A stretch of DNA of 14,334 bases. Source: a virus. Both the position numbers and the translations under genes were made by a program. Within the stretch, counting starts at the first letter, position 1, and the number at the start of each line of letters is the position of its first letter. The notes under the pieces were generated by a model. It was not told where the DNA came from, did no database searches, and saw only the letters and a list, made by a program, of their open reading frames with translations. The stretch lies in UHGV virus genome UHGV-2204358; one strand, given 5' to 3'. Shown here in pieces: positions 1-14,334 of the stretch.

Positions 1-441
1 CTGGAAAGGCTGGGCCATACTCCTCCGGCAGAAGCAGAAAAAGCTTATTATGCTTCCATCGGAAACGATGATCTGGCAGCCTGAGTTCACAGATAAAATA
101 CTCTCCAGGAAACCCGGGGCGGTTCAGTGCTGGGAAGTCTGCGAATTAGAGAAAGCGTAAGCAAGATTGGGGGGAAAATCGGTAAACGTTTGGGCCATGA
201 AAAACAATGGTCACTACACGACCTTAGAAGAACGCTATCTACTCATCTAAGTGATCTCGGTGTTGAATTTTATGTAGTAGAACAACTGTTAGGCCATGCG
301 CTACCTGGCGTGGCGGGTGTTTACAACCGGAGTAAGTTTATGGCTAAAAAACTGGATGCTCTGGAACTCTGGACTACATATCTCAATAGCATCGCAGGTG
401 CTGATTCAAAAGTGACAATCCTCAAACAAAAGGCTGGTTAA
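1..441 (+). pseudogene. P4-type tyrosine integrase, C-terminal catalytic region only (ORF 127..441 from GTG); upstream reading frame interrupted, so probably a truncated or frameshifted integrase remnant
   Basis: Translation 127..441 shows the tyrosine-recombinase C-terminal signature (HDLRRT ... LLGHALPGVAGVYNRSKF). In-frame stops at 82-84 and 94-96 prevent upstream extension. Frame 2 upstream contains LSRKPG, which may be the displaced preceding integrase segment. Confidence 0.6.
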
Positions 442-442
442 C

Positions 443-673
443 ATGAAAAAAATGGCAATTGTTGATAAAAAGGGTCTGGAGTACATTCCTAACATCGATC
501 GTATGATCCGTGAGAAAGAATGTCGGGAGCTAACCACTCTTGCGAACAGCACACGCTGGAAGCTGGAGAAGGAAGGAAAATTTCCTAAGCGGATCAAGAT
601 TGGTTCCACTGCTGTTGCATATCGTCTTTCAGAAGTGCAGGCATGGATTCGAGGTGAGTGGGAAACGACTTAA
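443..673 (+). CDS. alpA: AlpA-family phage transcriptional regulator / excisionase-like HTH protein
   Basis: 76 aa ORF starting 2 nt after the integrase stop. Motif ELTTLANSTRWKLEKEGKFPKRIKIGSTAVAYRLSEVQAWI matches the AlpA (Phage_AlpA) helix-turn-helix pattern. Confidence 0.75.
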   Translation: MKKMAIVDKKGLEYIPNIDRMIREKECRELTTLANSTRWKLEKEGKFPKRIKIGSTAVAYRLSEVQAWIRGEWETT

Positions 674-690
674 CTATTAGGTGGGGCATT

Positions 691-1512
691 GTGGCTATAT
701 TTCATTATACAGATCTTTTTGGTTTGAAAGGTATATTAGACTCTAATTCTTTATGGGCTACAAATATATATTTCTTAAATGATAAAGAGGAGTCTAACCA
801 TGGATGTGAATGTTTTCGAAATACAATTAAAATAGTTGATGATAATATCATCCCAAAAGATAAGAAAACTATTTTGCTCAAGTCTCTTGACATGTATGAG
901 AAAGGGAAGTTACAAAAAGAAAAAGGGATTGATAAACATGTTTATAGCATATCTTTTTGTAAAGAAAACGATAAGTTAAGTCAGTGGAGAGGTTACGGAA
1001 ATAAACAGGGCGTTTGCATTGAATTTGATGCGGATGAACTTGTGAGTTTTTGTCAAAATATTTATTTAAATTGTGTTGCACATGATGTTATATATTCAAA
1101 TAATGACGATATTACAAAGATGAGTAAGGAGTTGGATGAGTTTTTTTCTTGTAATGGTATTAACATTAAAGAAATGAATGATCATTTTGTAACAATGGTC
1201 TCTACGTATCAATTTATATCTAAATATATCCCATTTTTTAAACATCCTAGTTTTATCGAAGAAAATGAATTTAGACTGGTGTTTACTCCGTGGATACAAA
1301 TGCCAGATGTGAAATTTAGAATAAATAATAATGGTATCATCCCTTATATCATTATTAATAATAAAGATAATAGAAAGTTACCAATTAAAAGCATTACAAT
1401 TGGCCCGACAAGCGATTATGATTTTATTGAGGCTGGTATAAAAATGTTTTTGGATTCAAGAGGATTTGGTTCTGTGGAAATTAAATCCTCATCAATTCCA
1501 TTCAGGGGGTAA
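691..1512 (+). CDS. DUF2971-like protein in AT-rich cargo segment; candidate accessory or anti-phage gene
   Basis: Long ORF (track 658..1512). Start most likely GTG 691, with AGGTGG 6 nt upstream at 679-684. N-terminal FHYT...GILDSNSLWATNIYFLNDKEE, mid SISFCKENDKLSQWRGYGNKQGVCIEFD and FKHPSFIEENEFRLVF resemble DUF2971 signatures recalled from memory. Sequence is visibly AT-rich, suggesting foreign origin. Confidence 0.6.
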   Translation: MAIFHYTDLFGLKGILDSNSLWATNIYFLNDKEESNHGCECFRNTIKIVDDNIIPKDKKTILLKSLDMYEKGKLQKEKGIDKHVYSISFCKENDKLSQWRGYGNKQGVCIEFDADELVSFCQNIYLNCVAHDVIYSNNDDITKMSKELDEFFSCNGINIKEMNDHFVTMVSTYQFISKYIPFFKHPSFIEENEFRLVFTPWIQMPDVKFRINNNGIIPYIIINNKDNRKLPIKSITIGPTSDYDFIEAGIKMFLDSRGFGSVEIKSSSIPFRG

Positions 1513-1557
1513 GGATTAACACTCTTAATCTATGATATTATAAAAATGGTAGATAAA

Positions 1558-1577
1558 GGCGACCAGAATTGGTCGCC
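1558..1577. terminator. Perfect 8-bp inverted repeat (GGCGACCA GAAT TGGTCGCC) between convergent genes; probable bidirectional or minus-strand intrinsic terminator
   Basis: Stem-loop seen directly. On the minus strand it is followed by a T-rich run (TTTATCTACCATTTTTATAAT). It lies 46 nt after the plus-strand stop at 1512 and 67 nt after the minus-strand stop at 1644. Confidence 0.45.
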
Positions 1578-1643
1578 AATGTGAGTATATAGTTAGCCTT
1601 AATCAGAATACGAGGTTATCGCCTGATAGGCAATGTGAACAGT

Positions 1644-2000
1644 TCAATATTTAGGTGGTTCAACAAGAGCGTTTATCATTGCTCTCAAATTATCGCGAAC
1701 ACTTATCCAAGTCTGTTCTGCTCGTTCTAACTCATCAGTGTACAACTTTAATGTTTTATCTATGCCATATGTGGCTATTAAATTTATAGCTTCTTGTAAT
1801 TTTTCGGGATTATTCCTTCTTGGGGGAGTGAATATACCGCGGATTTTTCCGGTAATTAAAGCTTTACGGTGTCTACATAGAATACCTTTACTTCCTGCTG
1901 GACAATTACAAGTCATGATTAGAGAGCCAGAATCGTTTGATACAGTGACTATGTATACATCCAAACTACTGCTACTTGTTGCGAAGAATTCGTATTTCAT
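1644..2000 (-). CDS. Small SWIM-type zinc-finger protein (C-x-C-x9-C-x-H), unknown function
   Basis: 118 aa ORF with strong RBS (AAGGAG, 7 nt before the ATG at 2000). Motif CNCPAGSKGILCRH fits the SWIM zinc-finger pattern CxCxnCxH. Lies 27 nt downstream of the RHH gene on the same strand (operon). Confidence 0.6.
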   Translation of the reverse strand: MKYEFFATSSSSLDVYIVTVSNDSGSLIMTCNCPAGSKGILCRHRKALITGKIRGIFTPPRRNNPEKLQEAINLIATYGIDKTLKLYTDELERAEQTWISVRDNLRAMINALVEPPKY

Positions 2001-2027
2001 GTGTTAGCTCCTTGACTTCAATTATTC

Positions 2028-2219
2028 TTATCCTTTTGGTTCAATACCGCGCCGTAGCAGCTCTTTGCGCCCTAATTCTTTAAGCCAGTTGGCTAGGCTT
2101 ATGCCGTCGCTCTGCGCTTCTTTGTCGAATTGCTCTTTTAGCTCTGGAGAAATTCGCATTCTGAATTGTGGAGATTGCCCATCACCCTTAGGACTTTTAT
2201 CGCGTTTGATCGTTGACAA
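2028..2219 (-). CDS. Arc/Mnt-like ribbon-helix-helix DNA-binding protein; candidate repressor or antitoxin
   Basis: C-terminal translation SPQFRMRISPELKEQFDKEAQSDGISLANWLKELGRKELLRRGIEPKG matches the Arc-type RHH pattern (PQFnlRlp.elke....A...g.S.N). Start is uncertain: TTG at 2219 with AGGTGG upstream, or ATG at 2159. The long 2028..2342 ORF in the track is probably an over-extension. Confidence 0.55.
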   Translation of the reverse strand: MSTIKRDKSPKGDGQSPQFRMRISPELKEQFDKEAQSDGISLANWLKELGRKELLRRGIEPKG

Positions 2220-2265
2220 GTGACCACCTATTGAATTAGCCTTTTCATTGTTAGGTGACCACCTT
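2220..2265. promoter_or_regulatory. Divergent promoter/operator region with two direct copies of GTGACCACCT (2220-2229 and 2256-2265)
   Basis: Repeats seen directly in the intergenic region between the minus-strand RHH gene and the plus-strand replication operon. A TTGACA hexamer lies at 2213-2218. Confidence 0.3.
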
Positions 2266-2358
2266 AACACGGAGGCACTTAAAAAAGCAAAGCCCGAAGG
2301 TGCTAGGAACACCAACGGGCTTCTAACCACCAACGATAGCAACAGTATCGAGGTAGCT

Positions 2359-2562
2359 ATGAGAAATCATACCACACACCCGCAAGGGCGGGACCCGCAC
2401 AACCTGAATAAATACATCTGGCGTTTTATCGCCCTGAGTACGGCACAACCGCGCGTGATTACCATCGAGGCCGCCAGCGAACAGGAAGCCCGGCTGCAAT
2501 CCCCAACTGGCTACGTGATGATATTCGCCGCCCGTATTCGTCAGGAGGTGTGCCATGAATGA
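2359..2562 (+). CDS. Small Icd-like (host cell division inhibitor-like) protein typical of P4-like satellites
   Basis: 67 aa from ATG 2359 with GAGGT RBS. Sequence MRNHTTHPQGRDPHNLNKYIWRFIALSTAQPRVITIEAASEQEARLQSPTGYVMIFAARIRQEV resembles, from memory, the small proteins annotated Icd-like in enterobacterial P4-like elements. The track ORF 2248..2562 is probably over-extended. Confidence 0.5.
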   Translation: MRNHTTHPQGRDPHNLNKYIWRFIALSTAQPRVITIEAASEQEARLQSPTGYVMIFAARIRQEVCHE

Positions 2563-2779
2563 TCTTTATTTTAAAGTGCTGACACATGCTGAAAACGCGC
2601 TCGTTTGTGGCAAAAATATGCGAGAAATCTTATCAACCTGGCTTGATGGGACAACAAATGCGGAACACGATGAACGGGATGCTAATTTAGCTGGAGCGTT
2701 AATTACGTTACTTGATCCTGTCATCAAAGAGCTGGATGAAGCTATAAAAATACACGACCAGAGCTATACCGGAGAATAA
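2555..2779 (+). CDS. Hypothetical small protein (74 aa), translationally coupled to the upstream gene
   Basis: ATG at 2555 overlaps the upstream stop (ATGAATGA). AGGAGG RBS at about 2543-2548. No recognisable domain. Confidence 0.55.
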   Translation: MNDLYFKVLTHAENALVCGKNMREILSTWLDGTTNAEHDERDANLAGALITLLDPVIKELDEAIKIHDQSYTGE

Positions 2780-2782
2780 AAA

Positions 2783-3070
2783 ATGAAAAATAAATTTTCT
2801 GGCTTTATTGCCAGCGGTCAAACTCATTCAAAAATCAGCCTTGGGGATATTTTCAAAGACAGCTATGGCTATCGGGTAAAGATTATTTCGGTTGATGATC
2901 GTCGTGTCTCTTATTTGCGTGATGGTTATGATTTTGAATGTGTTATGCCGCGTCAGCAGTTCGAAAGAGATTTCATTCTGGTAAAAAATTGCAAGACAGA
3001 TAATCAGAGGCGTGCCGCAGGCTATATCCGTAAAATTCGGGCAATGTTAGTTGCCGGAGGTAACAAATGA
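2783..3070 (+). CDS. Hypothetical small protein, DUF4222-like
   Basis: 95 aa ORF with GGAGAA RBS. Pattern YGYRVKIISVDDRRVSYLRDGYDFECVMPRQQFERDF resembles DUF4222 prophage proteins (recalled, not searched). Confidence 0.55.
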   Translation: MKNKFSGFIASGQTHSKISLGDIFKDSYGYRVKIISVDDRRVSYLRDGYDFECVMPRQQFERDFILVKNCKTDNQRRAAGYIRKIRAMLVAGGNK

Positions 3071-4887
3071 AACGTGCTCCGAACTTAAAATACCAACCGC
3101 GCGACAAAATGACGGAAGTCATCATTTTTGCTGGCAGTGATGCCTGGAGCCATGCAAAAGAATGGAATGAATGGGCAGGTAAGCATATTGCAGCAGATGA
3201 TACACCACCAGTCATTCTGGGTACGGAACAACTGGAAAACCTGGATGATATGCAAATTATCGATGAAGGCCGTCATTATGTGCGTGTTTATCGTGCCGGA
3301 AAGATTGCAGAGAAAAGTCTGACGAAGGTTGCGACATTACTTGCTATTGCAGGCGTAAAGGAAGCACGTTGTTACCGTAGCTTTGTTGATCGAGAGCCTG
3401 AAGACTGGACTCCGCGCCTTGTCGGCCTAAAAGCTGAAGCGGAGCATGGGGAAAGTCTGGTGATTGAACTGCCAGTGAAGAAGGCAGAGCGCAAAAATGA
3501 CGAGCGTGCTTCATCTTTGGCGTTGAATCAGATGGGGGCCAGCCAGCGCGGTGAAGTTCTCCTTGCACATTATGGCGGTGAACTGGCAATCAATGCCGAC
3601 TCTGACACCGTTCATCATTACAACGGCGTTGTATGGGAGCCGGTTCAGGATAAAGAGTTACAGCGTGCTATGGCGCAGATTTTCATTGATGCGGAGATCA
3701 GCTATTCGCAGAACGCTATTAAATCGGCGGTAGATACCATGAAGTTAAGTTTGCCTGTAATGGGGAATACAGCCCGTAACCTGATTGGATTCAGTAACGG
3801 GGTATTTGATACCAGAACTGGTAATTTTCGGGAGCATAACAAAAACGACTGGTTGTTAATTGCCAGTGAATTACCTTTCAGCCCACCAGCAGAGGGGGAA
3901 ACGCTGGCAACACATGCGCCGAATTTCTGGAAGTGGTTGCGCCGTTCGGTGGCTGAGAATGACCGCAAGGCAGATCGCGTACTGGCGGCATTATTCATGG
4001 TGCTGGCGAACCGGTACGACTGGCAGTTATTCATTGAGGTAACAGGGCCGGGGGGAAGTGGTAAAAGTGTGATGGCGGAGATTTGCACCATGCTGGCGGG
4101 TAAGGCTAATACAGTATCAGCAAGCATGAAGGCGCTGGAAGATGCAAGGGAACGTGCGTTAGTGGTTGGCTTTTCGCTGATTATCATGCCGGATATGACC
4201 CGCTACGCTGGTGATGGGGCAGGGATTAAGGCCATTACAGGCGGTGACAAGGTGGCAATTGACCCGAAACACAAAGCCCCCTATTCAACGCGTATTCCGG
4301 CAGTAGTGCTGGCGGTTAACAATAACGCCATGTCATTCAGTGACCGCAGCGGGGGGATCTCACGTCGTCGGGTGATATTCAATTTTTCGGAAGTTGTACC
4401 GGAGAACGAACGCGATTCGATGCTGGCGGAAAAAATAGAAGGTGAGCTGGCGGTAGTGATTCGTCATCTGCTTACACGGTTTGCTGATCAGGACGAAGCC
4501 AGACGCCTGTTATATGAGCAGCAGAAATCTGAAGAAGCACTGGCGATAAAGCGAGAGGGGGATTCGCTGGTGGACTTCTGCGGCTATCTCATGGCATCGG
4601 TAATGTGTGATGGCCTGTTAGTGGGTAATGCTGAAATTGTGCCATTCAGCCCACGCAGGTATCTCTATCATGCCTATCTGGCTTATATGAGGGCACATGG
4701 GTTTGGTAAACCTGTAACACTGACGCGCTTCGGTAAAGATATGCCGGGGGCAATGGCGGAATATGGCAGGGAGTATATGAAACGGAAAACGAAGCACGGT
4801 TTGCGTTCAAACGTGACACTGACGGAGGAATCAGAAGACTGGATGCCATCATGTGTATCGGTCACTAATGACGATAGCAAAAATTAA
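3067..4887 (+). CDS. Satellite replication protein: P4-alpha/D5-type primase-helicase (COG3378-like) with P-loop NTPase domain
   Basis: 606 aa ORF. Walker A motif VTGPGGSGKSV. Start ATG overlaps the previous stop (ATGA) with GGAGGT RBS. Followed immediately by an iteron array, the classic pri/rep-ori arrangement. Confidence 0.85.
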   Translation: MKRAPNLKYQPRDKMTEVIIFAGSDAWSHAKEWNEWAGKHIAADDTPPVILGTEQLENLDDMQIIDEGRHYVRVYRAGKIAEKSLTKVATLLAIAGVKEARCYRSFVDREPEDWTPRLVGLKAEAEHGESLVIELPVKKAERKNDERASSLALNQMGASQRGEVLLAHYGGELAINADSDTVHHYNGVVWEPVQDKELQRAMAQIFIDAEISYSQNAIKSAVDTMKLSLPVMGNTARNLIGFSNGVFDTRTGNFREHNKNDWLLIASELPFSPPAEGETLATHAPNFWKWLRRSVAENDRKADRVLAALFMVLANRYDWQLFIEVTGPGGSGKSVMAEICTMLAGKANTVSASMKALEDARERALVVGFSLIIMPDMTRYAGDGAGIKAITGGDKVAIDPKHKAPYSTRIPAVVLAVNNNAMSFSDRSGGISRRRVIFNFSEVVPENERDSMLAEKIEGELAVVIRHLLTRFADQDEARRLLYEQQKSEEALAIKREGDSLVDFCGYLMASVMCDGLLVGNAEIVPFSPRRYLYHAYLAYMRAHGFGKPVTLTRFGKDMPGAMAEYGREYMKRKTKHGLRSNVTLTEESEDWMPSCVSVTNDDSKN

Positions 4888-4900
4888 ACTTATGGAATAA

Positions 4901-5123
4901 CTGTTCACCACTGTTCACCCTGTCATAAATATCTTTTATATCAGTATATTATAGGGTGAACAGTTATTTATGAACTGTTCACCAAACTATTCACTGTTCA
5001 CCTTTTTGATTGTTTATTGAGCTTCAAGGGTGAACAGTGGTGAACAGTTGGTGAATAGTTTTTGTGAAACTGTTTACCCATTAACATTATGAATTAAAAG
5101 AGAAAATATCAAAAGGTGAACAG
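4901..5123. repeat. Iteron-type replication origin: at least 9 copies of 9-bp CTGTTCACC / GGTGAACAG in both orientations with AT-rich spacers
   Basis: CTGTTCACC at 4901, 4911, 4975, 4994. GGTGAACAG at 4955, 5029, 5039, 5115. Variants GGTGAATAG at 5050 and CTGTTTACC at 5070. Tandem pairs at 10-bp phasing. AT-rich stretch 4921-4954. Sits directly downstream of the primase-helicase gene. Confidence 0.7.
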
Positions 5124-5174
5124 ATGAAGGGTTAAAACGCAAAAATTTTAATTTACTGCTGTGAGATAAAGCCT

Positions 5175-5420
5175 ATGACAGCGAAGCACACAAAAAAATC
5201 ACAATCGCACGCCCTTGATTTGACGGAATACTGGTTAAGGGTGTCGATAAAAATCATCGACCGCAACGCCGGGGAAGGATACGCGAAAGCACATCCCGAA
5301 CTGATTAGCGCATTCATGACAACGGCGGCTGCAAACTTTGCCACTCTGACCGAACGGGAGATTGCTGAAGCGGAGGAAGTGACAACAATCAATATTAAGT
5401 CCGGAGAGCAGGCCGCATGA
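5175..5420 (+). CDS. Hypothetical protein (81 aa)
   Basis: ORF whose stop overlaps the start of the SSB-like gene (ATGA). No recognisable domain. Confidence 0.5.
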   Translation: MTAKHTKKSQSHALDLTEYWLRVSIKIIDRNAGEGYAKAHPELISAFMTTAAANFATLTEREIAEAEEVTTINIKSGEQAA

Positions 5421-5866
5421 CGGCGCAAATATCAGTTTACGGGCGGTCGGTGGACGACCCGCAGACAAAACAGACCAGCAAGGGCACCCCCATGACGTTG
5501 GCGCGTATGGCGGTATCACTGCCCTGCAGTCAGTCGGATGACGGTCAGGCGACGATGTGGTTATCTGTCCTGGCGTTTGGCAGACAAGCCGACGCGCTGG
5601 CAAAGCATCACAAAGGCGAACTCCTGAGCGTGGCGGGTAACATGCAGATGAGCCAGTGGACTGGACAGAACGGCGAAACGCGGCAGGGCTGGCAGGTTAT
5701 CGCAGACAGCGTAATCAGTGCGCGATCGGTGCGACCGGGCGGCAATAAAGGCCAACAGGGGCAGGCTACTGACGCACTGAACAGAGCAAAACAACAGGCA
5801 GATCAGCAAGGAAGCCAGCCACCAGTGGGAGATAATGAGCAATGGGGAGATGATATCCCGTTTTAA
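5417..5866 (+). CDS. ssb: SSB-like single-stranded DNA-binding protein with conserved C-terminal acidic DDIPF tail
   Basis: 149 aa. OB-fold-like N-terminal region (ISVYGR...TMWLSVLAFGRQA...GNMQMSQWTGQNGETRQGWQVIADSV), Gly/Gln-rich linker, and the protein ends in WGDDIPF, the hallmark SSB C-terminal tip. Confidence 0.75.
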   Translation: MTAQISVYGRSVDDPQTKQTSKGTPMTLARMAVSLPCSQSDDGQATMWLSVLAFGRQADALAKHHKGELLSVAGNMQMSQWTGQNGETRQGWQVIADSVISARSVRPGGNKGQQGQATDALNRAKQQADQQGSQPPVGDNEQWGDDIPF

Positions 5867-5885
5867 ATATTGCCAATAAAAAAAG

Positions 5886-5909
5886 GCCGGAAAAAATAAA
5901 TTTTCCGGC
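5886..5909 (+). terminator. Stem-loop (GCCGGAAAA AATAAA TTTTCCGGC) after the SSB-like gene; probable intrinsic terminator
   Basis: 9-bp inverted repeat seen directly, 20 nt after the stop at 5866. Separates the replication operon from the capsid-gene pair. Confidence 0.45.
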
Positions 5910-6083
5910 ATGCTACATAAATCCCGACCAAAGGGAGTGAAGATATTAACACTAATTGTCCGCACTGAAGTTGTCACCCCAAAACTTTATACAACATTGC
6001 ACTCGGTTGCATGTGTTCGCATGACAAATATCGGTGATAGCATATATCCACAATTATTTTTAATGAATGCAAAGAGGATGCGT

Positions 6084-7124
6084 ATGGTTGATTTATATTC
6101 GCCTACTCAGCTTGTACAGGTGGTTAATGCTGTAGATGTACAAAAAAAATTAAATGCGTTGTTTACCAGTTTGTTTTTCACTCGCTCGGTAATGTTTGAA
6201 TCGAGAGACATTATTCTTGATACGATCGACGATCCAAATATCCCGATCGCGGCGTTTTGCTCTCCTATGGTGGGCAGTAAAGTTTCACGAGATGAGGGAT
6301 ACGAATCAAAAACAATTCGTCCAGGTTATATGAAGCCGAAAAGCAGCATTGATCCAAATAAGTTAGCTGTGCGCCCTGTTGGTGTGTCACCTGAGCAATA
6401 CAATGCTTTTGGGGCGCGTAATATTAAAGTTAAACAGGCGATTGTAAATCAGGCTAAAGCTATTCGTGCACGTATTGAATGGCTTGCTGTTCAGGCAATC
6501 ACAACGGGGAAAAATATCATTGAGGGCGATGGTATTGAACGTTATGAGCTGGACTGGAATATAAAACCACAAAATATCATCACTCAGTCTGGCGGTACTG
6601 AGTGGTCAGGTAAGGATAAAGAAACTTTTGATCCAAATGATGATATTGAGAGCTACGCAGAATTTAGTGAGGGCGTCACTAATATCATCATTATGGGTGG
6701 TAATGTATGGAAGAAATACCGTTCATTCAGAGCGATAAAAGAGGCTTTGGATACCCGTCGTGGTTCTAATTCCGAACTGGAAACGGCCCTTAAAGACCTT
6801 GGTGATTCGGTGAGTTTTAAAGGGTATATGGGCGATGTTGCGATTGTTGTTTACAGCGGGCGTTATACCGACGAGGACGGAACAGAAAAACATTTCCTTG
6901 ATCCTGATTTGATGGTGCTTGGCAATACGGCTCTTCAGGGGATTGTCGCCTATGGCGGTATTCAGGATCCGGAGCTAATCCGAATGGGGCTGACTAAAGC
7001 CGAACTTGCACCGAAAAACTATATTGTGCCTGGTGATCCGGCTATTGAATATGTGCAGACACATTCAGCACCACAGCCAATACCGGCCCGCATCAATCGT
7101 TTTGTTACCGTTCGCATTGGCTAA
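6084..7124 (+). CDS. Lambda gpE-like major capsid protein homolog (Phage_cap_E family), diverged copy encoded by the island
   Basis: Translation aligns along its length with lambda gpE (GYMKPK, ITQSGGTEWS, DTRRGSNSELETA, AIVVYSG), at roughly half identity by eye to the prophage E copy at 9861..10649. Start placed at ATG 6084 (AAGAGG RBS, matches the gpE N-terminus MVDLYSPTQL). The track start at 5910 gives an unsupported N-terminal extension. Confidence 0.85.
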   Translation: MVDLYSPTQLVQVVNAVDVQKKLNALFTSLFFTRSVMFESRDIILDTIDDPNIPIAAFCSPMVGSKVSRDEGYESKTIRPGYMKPKSSIDPNKLAVRPVGVSPEQYNAFGARNIKVKQAIVNQAKAIRARIEWLAVQAITTGKNIIEGDGIERYELDWNIKPQNIITQSGGTEWSGKDKETFDPNDDIESYAEFSEGVTNIIIMGGNVWKKYRSFRAIKEALDTRRGSNSELETALKDLGDSVSFKGYMGDVAIVVYSGRYTDEDGTEKHFLDPDLMVLGNTALQGIVAYGGIQDPELIRMGLTKAELAPKNYIVPGDPAIEYVQTHSAPQPIPARINRFVTVRIG

Positions 7125-7133
7125 GGGGGAGCA

Positions 7134-7475
7134 ATGGCTACTCATTACACTGAACTCATGGCTGGCACTGAAGCACTGGTGACTACGCTGGGGATATTTT
7201 CAGCTAATAAAGGGGTAATTCCTGCATTTACGCCACTGATGCAGGAAGATGCAACAGGTGCACTGGTGGTATGGGATGGTTCGAGCGTAGGTAAAGCGGT
7301 TTATGTTTCCGCTGTACAAATCGACACCGCGAAAAAAACACAGGCTCAGGTCTATAAGACAGGTGTCTTAAATGTTGATGCTCTGAACTGGCCTGAGTCT
7401 GTTAAAGAACTGTCAGTAAAGGTTGCAGCGTTTGTTGGCTCAGGTATTTCTGTTCAGCCGCTGGCTCGTGTGTAA
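7134..7475 (+). CDS. Lambda gpD-like head decoration protein homolog
   Basis: 113 aa. TPLMQEDATGALVVWDGSSVGKAV ... WPE ... AFVGSGISV parallels lambda gpD ([25 protein letters not shown] ... WPE ... AFAGTAISIV). Strong RBS AAGGGGGAG. Confidence 0.75.
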   Translation: MATHYTELMAGTEALVTTLGIFSANKGVIPAFTPLMQEDATGALVVWDGSSVGKAVYVSAVQIDTAKKTQAQVYKTGVLNVDALNWPESVKELSVKVAAFVGSGISVQPLARV

Positions 7476-7486
7476 AGGGGGATACA

Positions 7487-7870
7487 ATGCAGAATGATTA
7501 CAATGACCTTAAGCCAATTGCCGAAATGATGTACCCGAATCCAGCTGTAGAGGAATTAAAAGCTATCGCTGACAAAATGTGTTTAAGCGAGCGCCTTGTT
7601 GATATGAATCAGGTGATGGAAATTACAACCCTGAGTCGTCGTACACTGCTAAACCTTGAGGCTAGTGGAGAGTTCCCGGAGCGTGTGCAGGTTACGGAAG
7701 GGCGTAAGGCCTGGTATTTAAGTGAAGTGATCGACTGGATAAATAATATTCCTCGCGCTTCTGAATATTGCCGCGTACCTGTCCCAAAAAAGCCAGATGC
7801 GGCGCTATGCCTCAAGATTGAGCGTGTACGCCGCAATGCACGGGATGGTCGCTATAAGCTGATTGGTTGA
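7487..7870 (+). CDS. Second AlpA/Vis-like HTH DNA-binding protein (127 aa)
   Basis: Central segment MNQVMEITTLSRRTLLNLEASGEFPERVQVTEGRKAWYLSEVIDWI matches the AlpA-family HTH pattern. RBS AAGGGGGA. Confidence 0.6.
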   Translation: MQNDYNDLKPIAEMMYPNPAVEELKAIADKMCLSERLVDMNQVMEITTLSRRTLLNLEASGEFPERVQVTEGRKAWYLSEVIDWINNIPRASEYCRVPVPKKPDAALCLKIERVRRNARDGRYKLIG

Positions 7871-8795
7871 TGAAATTAGGGCCCGCTCTGGCTGGCGGGT
7901 CCTTTCCGGCGATCCAGAACGTTACGGGGCGTCAGGCGCGCAGTTTTTCTCTATTTATGGAAATTTTCCGGTTTAAGGCTTTTCCGTTCTTCTTCGCCGT
8001 AACTTTATGTTTTTATTTAAAATACCCCCTGAAAAGAAAGGAAATGACAGGCGCTGAAAACGGGCTTTTTGGCCTCTGCCGTTTCCTTTCTCTGATTTTG
8101 TTGCTGTTTGTCACGGCCTATCGCCAGAAAAAACTCTCATGCTTGCGTTGAAATCAGGCTCTACACTAAAGTAGTCGATAACGCGCCACTGGCTTCACTT
8201 TATGGTCGTGGCCTACTTCTGCACTATCGCAACAGCCTTACGAGTCCTGCTGGTAAGCTGTTGAGTAAGCAGAATACGGATTACAGGGCATCCTATGCGT
8301 ATTGTGGCGGATCGAACACAACCGCTCAGGTGAAACCCGTTTCGTTACTATTATAGGAAAATCTTCATACCCAACTTGCTTGATAACTTCTTCTGGTTGT
8401 TTTAACCATGTAGAGATGATATTTCCCTGAAAAATTGCTTTCCCTCTGACTAGATGCGCATACCACATTTTGTCTTCGACATAGAACCGCGCAGAAATGA
8501 TTACTCCACAGATACGGTTCTTTCGTCAATTCATTATGGAATGGGCTCAAAAGGGAGAGCTCAACAATAAAGTTCTGGTAGGATAATTGTATGCTTACAA
8601 TTGTAATGAAAGGAGAGTTAGAGCCTGGTGTGATTCTGTGTGTAAAATTTTAGCAAATTACGTTTAATTAAGTGTCGTAACACACCATGCCTGTCAGATA
8701 TTACGCTTATCATAGAGTGTATGATATTGCTTTTCTAAACAATAAGCTGTTATATTTTATGGGTATTGTGTTTAATTTTTAATGACGGCTCTAAC

Positions 8796-9731
8796 ATGAC
8801 CCCTGATGCAGTTTTGATTGCTAAAGCAATACTAATGTTGAAAGCAGATGTTGATTATACAAAAGATTATGTATTCCCTATTGCATTATCTTTTTTATCG
8901 GCGCTTATGGGAGGCTTAACTGCTTATTGCATCAATAATAGGCAGGAGAAGATTAAAATAGAAACGGAGAAATTTAATTCTGCTAATACGCTTATGATGG
9001 TTTCTTTTCAGATGATAAATACACTTGTGGGAATTAAAAGTAGTTATATTGGTTTGAGATCTAGAAATCCAATATTAAGAGCGCTGGCAATAAATGAATT
9101 TTTATTTAACGCCGGGGAGGTAAATTTCGATATTAGCCGTCTTTCATTTATAAAAAAGATACCCACAGCTAATAAATCTCTATTTGAGAGGTTTGTTTTT
9201 TTTATTAAGTACAAGATACTAAAACATGAACTTATTATGCCGTCAGATGAAGAAATTGGAAAGTCATGGAGGAATATTGCTCGAATTGATGCTTTTTTGT
9301 TTAATTATAATTTTGTTTTGAAAAGTTTAATTGTCAGGAATCAGCTTGATTCAGATTTAAAGAAACGTTTGTCTAATATTGCCAGTAAAGACAAGCCAGT
9401 GTTTGAAATTAAATTGGATGAAATAAAGAAAGAAATTGGTGCTAGTGAGTTGTCAAAATATATTGATTTGACAGAAAGTATAGTGGCGTTGATCGATTAT
9501 CTCATAAGGGAAATTGATTCATTTATTATGGAGTTCCCGAAGGTAGCGGAAAGTAATATTGAGTTATCTAAGGTGAATAAAGCTAAATTATCAACAATTG
9601 TTCTCAATAAGCCAGCATATTTGGCTGCATTGATTCCAATTCCACAACCTGACTTTGAATTAGTATCTTTACTAGTGGGTATGAGCCCAGAAGAAGCAAA
9701 GCAAAGATATTCGTATTCTGGTTGGCACTAG
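8796..9731 (+). CDS. Hypothetical AT-rich protein with a predicted N-terminal transmembrane helix; function unknown
   Basis: Long ORF (track 8766..9731 from TTG; ATG at 8796 preferred). Hydrophobic segment VFPIALSFLSALMGGLTAYCI. Strongly AT-rich, unlike the flanking DNA. No recognisable domain. Confidence 0.6.
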   Translation: MTPDAVLIAKAILMLKADVDYTKDYVFPIALSFLSALMGGLTAYCINNRQEKIKIETEKFNSANTLMMVSFQMINTLVGIKSSYIGLRSRNPILRALAINEFLFNAGEVNFDISRLSFIKKIPTANKSLFERFVFFIKYKILKHELIMPSDEEIGKSWRNIARIDAFLFNYNFVLKSLIVRNQLDSDLKKRLSNIASKDKPVFEIKLDEIKKEIGASELSKYIDLTESIVALIDYLIREIDSFIMEFPKVAESNIELSKVNKAKLSTIVLNKPAYLAALIPIPQPDFELVSLLVGMSPEEAKQRYSYSGWH

Positions 9732-9860
9732 TAGATATAGTGACATACCTTTGCGAAGCGCTGTATTGCTACGTGTATTGCTTTTTAGCTGTATTTTGAT
9801 AGAGAGAGCCATTTATTTCATTAAAAATCATTCAGTTCCTTTCATATTTGACTCATGTAA

Positions 9861-10649
9861 CCCAAGCATGAGGTGAATCCGCAGATGACCCTGCGTCGCC
9901 TGCCGGATGAAGATCCGCAGAATCTGGCGGACCCGGCTTACCGCCGCCGTCGCATCATCATGCAGAACATGCGTGACGAAGAGCTGGCCATTGCTCAGGT
10001 CGAAGAGATGCAGGCAGTTTCTGCCGTGCTTAAGGGCAAATACACCATGACCGGTGAAGCCTTCGATCCGGTTGAGGTGGATATGGGCCGCAGTGAGGAG
10101 AATAACATCACGCAGTCCGGCGGCACGGAGTGGAGCAAGCGTGACAAGTCCACGTATGACCCGACCGACGATATCGAAGCCTACGCGCTGAACGCCAGCG
10201 GTGTGGTGAATATCATCGTGTTCGATCCGAAAGGCTGGGCGCTGTTCCGTTCCTTCAAAGCCGTCAAGGAGAAGCTGGATACCCGTCGCGGCTCTAATTC
10301 CGAGCTGGAGACAGCGGTAAAAGACCTGGGCGAAGCGGTGTCCTATAAGGGAATGTATGGCGATACGGCGATCGTCGTGTATTCCGGACAGTACGTGGAA
10401 AACGACGTCAAAAAGAACTTCCTGCCGGACAACACGATGGTGCTGGGGAACACTCAGGCACGCGGTCTGCGCACCTATGGCTGCATTCAGGATGCGGACG
10501 CACAGCGCGAAGGTATTAACGCCTCTGCCCGCTACCCGAAAAACTGGGTGACCACCGGCGATCCGGCGCGTGAGTTCACCATGATTCAGTCAGCACCGCT
10601 GATGCTGCTGGCTGACCCTGATGCGTTCGTGTCCGTACAACTGGCGTAA
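9861..10649 (+). pseudogene. E: Lambda major capsid protein E, 5'-truncated (lacks about the first 80 codons)
   Basis: Translation from 9861 (PKHEVNPQMTLRRLPDEDPQ ... FVSVQLA) is near-identical to lambda gpE from about residue 80 to the C-terminus. A TAA stop at 9858-9860 and unrelated AT-rich DNA lie immediately upstream. The only in-frame start is GTG 9873. Confidence 0.8.
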
Positions 10650-10651
10650 TC

Positions 10652-10678
10652 ATGGCCCTTCGGGGCCATTTTCTCTCT
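10652..10678 (+). terminator. Stem-loop ATGGCCC-TTCG-GGGCCAT followed by TTTCTCTCT between E and FI; probable partial terminator or attenuating hairpin
   Basis: 7-bp perfect stem with a TTCG tetraloop and a downstream T-rich tract, 3 nt after the E stop. Confidence 0.4.
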
Positions 10679-10690
10679 GTGGAGGAGTCC

Positions 10691-11089
10691 ATGACGAAAG
10701 ATGAACTGATTGCCCGTCTCCGGTCGCTGGGTGAACAACTGAACCGTGATGTCAGCCTGACGGGGACGAAAGAAGAACTGGCGCTCCGTGTGGCAGAGCT
10801 GGAAGAGGAGCTTGATGACACGGATGAAACTGCCGGTCAGGACACCCCTCTCAGCCGGGAAAATGTGCTGACCGGACATGAAAATGAGGTGGGATCAGCG
10901 CAGCCGGATACCGTGATTCTGGATACGTCTGAACTGGTCACGGTCGTGGCACTGGTGAAGCTGCATACTGATGCACTTCACGCCACGCGGGATGAACCTG
11001 TGGCATTTGTGCTGCCGGGAACGGCGTTTCGTGTCTCTGCCGGTGTGGCAGCCGAAATGACAGAACGTGGCCTGGCCAGAATGCAATAA
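10691..11089 (+). CDS. FI: Lambda FI (DNA-packaging / head assembly protein)
   Basis: MTKDELIARLRSLGEQLNRDVSLTGTKEELALRVAELEEELDD... matches lambda gpFI. GGAGGAG RBS before ATG 10691. The track ORF starting at 10652 is over-extended. Confidence 0.85.
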   Translation: MTKDELIARLRSLGEQLNRDVSLTGTKEELALRVAELEEELDDTDETAGQDTPLSRENVLTGHENEVGSAQPDTVILDTSELVTVVALVKLHTDALHATRDEPVAFVLPGTAFRVSAGVAAEMTERGLARMQ

Positions 11090-11100
11090 CGGGAGGCACT

Positions 11101-11454
11101 GTGGCTGATTTCGATAACCTGTTCGATGCTGCCATTGCCCGCGCCGATGAAACGATACGCGGGTACATGGGAACGTCAGCCACCATGACATCCGGTGAGC
11201 AGTCAGGTGCGGTGATACGTGGTGTTTTTGATGACCCTGAAAATATCAGCTATGCCGGACAGGGCGTGCGCGTTGAAGGCTCCAGCCCGTCCCTGTTTGT
11301 CCGGACTGATGATGTGCGGCAACTGCGGCGTGGAGACACGCTGACCATCGGTGAGGAAAACTTCTGGATAGACCGGGTTTCGCCGGATGATGGCGGAAGC
11401 TGTCATCTCTGGCTTGGGCGGGGCGTACCGCCTGCCGTTAACCGTCGCCGCTGA
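11101..11454 (+). CDS. FII: Lambda FII (head-tail joining protein)
   Basis: MADFDNLFDAAIARADETIRGYMGTSATMTSGEQSGAVIRGVFDD... matches lambda gpFII. GTG start with GGGAGG RBS. Confidence 0.85.
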   Translation: MADFDNLFDAAIARADETIRGYMGTSATMTSGEQSGAVIRGVFDDPENISYAGQGVRVEGSSPSLFVRTDDVRQLRRGDTLTIGEENFWIDRVSPDDGGSCHLWLGRGVPPAVNRRR

Positions 11455-11465
11455 AAGGGGGATGT

Positions 11466-12044
11466 ATGGCCATAAAAGGTCTTGAGCAGGCCGTTGAAAA
11501 CCTCAGCCGTATCAGCAAAACGGCGGTGCCCGGTGCCGCCGCAATGGCCATTAACCGCGTTGCTTCATCCGCGATATCGCAGTCGGCGTCACAGGTTGCC
11601 CGTGAGACAAAGGTACGCCGGAAACTGGTAAAGGAAAGGGCCAGGCTGAAAAGGGCCACGGTCAAAAATCCGCAGGCCAGAATCAAAGTTAACCGGGGGG
11701 ATTTGCCCGTAATCAAGCTGGGTAACGCGCGGATTGTCCTGTCCCGACGCAGGCGTCGTAAAAAGGGGCAGCGTTCAGCCCTGAAAGGTGGCGGCAGCGT
11801 GCTTGTGGTGGGAAACCGTCGTATTCCCGGCGCGTTTATTCAGCAACTGAAAAATGGCCGGTGGCATGTCATGCAGCGTGTGGCCGGGAAAAACCGTTAC
11901 CCCATTGATGTAGTGAAAATCCCGATGGCGGTGCCGCTGACCACGGCGTTTAAACAAAATATTGAGCGGATACGGCGTGAACGTCTTCCGAAAGAGCTGG
12001 GCTATGCGCTGCAGCATCAACTGAGGATGGTAATAAAGCGATGA
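11466..12044 (+). CDS. Z: Lambda Z (tail completion protein)
   Basis: MAIKGLEQAVENLSRISKTAVPGAAAMAINRVASSAISQSASQVARETKV... matches lambda gpZ. Confidence 0.85.
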   Translation: MAIKGLEQAVENLSRISKTAVPGAAAMAINRVASSAISQSASQVARETKVRRKLVKERARLKRATVKNPQARIKVNRGDLPVIKLGNARIVLSRRRRRKKGQRSALKGGGSVLVVGNRRIPGAFIQQLKNGRWHVMQRVAGKNRYPIDVVKIPMAVPLTTAFKQNIERIRRERLPKELGYALQHQLRMVIKR

Positions 12045-12436
12045 AACATACTGAACTCCGTGCAGCCGTACTGGATGCACTGGAGAAGCATGACACCGGG
12101 GCGACGTTTTTTGATGGTCGCCCCGCTGTTTTTGATGAGGCGGATTTTCCGGCAGTTGCCGTTTATCTCACCGGCGCTGAATACACGGGCGAAGAGCTGG
12201 ACAGCGATACCTGGCAGGCGGAGCTGCATATCGAAGTTTTCCTGCCTGCTCAGGTGCCGGATTCAGAGCTGGATGCGTGGATGGAGTCCCGGATTTATCC
12301 GGTGATGAGTGATATCCCGGCACTGTCAGATTTGATCACCAGTATGGTGGTCAGTGGCTATGACTACCGGCGCGACGATGATGCGGGCCTGTGGAGTTCA
12401 GCCGATATGACTTATGTCATTACCTATGAAATGTGA
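12041..12436 (+). CDS. U: Lambda U (tail terminator protein)
   Basis: [54 protein letters not shown]... matches lambda gpU. Start overlaps the Z stop (ATGA). Confidence 0.85.
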
Positions 12437-12443
12437 GGACGCT

Positions 12444-13184
12444 ATGCCTGTACCAAATCCTACAATGCCGGTGAAAGGTGCCGGGACCACCCTGTGGGTT
12501 TATAAGGGGAGCGGTGACCCTTATGCGAATCCGCTTTCAGACGTTGACTGGTCGCGTCTGGCAAAAGTTAAAGACCTGACGCCCGGCGAACTGACCGCTG
12601 AGTCCTATGACGACAGCTATCTCGATGATGAAGATGCAGACTGGACTGCGACCGGGCAGGGGCAGAAATCTGCCGGAGATACCAGCTTCACGCTGGCGTG
12701 GATGCCCGGAGAGCAGGGGCAGCAGGCGCTGCTGGCGTGGTTTAATGAAGGCGATACCCGTGCCTATAAAATCCGCTTCCCGAACGGCACGGTCGATGTG
12801 TTCCGTGGCTGGGTCAGCAGTATCGGTAAGGCGGTGACGGCGAAGGAAGTGATCACCCGCACGGTGAAAGTCACCAATGTGGGCCGTCCGTCGATGGCAG
12901 AAGATCGCAGCACGGTAACAGCGGCAACCGGCATGACCGTGACGCCTGCCAGCACCTCGGTGGTGAAAGGGCAGAGCACCACGCTGACCGTGGCCTTCCA
13001 GCCGGAGGGCGTAACCGACAAGAGCTTTCGTGCGGTGTCTGCGGATAAAACAAAAGCCACCGTGTCGGTCAGTGGTATGACCATCACCGTGAACGGCGTT
13101 GCTGCAGGCAAGGTCAACATTCCGGTTGTATCCGGTAATGGTGAACTTGCTGCGGTTGCAGAAATCACCGTCACCGACAGTTAA
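12444..13184 (+). CDS. V: Lambda V (major tail tube protein with C-terminal Ig-like domain)
   Basis: [50 protein letters not shown]... matches lambda gpV. GAGGA RBS before ATG 12444. The track start at 12414 is over-extended. Confidence 0.85.
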
Positions 13185-13199
13185 TCCGGAGAGTCAGCG

Positions 13200-13622
13200 A
13201 TGTTCCTGAAAACCGAATCATTTGAACATAACGGCGTGACCGTCACGCTTTCTGAACTGTCAGCCCTGCAGCGTATTGAGCATCTTGCCTGGTTGAAAGA
13301 GCAGGAAAAAAAGGCTGAATCCAGTGGCAACCTGCAGGTGTCTGTAGAGGCGCTTATCAGAGGCGGGGCGTTTCTGGTGGCGATGTCTCTGTGGCATAAC
13401 CATCCACAGAAGACAAAGCTGCCGTCCATGAATGAAGCCATTACGCAGATTGAGCAGGAAGTGCTTACCACCTGGCCCACGGAGGCAATTGCTCAGGCTG
13501 AAAACGTGGTGTTACGTCTGTCCGGAATGTCTGAGTTTGTGGTGAATAATGCCCCTGAACAGGCAGAGGACGCCGGGCCTGCAGAGCCTGTTTCTGCGGG
13601 AAAGTGTTCGACGGTGAGCTGA
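13200..13622 (+). CDS. G: Lambda G (tail assembly chaperone)
   Basis: MFLKTESFEHNGVTVTLSELSALQRIEHLAWLKEQEKKAESSGN ... SAGKCSTVS matches lambda gpG. Confidence 0.85.
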   Translation: MFLKTESFEHNGVTVTLSELSALQRIEHLAWLKEQEKKAESSGNLQVSVEALIRGGAFLVAMSLWHNHPQKTKLPSMNEAITQIEQEVLTTWPTEAIAQAENVVLRLSGMSEFVVNNAPEQAEDAGPAEPVSAGKCSTVS

Positions 13623-14038
13623 GTTTTGCCCTGAAACTGGCGCGTGAGATGGGGCGACCCGACTGGCGCGCCATGCTTGCCGGGATGTCATCCACGGAGT
13701 ATGCCGACTGGCACCGCTTTTACAGTACCCATTATTTTCATGATGTTCTGCTGGATATGCACTTTTCCGGGCTGACGTACACCGTACTCAGCCTGTTTTT
13801 CAGCGATCCGGATATGCATCCGCTGGATTTCAGTCTGCTGAACCGGCGCGAGGCTGACGAAGAGCCTGAAGATGATGTGCTGATGCAGAAAGCGGCAGGG
13901 CTTGCCGGAGGCGTTCGTTTTGGCCCGGACGGGAATGAAGTTATCCCTACTTCCCCGGATGTGGCGGACATGACGGAGGATGACGTAATGCTGATGACAG
14001 TATCAGAAGGGATCGCAGGAGGAGTCCGGTATGGCTGA
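13200..14038 (+). CDS. GT: Lambda G-T tail assembly chaperone fusion made by programmed -1 ribosomal frameshift (T portion 13604..14038 in the -1 frame)
   Basis: Slippery heptamer G GGA AAG at 13598-13604 near the end of G. The -1 frame continues as VFDGELSFALKLAREMGRPDWRAMLAGMSS..., matching lambda gpT, and ends at TGA 14036-14038. Confidence 0.7.
13598..13604 (+). other. Programmed -1 frameshift slippery site GGGAAAG
   Basis: Heptamer present in the G frame (codons gcG GGA AAG), exactly where lambda G-T frameshifting occurs. Confidence 0.7.
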
Positions 14039-14334
14039 ACCGGTAGGCGATCTGGTCGTTGATTTGAGTCTGGATGCGGCCAGATTTGACGAGCAGATGG
14101 CCAGAGTCAGGCGTCATTTTTCCGGTACGGAAAGTGATGCGAAAAAAACAGCGGCAGTCGTTGAACAGTCGCTGAGCCGACAGGCGCTGGCTGCACAGAA
14201 AGCGGGGATTTCCGTCGGGCAGTATAAAGCCGCCATGCGTATGCTGCCTGCACAGTTCACCGACGTGGCCACGCAGCTTGCAGGCGGGCAAAGTCCGTGG
14301 CTGATCCTGCTGCAACAGGGTGGTCAGGTTAAGG
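14031..14334 (+). CDS. H: Lambda H tape measure protein, N-terminal part (continues beyond window end)
   Basis: ATG 14031. Translation MAEPVGDLVVDLSLDAARFDEQMARVRRHFSGTESDAKKTAAVVEQSLSRQALAAQKAGISVGQYKAAMRMLPAQFTDVATQLAGGQSPWLILLQQGGQVK matches the lambda gpH N-terminus. No stop before the window end. Confidence 0.85.
   Translation, partial: MAEPVGDLVVDLSLDAARFDEQMARVRRHFSGTESDAKKTAAVVEQSLSRQALAAQKAGISVGQYKAAMRMLPAQFTDVATQLAGGQSPWLILLQQGGQVK

Follow-up and report, generated by a model that had tools for sequence, protein, structure and literature searches.

A single, conspicuously AT-rich gene that stands immediately behind the integrase and alpA genes of a mobile element raises the question of what it does there, and for whose benefit. 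We took up this question for one such gene in a window of 14,334 nucleotides, the whole stretch of DNA analysed here, from the virus genome UHGV-2204358. An earlier note, made from the letters alone, had read the gene as variable, possibly anti-phage cargo in a satellite hotspot, with DUF2971-like motifs in its product. By analogy with Aristaios, a DUF2971 protein of Lactococcus, we think that the gene probably encodes an NAD-dependent, ADP-ribosylating abortive-infection effector that is carried as satellite cargo. The features on which the argument draws are collected in Table 1.

Table 1. Features of the window, with positions counted from its first nucleotide
Feature	Position	Strand	Remarks
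End of IS3-family insertion sequence	1..126	+	truncates integrase gene
Tyrosine integrase 3' remnant, 104 codons	127..441	+	PF00589, profile positions 108-169 only
alpA (AlpA-family regulator/excisionase)	443..673	+	PF05930, 56 bits; upstream neighbour of the DUF2971 gene
Exchangeable single-gene cassette, 5' accessory slot of the satellite	662..1554		left edge in last alpA codons, right edge at GC-rich hairpin
Shine-Dalgarno-like AGGTGGGG	about 678..686	+	4-5 nt 5' of GTG 691; read directly from the sequence
DUF2971 gene	691..1512	+	predicted ART-fold protein, 273 aa
GC-rich hairpin GGCGACCA-ATTC-TGGTCGCC	1558..1577	-	T-rich tail on minus strand; from terminator scan
SWIM zinc-finger gene, 118 aa	1644..2000	-	PF04434, 24 bits; phrog_13130; convergent with the DUF2971 gene
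Arc/HicB-like ribbon-helix-helix gene	2028..2342	-	Pfam HicB E 0.0014, below cut-off; PHROG 'Arc-like repressor' E 4e-6
Iteron array, at least ten GGTGAACAGT	4896-5125
Second variable slot, 3' accessory region of the satellite	8286..9839		homology lost between 8285 and 9827-9840
Host lambdoid prophage: 3' part of split capsid gene E, FI, FII, Z, U, V	9840..14334	+

The gene is an intact open reading frame of 273 codons that ends in a TAA at 1510-1512. A longer version with a GTG start, 658-1512 (+), 284 aa, also appears in the ORF listing. We regard the GTG at 691 as the more likely start because of the spacing of the AGGTGGGG element and because the 273-aa product can be aligned over its whole length, first residue included, with homologues of 262-280 aa that start with M-x-I-F/Y-H-Y-T; RefSeq uses 691 in two of the three annotated records checked and 658 in the third. 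The start assumed in the earlier note was thus retained. Its remark on base composition also held, since the gene has a GC content of 29.2% (24.5% at third codon positions) against 44.6% in alpA, 44.1% in the integrase remnant, 49.8% in the primase gene, 56.5% in the flanking prophage and 47.1% as the mean of the window. The gene is the deeper of the two lowest GC troughs of the window, and both troughs match the two variable slots of the satellite. Its placement right after int-alpA is likewise as first described; the start lies 18 nt past the alpA stop, and alpA itself lies 3' of the integrase remnant.

The surrounding element can be assigned. At the left end, window positions 1-127 are 99.2% identical to the end of an annotated IS3-family transposase gene in a related satellite of strain IAI39 (L002, 10093-10219), the IS segment 1-126 matches thousands of E. 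coli records, and homology to intact satellites starts at window 121. The insertion cuts the integrase gene at about codon 306, while an intact gene of 411 aa is present in satellite L001; the copy in our window is therefore probably immobile, being unable to excise on its own. At the right end, the 3' two-thirds of a second major capsid gene begins at about 9840, where Phage_cap_E matches profile positions 94-328 only, and Packaging_FI, Minor_tail_Z and Phage_TTP_12 also match in the prophage part (Pfam). RefSeq annotates the split capsid gene in L001-L003, and in intact copies (MRSN346647, strain 550 and others) the element lies within the major capsid gene of a lambdoid prophage, with the 5' part of the capsid gene just upstream of int. 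The element is a helper-embedded PICI at the site E:Phage_cap_E, of the published 11capE type (Tommasini, Mageeney & Williams 2023, PMC10111431). With this type it shares the layout of int-alpA, dynamic zone, DUF4222 plus D5-type primase, iterons and SSB, as well as capsid E and decoration D genes that belong to the satellite itself, another AlpA-like gene besides alpA and, in the related strains, the placement within the lambdoid capsid gene E in the same orientation as the late genes; it differs in that the integrase in our window is truncated by an IS.

Gene by gene, the interior agrees with this assignment. The Arc/HicB-like gene, at whose position RefSeq has a HicB-family antitoxin in L005, is probably the repressor of the satellite. 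Next in the order of the window come an Icd-like gene (a name taken from RefSeq at the equivalent position in related loci), the DUF4222 gene and the D5-type primase gene. The iteron array is probably the origin of replication, and SSB, a lambda-E-type major capsid gene, a decoration-protein gene and the second AlpA-like gene complete the set. The right edge of the cassette is marked by the GC-rich hairpin, which looks like a terminator serving the convergent SWIM/Arc-like operon. The earlier note had spoken of P4-like and PICI elements in one breath, and only the second half of that comparison survives, in the form of the helper-embedded type; a Pfam search with the main ORFs of the window found none of the P4 hallmark genes psu, delta and sid, and with an architecture equal to that of the published helper-embedded PICIs, a P4-like satellite was rejected. 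At gathering thresholds, Rfam found no RNA family anywhere in the window, and NCBIfam had no match for the DUF2971-gene product or seven neighbouring ORFs.

Is the gene part of this element or a passenger on it? The breakpoints from BLASTN comparisons of the window with eight related satellites give a clear answer. In satellites without the DUF2971 gene, homology ends at window 661/662 (664 in one), within the last alpA codons; it resumes at 1555, just before the hairpin, in those that keep the SWIM gene (L005, L006), and at 2407-2417 in others (L002, L003, L007). The interval 662-1554, with a GC content of 29.3%, has no flanking direct or inverted repeats, so that a transposon-like cassette was rejected; recombination within the conserved flanking regions is the probable route of exchange. 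Of 5426 complete E. coli genomes, 179 have the int-alpA segment (window 127-690); the DUF2971 gene is found in only 36 of these and missing from the other 143; among the matches listed, the gene has the same int-alpA context in 30 records. The slot has at least six different occupants among the nine satellites inspected. Elsewhere it holds a TIR protein of the CAP12/PycTIR type (PADLOC candidate PDC-S35, E 7e-67), a putAbiC-domain protein, a 178-aa protein with weak, sub-cut-off Pfam matches to membrane-protein families, a 265-aa protein of no family, here called 'X', or a 164-aa unknown protein beside an IS66 insertion. The earlier note had named two sequence-level findings that would refute its reading, a missing DUF2971 profile match and an invariant core gene at this locus, and neither came about; what it had described as variable cargo in a satellite hotspot turns out to be a cassette of one gene, and the corresponding slot of sister satellites contains TIR or AbiC-like genes, among others. 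Immune systems have been reported in the literature at the 5' or 3' ends of PICIs, and our gene occupies such a 5' position, directly 3' of int-alpA in a PICI with a primase/replication module and iterons.

The satellite has a second variable slot near its other end. Here it holds an AT-rich gene (8796-9731, +) for an unknown protein of 311 aa with a hydrophobic N-terminal segment, and in other strains a TIR_2-DUF3298 gene, an Abi_C/AbiJ-like gene or a distant second DUF2971 gene.

The cassette boundaries enclose one ORF, and the genes downstream of DUF2971 genes differ between homologous loci; in standing alone, with no conserved partner gene, the protein agrees with the Aristaios type. The convergent SWIM zinc-finger gene had been a candidate partner or antitoxin. 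It is kept beside a different cargo gene in L005 and L006 and is absent beside DUF2971 homologues in other genera, and was rejected in that role; it belongs to a variant of the satellite backbone and is no specific partner of the DUF2971 gene.

What kind of protein the cassette encodes can be said with some confidence. Pfam DUF2971 (PF11185) matches residues 98-196 over the full length of the profile (positions 1-89 of 89) with an E-value of 6.8e-12 and 47 bits, against a curated gathering score of 22 bits, which bears out the family assignment made by eye in the earlier note. The same note had called the product one of no assigned function, and this is outdated; DUF2971 has been placed by bioinformatic classification in the H-Y-E clade of ADP-ribosyltransferases (ARTs; PMC12522546), and Aristaios has been shown to be a single-gene abortive-infection system (Grafakou et al. 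2024, PMC11381338). The classification describes a strictly conserved tyrosine in motif II and an ExE motif III, together with similarity to DarT, AbiGi and Tox-ART-HYD1 and large helical inserts between the core strands (PMC12522546). In our alignment of 52 homologues, which are 29-96% identical, the invariant residues include H5-Y6-T7, W22-A23-T24, N30-D31, E34, L96, W99, G101-Y102, K184, F188, E191, E193 and R195. Y102, which sits in LSQWRGYG, supplies the motif II tyrosine, and E191-x-E193, within F-x-EE-x-E-x-R, the ExE of motif III. A sub-threshold Pfam match to Tox-ART-HYD1 covers residues 4-22. Two hypervariable helical inserts, at about residues 35-82 and 136-183, interrupt this pattern, with a mean frequency of the commonest residue per column of 0.32-0.33 versus 0.63-0.72 in the core segments, and the conserved blocks coincide with predicted core strands.

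The AlphaFold2 model of the protein (pLDDT 87.9, pTM 0.85) opens with the first core strand and places H5 in a predicted strand of residues 2-8 and E193 at the start of another, 193-200. The five best Foldseek matches were DarT four times and Tpt1 once, with probabilities of 0.75-0.93 and weak E-values. Taken with the family assignment, the model makes it highly probable that the product has an ART fold. Neither the protein by itself nor the 52-sequence profile gave more than chance hits in searches of the PDB sequences (a septin, ribosomal protein S10 and a 31-residue stretch of GABA-A receptors), so that fold comparison and the published profile-profile work carry the link to DarT. In a viral structure library only uncharacterised phage proteins matched, with weak scores.

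How far the likeness to DarT goes is a separate matter. The ADP-ribosylation of DNA by DarTG is an established form of anti-phage defence (cited in PMC12522546 and PMC11381338), and the DarT structures 7OMV, 7YK3, 7OMU and 8BAQ have the H-Y-E-type ART core in common with our model. However, sequence identity to them is only 7-13%, and DarT has no counterpart of the two large helical inserts. The DarT family gave no match in the Pfam or PADLOC scans and none in the profile search of PDB sequences, and no macrodomain antitoxin (DarG) lies next to the gene, whose neighbours are alpA and the convergent SWIM gene. Membership of DarTG was rejected, the relationship being one of fold only. By analogy with these nearest structural neighbours, a nucleic acid is a reasonable candidate target.

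It is conceivable that the ART fold serves without catalysis, as a binder with the role of a regulator or decoy, or that the protein is a secreted virulence effector. The match to active ARTs is moderate, and a Legionella survey predicts about 18% of DUF2971 proteins to be effectors (PMC12522546). Yet H5, Y102 and E191/E193 are invariant, the N-terminus has no stretch resembling a signal peptide, and the gene lies in a phage satellite, not beside a secretion system. We consider an inactive or secreted protein very improbable.

We therefore return to the Aristaios-like reading, with the evidence on which the analogy is drawn. Aristaios is a DUF2971 protein of 316 aa encoded on the Lactococcus plasmid pUCCL641, and its action, the abolition of phage transcription and protein production, has been demonstrated experimentally (PMC11381338). 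Judged by the shared Pfam domain and the published description, the two proteins have the DUF2971 domain in common, are each a single-gene unit on a mobile element, are of similar size (316 aa vs 273 aa), and have a predicted ART fold over most of their length. They differ in the phylum of the host and in the carrier, which is a plasmid for Aristaios and a PICI satellite here. The search with a defence-system finder that the earlier note had proposed came out in two parts: PADLOC v2 has no validated system that matches the product, but its single-gene candidate PDC-S31 matches weakly and partially (E 2e-4, 19 bits). The same candidate weakly matches 42 of the 52 relatives, with a best E-value of 5e-8, and PDC systems are computational candidates, not validated ones.

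From the fold and the comparison with Aristaios we infer the following scheme. The protein would be a stand-alone enzyme of the H-Y-E ART type, with the DarT DNA ADP-ribosyltransferases as its closest structural relatives. It would be activated during phage infection and would then transfer ADP-ribose from NAD+ to a target, for which a nucleic acid is a better candidate than a protein, and so stop phage gene expression. The two hypervariable inserts could form a sensor, a regulatory surface or an auto-inhibitory one. A toxic ART that has no antitoxin needs some other control, and the loci have neither a macrodomain gene nor a conserved partner gene. Our guess is that toxicity may be held in check by auto-inhibition, by low expression of DNA with 29% GC, or by expression bound to the alpA operon.

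The absence of an antitoxin gene from the cassette could also be taken in another way, namely that the gene plays no part against phages: it would be selfish toxic cargo or a module of the addiction type, or else a horizontally acquired gene that is mostly silent, and would persist in a silenced state by riding on the satellite. Its GC content and patchy distribution are compatible with this, as is the finding that the gene is split in three of its 36 E. coli copies, two of which have annotated IS3-like transposases at the locus. However, dN/dS between the E. coli alleles is 0.11-0.36, and they are under purifying selection; residues of catalytic type are invariant across genera; and the slots in which the gene recurs are elsewhere occupied by genes that can be recognised as defensive. 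Purely selfish or silent cargo appears improbable to us.

The E. coli alleles have a synonymous divergence of 0.06-0.17, mostly above the 0.04-0.055 of the adjacent SWIM gene. In Enterobacter satellites the integrase and AlpA are 91.5% and 96% identical to those of E. coli, but the DUF2971 protein only 43-47%; such divergence is a sign of allele exchange or fast evolution.

For whom, then, would such an enzyme work? A rival to host defence is that the protein is a factor of the satellite's own life cycle, an ART made together with int-alpA in the late phase of the helper that would modify nucleic acid or protein of helper or host and might, for example, slow helper development or packaging to the benefit of the satellite. 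The gene has the orientation of alpA, and no sigma-70-like promoter is predicted in the 18-nt gap between the two, and to judge from the sequence it is probably co-transcribed with alpA. Helper-embedded PICIs are co-oriented with the late operon of the helper, and late transcription is expected to enter int-alpA (PMC10111431); lacking a predicted promoter of its own, the gene may thus yield its protein chiefly upon induction of the satellite, and such induction-bound expression keeps alive the reading in which it serves the satellite against helper or rival phages. Its wider distribution points in the same direction, since each of the six chromosomal homologues examined at 43% identity or more, from three genera with Buttiauxella and Enterobacter among them, has the int-alpA-(X)-DUF2971 position of helper-embedded PICIs, and a homologue on a Klebsiella plasmid likewise follows two alpA genes. 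Against it, the gene is dispensable for the satellite, as the 143 genomes with int-alpA that lack it carry unrelated genes, TIR and AbiC-like ones included, and the only DUF2971 protein with a tested role acts against infecting phages. Distant relatives, moreover, occur outside satellites in defence or mobile-element contexts: they adjoin an Abi_C gene on IncI plasmids and a CBASS operon in Pseudomonas, stand among toxin-antitoxin genes in a mobile region, and lie between the tail genes S and V of a P2-like prophage. Some relatives are lone chromosomal genes outside any defence context, in one case between metabolic genes, and these speak against a defence role. On balance we find a satellite life-cycle factor unlikely, if worth keeping in mind.

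A bolder form of the same thought is that the alpA-linked clade of 273-aa DUF2971 proteins is a new type of antitoxin-less, DarT-like nucleic-acid ART, a weapon of the satellite wired to the late phase of the helper, with the inserts setting its specificity; this we hold to be distinctly unlikely. Such a protein would mark or block the DNA or RNA of helper or rival phages, the inserts would determine its target or its trigger, and its expression would be tied to helper late transcription through the int-alpA operon, which is not conventional host defence.

In the literature searched, neither a mention of DUF2971 in PICIs nor a test of a DUF2971 protein from enterobacteria came to light, and in a full-text search of the main text of PMC10111431 the term 'DUF2971' is absent and 'defense' occurs once only. 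If the Aristaios-like reading is right and the gene is protective, DUF2971 defence, for which Aristaios of a Gram-positive dairy bacterium is the only example with experimental support, would reach into E. coli and related bacteria, where far better genetics and phage collections are at hand for finding the trigger and the target, and an ADP-ribosyltransferase would join the cargo list of helper-embedded PICIs. A DarT-like enzyme that has no macrodomain antitoxin would also pose the question of how the toxin stays silent. The literature already contains the ART fold assignment, a DUF2971 member with a defence role, this type of satellite and the idea of the hotspot, and current concepts are left unchanged; the gene is a good candidate for a simple experiment, with no conceptual surprise. 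The 265-aa 'X' family of the first slot and the 311-aa protein of the second would, on the same condition, become further candidates.

The arrangement in the window, where the 3' piece of a split capsid gene follows the satellite, is the same as the helper-embedded PICI layout published in PMC10111431, an observation that covers the window (1-14334) together with the comparison locus L001 12678-24488. The satellite integrase gene is cut by the end of an IS3-family element (window 1-127) so that only its last 104 codons remain, and thus this copy of the satellite is probably immobile. In strain IAI39, the same integrase gene is broken by a different IS3-family interruption. Immediately 3' of the primase gene, in an AT-rich stretch, lies a dense array of the iteron GGTGAACAGT(T), which is very likely the replication origin of the satellite. 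The SWIM zinc-finger gene matches phrog_13130 and, weakly, the PADLOC model PDC-S62 (E 5e-5). Since a YlcI/YnfO-family gene takes the place of the SWIM and Arc/HicB-like module in other satellites, this module may be the satellite repressor module.

Features of the satellite, the adjoining prophage and the comparison loci (L-numbers, related satellites or DUF2971 homologues)
Feature	Sequence	Position	Strand	Remark
SWIM zinc-finger and Arc/HicB-like module	window	1644-2342	-	SWIM gene downstream of Arc/HicB-like gene
Iteron array	window	4896-5125	both orientations	at least 10 copies
Second variable (3') slot	window	8286-9839		AT-rich, 34% GC
ORF of 311-aa protein	window	8796-9731	+	in 3' slot
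Prophage part	window	from ~9840 onward		3' piece of split capsid gene, then FI, FII, Z, U, V
Family 'X' members (254-265 aa)	L005	4532-5329
	L014	5212-5976
	L017	5207-5974
	L024	4205-4969
Distant DUF2971 gene	L019	18704-19462	-	3' slot, WP7-S17-ESBL-04 satellite

The 311-aa protein encoded in the 3' slot has a hydrophobic N-terminal segment and matches phrog_21267, a family of unknown function, with no match in Pfam, PADLOC, NCBIfam or PDB; it occurs in only 22 clusters, and the named ones are all from Enterobacterales. Because the 3' slot of sister satellites is occupied by TIR_2-DUF3298, Abi_C/AbiJ-like or DUF2971 genes, we consider this gene a candidate defence gene. In the post-alpA slot, some E. 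coli satellites carry family 'X' as the sole occupant, and in Enterobacter satellites it is placed between alpA and the DUF2971 gene. Its members share 56-71% pairwise identity, with no match in Pfam or PADLOC and only a weak one to phrog_2611; the family may represent a further cargo gene or an occasional partner.

The E. coli satellite of strain WP7-S17-ESBL-04 has two DUF2971 genes, the 273-aa type in the 5' slot and a distant 252-aa type in the 3' slot, which is 22% identical to the former over 169 columns and keeps the E-x-E-x-R motif without the N-terminal HYT motif. A metagenomic contig carries a 41%-identical DUF2971 homologue (L026 5001-5801) within a P2-like prophage, flanked by the tail genes S and V, a position that looks like an insertion into the late genes. 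At L009 7001-8565, the genes directly after a ~40%-identical DUF2971 gene encode an Abi_C-type 'abortive infection family' protein and a DUF3800 protein. This arrangement is found on IncI-gamma/K1 plasmids and on many others from enterobacteria, with 559 matching plasmid records, of which 411 are from Escherichia.

Follow-up and report, generated by a model that had tools for sequence, protein, structure and literature searches.

In virus genome UHGV-2204358, a phage-inducible chromosomal island (PICI) of the EcCICFT073/Eco567.11capE type very probably has its replication origin in the intergenic region at 4888 to 5174, where some 11 to 12 copies of GGTGAACAG would serve as binding sites for the winged helix of a P4 alpha-like SF3 initiator. 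All coordinates refer to the window, the whole stretch of 14,334 nucleotides that was analyzed, which is Escherichia coli DNA. The stop codon of a 606-amino-acid (aa) initiator gene (4887) and the next open reading frame (ORF; 5175) are separated by 287 bp, and an iteron array takes up this interval, its first iteron lying 14 bp past the stop. A sequence-only reading had taken this array to be the island's own origin, and that view is borne out by covariation between the iteron word and the wing of the initiator, by an origin-binding domain (OBD) of the P4 alpha type, and by the active, homologous rep-ori module of EcCICFT073 (PMC6092414).

Exact copies of the 9-mer (CTGTTCACC or its complement, GGTGAACAG) number eight on both strands of the entire window, and all eight lie within 4901 to 5123. 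With up to one mismatch allowed, the window contains 17 matches against 2.65 expected, a number reached by 0 of 200 shuffles; 10 of these sit in the array, and the other seven are scattered singly, at chance level. The exact copies occur in both orientations, as the earlier reading had it. Motif search placed them on the plus strand at 4901 to 4909, 4911 to 4919, 4975 to 4983, and 4994 to 5002 and on the minus strand, with GGTGAACAG on the plus strand, at 4955 to 4963, 5029 to 5037, 5039 to 5047, and 5115 to 5123. The same search gave two sites with one mismatch each, at 5050 to 5058 (minus strand; CTATTCACC) and 5070 to 5078 (plus strand; CTGTTTACC). A degenerate copy with two mismatches, CTATTCACT, lies at 4987 to 4995 on the plus strand and shares positions 4994 and 4995 with the next copy; alignment shows that this site is an exact or one-mismatch iteron in relatives. 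The figure of at least nine exact copies given previously is thus too high for UHGV-2204358, which has eight exact and three degenerate ones; in strains 95-3322 and NRG857c the 5070 site is exact too, which brings their count to nine. Alignment also revealed a decayed 12th iteron, ATGAAGGGT, on the minus strand at 5124 to 5132, where relatives carry GTGAACAC.

The helically phased tandem pairs described earlier are present, at 4901/4911 (10 bp apart) and 5029/5039/5050, with spacings of 10 to 11 bp. Likewise, the AT-rich stretch reported before is real (4920 to 4954; 20% GC) and has two counterparts, a central spacer at 5003 to 5028 (27% GC) and a third at 5079 to 5114 (17% GC). The array as a whole has 32.7% GC versus ~50 to 55% for the flanking genes. 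Its left iterons point mostly in the plus direction and its right iterons mostly in the minus direction, both sets flanking AT-rich DNA, and together they form a large imperfect palindrome in which five pairs of oppositely oriented sites are symmetric about 5015.5, a layout matched by 0 of 1,000 random arrangements. The dyad center falls within the central spacer, which we infer to be a candidate site for melting and helicase loading. Beyond the decayed iteron, alignment identified an AT-rich element at 5135 to 5160 that is kept across genera in class A origins (see below for classes), where it reads AACG-YATATTTTTTAATTTTATAG in relatives; this element could be an unwinding element or the promoter of the next (ssb-capsid) operon. 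An Rfam scan of the whole window returned no matches.

The gene upstream of the array (3067 to 4887, plus strand) encodes a replication initiator with a Toprim-like N-domain, a D5_N/SF3 helicase (Pfam D5_N, DUF5906, and Pox_D5), and a C-terminal OBD. Among the database proteins listed, many are ~100% identical to it. The OBD (aa 498 to 594; 4558 to 4848, plus strand) matches PDB 1ka8, the OBD of P4 alpha, with a phmmer E value of 1.9e-24, and the C-terminal domain of alpha reportedly binds the P4 iterons. Compared with P4 alpha, the full-length protein is 43% identical, its helicase core 64%, and its OBD 49%. Compared with the EcCICFT073 initiator, the figures are 44% for the full length, 50% for the N-domain, 57% for the helicase core, and 33% for the DNA-binding domain. 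By sequence, the protein is a mosaic, with an N-domain that is EcCICFT073-like rather than P4-like and a helicase core and OBD that are closer to P4 alpha. Winged helices of the 1ka8 kind touch DNA through a recognition helix and a beta-hairpin wing (PMC2777425). In the window's initiator, the wing loop, YMKRKTKHGLRSNVT, spans aa ~570 to 584 (4774 to 4818, plus strand) and has class-specific sequences.

The initiator had been described as a primase-helicase. The SF3 helicase half of that description stands, and the primase half is not established. P4 alpha consists of a DnaG-type primase, an SF3 helicase, and the 1ka8 winged helix, and it has a Zn finger along with active primase (PMC2777425), whereas the window's protein is without the Zn-finger/Toprim primase region of alpha. 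Its N-domain (aa 1 to 135; 3067 to 3471, plus strand) has a Toprim-like fold, as judged from a model of this domain alone, which was used in place of the full-length AlphaFold model (pLDDT, 39). Strand 1 ends in an invariant FAGSDAW, with Ala at the position of the Toprim catalytic Glu, and no DxD was found after strand 3. Because both the catalytic Glu and the DxD are missing, the N-domain is rather unlikely to be an active DnaG-type primase. The source of primers thus becomes a question, for which priming by the host DnaG would be the simplest alternative.

Protein searches with the N-domain alone matched only fragments and deletion fusions. Six database proteins (P0130, P0136, P0137, P0160, P0174, and P0179) fuse it directly to SSB, PerC, or capsid sequences, and such fusions suggest recurrent deletions that remove helicase, binding domain, and origin in decaying islands. 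The DUF4222 gene upstream (2783 to 3070) overlaps the initiator start (ATGA at 3067 to 3070) and occupies the same position in EcCICFT073 and 11capE. It has no similarity to P4 cnr, the equivalently placed copy-number regulator, and no cnr homologue was found.

A scan of one genome per species in other Enterobacterales gave 368 relatives, from which 80 loci were kept. Nearly all of the 80 have an array of an enriched 7- to 8-mer within ~300 bp 3' of the initiator stop codon; the array directly follows the initiator in loci L085, L001, and L087 as well. Detailed maps of 20 loci show the window's site order and orientation, with almost identical spacings. The comparison among relatives that the sequence-only reading had proposed shows that the iterons are present and that their word specificity swaps together with the initiator wing. 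By core word, the arrays sort into five or six classes (GGTGAACA, GGTAGACA, GGTGGAGA, GGCGGACA, GGTGGACA, and GGTAGATA), and these classes go with the wing loop of the OBD. The largest, GGTGAACA(G/C), has 65 sequences, including P4 and the window, followed by GGTGGAGA(C) with eight and GGTAGACA with five; rarer words are GGCGGACAG (three sequences), GGTGGACAG (one), and GGTAGATAG (one). The corresponding wings read KRK-----TKHGIRSN, KRKQCTRGPDKGRTISN, RKKS----TKGNMRSN, KAESKKKATRGRIQSN, and TRT-----IKGRRQTN, while the rest of the OBD is conserved. Palindromic symmetry recurs in the arrays of classes A, B, and C. Across genera in class A, iteron columns are 73% conserved versus 57% for spacers (P = 3e-5).

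The extent of DNA homology also differs by class. In class A relatives (68 to 77% identity), homology continues past the stop codon into the origin, ending at 5128 to 5154 in four of five cases and at 5007 in the fifth. In each of the 14 loci tested from classes B, C, D, and D2 (71 to 85% identity), it ends at 4766 to 4789, i.e., in codons 567 to 574, where the wing loop begins or is about to begin. Since homology to the non-A loci stops there, the wing, C-terminal tail, and iteron array are exchanged as one cassette. Such exchange is what would be predicted if the wing reads the word, and the wing loop is the expected determinant of specificity. At the other end of the gene, homology to relatives of many genera begins at ~3520 to 3532, the border of the N-domain and the helicase, placing a joint at ~3526 (codon 153). 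Judged from these alignments, the initiator gene is made up of three exchangeable modules, with joints at ~3526 and ~4775. Iteron class is independent of N-domain type, and classes A and B each occur with short (~600-aa) and long, P4-like (~800-aa) proteins.

Origin activity has been demonstrated by experiment in EcCICFT073, where a clone with rep and ori keeps a temperature-sensitive plasmid at the restrictive temperature and the delta-rep and delta-ori versions fail (Fillol-Salom et al. 2018, PMC6092414). That element has the same gene order as the window (int, alpA, DUF4222, initiator, ori, small ORF, ssb, capsid, decoration, and AlpA-like), an origin directly 3' of the initiator, and two inverted sets of iterons around AT-rich DNA, with site number, spacing, and orientation nearly as in the window. 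Its iteron word differs, being GGTAGA(C/T)A as opposed to GGTGAACAG. The experimental result therefore concerns EcCICFT073 only, a member of another iteron class, and by homology the window's array would be a related origin.

The iteron itself is that of P4. In the GenBank record of P4 (NC_001609), the octamer TGTTCACC carries the annotation "ori type 1 repeat," with six copies in ori and ten in crr, and P4 ori reads GGTGAACAGTGGTGAACAGACGGTGAACAG, which includes the window's 9-mer, GGTGAACAG. An identical iteron thus goes together with a homologous OBD of the 1ka8 type placed after an SF3 helicase. P4 nevertheless needs two separate sites, ori and crr, which lie ~4.7 kb apart in the record, in contrast to the single array of the island, and the rest of the window's element is PICI-like rather than P4-like.

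The two-site arrangement of P4 raises the alternative that the array is a crr-like cis enhancer, with the bound initiator acting on a separate start site elsewhere. The array does sit where crr does, directly 3' of the initiator gene, and spacer 3 (5079 to 5114) includes a 15-nucleotide motif, AATTAAAAGAGAAAA, that is common to the P4 crr repeat unit, where it likewise lies beside iterons; blastn found 5024 to 5096 to be 77% identical to P4. Moreover, P4 uses these iterons at two sites far apart, and sufficiency of a single array is known from EcCICFT073 only. Against this, crr comprises two 120-bp direct repeats, whereas the window's array is one dyad-symmetric, imperfect palindrome of 230 bp. 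No second, P4-ori-like iteron cluster was found in the window, nor in a complete island with its flanks, where nine of the 10 word matches in 24 kb are in the array. We consider a crr-like enhancer unlikely because full islands have this single cluster and because the EcCICFT073 rep-ori clone replicates by itself (PMC6092414).

If the array is an origin, the layout allows a mechanism to be proposed by analogy with SF3 initiators such as P4 alpha. Monomers of the initiator would bind both inverted half-arrays, contacting the iterons with helix 3 and the wing, and their helicase domains would then form rings on the AT-rich DNA that separates and borders the blocks of iterons. Given the dyad symmetry, there may be two such rings that face apart, back to back, and are loaded in or close to 5003 to 5028. 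The duplex would be melted there and the strands coated by the island or host SSB, after which the host replisome may take over, with priming probably by the host DnaG.

SV40 large T and papillomavirus E1 likewise combine an SF3 helicase with their own OBD and act at inverted sites arranged around a center with AT-rich flanks. Their analogous layout would fit head-to-head loading of a double ring, although their OBD folds are unrelated to that of the window's initiator and the window's array is much longer. SaPI origins reportedly adjoin the 3' end of rep and have iterons in two sets, one on either side of AT-rich DNA, and the SaPI initiator is said to be a helicase with a sequence-specific C-terminal part, pri and rep being separate genes; to our knowledge, there is no detectable sequence relationship between the SaPI iterons or binding domain and those of the window. 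Plasmid iteron origins of the RepA/pi/TrfA type, which have DnaA boxes and a WH1-WH2 Rep, differ from the window's region, which is served by an SF3 helicase and gave no DnaA box matches in 4888 to 5174, the count in the whole window being at chance level.

The island's surroundings are those expected of a PICI embedded in its helper. A PICI context is present in the form of int, alpA, unidirectional genes, capsid and decoration homologues, and a helper cos. Downstream of the origin are an 81-aa protein gene (phrog_1231; 5175 to 5420, plus strand), which is next to the origin also in EcCICFT073 and 11capE, the island's ssb (5417 to 5866, plus strand; Pfam SSB, E value of 6e-15), a lambda E-like capsid gene (5910 to 7124), a D-like decoration gene (7134 to 7475), and an AlpA-like gene (7487 to 7870). 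The C-terminal part of gpE, the capsid protein of a lambdoid prophage, is encoded at 9873 to 10649; FI, a head-tail attachment gene, Z, and tail genes come after it. Both gpE halves flank the island in L001 (6058 to 6303 and 17017 to 17805) and L087 (9095 to 9340 and 20409 to 21197). This split gpE is the helper-embedded configuration of Eco567.11capE (PMC10111431). Looking for the att core as the longest word in common turned up a 12-mer that is probably spurious.

Variable cargo lies at 663 to 2414 on the left and 8102 to 9847 on the right, and both segments differ between islands that are otherwise 98% identical. In the window it comprises a DUF2971 protein, a SWIM-finger protein, and a 321-aa phrog_21267 protein; PADLOC gave only marginal matches for the window's cargo genes. 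Elsewhere the cargo consists of terS and DUF2971 (95-3322), HEPN and DUF262 (NRG857c), or TIR, Abi, or restriction genes (other strains).

The closest described element is Eco567.11capE of E. coli NRG857c, whose replication module is practically the same, with 284 of 287 positions in the ori gap and 605 of 606 initiator residues identical. Its core is 98.5% identical over 2415 to 8101 of the window, and it too interrupts gene E, the capsid gene of a lambdoid prophage; it differs in its cargo and in that the window's integrase is interrupted. In UHGV-2204358, the end of an IS3-family element (1 to ~120; 100% identical to IS3 transposase regions in 4,059 of 5,426 E. coli genomes) precedes what is left of a tyrosine integrase gene, its last ~105 codons (127 to 441), and stops break the frame upstream of these codons. 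This copy thus has an integrase gene interrupted by the IS3 element; alpA (443 to 673) follows it. Excision is doubtful because of the interruption, so this island is probably locked in place, and the prophage capsid gene would stay split too.

The sequence-only reading had also held that the island replicates autonomously after induction, and this was upheld only in part. In the near-identical 11capE, such replication was seen only weakly: the attP:attB ratio after excision was 1.6 to 1.9 in one of three repeats and ~1 in the other two, where replication was weak or absent (PMC10111431). These ratios indicate that autonomous replication may be weak, late, or helper dependent. They also lend something to the view that the array is a relic, its origin silent and the embedded island copied passively with the helper prophage, as do the IS3-interrupted int of this copy, the 5070 iteron mutated unlike that in other strains, and the decay of the 12th site. 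We nonetheless regard a relic as very unlikely. The initiator ORF is intact and nearly identical to that of 11capE, the region is kept in 594 of 5,426 complete E. coli genomes (493 of them at ≥95% identity), and iterons are more constrained than spacers.

A slimmer chance still attaches to the array being mainly a transcriptional or copy-control operator, governing read-through into the ssb-capsid genes or acting by "handcuffing," with any origin role secondary or absent. The gene string is unidirectional, a consensus scan of 4700 to 5400 found no terminator-like site, and a promoter could reside in the conserved AT-rich element (5135 to 5160) that precedes the next ORF. Plasmid iteron origins, too, double as control sites. 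On the other hand, the same scan found no sigma-70-like promoter, and a symmetric layout of 230 bp with three AT-rich spacers is conserved far past the needs of an operator. The homologous EcCICFT073 region, moreover, has origin activity (PMC6092414). An operator role is in any case compatible with an origin and may coexist with it, so that it is not an alternative.

There is next to no chance that the array, AT-rich and repeat-rich intergenic DNA of a phage-related element though it is, represents a packaging (cos/pac) signal or a chance low-complexity cluster, given that no shuffle reached the motif count, that the word covaries with the DNA-binding domain of the initiator, and that a lambda-like cos region at ~7915 to 8100, 3 kb from the array, rules out a packaging site here. 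That cos region, between the AlpA-like gene and the right cargo, was seen on reading the sequence as a cosB-like R3-I1-R2-R1 string (...TTTATGGAAATTTTCCGGTTTAAGGC...GAAAAGAAAGGAAATGACAGG...) with a diverged cosN; a search for exact lambda cosN gave no match. Many lambdoid phages have cos/Nu1 regions that match the window from 7895 on.

Much of what an origin at 4888 to 5174 implies is already known. Origin type, position, architecture, validation in a sister element, and the family of embedded islands have all been published, and the finding adds little to these, because an origin of the same satellite class has already been demonstrated. What may not have been spelled out before is the combination of a P4 iteron with a P4-type OBD, the swapping of cassettes at a fixed joint, and the degenerate "primase" domain. 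The relation to P4 was described as distant homology and independent evolution in PMC6092414; class A iteron words are absent from the text and supplements of that paper, although its Fig. 2a may show such an allele, and "iteron" occurs nowhere in PMC10111431. Our comparisons instead show that the window's PICI replicon is directly related to that of P4, sharing the exact type I iteron and a P4-type OBD. Satellite families have already been reported to exchange primase-replicase genes (PMC10085698), and the P4 link, the cassette swap, and the degenerate primase are accordingly no surprise in kind. The relatives compared also make up a clean natural data set that ties a short protein loop to a DNA word, in five or six specificity classes with a fixed recombination joint. 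Together, these points are of relevance for predicting how satellites cross-talk or exclude one another and could be of use in the design of orthogonal replicons.

A more far-reaching reading, which we think possible but doubtful, is that this is a recombinant replicon in which a degenerate PICI Toprim N-domain has been joined to a P4-type helicase/wing/iteron cassette, with one palindrome taking the place of ori plus crr, with cross-talk between P4 and capE PICIs, and with at least five orthogonal initiator/origin pairs swapped at about codon 570. Because the 9-mer and the OBD class are shared, P4-like satellites and capE PICIs could fire, titrate, or block each other's origins. If this reading is true, the wing loop would be a simple read-out "code," with at least five natural orthogonal pairs of initiator and origin.

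Follow-up and report, generated by a model that had tools for sequence, protein, structure and literature searches.

A helper-embedded PICI carries an SSB with a conserved D-x-I-P-F tip among its replication genes

[quoted passage not shown] It belongs to the replication zone of a phage satellite, a helper-embedded PICI (HE-PICI), and with good probability works there as a canonical SSB that would coat single-stranded satellite DNA and dock host partner proteins through its C-terminal tip. All positions refer to the window, that is, the whole stretch of 14,334 nucleotides that was analysed. The satellite SSB plausibly serves replication of the satellite itself; we infer that it forms a tetramer, binds ssDNA, docks partners and benefits replication. 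The coding sequence and the parts of its product are as follows:

5417-5866, plus strand: ssb coding sequence, 149 amino acids and a stop codon (open reading frame list, sequence, and matches to PF00436, TIGR00621 and phrog_44)
5417-5725, plus strand: OB-fold ssDNA-binding domain, residues 1-103 (AlphaFold2, Foldseek, and aromatic residues aligned to E. coli SSB, EcSSB)
5726-5839, plus strand: disordered Q/G-rich linker, residues 104-141 (low pLDDT; the most variable, indel-rich part of the SSB family)
5840-5863, plus strand: C-terminal tip QWGDDIPF (family consensus DDP[YFW]GD[NDGE]IPF, from 110 full-length sequences)

A first-pass annotation of this DNA had described an open reading frame at 5417-5866 ending in DDIPF, and both details are exact in the open reading frame list and in the sequence. 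The frame opens with ATG and closes with TAA, and its product ends in GDNEQWGDDIPF (at greater length, PPVGDNEQWGDDIPF). A Shine-Dalgarno sequence, GGAGAG, stands ahead of the ATG at 5403-5408, and the N-terminal residues MTAQI are invariant across 110 aligned full-length homologs, which fixes the start at 5417. The ATG overlaps the TGA of an upstream 81-aa open reading frame (ATGA at 5417-5420), an arrangement indicative of translational coupling between the two genes. The identical protein is found in E. coli ET490 (WP_000126721.1), where it bears the RefSeq name "single-stranded DNA-binding protein". A hairpin was observed on the far side of the gene:

5886-5909, no strand assigned: hairpin, 9-bp G+C, GCCGGAAAA/TTTTCCGGC, 20 nt past the ssb stop

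In the terminator scan this strong hairpin scored as a terminator for the minus strand only, because the T-run lies on that strand while on the plus strand an A-run lies ahead of the hairpin; the genes nearby, however, all lie on the plus strand.

Assignment of the product to the SSB family is supported by several profiles. PF00436 matched residues 4-99 at 55.6 bits (gathering score 26), and TIGR00621 'ssb' matched end to end, over residues 4-149, with 66.2 bits against a cut-off of 53.95, so that the SSB profile search proposed in the first-pass annotation gave results above the cut-off in both cases. The family phrog_44, 'single strand DNA binding protein', matched at 4.6e-36. When the sequence was searched against the PDB, the best 21 of 24 matches were SSBs, the first of them that of Thermotoga maritima (1z9f, 2.7e-11); EcSSB chains reached only E=1.5e-4 to 3.8e-4, behind the SSBs of Thermotoga, Coxiella and Thermus.

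The earlier reading had also been staked on an OB fold, and one is predicted. In an AlphaFold2 model built on 110 homologs, the OB domain (residues 1-103) has block-mean pLDDT values of 71-91 and contains strands at residues 2-11, 16-19, 25-35, 45-54, 69-82 and 88-102 and a helix at 55-62. The tail is disordered, with pLDDT below 50 at residues 104-118 and 128-149 and block means of about 50 or lower from residue 101 on; a weak helix is predicted within it at 114-129. The best 50 matches of the model in a Foldseek comparison with the PDB were all bacterial SSBs at probability 1.00, and among these the target-normalised TM values were 0.62-0.78.

One part of the earlier proposal, that the protein has a different OB domain, must be given up, since the domain is a standard PF00436 OB fold that has only diverged. 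The comparison was made with EcSSB, whose reference sequence was confirmed to be identical to PDB 1eqq/4mz9: BLASTP gave 22% identity over the 98 aa of the OB domain, and a multiple alignment gave 28%. At 22% over 98 aa the protein lacks the close similarity that would place it in the host-type/conjugative-plasmid EcSSB clade, and on these identities ssb is an old, diverged SSB lineage within the same domain family as EcSSB. A recent copy of the host ssb was considered as a source and rejected at an identity of only 22-28%. Residues W48, F54 and W81 align with W54, F60 and W88 of EcSSB; the first two are invariant and the third is nearly invariant in the family (110 homologs). At the position of EcSSB W40 the family has a nearly invariant Cys37, and EcSSB H55 is replaced by Leu49 in the island protein. 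With these two substitutions, the mode of DNA binding and the oligomeric state could differ from those of EcSSB.

The C-terminal tip is conserved well beyond this single protein. It had been allowed at the outset that the DDIPF ending might be a coincidence, and this is not so: a D-x-I-P-F end is present in 105 of 120 representatives of 90% clusters, most of the others being truncated partial sequences. Those 105 tips are DNIPF (43), DDIPF (35), DGIPF (14), DEIPF (11) and DSIPF (2). Over the 110 full-length sequences, position -1 is always F, P occupies -2 in 106, I occupies -3 in 102 and D occupies -5 in 109; an aromatic residue stands at -7, as in the EcSSB end ...MDFDDDIPF, the last five residues of which are identical to those of the island protein. 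Measured as the fraction with the majority residue, column conservation is highest in the OB domain (0.88), followed by the tip (0.82) and the linker (0.66, with 21% gaps). Pairwise comparisons of ssb with its cf-PICI and Salmonella island orthologs gave dN/dS of 0.16-0.19 at dS of 0.8-1.5, and on these values a pseudogene was rejected. To judge by these values, the SSB is a functional protein under selection, and the selection acts specifically on the tip. The C-terminus of SSB is the docking site for host genome-maintenance proteins, and the conservation of the tip is consistent with this established role. Mobile elements, including phages and conjugative plasmids, commonly carry an SSB of their own with a host-compatible tip.

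It could be argued instead that ssb is a decaying or non-functional leftover that the island carries passively, considering that the satellite capsid and decoration genes of EcCICFT073 have no detectable phenotype (PMC6092414) and some PICI genes may accordingly be dispensable. Such an explanation is extremely improbable. It is contradicted by the dN/dS values, and 110 sequences share the same N-terminus, terminal F and aromatic residues (in the case of W81, nearly all of them do). Intact copies are also widespread: a megablast search of 5426 complete E. coli genomes found related DNA in 1287, in nearly every case on the chromosome, and in 913 of the genomes the match covers at least 80% of ssb.

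The gene belongs to an island that occupies positions 1-9872 of the window and is a helper-embedded PICI that interrupts the lambda-E-like major capsid gene (E) of a lambdoid prophage and runs in the same direction as that gene. Late genes of this helper fill positions 9873-14334, beginning with the 3' fragment of the E gene (9873-10649) and continuing with FI, FII, Z, U, V, G and T; attL lies beyond the window. ET490 has a near-identical locus in which the 5' capsid fragment precedes int and the 3' fragment follows the cargo; past the 3' fragment come FI, head-tail joining, tail, U, V, G, T and tape-measure genes. The ET490 island consists of int, alpA, DUF2971, SWIM, an icd-like remnant, a hypothetical gene, DUF4222, pri, the 81-aa gene, ssb, major capsid, head decoration, an alpA-like gene and cargo. 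Downstream of ssb, the island in the window carries head genes of its own:

about 6084-7124: the island's own lambda-E-like major capsid gene
7134-7475: the island's own D-like decoration gene

Satellites of this kind (helper-embedded satellites, HES, or HE-PICIs) of the capE type have been described, with 201 elements at the capE site, and primase, SSB and DUF5906 make up the replication category or zone of HES/PICIs (Tommasini, Mageeney, Williams 2023; PMC10111431; bioRxiv 10.1101/2022.07.18.500453). Helper and embedded satellite are nested and at first replicate as one composite (PMC10111431). Helper-dependent induction, replication and transfer have been shown experimentally for EcCICFT073 (PMC6092414) and for 11capE (PMC10111431).

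Several further features of the island were observed along the way. Behind the decoration gene, positions 7487-7870 (plus strand) encode a second AlpA-family protein of 127 aa (phrog_2790), in a region corresponding to the c1501-to-rppA region of EcCICFT073; the island in the window has no RppA homolog, and among 80 related loci a single one has it. A 321-aa open reading frame (8766-9731, plus strand; GC about 0.30-0.34) with no Pfam or PADLOC match occupies the variable slot that separates the alpA-like gene from attR. In near-identical islands this slot is filled by a HEPN+DUF262 pair, a TIR-domain protein, or a restriction endonuclease or Abi protein, the HEPN+DUF262 pair occupying exactly the 8766-9731 slot in ET490, and it looks like a defence-cargo hotspot with a candidate defence gene. 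A second low-GC accessory block (0.29-0.37) past alpA, at 658-1512 (plus strand) and 1644-2000 (minus strand), encodes one protein with DUF2971 and one with a SWIM zinc finger, and PADLOC gave weak matches here to its candidate systems PDC-S31 (2.4e-4) and PDC-S62 (4.9e-5). Positions 2287-2562 (plus strand) hold an incomplete remnant of an Icd-like cell-division inhibitor, according to the RefSeq annotation of near-identical ET490. A scan of the window for lambda cosN (GGGCGGCGACCT, up to two mismatches) found none, and an Rfam gathering scan of the whole window found no RNA family and no P4-type C4/isrK immunity RNA.

Within this int-alpA island, ssb lies downstream of, and in the same orientation as, pri and an iteron-bearing ori. 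The replication zone is ordered DUF4222, pri, ori, 81-aa gene, ssb, and the components upstream of ssb are:

2783-3070, plus strand: DUF4222 gene, overlapping the start of pri (PF13973 at 3.4e-22)
3067-4887, plus strand: Pri, replication initiator/helicase (D5_N, DUF5906 P-loop, P4-alpha-type origin-binding C-terminus)
4896-5125, no strand assigned: predicted replication origin, with opposed GGTGAACAG/CTGTTCACC iterons around A+T-rich DNA; families D1-D4
5175-5420, plus strand: 81-aa gene (phrog_1231, 8.8e-48), coupled to ssb through the ATGA overlap

Pri carries the Pfam domains D5_N, DUF5906 (P-loop) and Pox_D5, and its residues 498-594 match 1ka8, the origin-binding domain of P4 alpha, at E=1.9e-24. 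Residues 1-168 gave no Pfam match even at E up to 1, and Pri is shorter than P4 alpha (606 aa vs 777 aa), a protein with an N-terminal primase. For these reasons no primase catalytic domain can be recognised in Pri, which is a negative result and not a proof of absence. The predicted origin contains eight exact TGTTCACC octamers where 0.38 would be expected, and this octamer is the one annotated 'ori type 1 repeat' in P4 ori and crr.

The first-pass annotation was right in placing ssb between the ori (4896-5125) and the capsid gene (about 6084-7124). The placement is not, as it had been called, notable, because the ori-ssb-capsid layout is the standard order of Gram-negative PICIs, found in EcCICFT073, in cf-PICIs and in 80 IMG/VR loci that carry an SSB relative. 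A DUF4222 gene stands upstream of pri in 74 of these 80 loci and likewise in cf-PICIs, EcCICFT073 and Salmonella islands. The cf-PICIs have a 70%-identical SSB (P0107) at the corresponding position, together with an HK97-type head module and terminase, and in Salmonella islands an SSB relative lies past a DUF927-type initiator. Two SSB-family genes were in fact observed in the Salmonella islands, at 10001-10456 and 13117-13461: a 151-aa ortholog that follows the DUF927 initiator and has a ProQ-like gene next to it, and, about 3 kb downstream of it, a second PF00436 protein of 114 aa. The initiators of the 80 loci are of at least three types, the third being the DUF927 type, and SSBs that are 96% identical pair either with a Pri of the window type (TGTTCACC iterons in the window) or with one of the CFT073 type, about 45% identical to the former (CTGTCTACC in EcCICFT073). 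By these sequence comparisons the replication zone is modular, and its recombination joint seems to be situated close to the 81-aa gene.

The 81-aa gene is directly upstream of ssb in 77 of the 80 related IMG/VR loci, whatever the initiator type. Its product is predicted by AlphaFold2 to be a helical hairpin (pLDDT 71), and a Foldseek comparison of this hairpin with the PDB gave nothing better than E=4.9. All 158 homologs are named 'hypothetical'. The 81-aa protein had no match in Pfam, NCBIfam or PADLOC, and the SSB had no match to a PADLOC defence system. It is possible that the two proteins together form a dedicated device that goes beyond generic coating of ssDNA, such as a loader or adaptor or an SSB regulator, which could hand ssDNA over to Pri or the host primosome or could counter a host defence directed against ssDNA or a foreign SSB. 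The overlap of the two genes would fit such a device, as would the persistence of their linkage across at least three Pri types, the 82% identity of the 81-aa protein with its EcCICFT073 counterpart where Pri is only 44% identical, and the confinement of both families to Enterobacterales islands. Nevertheless, we regard it as improbable: the Salmonella islands have the SSB but lack the 81-aa gene, the 81-aa protein matches no known family or fold in the searches above, and the linkage may simply reflect operon inheritance. There is likewise little chance that the pair is a satellite-specific adaptor with which initiators that have no primase capture the host primosome and replisome by way of the SSB tip, or that it selectively withdraws host SSB partners from the helper, an idea that comes from the absence of the pair from deposited phages and its carriage with at least three unrelated initiator/ori types. 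Were it true, the pair would represent a distinct step of piracy at the level of replication and not a spare copy of SSB.

The distribution of the SSB itself bears on a further explanation. Protein clusters matching it at E<=1e-3 number 558; among the 120 clusters listed, which come from Escherichia, Shigella, Salmonella and Citrobacter, all have PF00436 and every source name shown is an SSB name. The family occurs in 25 of 72,556 plasmid records, among them records from Klebsiella, Enterobacter, Serratia and Sodalis in which the protein is about 50-65% identical, and the best tblastn match to the SSB in 50,697 deposited phage genomes is only 28-33% identical. A peptide-pattern scan of genome contigs gave one distant match in Dehalococcoidia and was uninformative on taxonomic spread. 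Judged by these searches, the SSB lineage essentially belongs to satellites/PICIs of the Enterobacterales and is nearly absent from deposited phages.

A protein found in satellites and not in deposited phage genomes could act against the helper, and a satellite SSB that outcompetes host SSB or titrates its partners might slow a lambdoid helper that has no SSB of its own. The host-like tip would suit this purpose when joined to an OB domain so different from that of EcSSB, since at 22-28% identity mixed tetramers are unlikely and the satellite protein would form a separate SSB pool. We nonetheless consider interference with the helper unlikely. The effect of EcCICFT073 on lambda and phi80 has been attributed to RppA, and expression of RppA left phage replication unaffected (PMC6739421). 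Furthermore, blocking replication of the helper would hurt the satellite too, as the two are physically nested and begin as one composite.

A canonical SSB that works for the satellite is therefore the reading we prefer, and a sequence of events can be proposed for it. Upon induction, AlpA would switch on the rightward operon of the satellite, as in EcCICFT073, where AlpA activates the corresponding operon (PMC6092414). Pri would bind the TGTTCACC iterons and unwind the origin, and the satellite SSB, whose OB folds presumably assemble into a homotetramer, would coat the single strands so exposed. Its D-x-I-P-F tip could dock host partners, namely the chi subunit of Pol III, DnaG, PriA and RecQ/ExoI, and the host replisome could thereby work on satellite DNA during co-replication with the helper, at a time when host SSB is in demand. 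Given a Pri with no recognisable primase domain, an SSB tip to which host DnaG and chi can bind would be useful, and recruitment of DnaG and Pol III chi would make an attractive specific role for the satellite SSB. If the tip does recruit host DnaG and Pol III for initiators that lack a primase, a replication step would be added to the piracy of packaging and capsid size.

The constructs with which replication of EcCICFT073 was tested are named pri-ori in a figure legend (PMC6092414). Judged from the construct names in that legend, which suggests that host SSB may suffice for basal replication, the satellite SSB is probably dispensable and plays an accessory part. A search of the PICI and cf-PICI literature found no experiment on a PICI SSB, and de Sousa 2023, Fillol-Salom 2018/2019, the cf-PICI preprint and the chimeric-particle preprint do not mention SSB in their text. 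The ssb annotation, the HE-PICI type, the place of SSB in the replication zone and the existence of an ortholog in a model PICI are already known. The finding therefore matters little when taken alone, as it consists of a routine SSB annotation in a satellite type and zone that have been published, with an ortholog in EcCICFT073.

The island SSB and its surroundings can be compared with known systems. With E. coli SSB (1eqq/4mz9) the protein shares the PF00436 OB fold, equivalents of W54, F60 and W88, a disordered linker, the aromatic residue at -7 and the terminal DDIPF. It differs in that the linker of E. coli SSB is about 60 aa long and has Gly/Pro-rich repeats, whereas that of the island SSB is about 38 aa and lacks them; its tip has fewer acidic residues; and Cys and Leu replace W40 and H55 of EcSSB.

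With the P4 replicon, the island shares identical TGTTCACC iterons and a Pri C-terminus homologous to the origin-binding domain of alpha. P4, in contrast, lacks ssb, and alpha is longer than Pri, at 777 aa. The P4-like genes sid, psu and delta are absent from the island, none having been found among the window open reading frames scanned, and lambda-E-like capsid, decoration and AlpA-like genes make up its late zone instead; the helpers of the island are lambdoid, whereas those of P4 are of the P2 type. With its P4-type octamers and its Pri C-terminus, the island thus combines an initiator and ori of P4 type with a PICI of lambdoid helpers.

The 11capE HE-PICI (NAR Genom Bioinform) has in common with the island its location inside, and co-orientation with, a lambda-E-like capsid gene, as well as a capsid gene of its own. 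In the work describing it (PMC10111431), SSB was classed by Pfam only, and we found there no residue, structure or distribution analysis of SSB and no experiment on it.

Finally, EcCICFT073 (CFT073, 1.381-1.389 Mb) contains DUF4222, pri, an 85-aa gene, ssb, perC, a hypothetical gene, major capsid, head decoration and further genes. Unlike the island, it adjoins phoQ and does not lie within a prophage, its Pri is the diverged one (44% identical) and its iterons are of the CTGTCTACC type, and its SSB is a protein of 136 aa with a shorter linker, followed by perC. That SSB (WP_000126698.1) is nevertheless a 68%-identical ortholog that starts with MTAQI, ends in GDDIPF and stands in an equivalent gene order.

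Follow-up and report, generated by a model that had tools for sequence, protein, structure and literature searches.

The two capsid-related genes at positions 6084-7475 of UHGV virus genome UHGV-2204358 (14,334 nucleotides analysed as one strand, referred to here as the window) almost certainly represent, as judged by sequence comparison, the capsid module conserved in the late zone of a Gram-negative phage-inducible chromosomal island (PICI), which lies as a near-identical copy of the published island 11capE inside gene E (major capsid protein) of a lambda-like prophage. The most likely role of their products, which we propose tentatively, would be that of a satellite-supplied shell subunit and a matching cement protein, and the probability of the best overall explanation, comprising both identity and mechanism, is estimated at roughly 0.6. 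The gene pair was published in 2018 and the island type with its insertion site in 2023, and the genes are annotated in RefSeq; the system is thus already known, and the original prediction of an undescribed one does not survive the 98-99% identity of the island to 11capE.

Organization of the island

The following features were identified in the window (coordinates, strand, description).

1-123, plus: 3' end of an IS3-family element (transposase C-terminus and terminal inverted repeat), which truncates the island integrase
127-441, plus: last 104 codons of a PICI tyrosine integrase (411 aa when intact; Pfam Phage_integrase)
443-673, plus: alpA, PICI activator/excisionase family (Pfam Phage_AlpA, E 3e-15)
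658-2000: variable ("Bro/dynamic") zone with a DUF2971 protein (658-1512, plus) and a SWIM zinc-finger protein (1644-2000, minus)
2783-4887, plus: replication module with a DUF4222 protein (2783-3070) and a D5-type primase-helicase (3067-4887)
4896-5125: replication origin, about ten GGTGAACAG(T) iterons in both orientations (repeat search)
5417-5866, plus: single-stranded DNA-binding protein (Pfam SSB, E 5.9e-15)
6084-7124, plus: predicted PICI major capsid protein of the lambda gpE/HK97-fold family, 346 aa, homologue of c1499
7134-7475, plus: predicted PICI head-decoration (cement) protein of the gpD/SHP family, 113 aa, homologue of c1500
7487-7870, plus: AlpA2, a second AlpA-family HTH gene and the third gene of the E-D-AlpA2 block (Phage_AlpA, 7.6e-9)
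7895-8100, plus: cos-like region sharing 89% identity with cosQ-cosN-cosB of the helper (blastn and alignment)
8766-9731, plus: 321-aa cargo ORF of low GC content (30-34%), in a variable slot
9859-9868, plus: attR core AACCCAAGCA, a 10-bp identity block
9869-10649, plus: 3' part of helper gene E, about codons 84-341, in frame after attR (Phage_cap_E profile positions 94-328 of 329)
10652-14334, plus: helper head-completion and tail genes FI, FII, Z, U, V, G, T and the first part of H

The layout is that of a Gram-negative PICI: int at the left end, co-oriented alpA and pri, an iteron origin 3' of pri and, with 11,216 bp between the att cores in L001, a size within the usual range of about 10-20 kb, and the island carries no large terminase, portal or tail genes. 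The satellite hallmarks initially recognized from the sequence proved real, with AlpA, the D5-type primase and SSB identified by Pfam and the iterons by repeat search. The primase-helicase matches the D5_N, DUF5906 and Pox_D5 profiles and has the same synteny as in EcCICFT073, and the position of the origin agrees with that mapped in Gram-negative PICIs (PMC6092414). Assignment of the variable zone is based on Pfam (DUF2971) and on the RefSeq annotation of L001, a related E. coli locus.

The integrase remnant, which had also been noticed before, is real and was produced by insertion of an IS3-family element ending at about position 123. The surviving codons agree without exception with residues ~308-411 of the integrase in L001; by this match and by the 99.3% DNA identity of int-alpA to 11capE, the integrase is assigned to the helper-embedded PICI (HE-PICI) clade. 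Positions 1-127 share 99% identity with the termini of two IS3-family copies present in CFT073. The first ~120 nt recur at thousands of sites in some 4,100 E. coli genomes, and the junction between IS and int was absent from all complete E. coli genomes of the collection. As the integrase is broken, the copy in the window may be an immobile relic.

Downstream of the capsid genes, AlpA2 occupies the same position in Serratia, Kluyvera, Superficieibacter, Cedecea, Kosakonia and an E. coli clpS-locus PICI. It was rejected as a homologue of Rpp, having no similarity to RppA and an AlpA-family protein as its sole relative in PDB; neither an Rpp homologue nor terS was found in the island copy of the window. 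The cargo ORF at 8766-9731 matches no Pfam family, and PADLOC searches of this ORF and the DUF2971, SWIM and AlpA2 proteins gave only weak hits (E >= 5e-5, <= 20 bits). The C4/isrK immunity RNAs, which have been reported from some PICIs, gave no Rfam match at gathering score in the window.

Insertion in the capsid gene of a helper prophage

In the right part of the window, the last 258 codons of lambda gene E (9873-10649) precede FI-FII-Z-U-V-G-T, and therefore the island lies inside a helper capsid gene; comparison with related loci places it, co-oriented with the helper, at about codon 82 of gene E in a lambda-like prophage. The earlier reading of the window had overlooked this insertion, although the 3' part of E lies within it. 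The helper stretches are 96-98% identical to those of L001 and L002 (a second related E. coli locus), and RefSeq names the split E in both and in 11capE (L052) "major capsid protein, missing N-terminus". The AACCCAAGCA core was found at both island ends, at 9131 and 20347 in L001 (spacing 11,216 bp) and with a spacing of 11,077 bp in 11capE, and attL in these two loci follows E codon ~82. On the island side of attR, a GTATTGC motif is doubled (9763 and 9775); the 10-bp block and the doubled motif have both been described (PMC10111431). In the genomes nearest to the window, the island resides in a prophage at a Qin-like locus, not at icd.

Such an environment might suggest that both genes simply belong to a conventional prophage head module, the presence of adjacent portal, protease and terminase genes having been named as its sign in the original prediction. 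Related genomes indeed have the genes for terminase, portal and S49 protease, as well as D and the 5' part of E, located just upstream (Nu1-A-W-B-C-D-E'), with the 3' part of E and the tail genes downstream ('E-FI...J); however, these are genes of the helper and not of the island. The pair itself lies within an 11.2-kb unit that has a duplicated 10-bp att core and carries int, alpA, pri, ori and ssb, and the helper has its own D, which is only 38% identical to that of the island. Of 5,426 complete E. coli genomes, 173 have the attL junction, whereas in about 3,000 others the match ends at the att site and gene E is uninterrupted (empty sites); removal of the att-bounded unit gives back an in-frame E. 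The att boundaries and the empty-site genomes thus refute a conventional head module, to which we assign a negligible probability, and the E-D pair is attributed to the satellite, as had been supposed.

Capsid and decoration genes of the satellite

Both proteins scored above the curated cut-offs in the Pfam search suggested at the outset for capsid E and decoration families. The product of 6084-7124 is, on the strength of its profile and structure matches, a full-length major capsid protein of the lambda gpE family, in agreement with the diverged gpE homologue first described: Phage_cap_E was matched at positions 4-327 of 329 (E 9.4e-41, 140.4 bits, cut-off 22.9), and among solved capsids the protein could be aligned over its whole length with 3BQW (3.4e-121, residues 8-345) and lambda gpE (7VI9, 1.9e-77, residues 12-345). 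The deposited chain of the 3BQW crystal structure is identical to c1499 of EcCICFT073, to which the E-like protein is 55% identical, compared with 42% to lambdoid E. The start and stop of the ORF are those assigned by RefSeq to the homologues in L001 and L002, and a Shine-Dalgarno sequence (AGAGGA) is found 6 nt 5' of the ATG.

The gpD homologue reported directly 3' of the E-like gene was likewise confirmed. The product of 7134-7475 matches HDPD (E 4.5e-15, 56.3 bits, cut-off 29.1), the phage 21 SHP structure 1TD0 (4.7e-16) and lambda gpD chains (~1e-11), and is 54% identical to c1500 and 38% to helper D. As predicted from its homology and from the way it has diverged together with the E-like protein, the D-like protein would bind as a trimer to the expanded capsid lattice. 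E, D and AlpA2 all have strong Shine-Dalgarno sequences and are separated by gaps of 9-11 nt. The pair had been thought to form a terminator-bounded unit, of which the boundaries could not be upheld: the sole T-run hairpin in the vicinity (5886-5909) has its score on the minus strand, gene D is followed by no terminator-like site, and the total terminator count of the window was not above that of shuffled sequence.

The E-then-D order noted originally is real, helper prophages having D then E. This order is constant across at least eight enterobacterial genera and at least five integration sites, and the pair is usually followed by an AlpA-family gene and a cos site. Islands with the pair were found at roxA/phoQ (CFT073, O157), fis (Serratia, Lelliottia) and cspD/clpS (E. 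coli), as well as embedded in gene E (E. coli, Cedecea, Kosakonia), and an Edwardsiella island sits in the portal gene of a helper whose D and E are intact. Scanning of species-representative genomes with narrow peptide patterns derived from the PICI capsid alignment yielded four loci, which provide extra genera and not a census.

PICI E proteins are 51-97% identical among themselves and 38-46% identical to helper E, and the corresponding values for D are 43-98% and 29-39%. Clade-specific motifs are distributed over the entire E-like protein, and these comparisons identify the pair as a lineage specific to satellites. A recent origin by capture from phages was ruled out because the nearest phage match among 50,697 records reached only 42.6% for E and ~40% for D. 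The pair is under purifying selection, with dN/dS of about 0.08-0.15 (0.08-0.13 for E and 0.09-0.15 for D); these values were computed from closer, unsaturated pairs only, because synonymous sites are saturated between distant lineages. ORFs of the pair were intact at all loci examined. Among 36 IMG/VR islands, the E-D-AlpA2-cos block was 95-100% conserved, while the primase module ranged from ~34% to 100% identity.

These observations bear on the possibility that the pair is a neutral passenger, left over from capture of late genes from a helper prophage and currently without function for the island. The only deletion experiments, on c1499 and c1500, gave no phenotype, and PICI late zones are known to capture helper genes, sometimes with segment order reversed around att (PMC10111431), a process which could also explain the E-then-D order. 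On the other hand, low dN/dS with intact ORFs, conservation of the order across genera and sites, the stronger conservation of the block than of the primase module, and the distance of all known phage sources (<= 43% identity) are difficult to reconcile with a functionless remnant. The neutral explanation is therefore disfavoured by the selection data and is considered improbable.

A cos site at first seemed to be missing, as the lambda cosN core, exact or with up to two mismatches, has no match in the window; this impression was overturned by blastn with the helper cos region, which revealed a variant core. The 12-nt cosN core at 7927-7938 reads GGGCGTCAGGCG compared with GGGCGGCGACCT in the helper, with 5 of 12 positions differing. 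The GGGCGTCAGGCG variant was also present in 11capE and in 36 IMG/VR contigs, always directly after E-D-AlpA2.

Relationship to known satellites

The closest relative is the HE-PICI 11capE of E. coli NRG857c, assigned to site group E:Phage_cap_E_80 (Tommasini, Mageeney & Williams 2023; PMC10111431). It shares with the window the insertion point in gene E, the 10-bp att core, the lambda-like prophage and the variant cosN, and DNA identity is 98.4-99.3% over int-alpA (99.3%) and the segment from an Icd-like gene to cos. Identical residues amount to 343/346 in E, 112/113 in D and 127/127 in AlpA2. The two islands differ in the integrase, which in the window is cut by the IS3-family element, in the variable zone (663-2406) and in the cargo slot (8101-9825), where the 321-aa orphan ORF is replaced in 11capE, and also in L001, by HEPN and DUF262 genes. 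Excision and replication of 11capE have been observed, and virions of the 11capE/50icd pair were not detected (PMC10111431).

The pair was reported in EcCICFT073 as c1499 (capsid) and c1500 (head decoration) by Fillol-Salom et al. 2018 (PMC6092414). The int-alpA-pri-ori-ssb-E-D synteny that had been proposed for a survey is shared with this island, whose layout is int-alpA-...-DUF4222-pri-ori-hyp-ssb-E-D-...-cos and whose pair belongs to the same satellite-specific clade with E preceding D. However, EcCICFT073 is chromosomal, between roxA and phoQ, whereas the island of the window is embedded in a helper; moreover, its E-D pair is followed by c1501, RppA (c1503) and two canonical cosN, in place of AlpA2 and one variant cosN. 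Of 29 reference Gram-negative PICIs, 21 are reported to carry a capsid gene (PMC10111431), which, together with c1499/c1500, contradicts the premise that satellites encode either no capsid or a full head module. Such full sets are found in capsid-forming PICIs (cf-PICIs, e.g., EcCIEDL933), which have the same backbone of int, alpA and pri and their own capsid protein but add protease, portal, connectors, HNH, TerS and TerL. Some sister islands contain an additional TerS or S49 protease; the head genes of the window's island are E and D only, and helper portal, protease/scaffold and terminase would therefore still be needed.

Two further systems show parallels to the pair. Ccm of SaPIbov5 is also a satellite-borne homologue of the helper HK97-fold capsid protein, but it has no partner decoration protein and leads to small capsids and a block of the helper, neither of which was caused by the tested E. 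coli homologue. Sid and Psu of P4 are satellite proteins acting on a helper-type capsid, Psu being a decoration protein; they are not homologues of capsid proteins or gpD, and the small P4 capsids are made from the helper capsid protein, which limits the likeness to a functional analogy.

Possible role of the capsid module

A whole lineage of satellites keeps capsid and cement proteins under purifying selection, although the only deletions made were phenotype-free. The original prediction favoured capsid remodelling or interference, and the evidence from the 55%-identical EcCICFT073 homologues is negative for both (PMC6092414). Under size redirection, the E-like protein would co-assemble with or replace the helper capsid protein in the manner of Ccm, giving shells so small that the 11-kb island fits into them and the helper genome does not. 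The occurrence of a capsid homologue on a satellite, as with Ccm, the small capsids of Pasteurella PmCI172, which has such a homologue (PMC6092414), and the size of the island (~11.2 kb, about a quarter of the helper) are compatible with this model. However, DNA in lysates of lambda with EcCICFT073 was all phage-sized, the island being packaged in phage-sized capsids, and the authors of that study ruled out size redirection (PMC6092414); Gram-negative PICIs of such type are packaged as phage-length concatemers (PMC10111431). The E-like protein also matches gpE in length and aligns with it end to end, and a cognate cement protein, which in lambda is of importance for near-full heads, has been kept. 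Redirection of capsid size is accordingly regarded as very unlikely.

Alternatively, the two proteins might act in interference or defence, as poison subunits that co-assemble into capsids formed by the helper or by superinfecting lambdoid phages and ruin them. Interference with helpers is common among PICIs, 42% identity to lambda E might still allow entry into lambda capsomers, and the module adjoins the variable cargo slot that holds HEPN/DUF262 in sister islands. Yet interference with lambda persisted after deletion of c1499 or c1500 from EcCICFT073 (PMC6092414), in which Rpp was present, making a redundant effect possible; interference by this island has been explained by Rpp (PMC6739421). 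In addition, a co-diverging decoration partner would be superfluous for a poison, and a structural role agrees better with purifying selection that extends along the entire protein and has a clade-specific pattern. An interference function thus seems unlikely.

The role that we prefer, with less than even confidence, is structural. The E-like protein would be a functional HK97-fold shell subunit and the D-like protein its matched trimeric cement protein, and the E-D-AlpA2 operon would be transcribed via an AlpA-activated operon of the island and/or by read-through of the Q-antiterminated late transcript of the helper. Together with helper portal, protease and scaffold, both proteins would assemble into lambda-sized shells, which the helper terminase would fill through the adjacent cos site. 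The presence of a cognate D beside E suggests that shells of the E-like protein do form and are packed with DNA to a nearly full density, since an assembly poison or size-determining factor would have no need for its own cement protein. The satellite would thereby gain a capsid supply independent of helper E, which would matter most while it is embedded and helper E is split until excision. Late read-through and a role as "backup intact copy" have already been proposed (PMC10111431).

The module would be dispensable with an intact helper E, such as that of lambda or phi80 in the laboratory: E-D appears not to be required under these conditions because deletion of c1499 or c1500 had no phenotype and a c1499::cat island was transferred at high frequency with lambda, phi80 and the native helper (PMC6092414). 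The embedded state, in which the helper capsid gene is split, provides a natural setting for the purpose of the satellite E-D. However, as helper E and D are intact in Edwardsiella, the module cannot in general be explained as a backup for a split E. Concrete handles on the role of E-D are offered by the conserved E-D-AlpA2-cos block and the altered cosN core; given the difference of this core from that of the helper, packaging by the resident helper would itself be no more than presumed. It is conceivable, if rather unlikely, that the block is a self-contained module bringing its own shell plus its own ends: a satellite embedded in gene E would knock out the helper capsid protein, substitute a non-interchangeable capsid/cement pair and carry distinct cohesive GGGCGTCAGGCG ends. 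If so, shells made before excision would be of satellite type and reproduction of the helper would depend on excision of the satellite, and copies without integrase, as in the window, would make the prophage permanently dependent on satellite capsid genes.

Capsid and Decoration Genes

The gpE-like and gpD-like genes of the original prediction (6084-7475) proved to be real, with ORFs, Pfam (the proposed check, which returned Phage_cap_E and HDPD) and solved-structure matches in agreement. The genes of this block are as follows.

6084-7124: PICI (phage-inducible chromosomal island) major capsid protein (E-like), 346 aa; ORF listing and Pfam Phage_cap_E, whole profile, E 9.4e-41
7134-7475: PICI head-decoration protein (D-like), 113 aa; ORF listing and Pfam HDPD (lambda head-decoration family), E 4.5e-15
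7487-7870: AlpA2, 127 aa, a second AlpA-family gene with N- and C-terminal extensions

The E-like protein gave end-to-end alignments to 3BQW (3.4e-121) and to gpE of lambda (7VI9, 1.9e-77), the D-like protein matched phage 21 SHP 1TD0 (4.7e-16) and lambda gpD, and both gene boundaries were identical to the RefSeq calls in two E. coli loci with a near-identical island (L001 and L002). The predicted inversion was also borne out, as E precedes D in the island whereas D precedes E in all helper prophages examined. E, D and the next gene are separated by gaps of only 9-11 nt and each is preceded by a strong ribosome-binding site; therefore, the three look like a single operon. The terminator-bounded unit that had been claimed was not supported: the sole T-run hairpin in the vicinity of the two genes scores on the minus strand, and a terminator scan of the window found no terminator-like site 3' of gene D. 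In addition, two database proteins, P0004 (463 aa) and P0079 (470 aa), carry Phage_cap_E and HDPD in a single chain, which may represent fusions by read-through from E into D, or else artefacts of sequencing or gene calling.

Identity of the Island

The AlpA, D5-type primase and SSB cited as satellite hallmarks were detected by Pfam. The remainder of helper gene E and the helper genes downstream of it, both within the window, had been overlooked.

4896-5125: origin iterons, about 10 copies of GGTGAACAG (repeat search)
9859-9868: right-hand att core AACCCAAGCA
9873-10649: 3' part of helper gene E (last 258 codons), followed by FI, FII, Z, U, V, G and T (ORFs and Pfam)

In complete E. coli genomes (L001, L002), the same island interrupts gene E of a prophage of lambda-like type. 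Upstream of the island come Nu1, A, W, the portal and S49 protease genes, D and E as far as codon ~82; downstream come the remaining E and then tail genes. The 10-bp core AACCCAAGCA is duplicated at the island ends (spacing 11,216 bp in L001), and removal of the island restores E in frame. Of 5,426 complete genomes, 173 contained a left-junction query in full; in about 3,000 more, the match stopped at the att site, so that their gene E is uninterrupted. Membership of the pair in an ordinary head module is refuted by these att boundaries and empty sites. At each att site, the flank belonging to the island also has a doubled GTATTGC motif (window 9763-9781; L001 9263-9290 and 20247-20275). It probably corresponds to the doubled motif described for HE-PICIs in PMC10111431 (arm-type integrase sites).

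Novelty of the system did not hold, since the island is securely a known helper-embedded PICI of the 11capE type and the pair a known c1499/c1500-type module. According to Tommasini, Mageeney and Williams (2023, PMC10111431), 11capE of E. coli NRG857c is an 11-kb PICI that disrupts the E (capsid) gene of the 50icd prophage, 'yet bearing its own capsid gene', and has a 10-bp att identity block; 201 such elements occupy the gene-E site and 290 occupy 13 other prophage late-gene sites, and 21 of 29 reference Gram-negative PICIs have a capsid gene. The window is 98.4-99.3% identical to 11capE across int-alpA and from the Icd-like gene to cos (identical residues: E 343/346, D 112/113, the following AlpA-family protein 127/127), and differences are confined to the variable zone and cargo slot. 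Moreover, c1499 (capsid) and c1500 (head decoration) have been described in the model island EcCICFT073 (Fillol-Salom et al. 2018, PMC6092414), which shares its gene order with the window island and whose proteins are 55% (E) and 54% (D) identical to those of the window; PDB 3BQW is c1499, identical across all 351 residues.

The predicted integrase remnant is genuine and was caused by an IS3-family insertion that left only the last 104 codons: positions 1-127 share 99% identity with the ends of IS3-family copies in CFT073, and within 1-441 the interruption falls at about integrase codon 307 (of 411), with the IS end at ~123. This IS/int junction was found in no complete E. coli genome of the collection. 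This island copy probably cannot excise, so helper gene E would stay split.

Distribution and Evolution of the E-D Pair

E-then-D pairs were detected in PICIs at the following sites, as well as in Kluyvera and Superficieibacter, and are thus independent of insertion site.

roxA/phoQ: CFT073, O157:H7
fis: Serratia, Lelliottia
cspD/clpS: E. coli
lambdoid prophage portal gene, helper D and E intact: Edwardsiella tarda MBLV01000009.1
inside gene E: E. coli, Cedecea, Kosakonia

As the Edwardsiella pair coexists with intact helper D and E, the pair is more than a replacement for an interrupted E. The window's E-D sub-lineage was present in 395 of 5,426 complete E. coli genomes (coverage threshold >=80%).

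Identity of E-like homologues ran unbroken from 99% to ~52% (Escherichia, Cedecea, Scandinavium, Serratia, Edwardsiella, Salmonella and Lelliottia) and then stepped to phage-type E at <=44%; the best phage matches among 50,697 records were to lambda itself (42.6% for E, ~40% for D). In all-against-all comparisons, PICI E proteins were 51-97% identical mutually versus 38-46% to helper E, and PICI D proteins 43-98% versus 29-39% to helper D. With clade-specific motifs spread over the entire capsid protein, the pair forms a satellite-specific lineage. The dN/dS values, taken from unsaturated pairs, were 0.08-0.13 for E and 0.09-0.15 for D, pointing to purifying selection; such selection and the conservation of the pair contradict its being a neutral captured relic. 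Between window 6084-7475 and the clpS-locus PICI (L010 10996-12387), E has a dS of 1.39 (84% aa identity) and the adjacent D a dS of 0.27 (95%), which indicates a recombination breakpoint between or within E and D.

AlpA2, cos Variant and Cargo Slot

In many such islands, E-D is followed directly by another AlpA-family gene and by a cos site, and AlpA2 is a conserved third member of the E-D-AlpA2 block in at least seven genera. In EcCICFT073, by contrast, c1501 and RppA (c1503) occupy this position; AlpA2 has no similarity to RppA, and no Rpp homologue was found in the window island.

7895-8100: cos-like region after AlpA2, 89% identical to helper cosQ-cosN-cosB
8101-9825: cargo slot of low GC (30-34%) adjoining attR, with an ORF at 8766-9731 (321 aa)

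The 12-nt cosN core of the island (7927-7938) is GGGCGTCAGGCG, whereas that of the helper is GGGCGGCGACCT, a difference at 5 of 12 positions; the sequences diverge on the right flank too. 11capE shares this variant core, and its helper has the canonical one; the available text of PMC10111431 was not found to mention the variant. A further 36 IMG/VR contigs carry it, in every case immediately behind E-D-AlpA2, and in none is it the cos site of a phage itself. In these contigs the E-D-AlpA2-cos block is 95-100% identical in protein, whereas identity of the primase module varies between ~34% and 100%, and that of one integrase is just 53%. Four chromosomal PICIs (E. coli CFT073, O157, the clpS-locus island and Kluyvera) have the canonical core, and the Superficieibacter and Kosakonia islands, each with its own Nu1-like terS, have still other variants.

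Sister islands L013, L017, L038 and L041 (IMG/VR), L049 (Superficieibacter) and L051 (Kosakonia) carry their own Nu1-like small terminase directly after cos, in some of the IMG/VR islands right behind the variant cos; the E. coli copies are 70-71% identical to the helper's terS, those of Kosakonia and Superficieibacter 39-51%. In Lelliottia, the fis island has an S49 protease added after E-D. These islands form a graded series towards fuller head modules.

The cargo ORF had no Pfam or PADLOC match. HEPN and DUF262 genes fill the corresponding slot in 11capE and L001, and the slot looks like a variable accessory or defence hotspot.

Proposed Role of the E-D Pair

For the function of the pair in this island, we infer from sequence that PICI E would build lambda-sized shells using the helper portal and scaffold/protease, and that PICI D would stabilise them once filled with phage-length concatemers. 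For its expression, E-D would draw on an operon belonging to the island and, when the island is embedded, also on antiterminated late transcription of the helper reading through into it, which PMC10111431 proposes for embedded islands. PICI E could supply capsid protein while helper E is split, and an own E-D may lessen the satellite's dependence on any single helper's capsid gene.

Because the pair is conserved, selected and co-diverging, and a decoration protein is sensible only on its partner's expanded shell, the formation of filled lambda-sized heads by PICI E and D is the favoured reading. Redirection of capsid size by PICI E, as first suggested, is disfavoured by the retention of a cement protein and by lysates of lambda and EcCICFT073 lysogens, in which packaged DNA was all phage-sized (PMC6092414). 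Deletion of c1499 or c1500 did not relieve lambda interference (PMC6092414), which speaks against the shell mechanism, as do the Edwardsiella pair beside an intact helper E and, in PMC10111431, the failure to detect 11capE/50icd virions; however, lack of phenotype with an intact helper E is consistent with capsid supply. Less probably, the pair may serve as a poison or defence, as the deletion tests were made with Rpp present, but this would leave the matched D unexplained.

Beyond the role in shell formation, an old capture across an att site as the source of the E-then-D order is speculation; reversed segment order in another island is described in PMC10111431.

What the first reader, a model, noticed from the sequence alone, without database searches (positions are those of the whole stretch)
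8796..9731. AT-rich gene for a membrane-anchored protein of unknown function at the island/prophage junction
This roughly 310 aa ORF is strongly AT-rich, has a single N-terminal hydrophobic helix and no recognisable domain. It sits between a degenerate non-coding stretch and the truncated lambda E gene, which is not a normal position for any lambda gene. Foreign composition plus this placement suggests an acquired accessory gene, possibly an abortive-infection or superinfection-exclusion factor.
Basis: partly seen in the sequence, partly recalled or inferred. Interest (0 to 1): 0.5.

Follow-up and report, generated by a model that had tools for sequence, protein, structure and literature searches.

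The report
Satellite cargo gene, likely phage defence
This AT-rich gene is the last, swappable cargo gene of a known kind of phage satellite that sits inside its helper prophage's capsid gene; it encodes an uncharacterised membrane-anchored protein that probably excludes other phages, but no experiment shows this yet.

Summary
The ORF is real: 8796-9731 (+), 311 aa, 32% GC against 56% downstream, one N-terminal membrane helix, no Pfam, NCBIfam, PADLOC, PDB or viral-fold match, and dN/dS of about 0.1. The "island" is a known element, a helper-embedded PICI satellite (Tommasini 2023) inserted at codon ~80 of the prophage's lambda-E-like capsid gene. That explains the truncated E gene.

The ORF is the satellite's last gene, next to attR, in a cargo hotspot. 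Among the 60 best-matching E. coli genomes with near-identical flanks, the slot holds this ORF (17), a TIR protein (15), TerS plus DUF2971/PDC-S31 (15), a DUF262+HEPN pair resembling NsnA/PD-T4-2 (10) or an Mrr-like nuclease (3).

Homologs are always AT-rich. In 13 of 25 further loci they follow the lambdoid tail gene I, and in 11 of those they lie between I and J. Others sit in other satellites, on plasmids, and beside a validated TIR system in the P2 "old/tin" hotspot.

The predicted fold is a membrane helix running into a generic helical bundle that probably faces the cytoplasm.

Best reading: a new, non-enzymatic, membrane-anchored anti-phage cargo gene. I cannot separate an abortive-infection mechanism from an entry block. 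The function rests on context only.

The parts
8796..9731 (+). The ORF: 311-aa single-pass membrane protein (RefSeq WP_016230959.1; PHROG 21267, unknown function), cargo gene of the satellite.
   Evidence: dN/dS 0.10-0.12; AlphaFold2 model pLDDT 86.
8868..8933 (+). Codons 25-46: the only transmembrane helix. It carries the motif S35-A36-x-x-G39-G40-x-x-A43, invariant in the close family (small-xxx-small).
   Evidence: Hydropathy; invariant columns; part of the continuous helix 21-84 in the model.
8727..8756 (+). Candidate own promoter: -35 TTGCTT (8727-8732), 18-nt spacer, extended -10 TGtTATATT (8748-8756). Inferred only.
   Evidence: The block is conserved in the 80%-identical Enterobacter cloacae copy. 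It falls below the threshold of the consensus scan.
8512..9824 (+). DNA that travels with the ORF (the cargo cassette). The left limit is where similarity to the E. cloacae copy starts. The right limit is where all sister satellites regain similarity.
8189..8350 (+). Relic of a lambdoid tail-assembly gene I (C-terminal part). It matches the Citrobacter-type gpI, not the helper's own gpI.
   Evidence: tblastn at 45% identity over 55 aa, E 4.5e-8. Shared with the TIR- and nuclease-bearing sister satellites.
8343..8524 (-). Segment inverted relative to strain T-HYM1. It carries the last codons of the gpI relic (8522-8466, minus strand).
7487..7870 (+). Second AlpA-family gene of the satellite. 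It is the conserved left flank of the cargo slot.
   Evidence: Pfam Phage_AlpA; PHROG 2790; conserved in 365 E. coli genomes together with the capsid and decoration genes.
9750..9870 (+). Right end of the satellite (attR). It has two TGTATTGC repeats (9762, 9774), read as candidate integrase arm sites (inferred), and a crossover core at about 9859-9868.
   Evidence: The core AGCCGAAGCA is shared by attL and attR in strain MDR_56. Repeats. All sister satellites regain similarity at 9824-9840.
9873..10649 (+). 3' part of the helper prophage's lambda-E-type major capsid gene. The N-terminal 82 codons lie left of the satellite, outside the window.
   Evidence: Pfam Phage_cap_E positions 94-328 in the equivalent Kosakonia fragment.
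1..7475 (+). Rest of the helper-embedded PICI: integrase 3' end (to 441), AlpA (443-673), DUF2971 (658-1512), SWIM protein (1644-2000, minus strand), DUF4222 (2783-3070), primase (3067-4887), iterons (4895-5125), SSB (5417-5866), satellite capsid (6084-7124) and decoration (7134-7475) genes.

Best explanation
The ORF is the variable 3'-end cargo gene of a helper-embedded PICI satellite, and it encodes an anti-phage protein. It is a single-pass inner-membrane protein. A short (~24 aa) N-terminal tail probably faces the periplasm, and a ~265-aa non-enzymatic helical bundle probably hangs from the membrane helix into the cytoplasm. My preferred mechanism is that the cytoplasmic bundle binds a component of an infecting phage. 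This changes the packing of the membrane helices through their conserved small-xxx-small face, and the infected cell's membrane is compromised, which aborts the infection. The satellite, its helper prophage and the host clone benefit. Shown: the gene, its selection, its place in a cargo hotspot, the defence-type nature of the alternative cargos, and its spread as an AT-rich insert across satellites, lambdoid tail modules, a P2 hotspot and plasmids. Inferred: topology, sensor role, oligomerisation, membrane damage and anti-phage activity itself. I give about 0.6 that it excludes phages by some route and 0.35 to this abortive-type route.
For: Element identity: int, AlpA, primase, SSB, capsid, decoration and AlpA2 genes lie inside a split E gene, all co-oriented. 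This matches the published HE-PICI at site E:Phage_cap_E:80 (PMC10111431).
Hotspot: 365 E. coli genomes carry the flanking satellite module, but only 17 carry the ORF. With flanks 96-99% identical, the slot holds this ORF (17), a TIR protein (15), TerS plus DUF2971 (15), DUF262+HEPN (10) or an Mrr-like nuclease (3). The breakpoints are sharp.
Alternative cargos: they match PADLOC NsnA (2e-59) and PD-T4-2_A (7e-39), PDC-S31 (7.5e-26) and TIR models. PICIs are reported to carry immune systems at their 5' or 3' ends (PMC11364771).
P2 hotspot: a distant homolog (27.5% identity over 92% of the query, E 2e-16) lies next to cos in the P2 'old/tin' hotspot of phage AC1, beside the validated 2TM-1TM-TIR system (PMC9122126).
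Spread: the family occurs on plasmids, in islands and in satellites of other genera, always at 32-41% GC and, in most loci, well below its flanks.
Protein: purifying selection. A confident all-helical model with the TM helix continuing into a bundle. K+R excess on the C-terminal flank in 43 members against 4 of the 52 tallied. Invariant SAxxGGxxA in the TM helix.
Confidence: 0.35

Rival explanations
1. Superinfection exclusion by entry block. The membrane-anchored protein prevents the DNA of incoming, especially lambdoid, phages from crossing the inner membrane. It would do so by engaging the incoming tail or tape-measure proteins, or by inhibiting an inner-membrane entry factor such as ManYZ or PtsG from the cytoplasmic face. 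The cell is not killed.
For: In 13 of the 25 loci analysed (22 viral, 3 genomic), homologs follow the lambdoid tail gene I, and in 11 of those they lie between I and J. They are AT-rich inserts there. [quoted passage not shown] The protein has a membrane anchor and no enzymatic motif. DicB shows that a cytoplasmic protein can block lambda entry through ManYZ (title and abstract of PMC6832061, listed). The hotspot evidence fits this reading equally well.
Against: Known exclusion proteins are small and mostly face the periplasm (my own knowledge). This protein has a large domain predicted to be cytoplasmic. No similarity to gp15, SieA, Cor or any other phage-encoded protein was found in 50,697 phage records apart from P2_AC1. 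Carriage on plasmids and in a P2 hotspot suggests a target broader than lambdoid entry.
Confidence: 0.25
2. A phage or satellite life-cycle accessory rather than a defence. The membrane protein would be made late with the tail genes and would tune lysis timing, tail-tip maturation or helper/satellite interference.
For: Tight placement between I and J, co-oriented, with 20-50 bp spacers. In the satellite it lies in the 'Late zone', where captured helper late genes accumulate (PMC10111431), next to a relic of gene I. No intrinsic terminator separates it from E'.
Against: It is absent from lambda-type I-J junctions, including the helper prophage of this very locus, and from 348 of the 365 related satellites. 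It has foreign composition everywhere. It also occurs on plasmids, in integrative islands and in a P2 accessory hotspot, with no tail genes nearby. The alternative cargos in the same slot are defence-type genes, not morphogenetic ones.
Confidence: 0.15
3. A lysogenic-conversion moron acting on host physiology (envelope stress, transport, colonisation) with no role against phages.
For: Morons have diverse host-benefit functions (PMC3594210). The protein is membrane-located. No defence homology was found.
Against: The slot and the P2 locus are dominated by defence-type genes. The bulk of the protein probably faces the cytoplasm, which argues against surface functions of the Lom or Bor kind. There is no transporter, enzyme or regulator signature.
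Confidence: 0.15
4. A non-functional or decaying ORF in junk DNA at the satellite end.
For: It lies next to degenerate DNA: the gpI relic and an inversion.
Against: It is intact in all 17 E. coli carriers. dN/dS is 0.10-0.12 over dS 0.8-1.8. 334 family representatives were found in an exhaustive profile search. The structure model is confident.
Confidence: 0.02

Closest known systems
Helper-embedded PICI ('11capE' type, site E:Phage_cap_E:80), Tommasini, Mageeney & Williams 2023 (PMC10111431)
   Same: The surrounding element matches. It has an integrase plus AlpA, an accessory zone, a primase/SSB replication zone and a late zone with capsid-type genes. It is inserted co-oriented at about codon 80 of a lambda-E cognate inside a lambdoid prophage.
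   Different: This concerns the element, not the ORF. The sections I read do not describe this cargo gene or treat the 3' end as a defence hotspot. They describe the Late zone as a site of late-gene capture.
Immune cargo at the ends of PICIs and in the cos-proximal hotspots of P4 and P2 (He et al. 2024, PMC11364771; Rousset et al. 2022, PMC9122126)
   Same: A short slot between conserved anchor genes, with swappable single- or two-gene systems and cargos of TIR, HEPN, nuclease and DUF types. A distant homolog of the ORF sits in the P2 hotspot of phage AC1.
   Different: Neither this ORF family nor AC1 gp01 is among the PADLOC models for validated systems. Anti-phage activity is untested.
HK97 gp15 moron (superinfection exclusion; Cumby et al. 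2012, reviewed in PMC3594210)
   Same: A foreign-composition insert inside a lambdoid tail operon that encodes an inner-membrane protein. For gp15 this protein blocks genome injection.
   Different: No sequence similarity. gp15 is described as a small protein, whereas this one has 311 aa and a large helical domain. The slot differs: gp15 lies between the tail chaperone and tape-measure genes, this family between I and J. gp15 relatives are YebO-like, and this family has no chromosomal housekeeping relatives that I detected.
2TM-1TM-TIR system of P2-like phage AC1 (Rousset 2022; PADLOC models 2TM-TIR, 1TM-TIR, TIR-TM)
   Same: Same hotspot and the same phage as the distant homolog gp01. The system uses transmembrane proteins as presumed effectors.
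   Different: gp01 and the window ORF match none of the three component models. gp01 is separated from the TIR gene by about 750 bp. The window has no TIR gene next to the ORF.

Membership tests
Helper-embedded PICI (for the surrounding element) | Integrated inside a late gene of a helper prophage and co-oriented with it | tested here: met
   In strain MDR_56 the E gene is split. Its first 82 codons lie left of int and 263 codons lie right of the ORF. All key genes are on the same strand, within a complete lambdoid head-tail module.
Helper-embedded PICI (for the surrounding element) | Four ordered zones: integrase+AlpA, accessory ('Bro') zone, primase/SSB replication zone, late zone | tested here: met
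   Phage_integrase and AlpA; then DUF2971, SWIM and Arc-like genes; then DUF4222, primase, iterons and SSB; then capsid, decoration, AlpA2 and cargo.
Helper-embedded PICI (for the surrounding element) | Site E:Phage_cap_E:80 with an identity block shared by attL and attR | tested here: met
   The 10-bp block AGCCGAAGCA occurs at both junctions in MDR_56. The E' fragment of the equivalent Kosakonia element starts at about Pfam Phage_cap_E position 80-94.
Helper-embedded PICI (for the surrounding element) | Excision and transfer on helper induction | not testable with these tools
   Needs induction experiments.
Satellite/prophage defence-hotspot cargo | Variable gene content between conserved anchor sequences | tested here: met
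   Five cargo types occur between AlpA2 and attR with 96-99% identical flanks. Breakpoints lie at window 8101, 8285 or 8360 on the left and 9824-9840 on the right.
Satellite/prophage defence-hotspot cargo | Other occupants of the slot are known or candidate defence genes | tested here: met
   NsnA/PD-T4-2_A (2e-59 / 7e-39), PDC-S31 (7.5e-26), TIR models (2e-17) and Mrr_cat.
Satellite/prophage defence-hotspot cargo | Measured anti-phage activity of this gene | not testable with these tools
   Needs plating and growth assays.
Known defence / Abi / Sie protein families (PADLOC-DB v2, Pfam, NCBIfam, all sequenced phages) | Sequence homology to a described component | tested here: not met
   No PADLOC hit for the ORF. 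Only isolated chance-level hits among 62 family members. No hit in Pfam or NCBIfam. tblastn against 50,697 phage records found only P2_AC1 gp01.
2TM-1TM-TIR system (Rousset 2022) | The protein matches one of the three component models and is adjacent to a TIR gene | tested here: not met
   AC1 gp02, gp03 and gp04 match TIR-TM, 1TM-TIR and 2TM-TIR. gp01, the homolog of the ORF, matches none. No TIR gene flanks the ORF in the window.
Moron (Juhala et al. 2000 sense) | Composition differs from flanks, and the gene is present or absent between otherwise syntenic phage genes | tested here: met
   32-41% GC, and below both flanks (up to 57%) in most of the 25 loci. I and J are adjacent in the helper prophage, but the slot is occupied in 11 of the 25 analysed loci, all 11 confirmed by gpI/gpJ homology. 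The Citrobacter and Lelliottia prophages show the same gene order, identified for J by Pfam and for I by C-terminal sequence only.
Moron (Juhala et al. 2000 sense) | Own promoter and terminator | tested here: inconclusive
   A conserved extended -10-like element lies upstream in the window, and TATAAT/TATAAA-like elements lie in several I-J spacers. Neither passes the consensus scan. The hairpin downstream in the I-J loci is also present where there is no insert, so it is not specific to the gene.
Spanin / lysis protein (considered because of N-terminal TM plus helical domain) | Location in the lysis cassette with a lipoprotein partner, and a periplasmic C-terminal domain | tested here: not met
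   The gene is never in a lysis cassette in the loci examined. The charge rule predicts a cytoplasmic C-terminal domain.

The most novel reading that the evidence does not exclude
The ORF founds a new family of single-gene, non-enzymatic, membrane-anchored anti-phage proteins (334 representatives at 50% identity). Its main natural home would be a previously unrecognised accessory slot between tail genes I and J of lambdoid prophages. From there it would have been shuttled into satellites, P2 hotspots and plasmids. Its cytoplasmic helical bundle would define a new kind of phage sensor coupled directly to a membrane helix.
Probability: 0.3. Interest if true: 0.6.

Novelty: new member of a known kind. 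Interest (0 to 1): 0.4.

Why it matters
The odd gene order is explained by a known element: a satellite embedded in its helper's capsid gene. What remains is a concrete, cheap-to-test candidate for a new anti-phage protein family with no similarity to catalogued systems. It comes with natural "swap" controls, because sister satellites carry TIR, PD-T4-2-like, PDC-S31 or nuclease cargos in the same slot. If the gene is active, three things follow. It would add a non-enzymatic membrane-anchored defence. It would show that the 3' end of helper-embedded PICIs is an immunity hotspot. It would flag the lambdoid I-J junction as a place to mine for more such genes. Because the satellite sits inside its helper, any defence it carries also protects that helper, which bears on whether such satellites are parasites or partners.

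Tried and rejected
- **AC1 system membership was rejected.** I first suspected that the P2_AC1 homolog was one of the "transmembrane proteins" of the validated AC1 TIR system. PADLOC assigns that system to gp02-gp04, and gp01 is only a neighbour.
- **The I-J hairpin is not a moron terminator.** The GC-rich hairpin after the homologs in I-J loci also occurs in the I-J spacer of the helper prophage, which has no insert.
- **The TIR and Mrr-like cargos have no phage relatives.** I tested whether they also come from phages; there was no match in the phage collection.
- **The profile search through the word index added few new members**. The distant alignment was too diverse for locus finding. The genome-contig scan gave only 3 loci.
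- **A possible partner gene is not constant.** A 228-230-aa protein precedes the homolog in two contexts. It is absent from the window and most other contexts and has no Pfam or PADLOC match.
- **Other nulls.** Rfam found no RNA family in the window. No paper mentions WP_016230959. No intrinsic terminator or consensus sigma-70 promoter on the + strand was found around the ORF.

Full report
**1.

An ORF runs from the ATG at 8796 to the stop at 9731 on the + strand and encodes 311 aa. A TTG at 8766 would add ten residues. Homolog N-termini and the RefSeq call (WP_016230959.1) support the ATG.

Its GC content is 0.324, against 0.438 in the 3 kb upstream and 0.559 in the 3 kb downstream. The only strongly hydrophobic stretch is residues 25-46. 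Pfam, NCBIfam and PADLOC give no significant hit. The only family match is PHROG 21267, which has no known function.

The gene is not a chance ORF:
- It is intact in every E. coli genome that carries it.
- It has 22 clusters of full-length relatives at 36-97% identity.
- dN/dS is 0.10-0.12 against relatives whose synonymous divergence is 0.8-1.8.

**2. The "island" is a known element**

In the 99.7%-identical locus of strain MDR_56, the ORF is the last gene of an ~11-kb element. The gene order is integrase, AlpA, accessory genes, Icd-like, DUF4222, primase, SSB, major capsid, head decoration, a second AlpA, then the ORF.

The element is inserted inside the lambda-E-type major capsid gene of an otherwise complete lambdoid prophage. 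The first 82 codons of E lie left of the integrase and the remaining 263 lie right of the ORF. The window starts inside the integrase gene. Its genes match this layout by PHROG and Pfam, including iterons between primase and SSB.

A 10-bp block (AGCCGAAGCA in MDR_56) is shared by the two junctions. The right-hand copy lies at about 9859-9868 of the window.

This is the helper-embedded PICI ("11capE" type, site E:Phage_cap_E:80) described by Tommasini, Mageeney and Williams, who found 201 instances at this site (PMC10111431). It fully explains the truncated E gene and the "abnormal" position.

**3. The ORF sits in a cargo hotspot**

The satellite's capsid, decoration and AlpA2 module is present at 80% coverage or more in 365 of 5,426 complete E. 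coli genomes. The ORF is present in only 17.

I searched with 7.8 kb spanning the slot and listed the 60 best genomes, whose flanks are 96-99% identical. The space between AlpA2 and attR holds:

| Cargo | Genomes | Match |
|---|---|---|
| This ORF | 17 | none |
| TIR_2 + DUF3298 protein | 15 | PADLOC TIR models, 2e-17 |
| TerS + DUF2971 protein | 15 | PDC-S31, 7.5e-26 |
| DUF262 + HEPN pair | 10 | NsnA 2e-59; PD-T4-2_A 7e-39; PD-T4-2_B weak |
| Mrr_cat nuclease | 3 | Pfam Mrr_cat only |

Similarity to the window ends on the left at 8101, 8285 or 8360, depending on the cargo. It resumes at 9824-9840 in all. PICIs are reported to carry immune systems at their 5' or 3' ends (PMC11364771). The ORF therefore occupies a slot whose other tenants are known or candidate defence genes.

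**4. The "degenerate non-coding stretch"**

Positions 8189-8350 encode a relic of the C-terminal part of a lambdoid tail-assembly protein I (45% identity over 55 aa, E 4.5e-8). The last 19 codons lie inverted at 8522-8466.

Relative to strain T-HYM1, where the relic is contiguous, the window carries a 182-bp inversion at 8343-8524. The relic resembles the gpI of Citrobacter and Lelliottia prophages, not the gpI of the helper prophage. It is shared with the TIR- and nuclease-bearing sister satellites. It is therefore older than the present cargo, or the cargo was exchanged to its right.

**5. Where the family lives**

An exhaustive profile search found 334 representatives at 50% clustering, 94 of them below 1e-30, mostly 270-320 aa. 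Every source name recovered is "hypothetical protein".

- **Lambdoid tail modules.** I analysed 25 further loci, 22 from viral contigs and 3 from genomes. In 13 the homolog directly follows a gpI homolog, and in 11 of those it directly precedes a gpJ homolog. The order is L-K-I-[gene]-J, with spacers of 20-50 bp. Citrobacter and Lelliottia prophages show the same gene order.
- **No insert in the helper.** The helper prophage of this locus has I and J adjacent with nothing between them.
- **Other satellites.** The homolog sits in the same terminal position next to E' in satellites of Kosakonia and of a metagenome.
- **A probable satellite remnant.** In Enterobacter cloacae a copy lies two annotated small ORFs away from a SIR2-like gene. 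The DNA match runs from window 8512 to 9870 and includes the att arm.
- **Islands and plasmids.** Homologs occur in integrative islands of Leclercia and Citrobacter and on plasmids of Rouxiella and Erwinia.
- **P2 hotspot.** A distant homolog (27.5% identity over 92% of the query, E 2e-16) is gp01 of the P2-like phage AC1. It lies next to cos in the "old/tin" locus that Rousset et al. showed to be an anti-phage hotspot (PMC9122126).

AC1 gp02-gp04 are the validated 2TM-1TM-TIR system according to PADLOC. gp01 is a neighbour about 750 bp away and not a component.

In these contexts the gene is 32-41% GC, and in most it lies well below flanks of up to 57%.

**6. The protein**

AlphaFold2 on a 21-sequence alignment gives a confident all-helical model (pLDDT 86, pTM 0.76). 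It has:
- a short helix at residues 3-15;
- one 64-residue helix (21-84) that contains the membrane segment and continues as a stalk;
- long helices at 161-195 and 216-252 that pack into a bundle.

Among the 52 family members tallied, the 15 residues after the membrane helix carry more Lys+Arg than the 15 before it in 43 cases, against 4 the other way (means 3.25 and 1.73). This predicts a short periplasmic N-tail and a cytoplasmic ~265-aa domain. It is a rule-of-thumb result, not a measurement.

The membrane helix carries S35-A36-x-x-G39-G40-x-x-A43, invariant in the close family. This is a small-xxx-small face of the kind that mediates helix-helix packing (established knowledge).

Residues conserved across the wide family are L77, K81, R95 and E227, with P28, N64, Y84, P92, N170 and D234 nearly so. 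They form no recognisable catalytic motif.

**7. Expression signals**

The consensus scan finds no + strand promoter or terminator around the ORF. A -35-like TTGCTT (8727-8732) and an extended -10 TGtTATATT (8748-8756) are conserved in the 80%-identical E. cloacae copy. Several I-J spacers contain TATAAT/TATAAA-like elements just upstream of the start codon. These are leads only.

The GC-rich hairpin plus T-run after the homologs in I-J loci also occurs in the helper's I-J spacer, which has no insert. It is therefore a resident feature and not a terminator belonging to the gene.

In the satellite the gene is co-oriented with the helper's late operon, so late read-through transcription is also plausible. 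That is an inference from the HE-PICI model in PMC10111431.

**8. Mechanism**

The evidence supports a selected, horizontally shuttled, membrane-anchored, non-enzymatic accessory protein that lives where anti-phage genes live. I put about 0.6 on phage exclusion in some form.

- **Abortive-type sensor/effector (0.35, preferred).** The large cytoplasmic bundle would recognise a phage component, and the conserved packing face of the membrane helix would mediate a change that compromises the membrane. The reasons are the protein's size, its predicted orientation, and the Abi-type company it keeps.
- **Entry block (0.25).** The precedent is HK97 gp15, a foreign insert in a lambdoid tail operon whose inner-membrane product blocks genome injection (PMC3594210). 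The preferred I-J location fits this well. Action from the cytoplasmic face is possible, as for DicB on ManYZ (PMC6832061).
- **Late-expressed phage or satellite life-cycle function (0.15).**
- **Host-physiology moron (0.15).**
- **Junk (0.02).** The conservation data exclude this.

**9. Comparison with what is known, and novelty**

The element is already known. The ORF is not a member of any described defence, Abi, Sie, Tai or spanin family by the tests I could run. I file it as a new member of a known kind: cargo of a satellite or prophage immunity hotspot.

The more novel reading is a new defence family whose main home is an unrecognised I-J accessory slot in lambdoid phages. I give that about 0.3.

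**10. Verdict**

The odd placement is explained by a published kind of satellite.

Interest is moderate (0.4). This is a well-delimited, testable candidate and not a surprise.

Noticed in passing
window 658-1512 (+) and 1644-2000 (-): A second AT-rich cargo region (27-33% GC) lies at the 5' accessory zone of the same satellite. It holds a 284-aa DUF2971 protein (weak PADLOC PDC-S31 hit) and a 117-aa SWIM zinc-finger protein (weak PDC-S62 hit). A DUF2971 protein is also one of the alternative 3' cargos. Another sits directly upstream of an ORF homolog in L052 (7076-7942).
   Followed up: partly
window 8189-8350 (+), 8466-8522 (-), inversion 8343-8524: A relic of a Citrobacter-type lambdoid tail gene I lies inside the satellite, with a 182-bp inversion relative to strain T-HYM1. 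It is shared with sister satellites carrying TIR or Mrr-like cargo. Homologs of the ORF natively follow gene I in prophages, so the slot may have been seeded from a lambdoid I-J region.
   Followed up: partly
window 4895-5125: A dense array of GGTGAACAG / CTGTTCACC iterons lies between primase and SSB: five copies in each orientation, with several inverted pairs. It is presumably the satellite's replication origin.
   Followed up: partly
window 6084-7475: The satellite that interrupts the helper's capsid gene E carries its own major capsid and head-decoration genes (PHROG 29 and 49). Whether these replace or remodel the helper's capsid while E is split was not examined.
   Followed up: no
window 9762-9781; L001 about 4565-4592: The octamer TGTATTGC occurs twice 12 bp apart just inside attR, and again twice just inside attL of MDR_56. 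These are candidate integrase arm-binding sites. Three matches in the whole window are expected by chance in only 5 of 200 shuffles.
   Followed up: partly
L026 (phage P2_AC1, NC_070903 105-1022): gp01 of the P2-like phage AC1 is a distant homolog of the ORF. It lies next to cos, about 750 bp from the validated 2TM-1TM-TIR system. It was apparently not one of the three genes tested by Rousset et al., so part of the AC1 lysogen's phenotype could in principle come from it.
   Followed up: partly
L002 9168-9854 and L036 7162-7854: A 228-230-aa protein with no Pfam or PADLOC match, 96% identical between the two loci, sits directly upstream of the ORF homolog in both a Leclercia integrative island and a metagenomic satellite. 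It could be a partner or an independent cargo. It is absent from the window.
   Followed up: partly
L005 8974-9315: Citrobacter prophages that carry the homolog between I and J also carry a 113-aa predicted lipoprotein (MKKALLALSLLITAGCSS...) inserted between K and I. This is a second small accessory gene inside the tail-tip module.
   Followed up: no
window 8585-8605: A perfect short palindrome, ATTGTA-TGCT-TACAAT, lies about 190 bp upstream of the ORF at the left edge of the cargo-specific DNA. The corresponding stretch is partly deleted in the E. cloacae copy. Its significance is unknown.
   Followed up: no

Follow-up and report, generated by a model that had tools for sequence, protein, structure and literature searches.

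The window examined here, a stretch of 14,334 nucleotides from the virus genome UHGV-2204358, contains a lambda-type major capsid gene E that begins in the middle, and the question is whether its 5′ part has been lost or lies elsewhere. When the window was compared with phage records by megablast, nucleotide homology to lambda began at position 9855, corresponding to lambda 6364, about codon 77 of gene E (6135–7160). The junction reads ATG TAA CCC AAG CAT GAG GTG, with the TAA at 9858–9860 and the residues P K H E V encoded from 9861. From 9864 to 10649 the translation is identical to lambda gpE residues 81–341 at 257 of 261 positions (98% protein identity), and the GC content rises from 0.30–0.35 to 0.55–0.58 over 9600–10000. 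In related genomes this 3′ part is annotated as "major capsid protein, incomplete, missing N-terminus".

Residues 1–80 of lambda gpE were absent from all frames of the window except for a match at 6087–6338 (score 101; shuffled controls ≤50), which belongs to E', the capsid gene of the neighbouring island. Moreover, none of the 12-mers from the first 228 nt of lambda E was found on either strand. Because the first 80 residues match only the island E' and no lambda-E 12-mer is present, an in-frame upstream segment of E hidden by a frameshift is excluded. The description given in the first-pass annotation thus holds in several respects: E homology starts abruptly at about residue 80 after a stop codon and AT-rich sequence, foreign DNA (the non-coding end of a satellite island) adjoins it on the left, a complete and diverged E homologue lies in that island, and no upstream head gene is found within the window. 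The downstream late genes also look intact, FI, FII, Z, U, V, G and T being full-length ORFs and H extending past the window end. The conclusion that E had been truncated by a deletion does not hold, as described below.

We compared the locus with five complete E. coli genomes: isolate 07-4299, WP7-S17-ESBL-04, LR-50 (L004), MN06021 (L005) and NRG 857C (L006). In all five, a 246-bp "major capsid protein, missing C-terminus" is located directly 5′ of a tyrosine integrase gene. The helper decoration and protease genes (D and C) precede this E fragment in the four loci whose flanks reach further left, and portal, W, terminase and Nu1 were seen still further left in 07-4299 and NRG 857C. About 10.4 kb beyond the 5′ fragment lies the 3′ fragment of E, followed by FI, FII, Z, U, V, G, T and H. 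The two ends of the island share a 10-bp core, AGCCGAAGCA, so that attL reads GTCA-AGCCGAAGCA-CTTAGC and attR reads CATGT-AGCCGAAGCA-TGAAGTG; the loci L001 and L002 carry this canonical core at both ends. Joining L001 in silico at the core, across a core-to-core distance of 10,367 bp, gave a 1026-bp ORF of 341 aa with 99.8% nucleotide identity to lambda E. Because the missing 5′ part of E lies to the left of int, the ends share a core and E is rebuilt in silico, the break in E is a crossover site and not a truncation. The first-pass annotation had proposed a search of the flanking DNA for att-like direct repeats and for the displaced 5′ part of E, and both are present in these relatives.

Window 9859–9868 is very likely the attR crossover core of a ~10.4-kb satellite, a helper-embedded phage-inducible chromosomal island (HE-PICI) of the 11capE type, inserted co-oriented in codon ~80 of E of a lambdoid helper prophage (site E:Phage_cap_E:80). 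The HE-PICI 11capE (Eco567.11capE) has been described in E. coli NRG 857C at this site, with a 10-bp identity block (Tommasini, Mageeney & Williams 2023, PMC10111431), and 201 HE-PICI instances in E were listed there. The junction structure is therefore that of a member of a published family, and the basic phenomenon was already known. The left half of the structure in the present genome (attL, 5′ E and 5′ int, all outside the window) is taken from the relatives and would have the same arrangement.

A hallmark of HE-PICI attP sites is a doubled motif, tgTGTATTGCantgTGTATTGCa, found on both sides of the attP centre, at 81 ± 2 bp on the upstream and 132 ± 2 bp on the downstream side (PMC10111431). 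The doubled TGTATTGC motif of the window ends 82.5 bp upstream of the attR core centre. Exactly two copies of the doubled motif were found in each of L001, L002, L004 and L005, one within each island end, and the second copy in L001 begins 133.5 bp beyond the attL core centre. Consistent with helper embedding, attR adjoins E codons 80–341 and then FI to H, all co-oriented with the main genes of the island.

The attR core of the window, AACCCAAGCA, differs from the canonical AGCCGAAGCA at 2 of 10 positions and is followed by GAG instead of GAA. This variant is present at both ends in MN06021 and only at attR in LR-50, where attL is canonical. The mixed cores of LR-50 would fit a strand exchange confined to the right-hand AAGCA, and a later homologous exchange explains them equally well. 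To estimate how often the arrangement occurs, junction-specific 59- and 60-mers were searched against 5426 complete E. coli genomes. The attL junction was found in 174 genomes (~3%) and the canonical attR in 131, and 2063 genomes (38%) have the site uninterrupted; the attR count is a lower bound because variant cores lower megablast coverage. Given the attL frequency and the share of empty sites, the E-split arrangement is common. The segment 9790–9900 of the window itself was matched end to end in 17 genomes at 96–99% identity.

Table 1 Features of the window, with the evidence on which each assignment is based.
Feature	Position	Strand	Basis
IS3-family (IS629-like) insertion sequence, right end	1–126	+	genome matches; transposase C-terminus 1–81, stop 82–84
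Tyrosine integrase 3′ fragment, Int residues ~308–411 of 411	127–441	+	alignment with four intact int genes
alpA, excisionase/transcriptional activator of Gram-negative PICIs	443–673	+	Pfam Phage_AlpA E=3e-15; PHROG 2790 "excisionase and transcriptional regulator"
Variable ("dynamic") zone	658–2562	.	Pfam, PHROG, annotations of matching L002 and L004 genes
DUF2971 protein	658–1512	+	variable zone
SWIM zinc-finger protein	1644–2000	-	variable zone
Arc-like ORF	2028–2342	-	variable zone
Icd-like/repressor-like ORF	2248–2562	+	variable zone
Replication zone, including small ORFs	2555–5866	+	Pfam D5_N, DUF5906, Pox_D5, SSB
DUF4222 protein	2783–3070	+	replication zone
D5_N/Pox_D5 primase-helicase	3067–4887	+	Pfam
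81-aa ORF	5175–5420	+	replication zone
SSB	5417–5866	+	Pfam
E', satellite major capsid gene, 346 aa, 43% identity to lambda gpE	6084–7124	+	Pfam Phage_cap_E E=9e-41
D', satellite head-decoration gene, 113 aa, 38% identity to gpD across 78 aa	7134–7475	+	Pfam HDPD E=4.5e-15
Second AlpA-family HTH protein, 127 aa, directly 5′ of the cos-like site	7487–7870	+	Pfam Phage_AlpA; PDB 8c3t E=2e-9; PHROG 2790 E=1e-49
cos-like segment, ~89% identity to helper prophage cos region	7895–8101	+	local alignments, L001 and L006 helper cos
Low-GC cargo ORF (321 aa), right end	8766–9731	+	PHROG 21267 (unknown function) E=1e-132
Doubled arm motif TGTATTGC-N4-TGTATTGC, HE-PICI attP hallmark	9762–9781	+	single exact window match vs 0.01 expected
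attR core (identity block), AACCCAAGCA	9859–9868	+	attL/attR comparison; covers E codons 79–82
Helper major capsid gene E, 3′ part, codons 80–341	9861–10649	+	phage-record match, gpE alignment
FI, FII, Z, U, V, G, G-T, start of H: helper late genes 3′ of E, co-oriented with island	10691–14334	+	ORFs; collinear loci annotations

The order of the island genes (int, alpA, variable zone, primase, SSB, E', D', cos-like site) follows the plan of Gram-negative PICIs, as do its size (within 10–20 kb; 10,367 bp in L001), the int/alpA end, the primase module and the mostly unidirectional genes. The island is close to 11capE. The two share the target gene and codon, the 10-bp block, the doubled TGTATTGC at the same spacing, an integrase gene whose surviving fragment has 98.6% nucleotide identity, the orientation to the helper late operon, and a backbone of DUF4222, primase, 81-aa ORF, SSB, E', D' and the 127-aa HTH protein. 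Most 17-mers of the replication and late zones are common to the NRG 857C island; over window 2501–5000, the proportion in 500-bp bins was 81–100%. The two islands differ in the variable zone (about 500–2500) and in the right-end cargo (about 8000–9850), where NRG 857C carries DUF262 and HEPN genes, and these differences match the "dynamic" zones described for the family (PMC10111431). They also differ at the attR core, AACCCAAGCA in the window and AGCCGAAGCA in 11capE, and in the IS629-like cut of the integrase found in the window, which is not described for site E:Phage_cap_E:80 in the main text of that paper.

Among other known satellites, EcCICFT073 (Fillol-Salom et al. 2018, PMC6092414; 2019, PMC6739421) resembles the present island in its int-alpA end, primase-type replication module, cos-type signal and lambdoid helpers, and its capsid (c1499) and decoration (c1500) homologues are the counterparts of E' and D'. 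The packaging signals differ: EcCICFT073 keeps cosQ and cosN and has a changed cosB that is read by Rpp-TerS, whereas the window island keeps the cosB-side flank and has a changed cosN 12-mer. PICIs other than HE-PICIs reside in chromosomal genes apart from their helper and not inside it (PMC10111431).

The cos-like segment was found only by alignment with the helper cos, to which it is identical at 182–184 of 206 positions in L001 and L006; lambda cosN itself had no match with two or fewer mismatches anywhere in the window. The 12-nt cosN core at 7927–7938 reads GGGCGTCAGGCG and not GGGCGGCGACCT, and this variant is kept in five other islands. The HTH protein encoded next to this segment was considered as a possible Rpp, a role left unsupported by its sole significant PDB sequence match, an AlpA-family protein, with no Rpp chain among the matches.

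E' was intact in 10/10 loci, with pairwise dN/dS values of 0.04–0.09 (the pairs are not independent). By this measure the gene is under strong purifying selection and looks functional, and E' together with D' may form a backup or an interfering capsid. Ccm of SaPIbov5 is, like E', a satellite homologue of the helper major capsid protein, and it makes small capsids (PMC6092414). EcCICFT073, with its homologues of the E/D type, is packaged as phage-sized DNA (PMC6092414), and a PICI with its capsid gene knocked out was still transferred, according to PMC6092414 as cited in PMC10111431. As to the target site, E' reads AAGCCGAAAAGCAGC where E has AAGCCGAAGCATGAA and therefore does not contain the full core; a difference at the att-equivalent position was likewise reported for the capsid gene of 11capE (PMC10111431).

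Two further classes of satellite were rejected as a home for the island because their signature genes did not appear among the ORFs scanned. P4-like satellites carry the capsid-size and transactivation genes Sid, Psu and Delta, and none of these was detected in Pfam and PHROG scans of the island ORFs, which took in part of the small ones. The protein set of capsid-forming PICIs (cf-PICIs) includes portal, protease/scaffold, terminase and connectors; only E-like and D-like proteins, and no portal, protease, terminase or connector family, were found among the ORFs scanned. cf-PICIs are described as encoding all proteins for building and filling their own capsids (bioRxiv 10.1101/2022.09.08.507074).

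What is new for the present copy is that its integrase gene has been cut by an IS. Window 1–122 matches, at 100%, places annotated "IS3 family transposase", the IS end is 98.6% identical to an element annotated as IS629 OrfB, and the terminal inverted repeat ends in ...CCCGGGGCGGTTCA (...GGTTCA) at 126. Matches to this IS end were found in 4059 of 5426 E. coli genomes, with a median of 3 places each. The window is collinear with four intact int genes only from about 121–127. The remaining int fragment (315 nt) is without the arm-binding and core-binding domains and the region of the first catalytic Arg, and the Pfam Phage_integrase profile covers it only at positions 108–169 of 172. Counted from 121, the fragment has 98.6–99% nucleotide identity to the int genes of NRG 857C (98.6%) and others, and its ancestry appears clearly NRG 857C-like. 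Since int is cut at about residue 308, the satellite can no longer supply its own integrase. We infer that the present copy has lost its mobility: it probably cannot excise by itself, and E would then be permanently split. The sequence beyond the IS could represent a simple insertion with the rest of int on the far side, or an IS-mediated deletion or inversion.

Among complete E. coli genomes, none matches 80% or more of window 1–330, and an exact 44-mer spanning the IS/int junction had no match in genome-contig or metagenome-contig collections. Draft contigs with this junction were found by an exact-protein look-up and start at the IS end. One of them, the NCBI isolate contig GCA_030200525.1, is identical to window 17–10015 and begins inside the same IS end, and the same IS/int junction is present in an ENA metagenome scaffold. 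Draft assemblies break at the neighbouring IS. Other copies of the satellite have different int lesions: an IS2-like end 1 bp away (L013), an IS66 within int (L009), a deletion junction beside phage lysis genes (L012) and a split ORF (L008). The lesions in different copies are independent and integrase loss is recurrent, while this list is uninformative on frequency because the look-up was keyed on the int fragment itself.

How an intact satellite of this family would work can be outlined as follows. The tyrosine integrase would insert the satellite, co-oriented, in codon ~80 of the helper E, and as long as the satellite stays integrated E would be split and not expressible. After mitomycin C treatment of NRG 857C, the composite of helper and satellite excises and replicates, and excision of the satellite, with restoration of the capsid gene, comes later and was detected at 2 h (PMC10111431). 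The timed precise excision after composite replication is taken from that work, and the core insertion, the rebuilding of E in silico from a relative, the arm motif, the co-orientation, the gene content and the IS cut were obtained in the present analysis. Upon induction, late (Q-antiterminated) transcription of the replicating composite would read into the satellite int and alpA and lead to excision, and before excision it would also cross the island toward FI to J. No terminator-like site was found in 7400–10000, where 2.1 were expected, which would agree, weakly, with such read-through. Precise excision would then rebuild E, and the satellite would presumably be packaged by helper proteins via the cos-like site. 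Particles of 11capE or its helper were not recovered by the authors of PMC10111431, where helper dependence and packaging are proposals. In the present copy, the IS629-like element that cut int at residue ~308 would have stopped this cycle and probably left E split permanently.

Splitting of a gene by an element whose timed and precise excision rebuilds it is known from the skin element in sigK of B. subtilis and from phi10403S in comK of Listeria. In the present family, unlike in these cases, the interrupted gene is part of a different mobile element, the helper phage, and the timing of excision presumably benefits the satellite and not the host. The present copy differs further in that its switch is probably broken. 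The first-pass statement that the prophage is without an intact capsid gene is thus conditional for the family, being true while the satellite is integrated and false once excision has restored E, and it is probably true for the present copy, with int cut at base 126.

A more speculative reading, which we regard as unlikely on the whole, concerns the consequences of the locked state. If it were true, recurrent loss of the integrase would make the once reversible splitting of the helper capsid gene permanent. In locked composites the strongly conserved E' and D' might then supply the helper with its capsid, so that satellite and helper would form a chimera; it is also conceivable that the lock was selected because it lets the host or the satellite disarm the prophage. 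As a separate point, the satellite cosN GGGCGTCAGGCG could yield cohesive ends distinct from those of the helper.

It is also conceivable that the present copy is still a working switch, with Int supplied in trans from a second HE-PICI of the same clade and E restored on induction. The copy retains an undamaged alpA, arm motif and attR core, some E. coli genomes match the junction probes at more than one place, and hosts with several HE-PICIs have been described (PMC10111431). However, no second integrase is evident in the window, where Int residues ~308–411 alone remain, and we consider such rescue improbable.

A deletion that took away the start of E together with the head module and brought foreign DNA next to the rest, as the first-pass annotation had it, would account for a window without 5′ E and upstream head genes, and the IS at the left edge could have driven further rearrangement in the present genome. 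The break, however, falls to the nucleotide on the attR core of an element that integrates site-specifically, and no fewer than 131 complete genomes share the junction. Five relatives still have intact head genes left of the island, and E is restored exactly by in-silico excision. A random deletion would not bring the arm motif at the exact published spacing either. Deletion is accordingly very improbable, and site-specific insertion of the satellite is the reading we retain.

The first-pass annotation had also pointed out that the break follows a GY-x-KPK motif and might be the footprint of a rearrangement between the two capsid genes. Both E and E' do encode GY(V/M)KPK and have 8 nt, AAGCCGAA, in common at the site, but their nucleotide identity stops after these 8 nt. 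E' is complete and uninterrupted at 6084–7124, 2.7 kb away, and is conserved in 10/10 loci; to its left the junction is bordered by the non-coding island end, which carries the arm motif, and not by E', and no hybrid E'/E reading frame exists at the junction. The partner junction, attL, joins E to DNA 5′ of int and not to E', and the break coincides with the 10-bp block shared by attL and attR. Homologous or illegitimate recombination between E and E' can therefore be dismissed almost completely. An assembly or chimera artefact, one of the explanations that the first-pass annotation named as able to overturn it, is just as negligible, since attR and attL occur in 131 and 174 closed genomes sequenced by many groups, 17 genomes match across 9790–9900, and an independent isolate contig is identical over window 17–10015.

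Site-specific insertion of the satellite in E has a consequence for annotation. "Partial major capsid protein" pseudogenes at the E position are att junctions and not decay, and so a prophage should not be called defective merely for carrying one. In this arrangement the satellite inserts in the capsid gene of the very prophage that serves as its helper, which makes the production of helper capsids depend on excision of the satellite. The integrase cut by the IS illustrates how such a reversible switch can freeze, leaving a prophage without a capsid gene of its own beside a conserved satellite substitute, and the frozen switch offers a testable case of satellite/helper co-evolution. Beyond what was known of the family, three features remain of interest: the locking by an IS, the recurrence of int lesions and the cosN variant specific to the satellite.

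Some minor observations concern the rest of the island. A 14-nt inverted match to the attR core at 8136–8149 was dropped, as it is at about the level of chance (about 0.35 expected, by our own estimate), and no Rfam family reached its gathering score across the window. The low-GC cargo ORF had no Pfam or PADLOC match; in relatives its start is annotated at 8796, giving 311 aa, and other islands hold different genes in this slot. The variable zone is common to L002, L004 and L013 and is missing from the type specimen, L006. With PADLOC, the DUF2971, SWIM and HTH proteins matched candidate-system (PDC) models only weakly.

The integrase gene (int) has been disrupted independently in several copies of the island, and all of these lesions lie within about 80 bp of one point, in a sample of copies that was itself ascertained through the int fragment ORF. 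The point could be a hot spot for insertions, or locking could have been selected repeatedly, locking meaning a cut int with which the satellite probably no longer excises by itself and the capsid gene E stays split.

Disruptions of int in the window and in loci of related islands
Lesion	Copy	Position
IS629-like end in int	window; also L010, L011	window 1-126
IS2-like end in int, 1 bp from the IS629-like site	L013	1-31
IS66 in int	L009	1126-3714
Deletion junction in int, adjoining lysis genes and Bor	L012	about 2000-2150
Split int ORF	L008	6090-7324

The satellite carries a cos-like segment (window 7895-8101) with ~89% identity to the cos region of the helper prophage, in which the flanks on the cosQ and cosB sides are kept. 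At the cosN-equivalent (7927-7938), the 12-nt cohesive-end core reads GGGCGTCAGGCG as against GGGCGGCGACCT in lambda, a change at 5 of 12 positions, and the same variant was found in the islands of L001, L004, L008, L009 and L010. This arrangement is the reverse of that in EcCICFT073, where cosN is kept and cosB is changed, whereas in the window satellite the cosN core is changed and the cosB flank is kept. An imperfect 26-nt inverted repeat (8035-8091; 77% complementary, 5-nt spacer) was also observed within the segment, at the counterpart of the helper's cosB-proximal region just upstream of Nu1, and is conserved with the helper sequence.

The identity block shared by attL and attR exists as two alleles, AGCCGAAGCA and AACCCAAGCA, and MN06021 (L005) has the variant allele at both of its ends. 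The island of LR-50 (L004) is a hybrid, with the canonical allele at attL (about 1900-1910) and the variant at attR (about 13070-13080), and the bases common to its two ends are reduced to AAGCA. This hybrid may narrow the region of strand exchange or may have arisen by later recombination.

The isolate contig L010 shows no differences from the window anywhere in the island or in the initial ~150 bp of the fragment of E. Right after this identical stretch there are 20 mismatches over ~400 bp (window 10016-10440; L010 10000-10425), which suggests another helper allele, recombination inside E, or a draft assembly in which several copies of the prophage were collapsed.

Just past alpA, the variable zone encodes a DUF2971 protein (658-1512) and, in divergent orientation, a SWIM zinc-finger protein (1644-2000), both with weak PADLOC matches to the candidate systems PDC-S31 and PDC-S62. 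Their DNA is very low in GC (minimum 0.27), and a CAP12-PCTIR TIR-domain protein occupies their slot in L008 and L009. The right-end cargo slot holds an ORF of 311-321 aa (8766-9731; GC about 0.30-0.33) that belongs to PHROG 21267, a family whose function is not known, and that had no match in Pfam or PADLOC. It may be an anti-phage gene, because other islands hold DUF262 and HEPN proteins (NRG 857C), Abi_C (L009) or DUF2971 (L002) in that slot.
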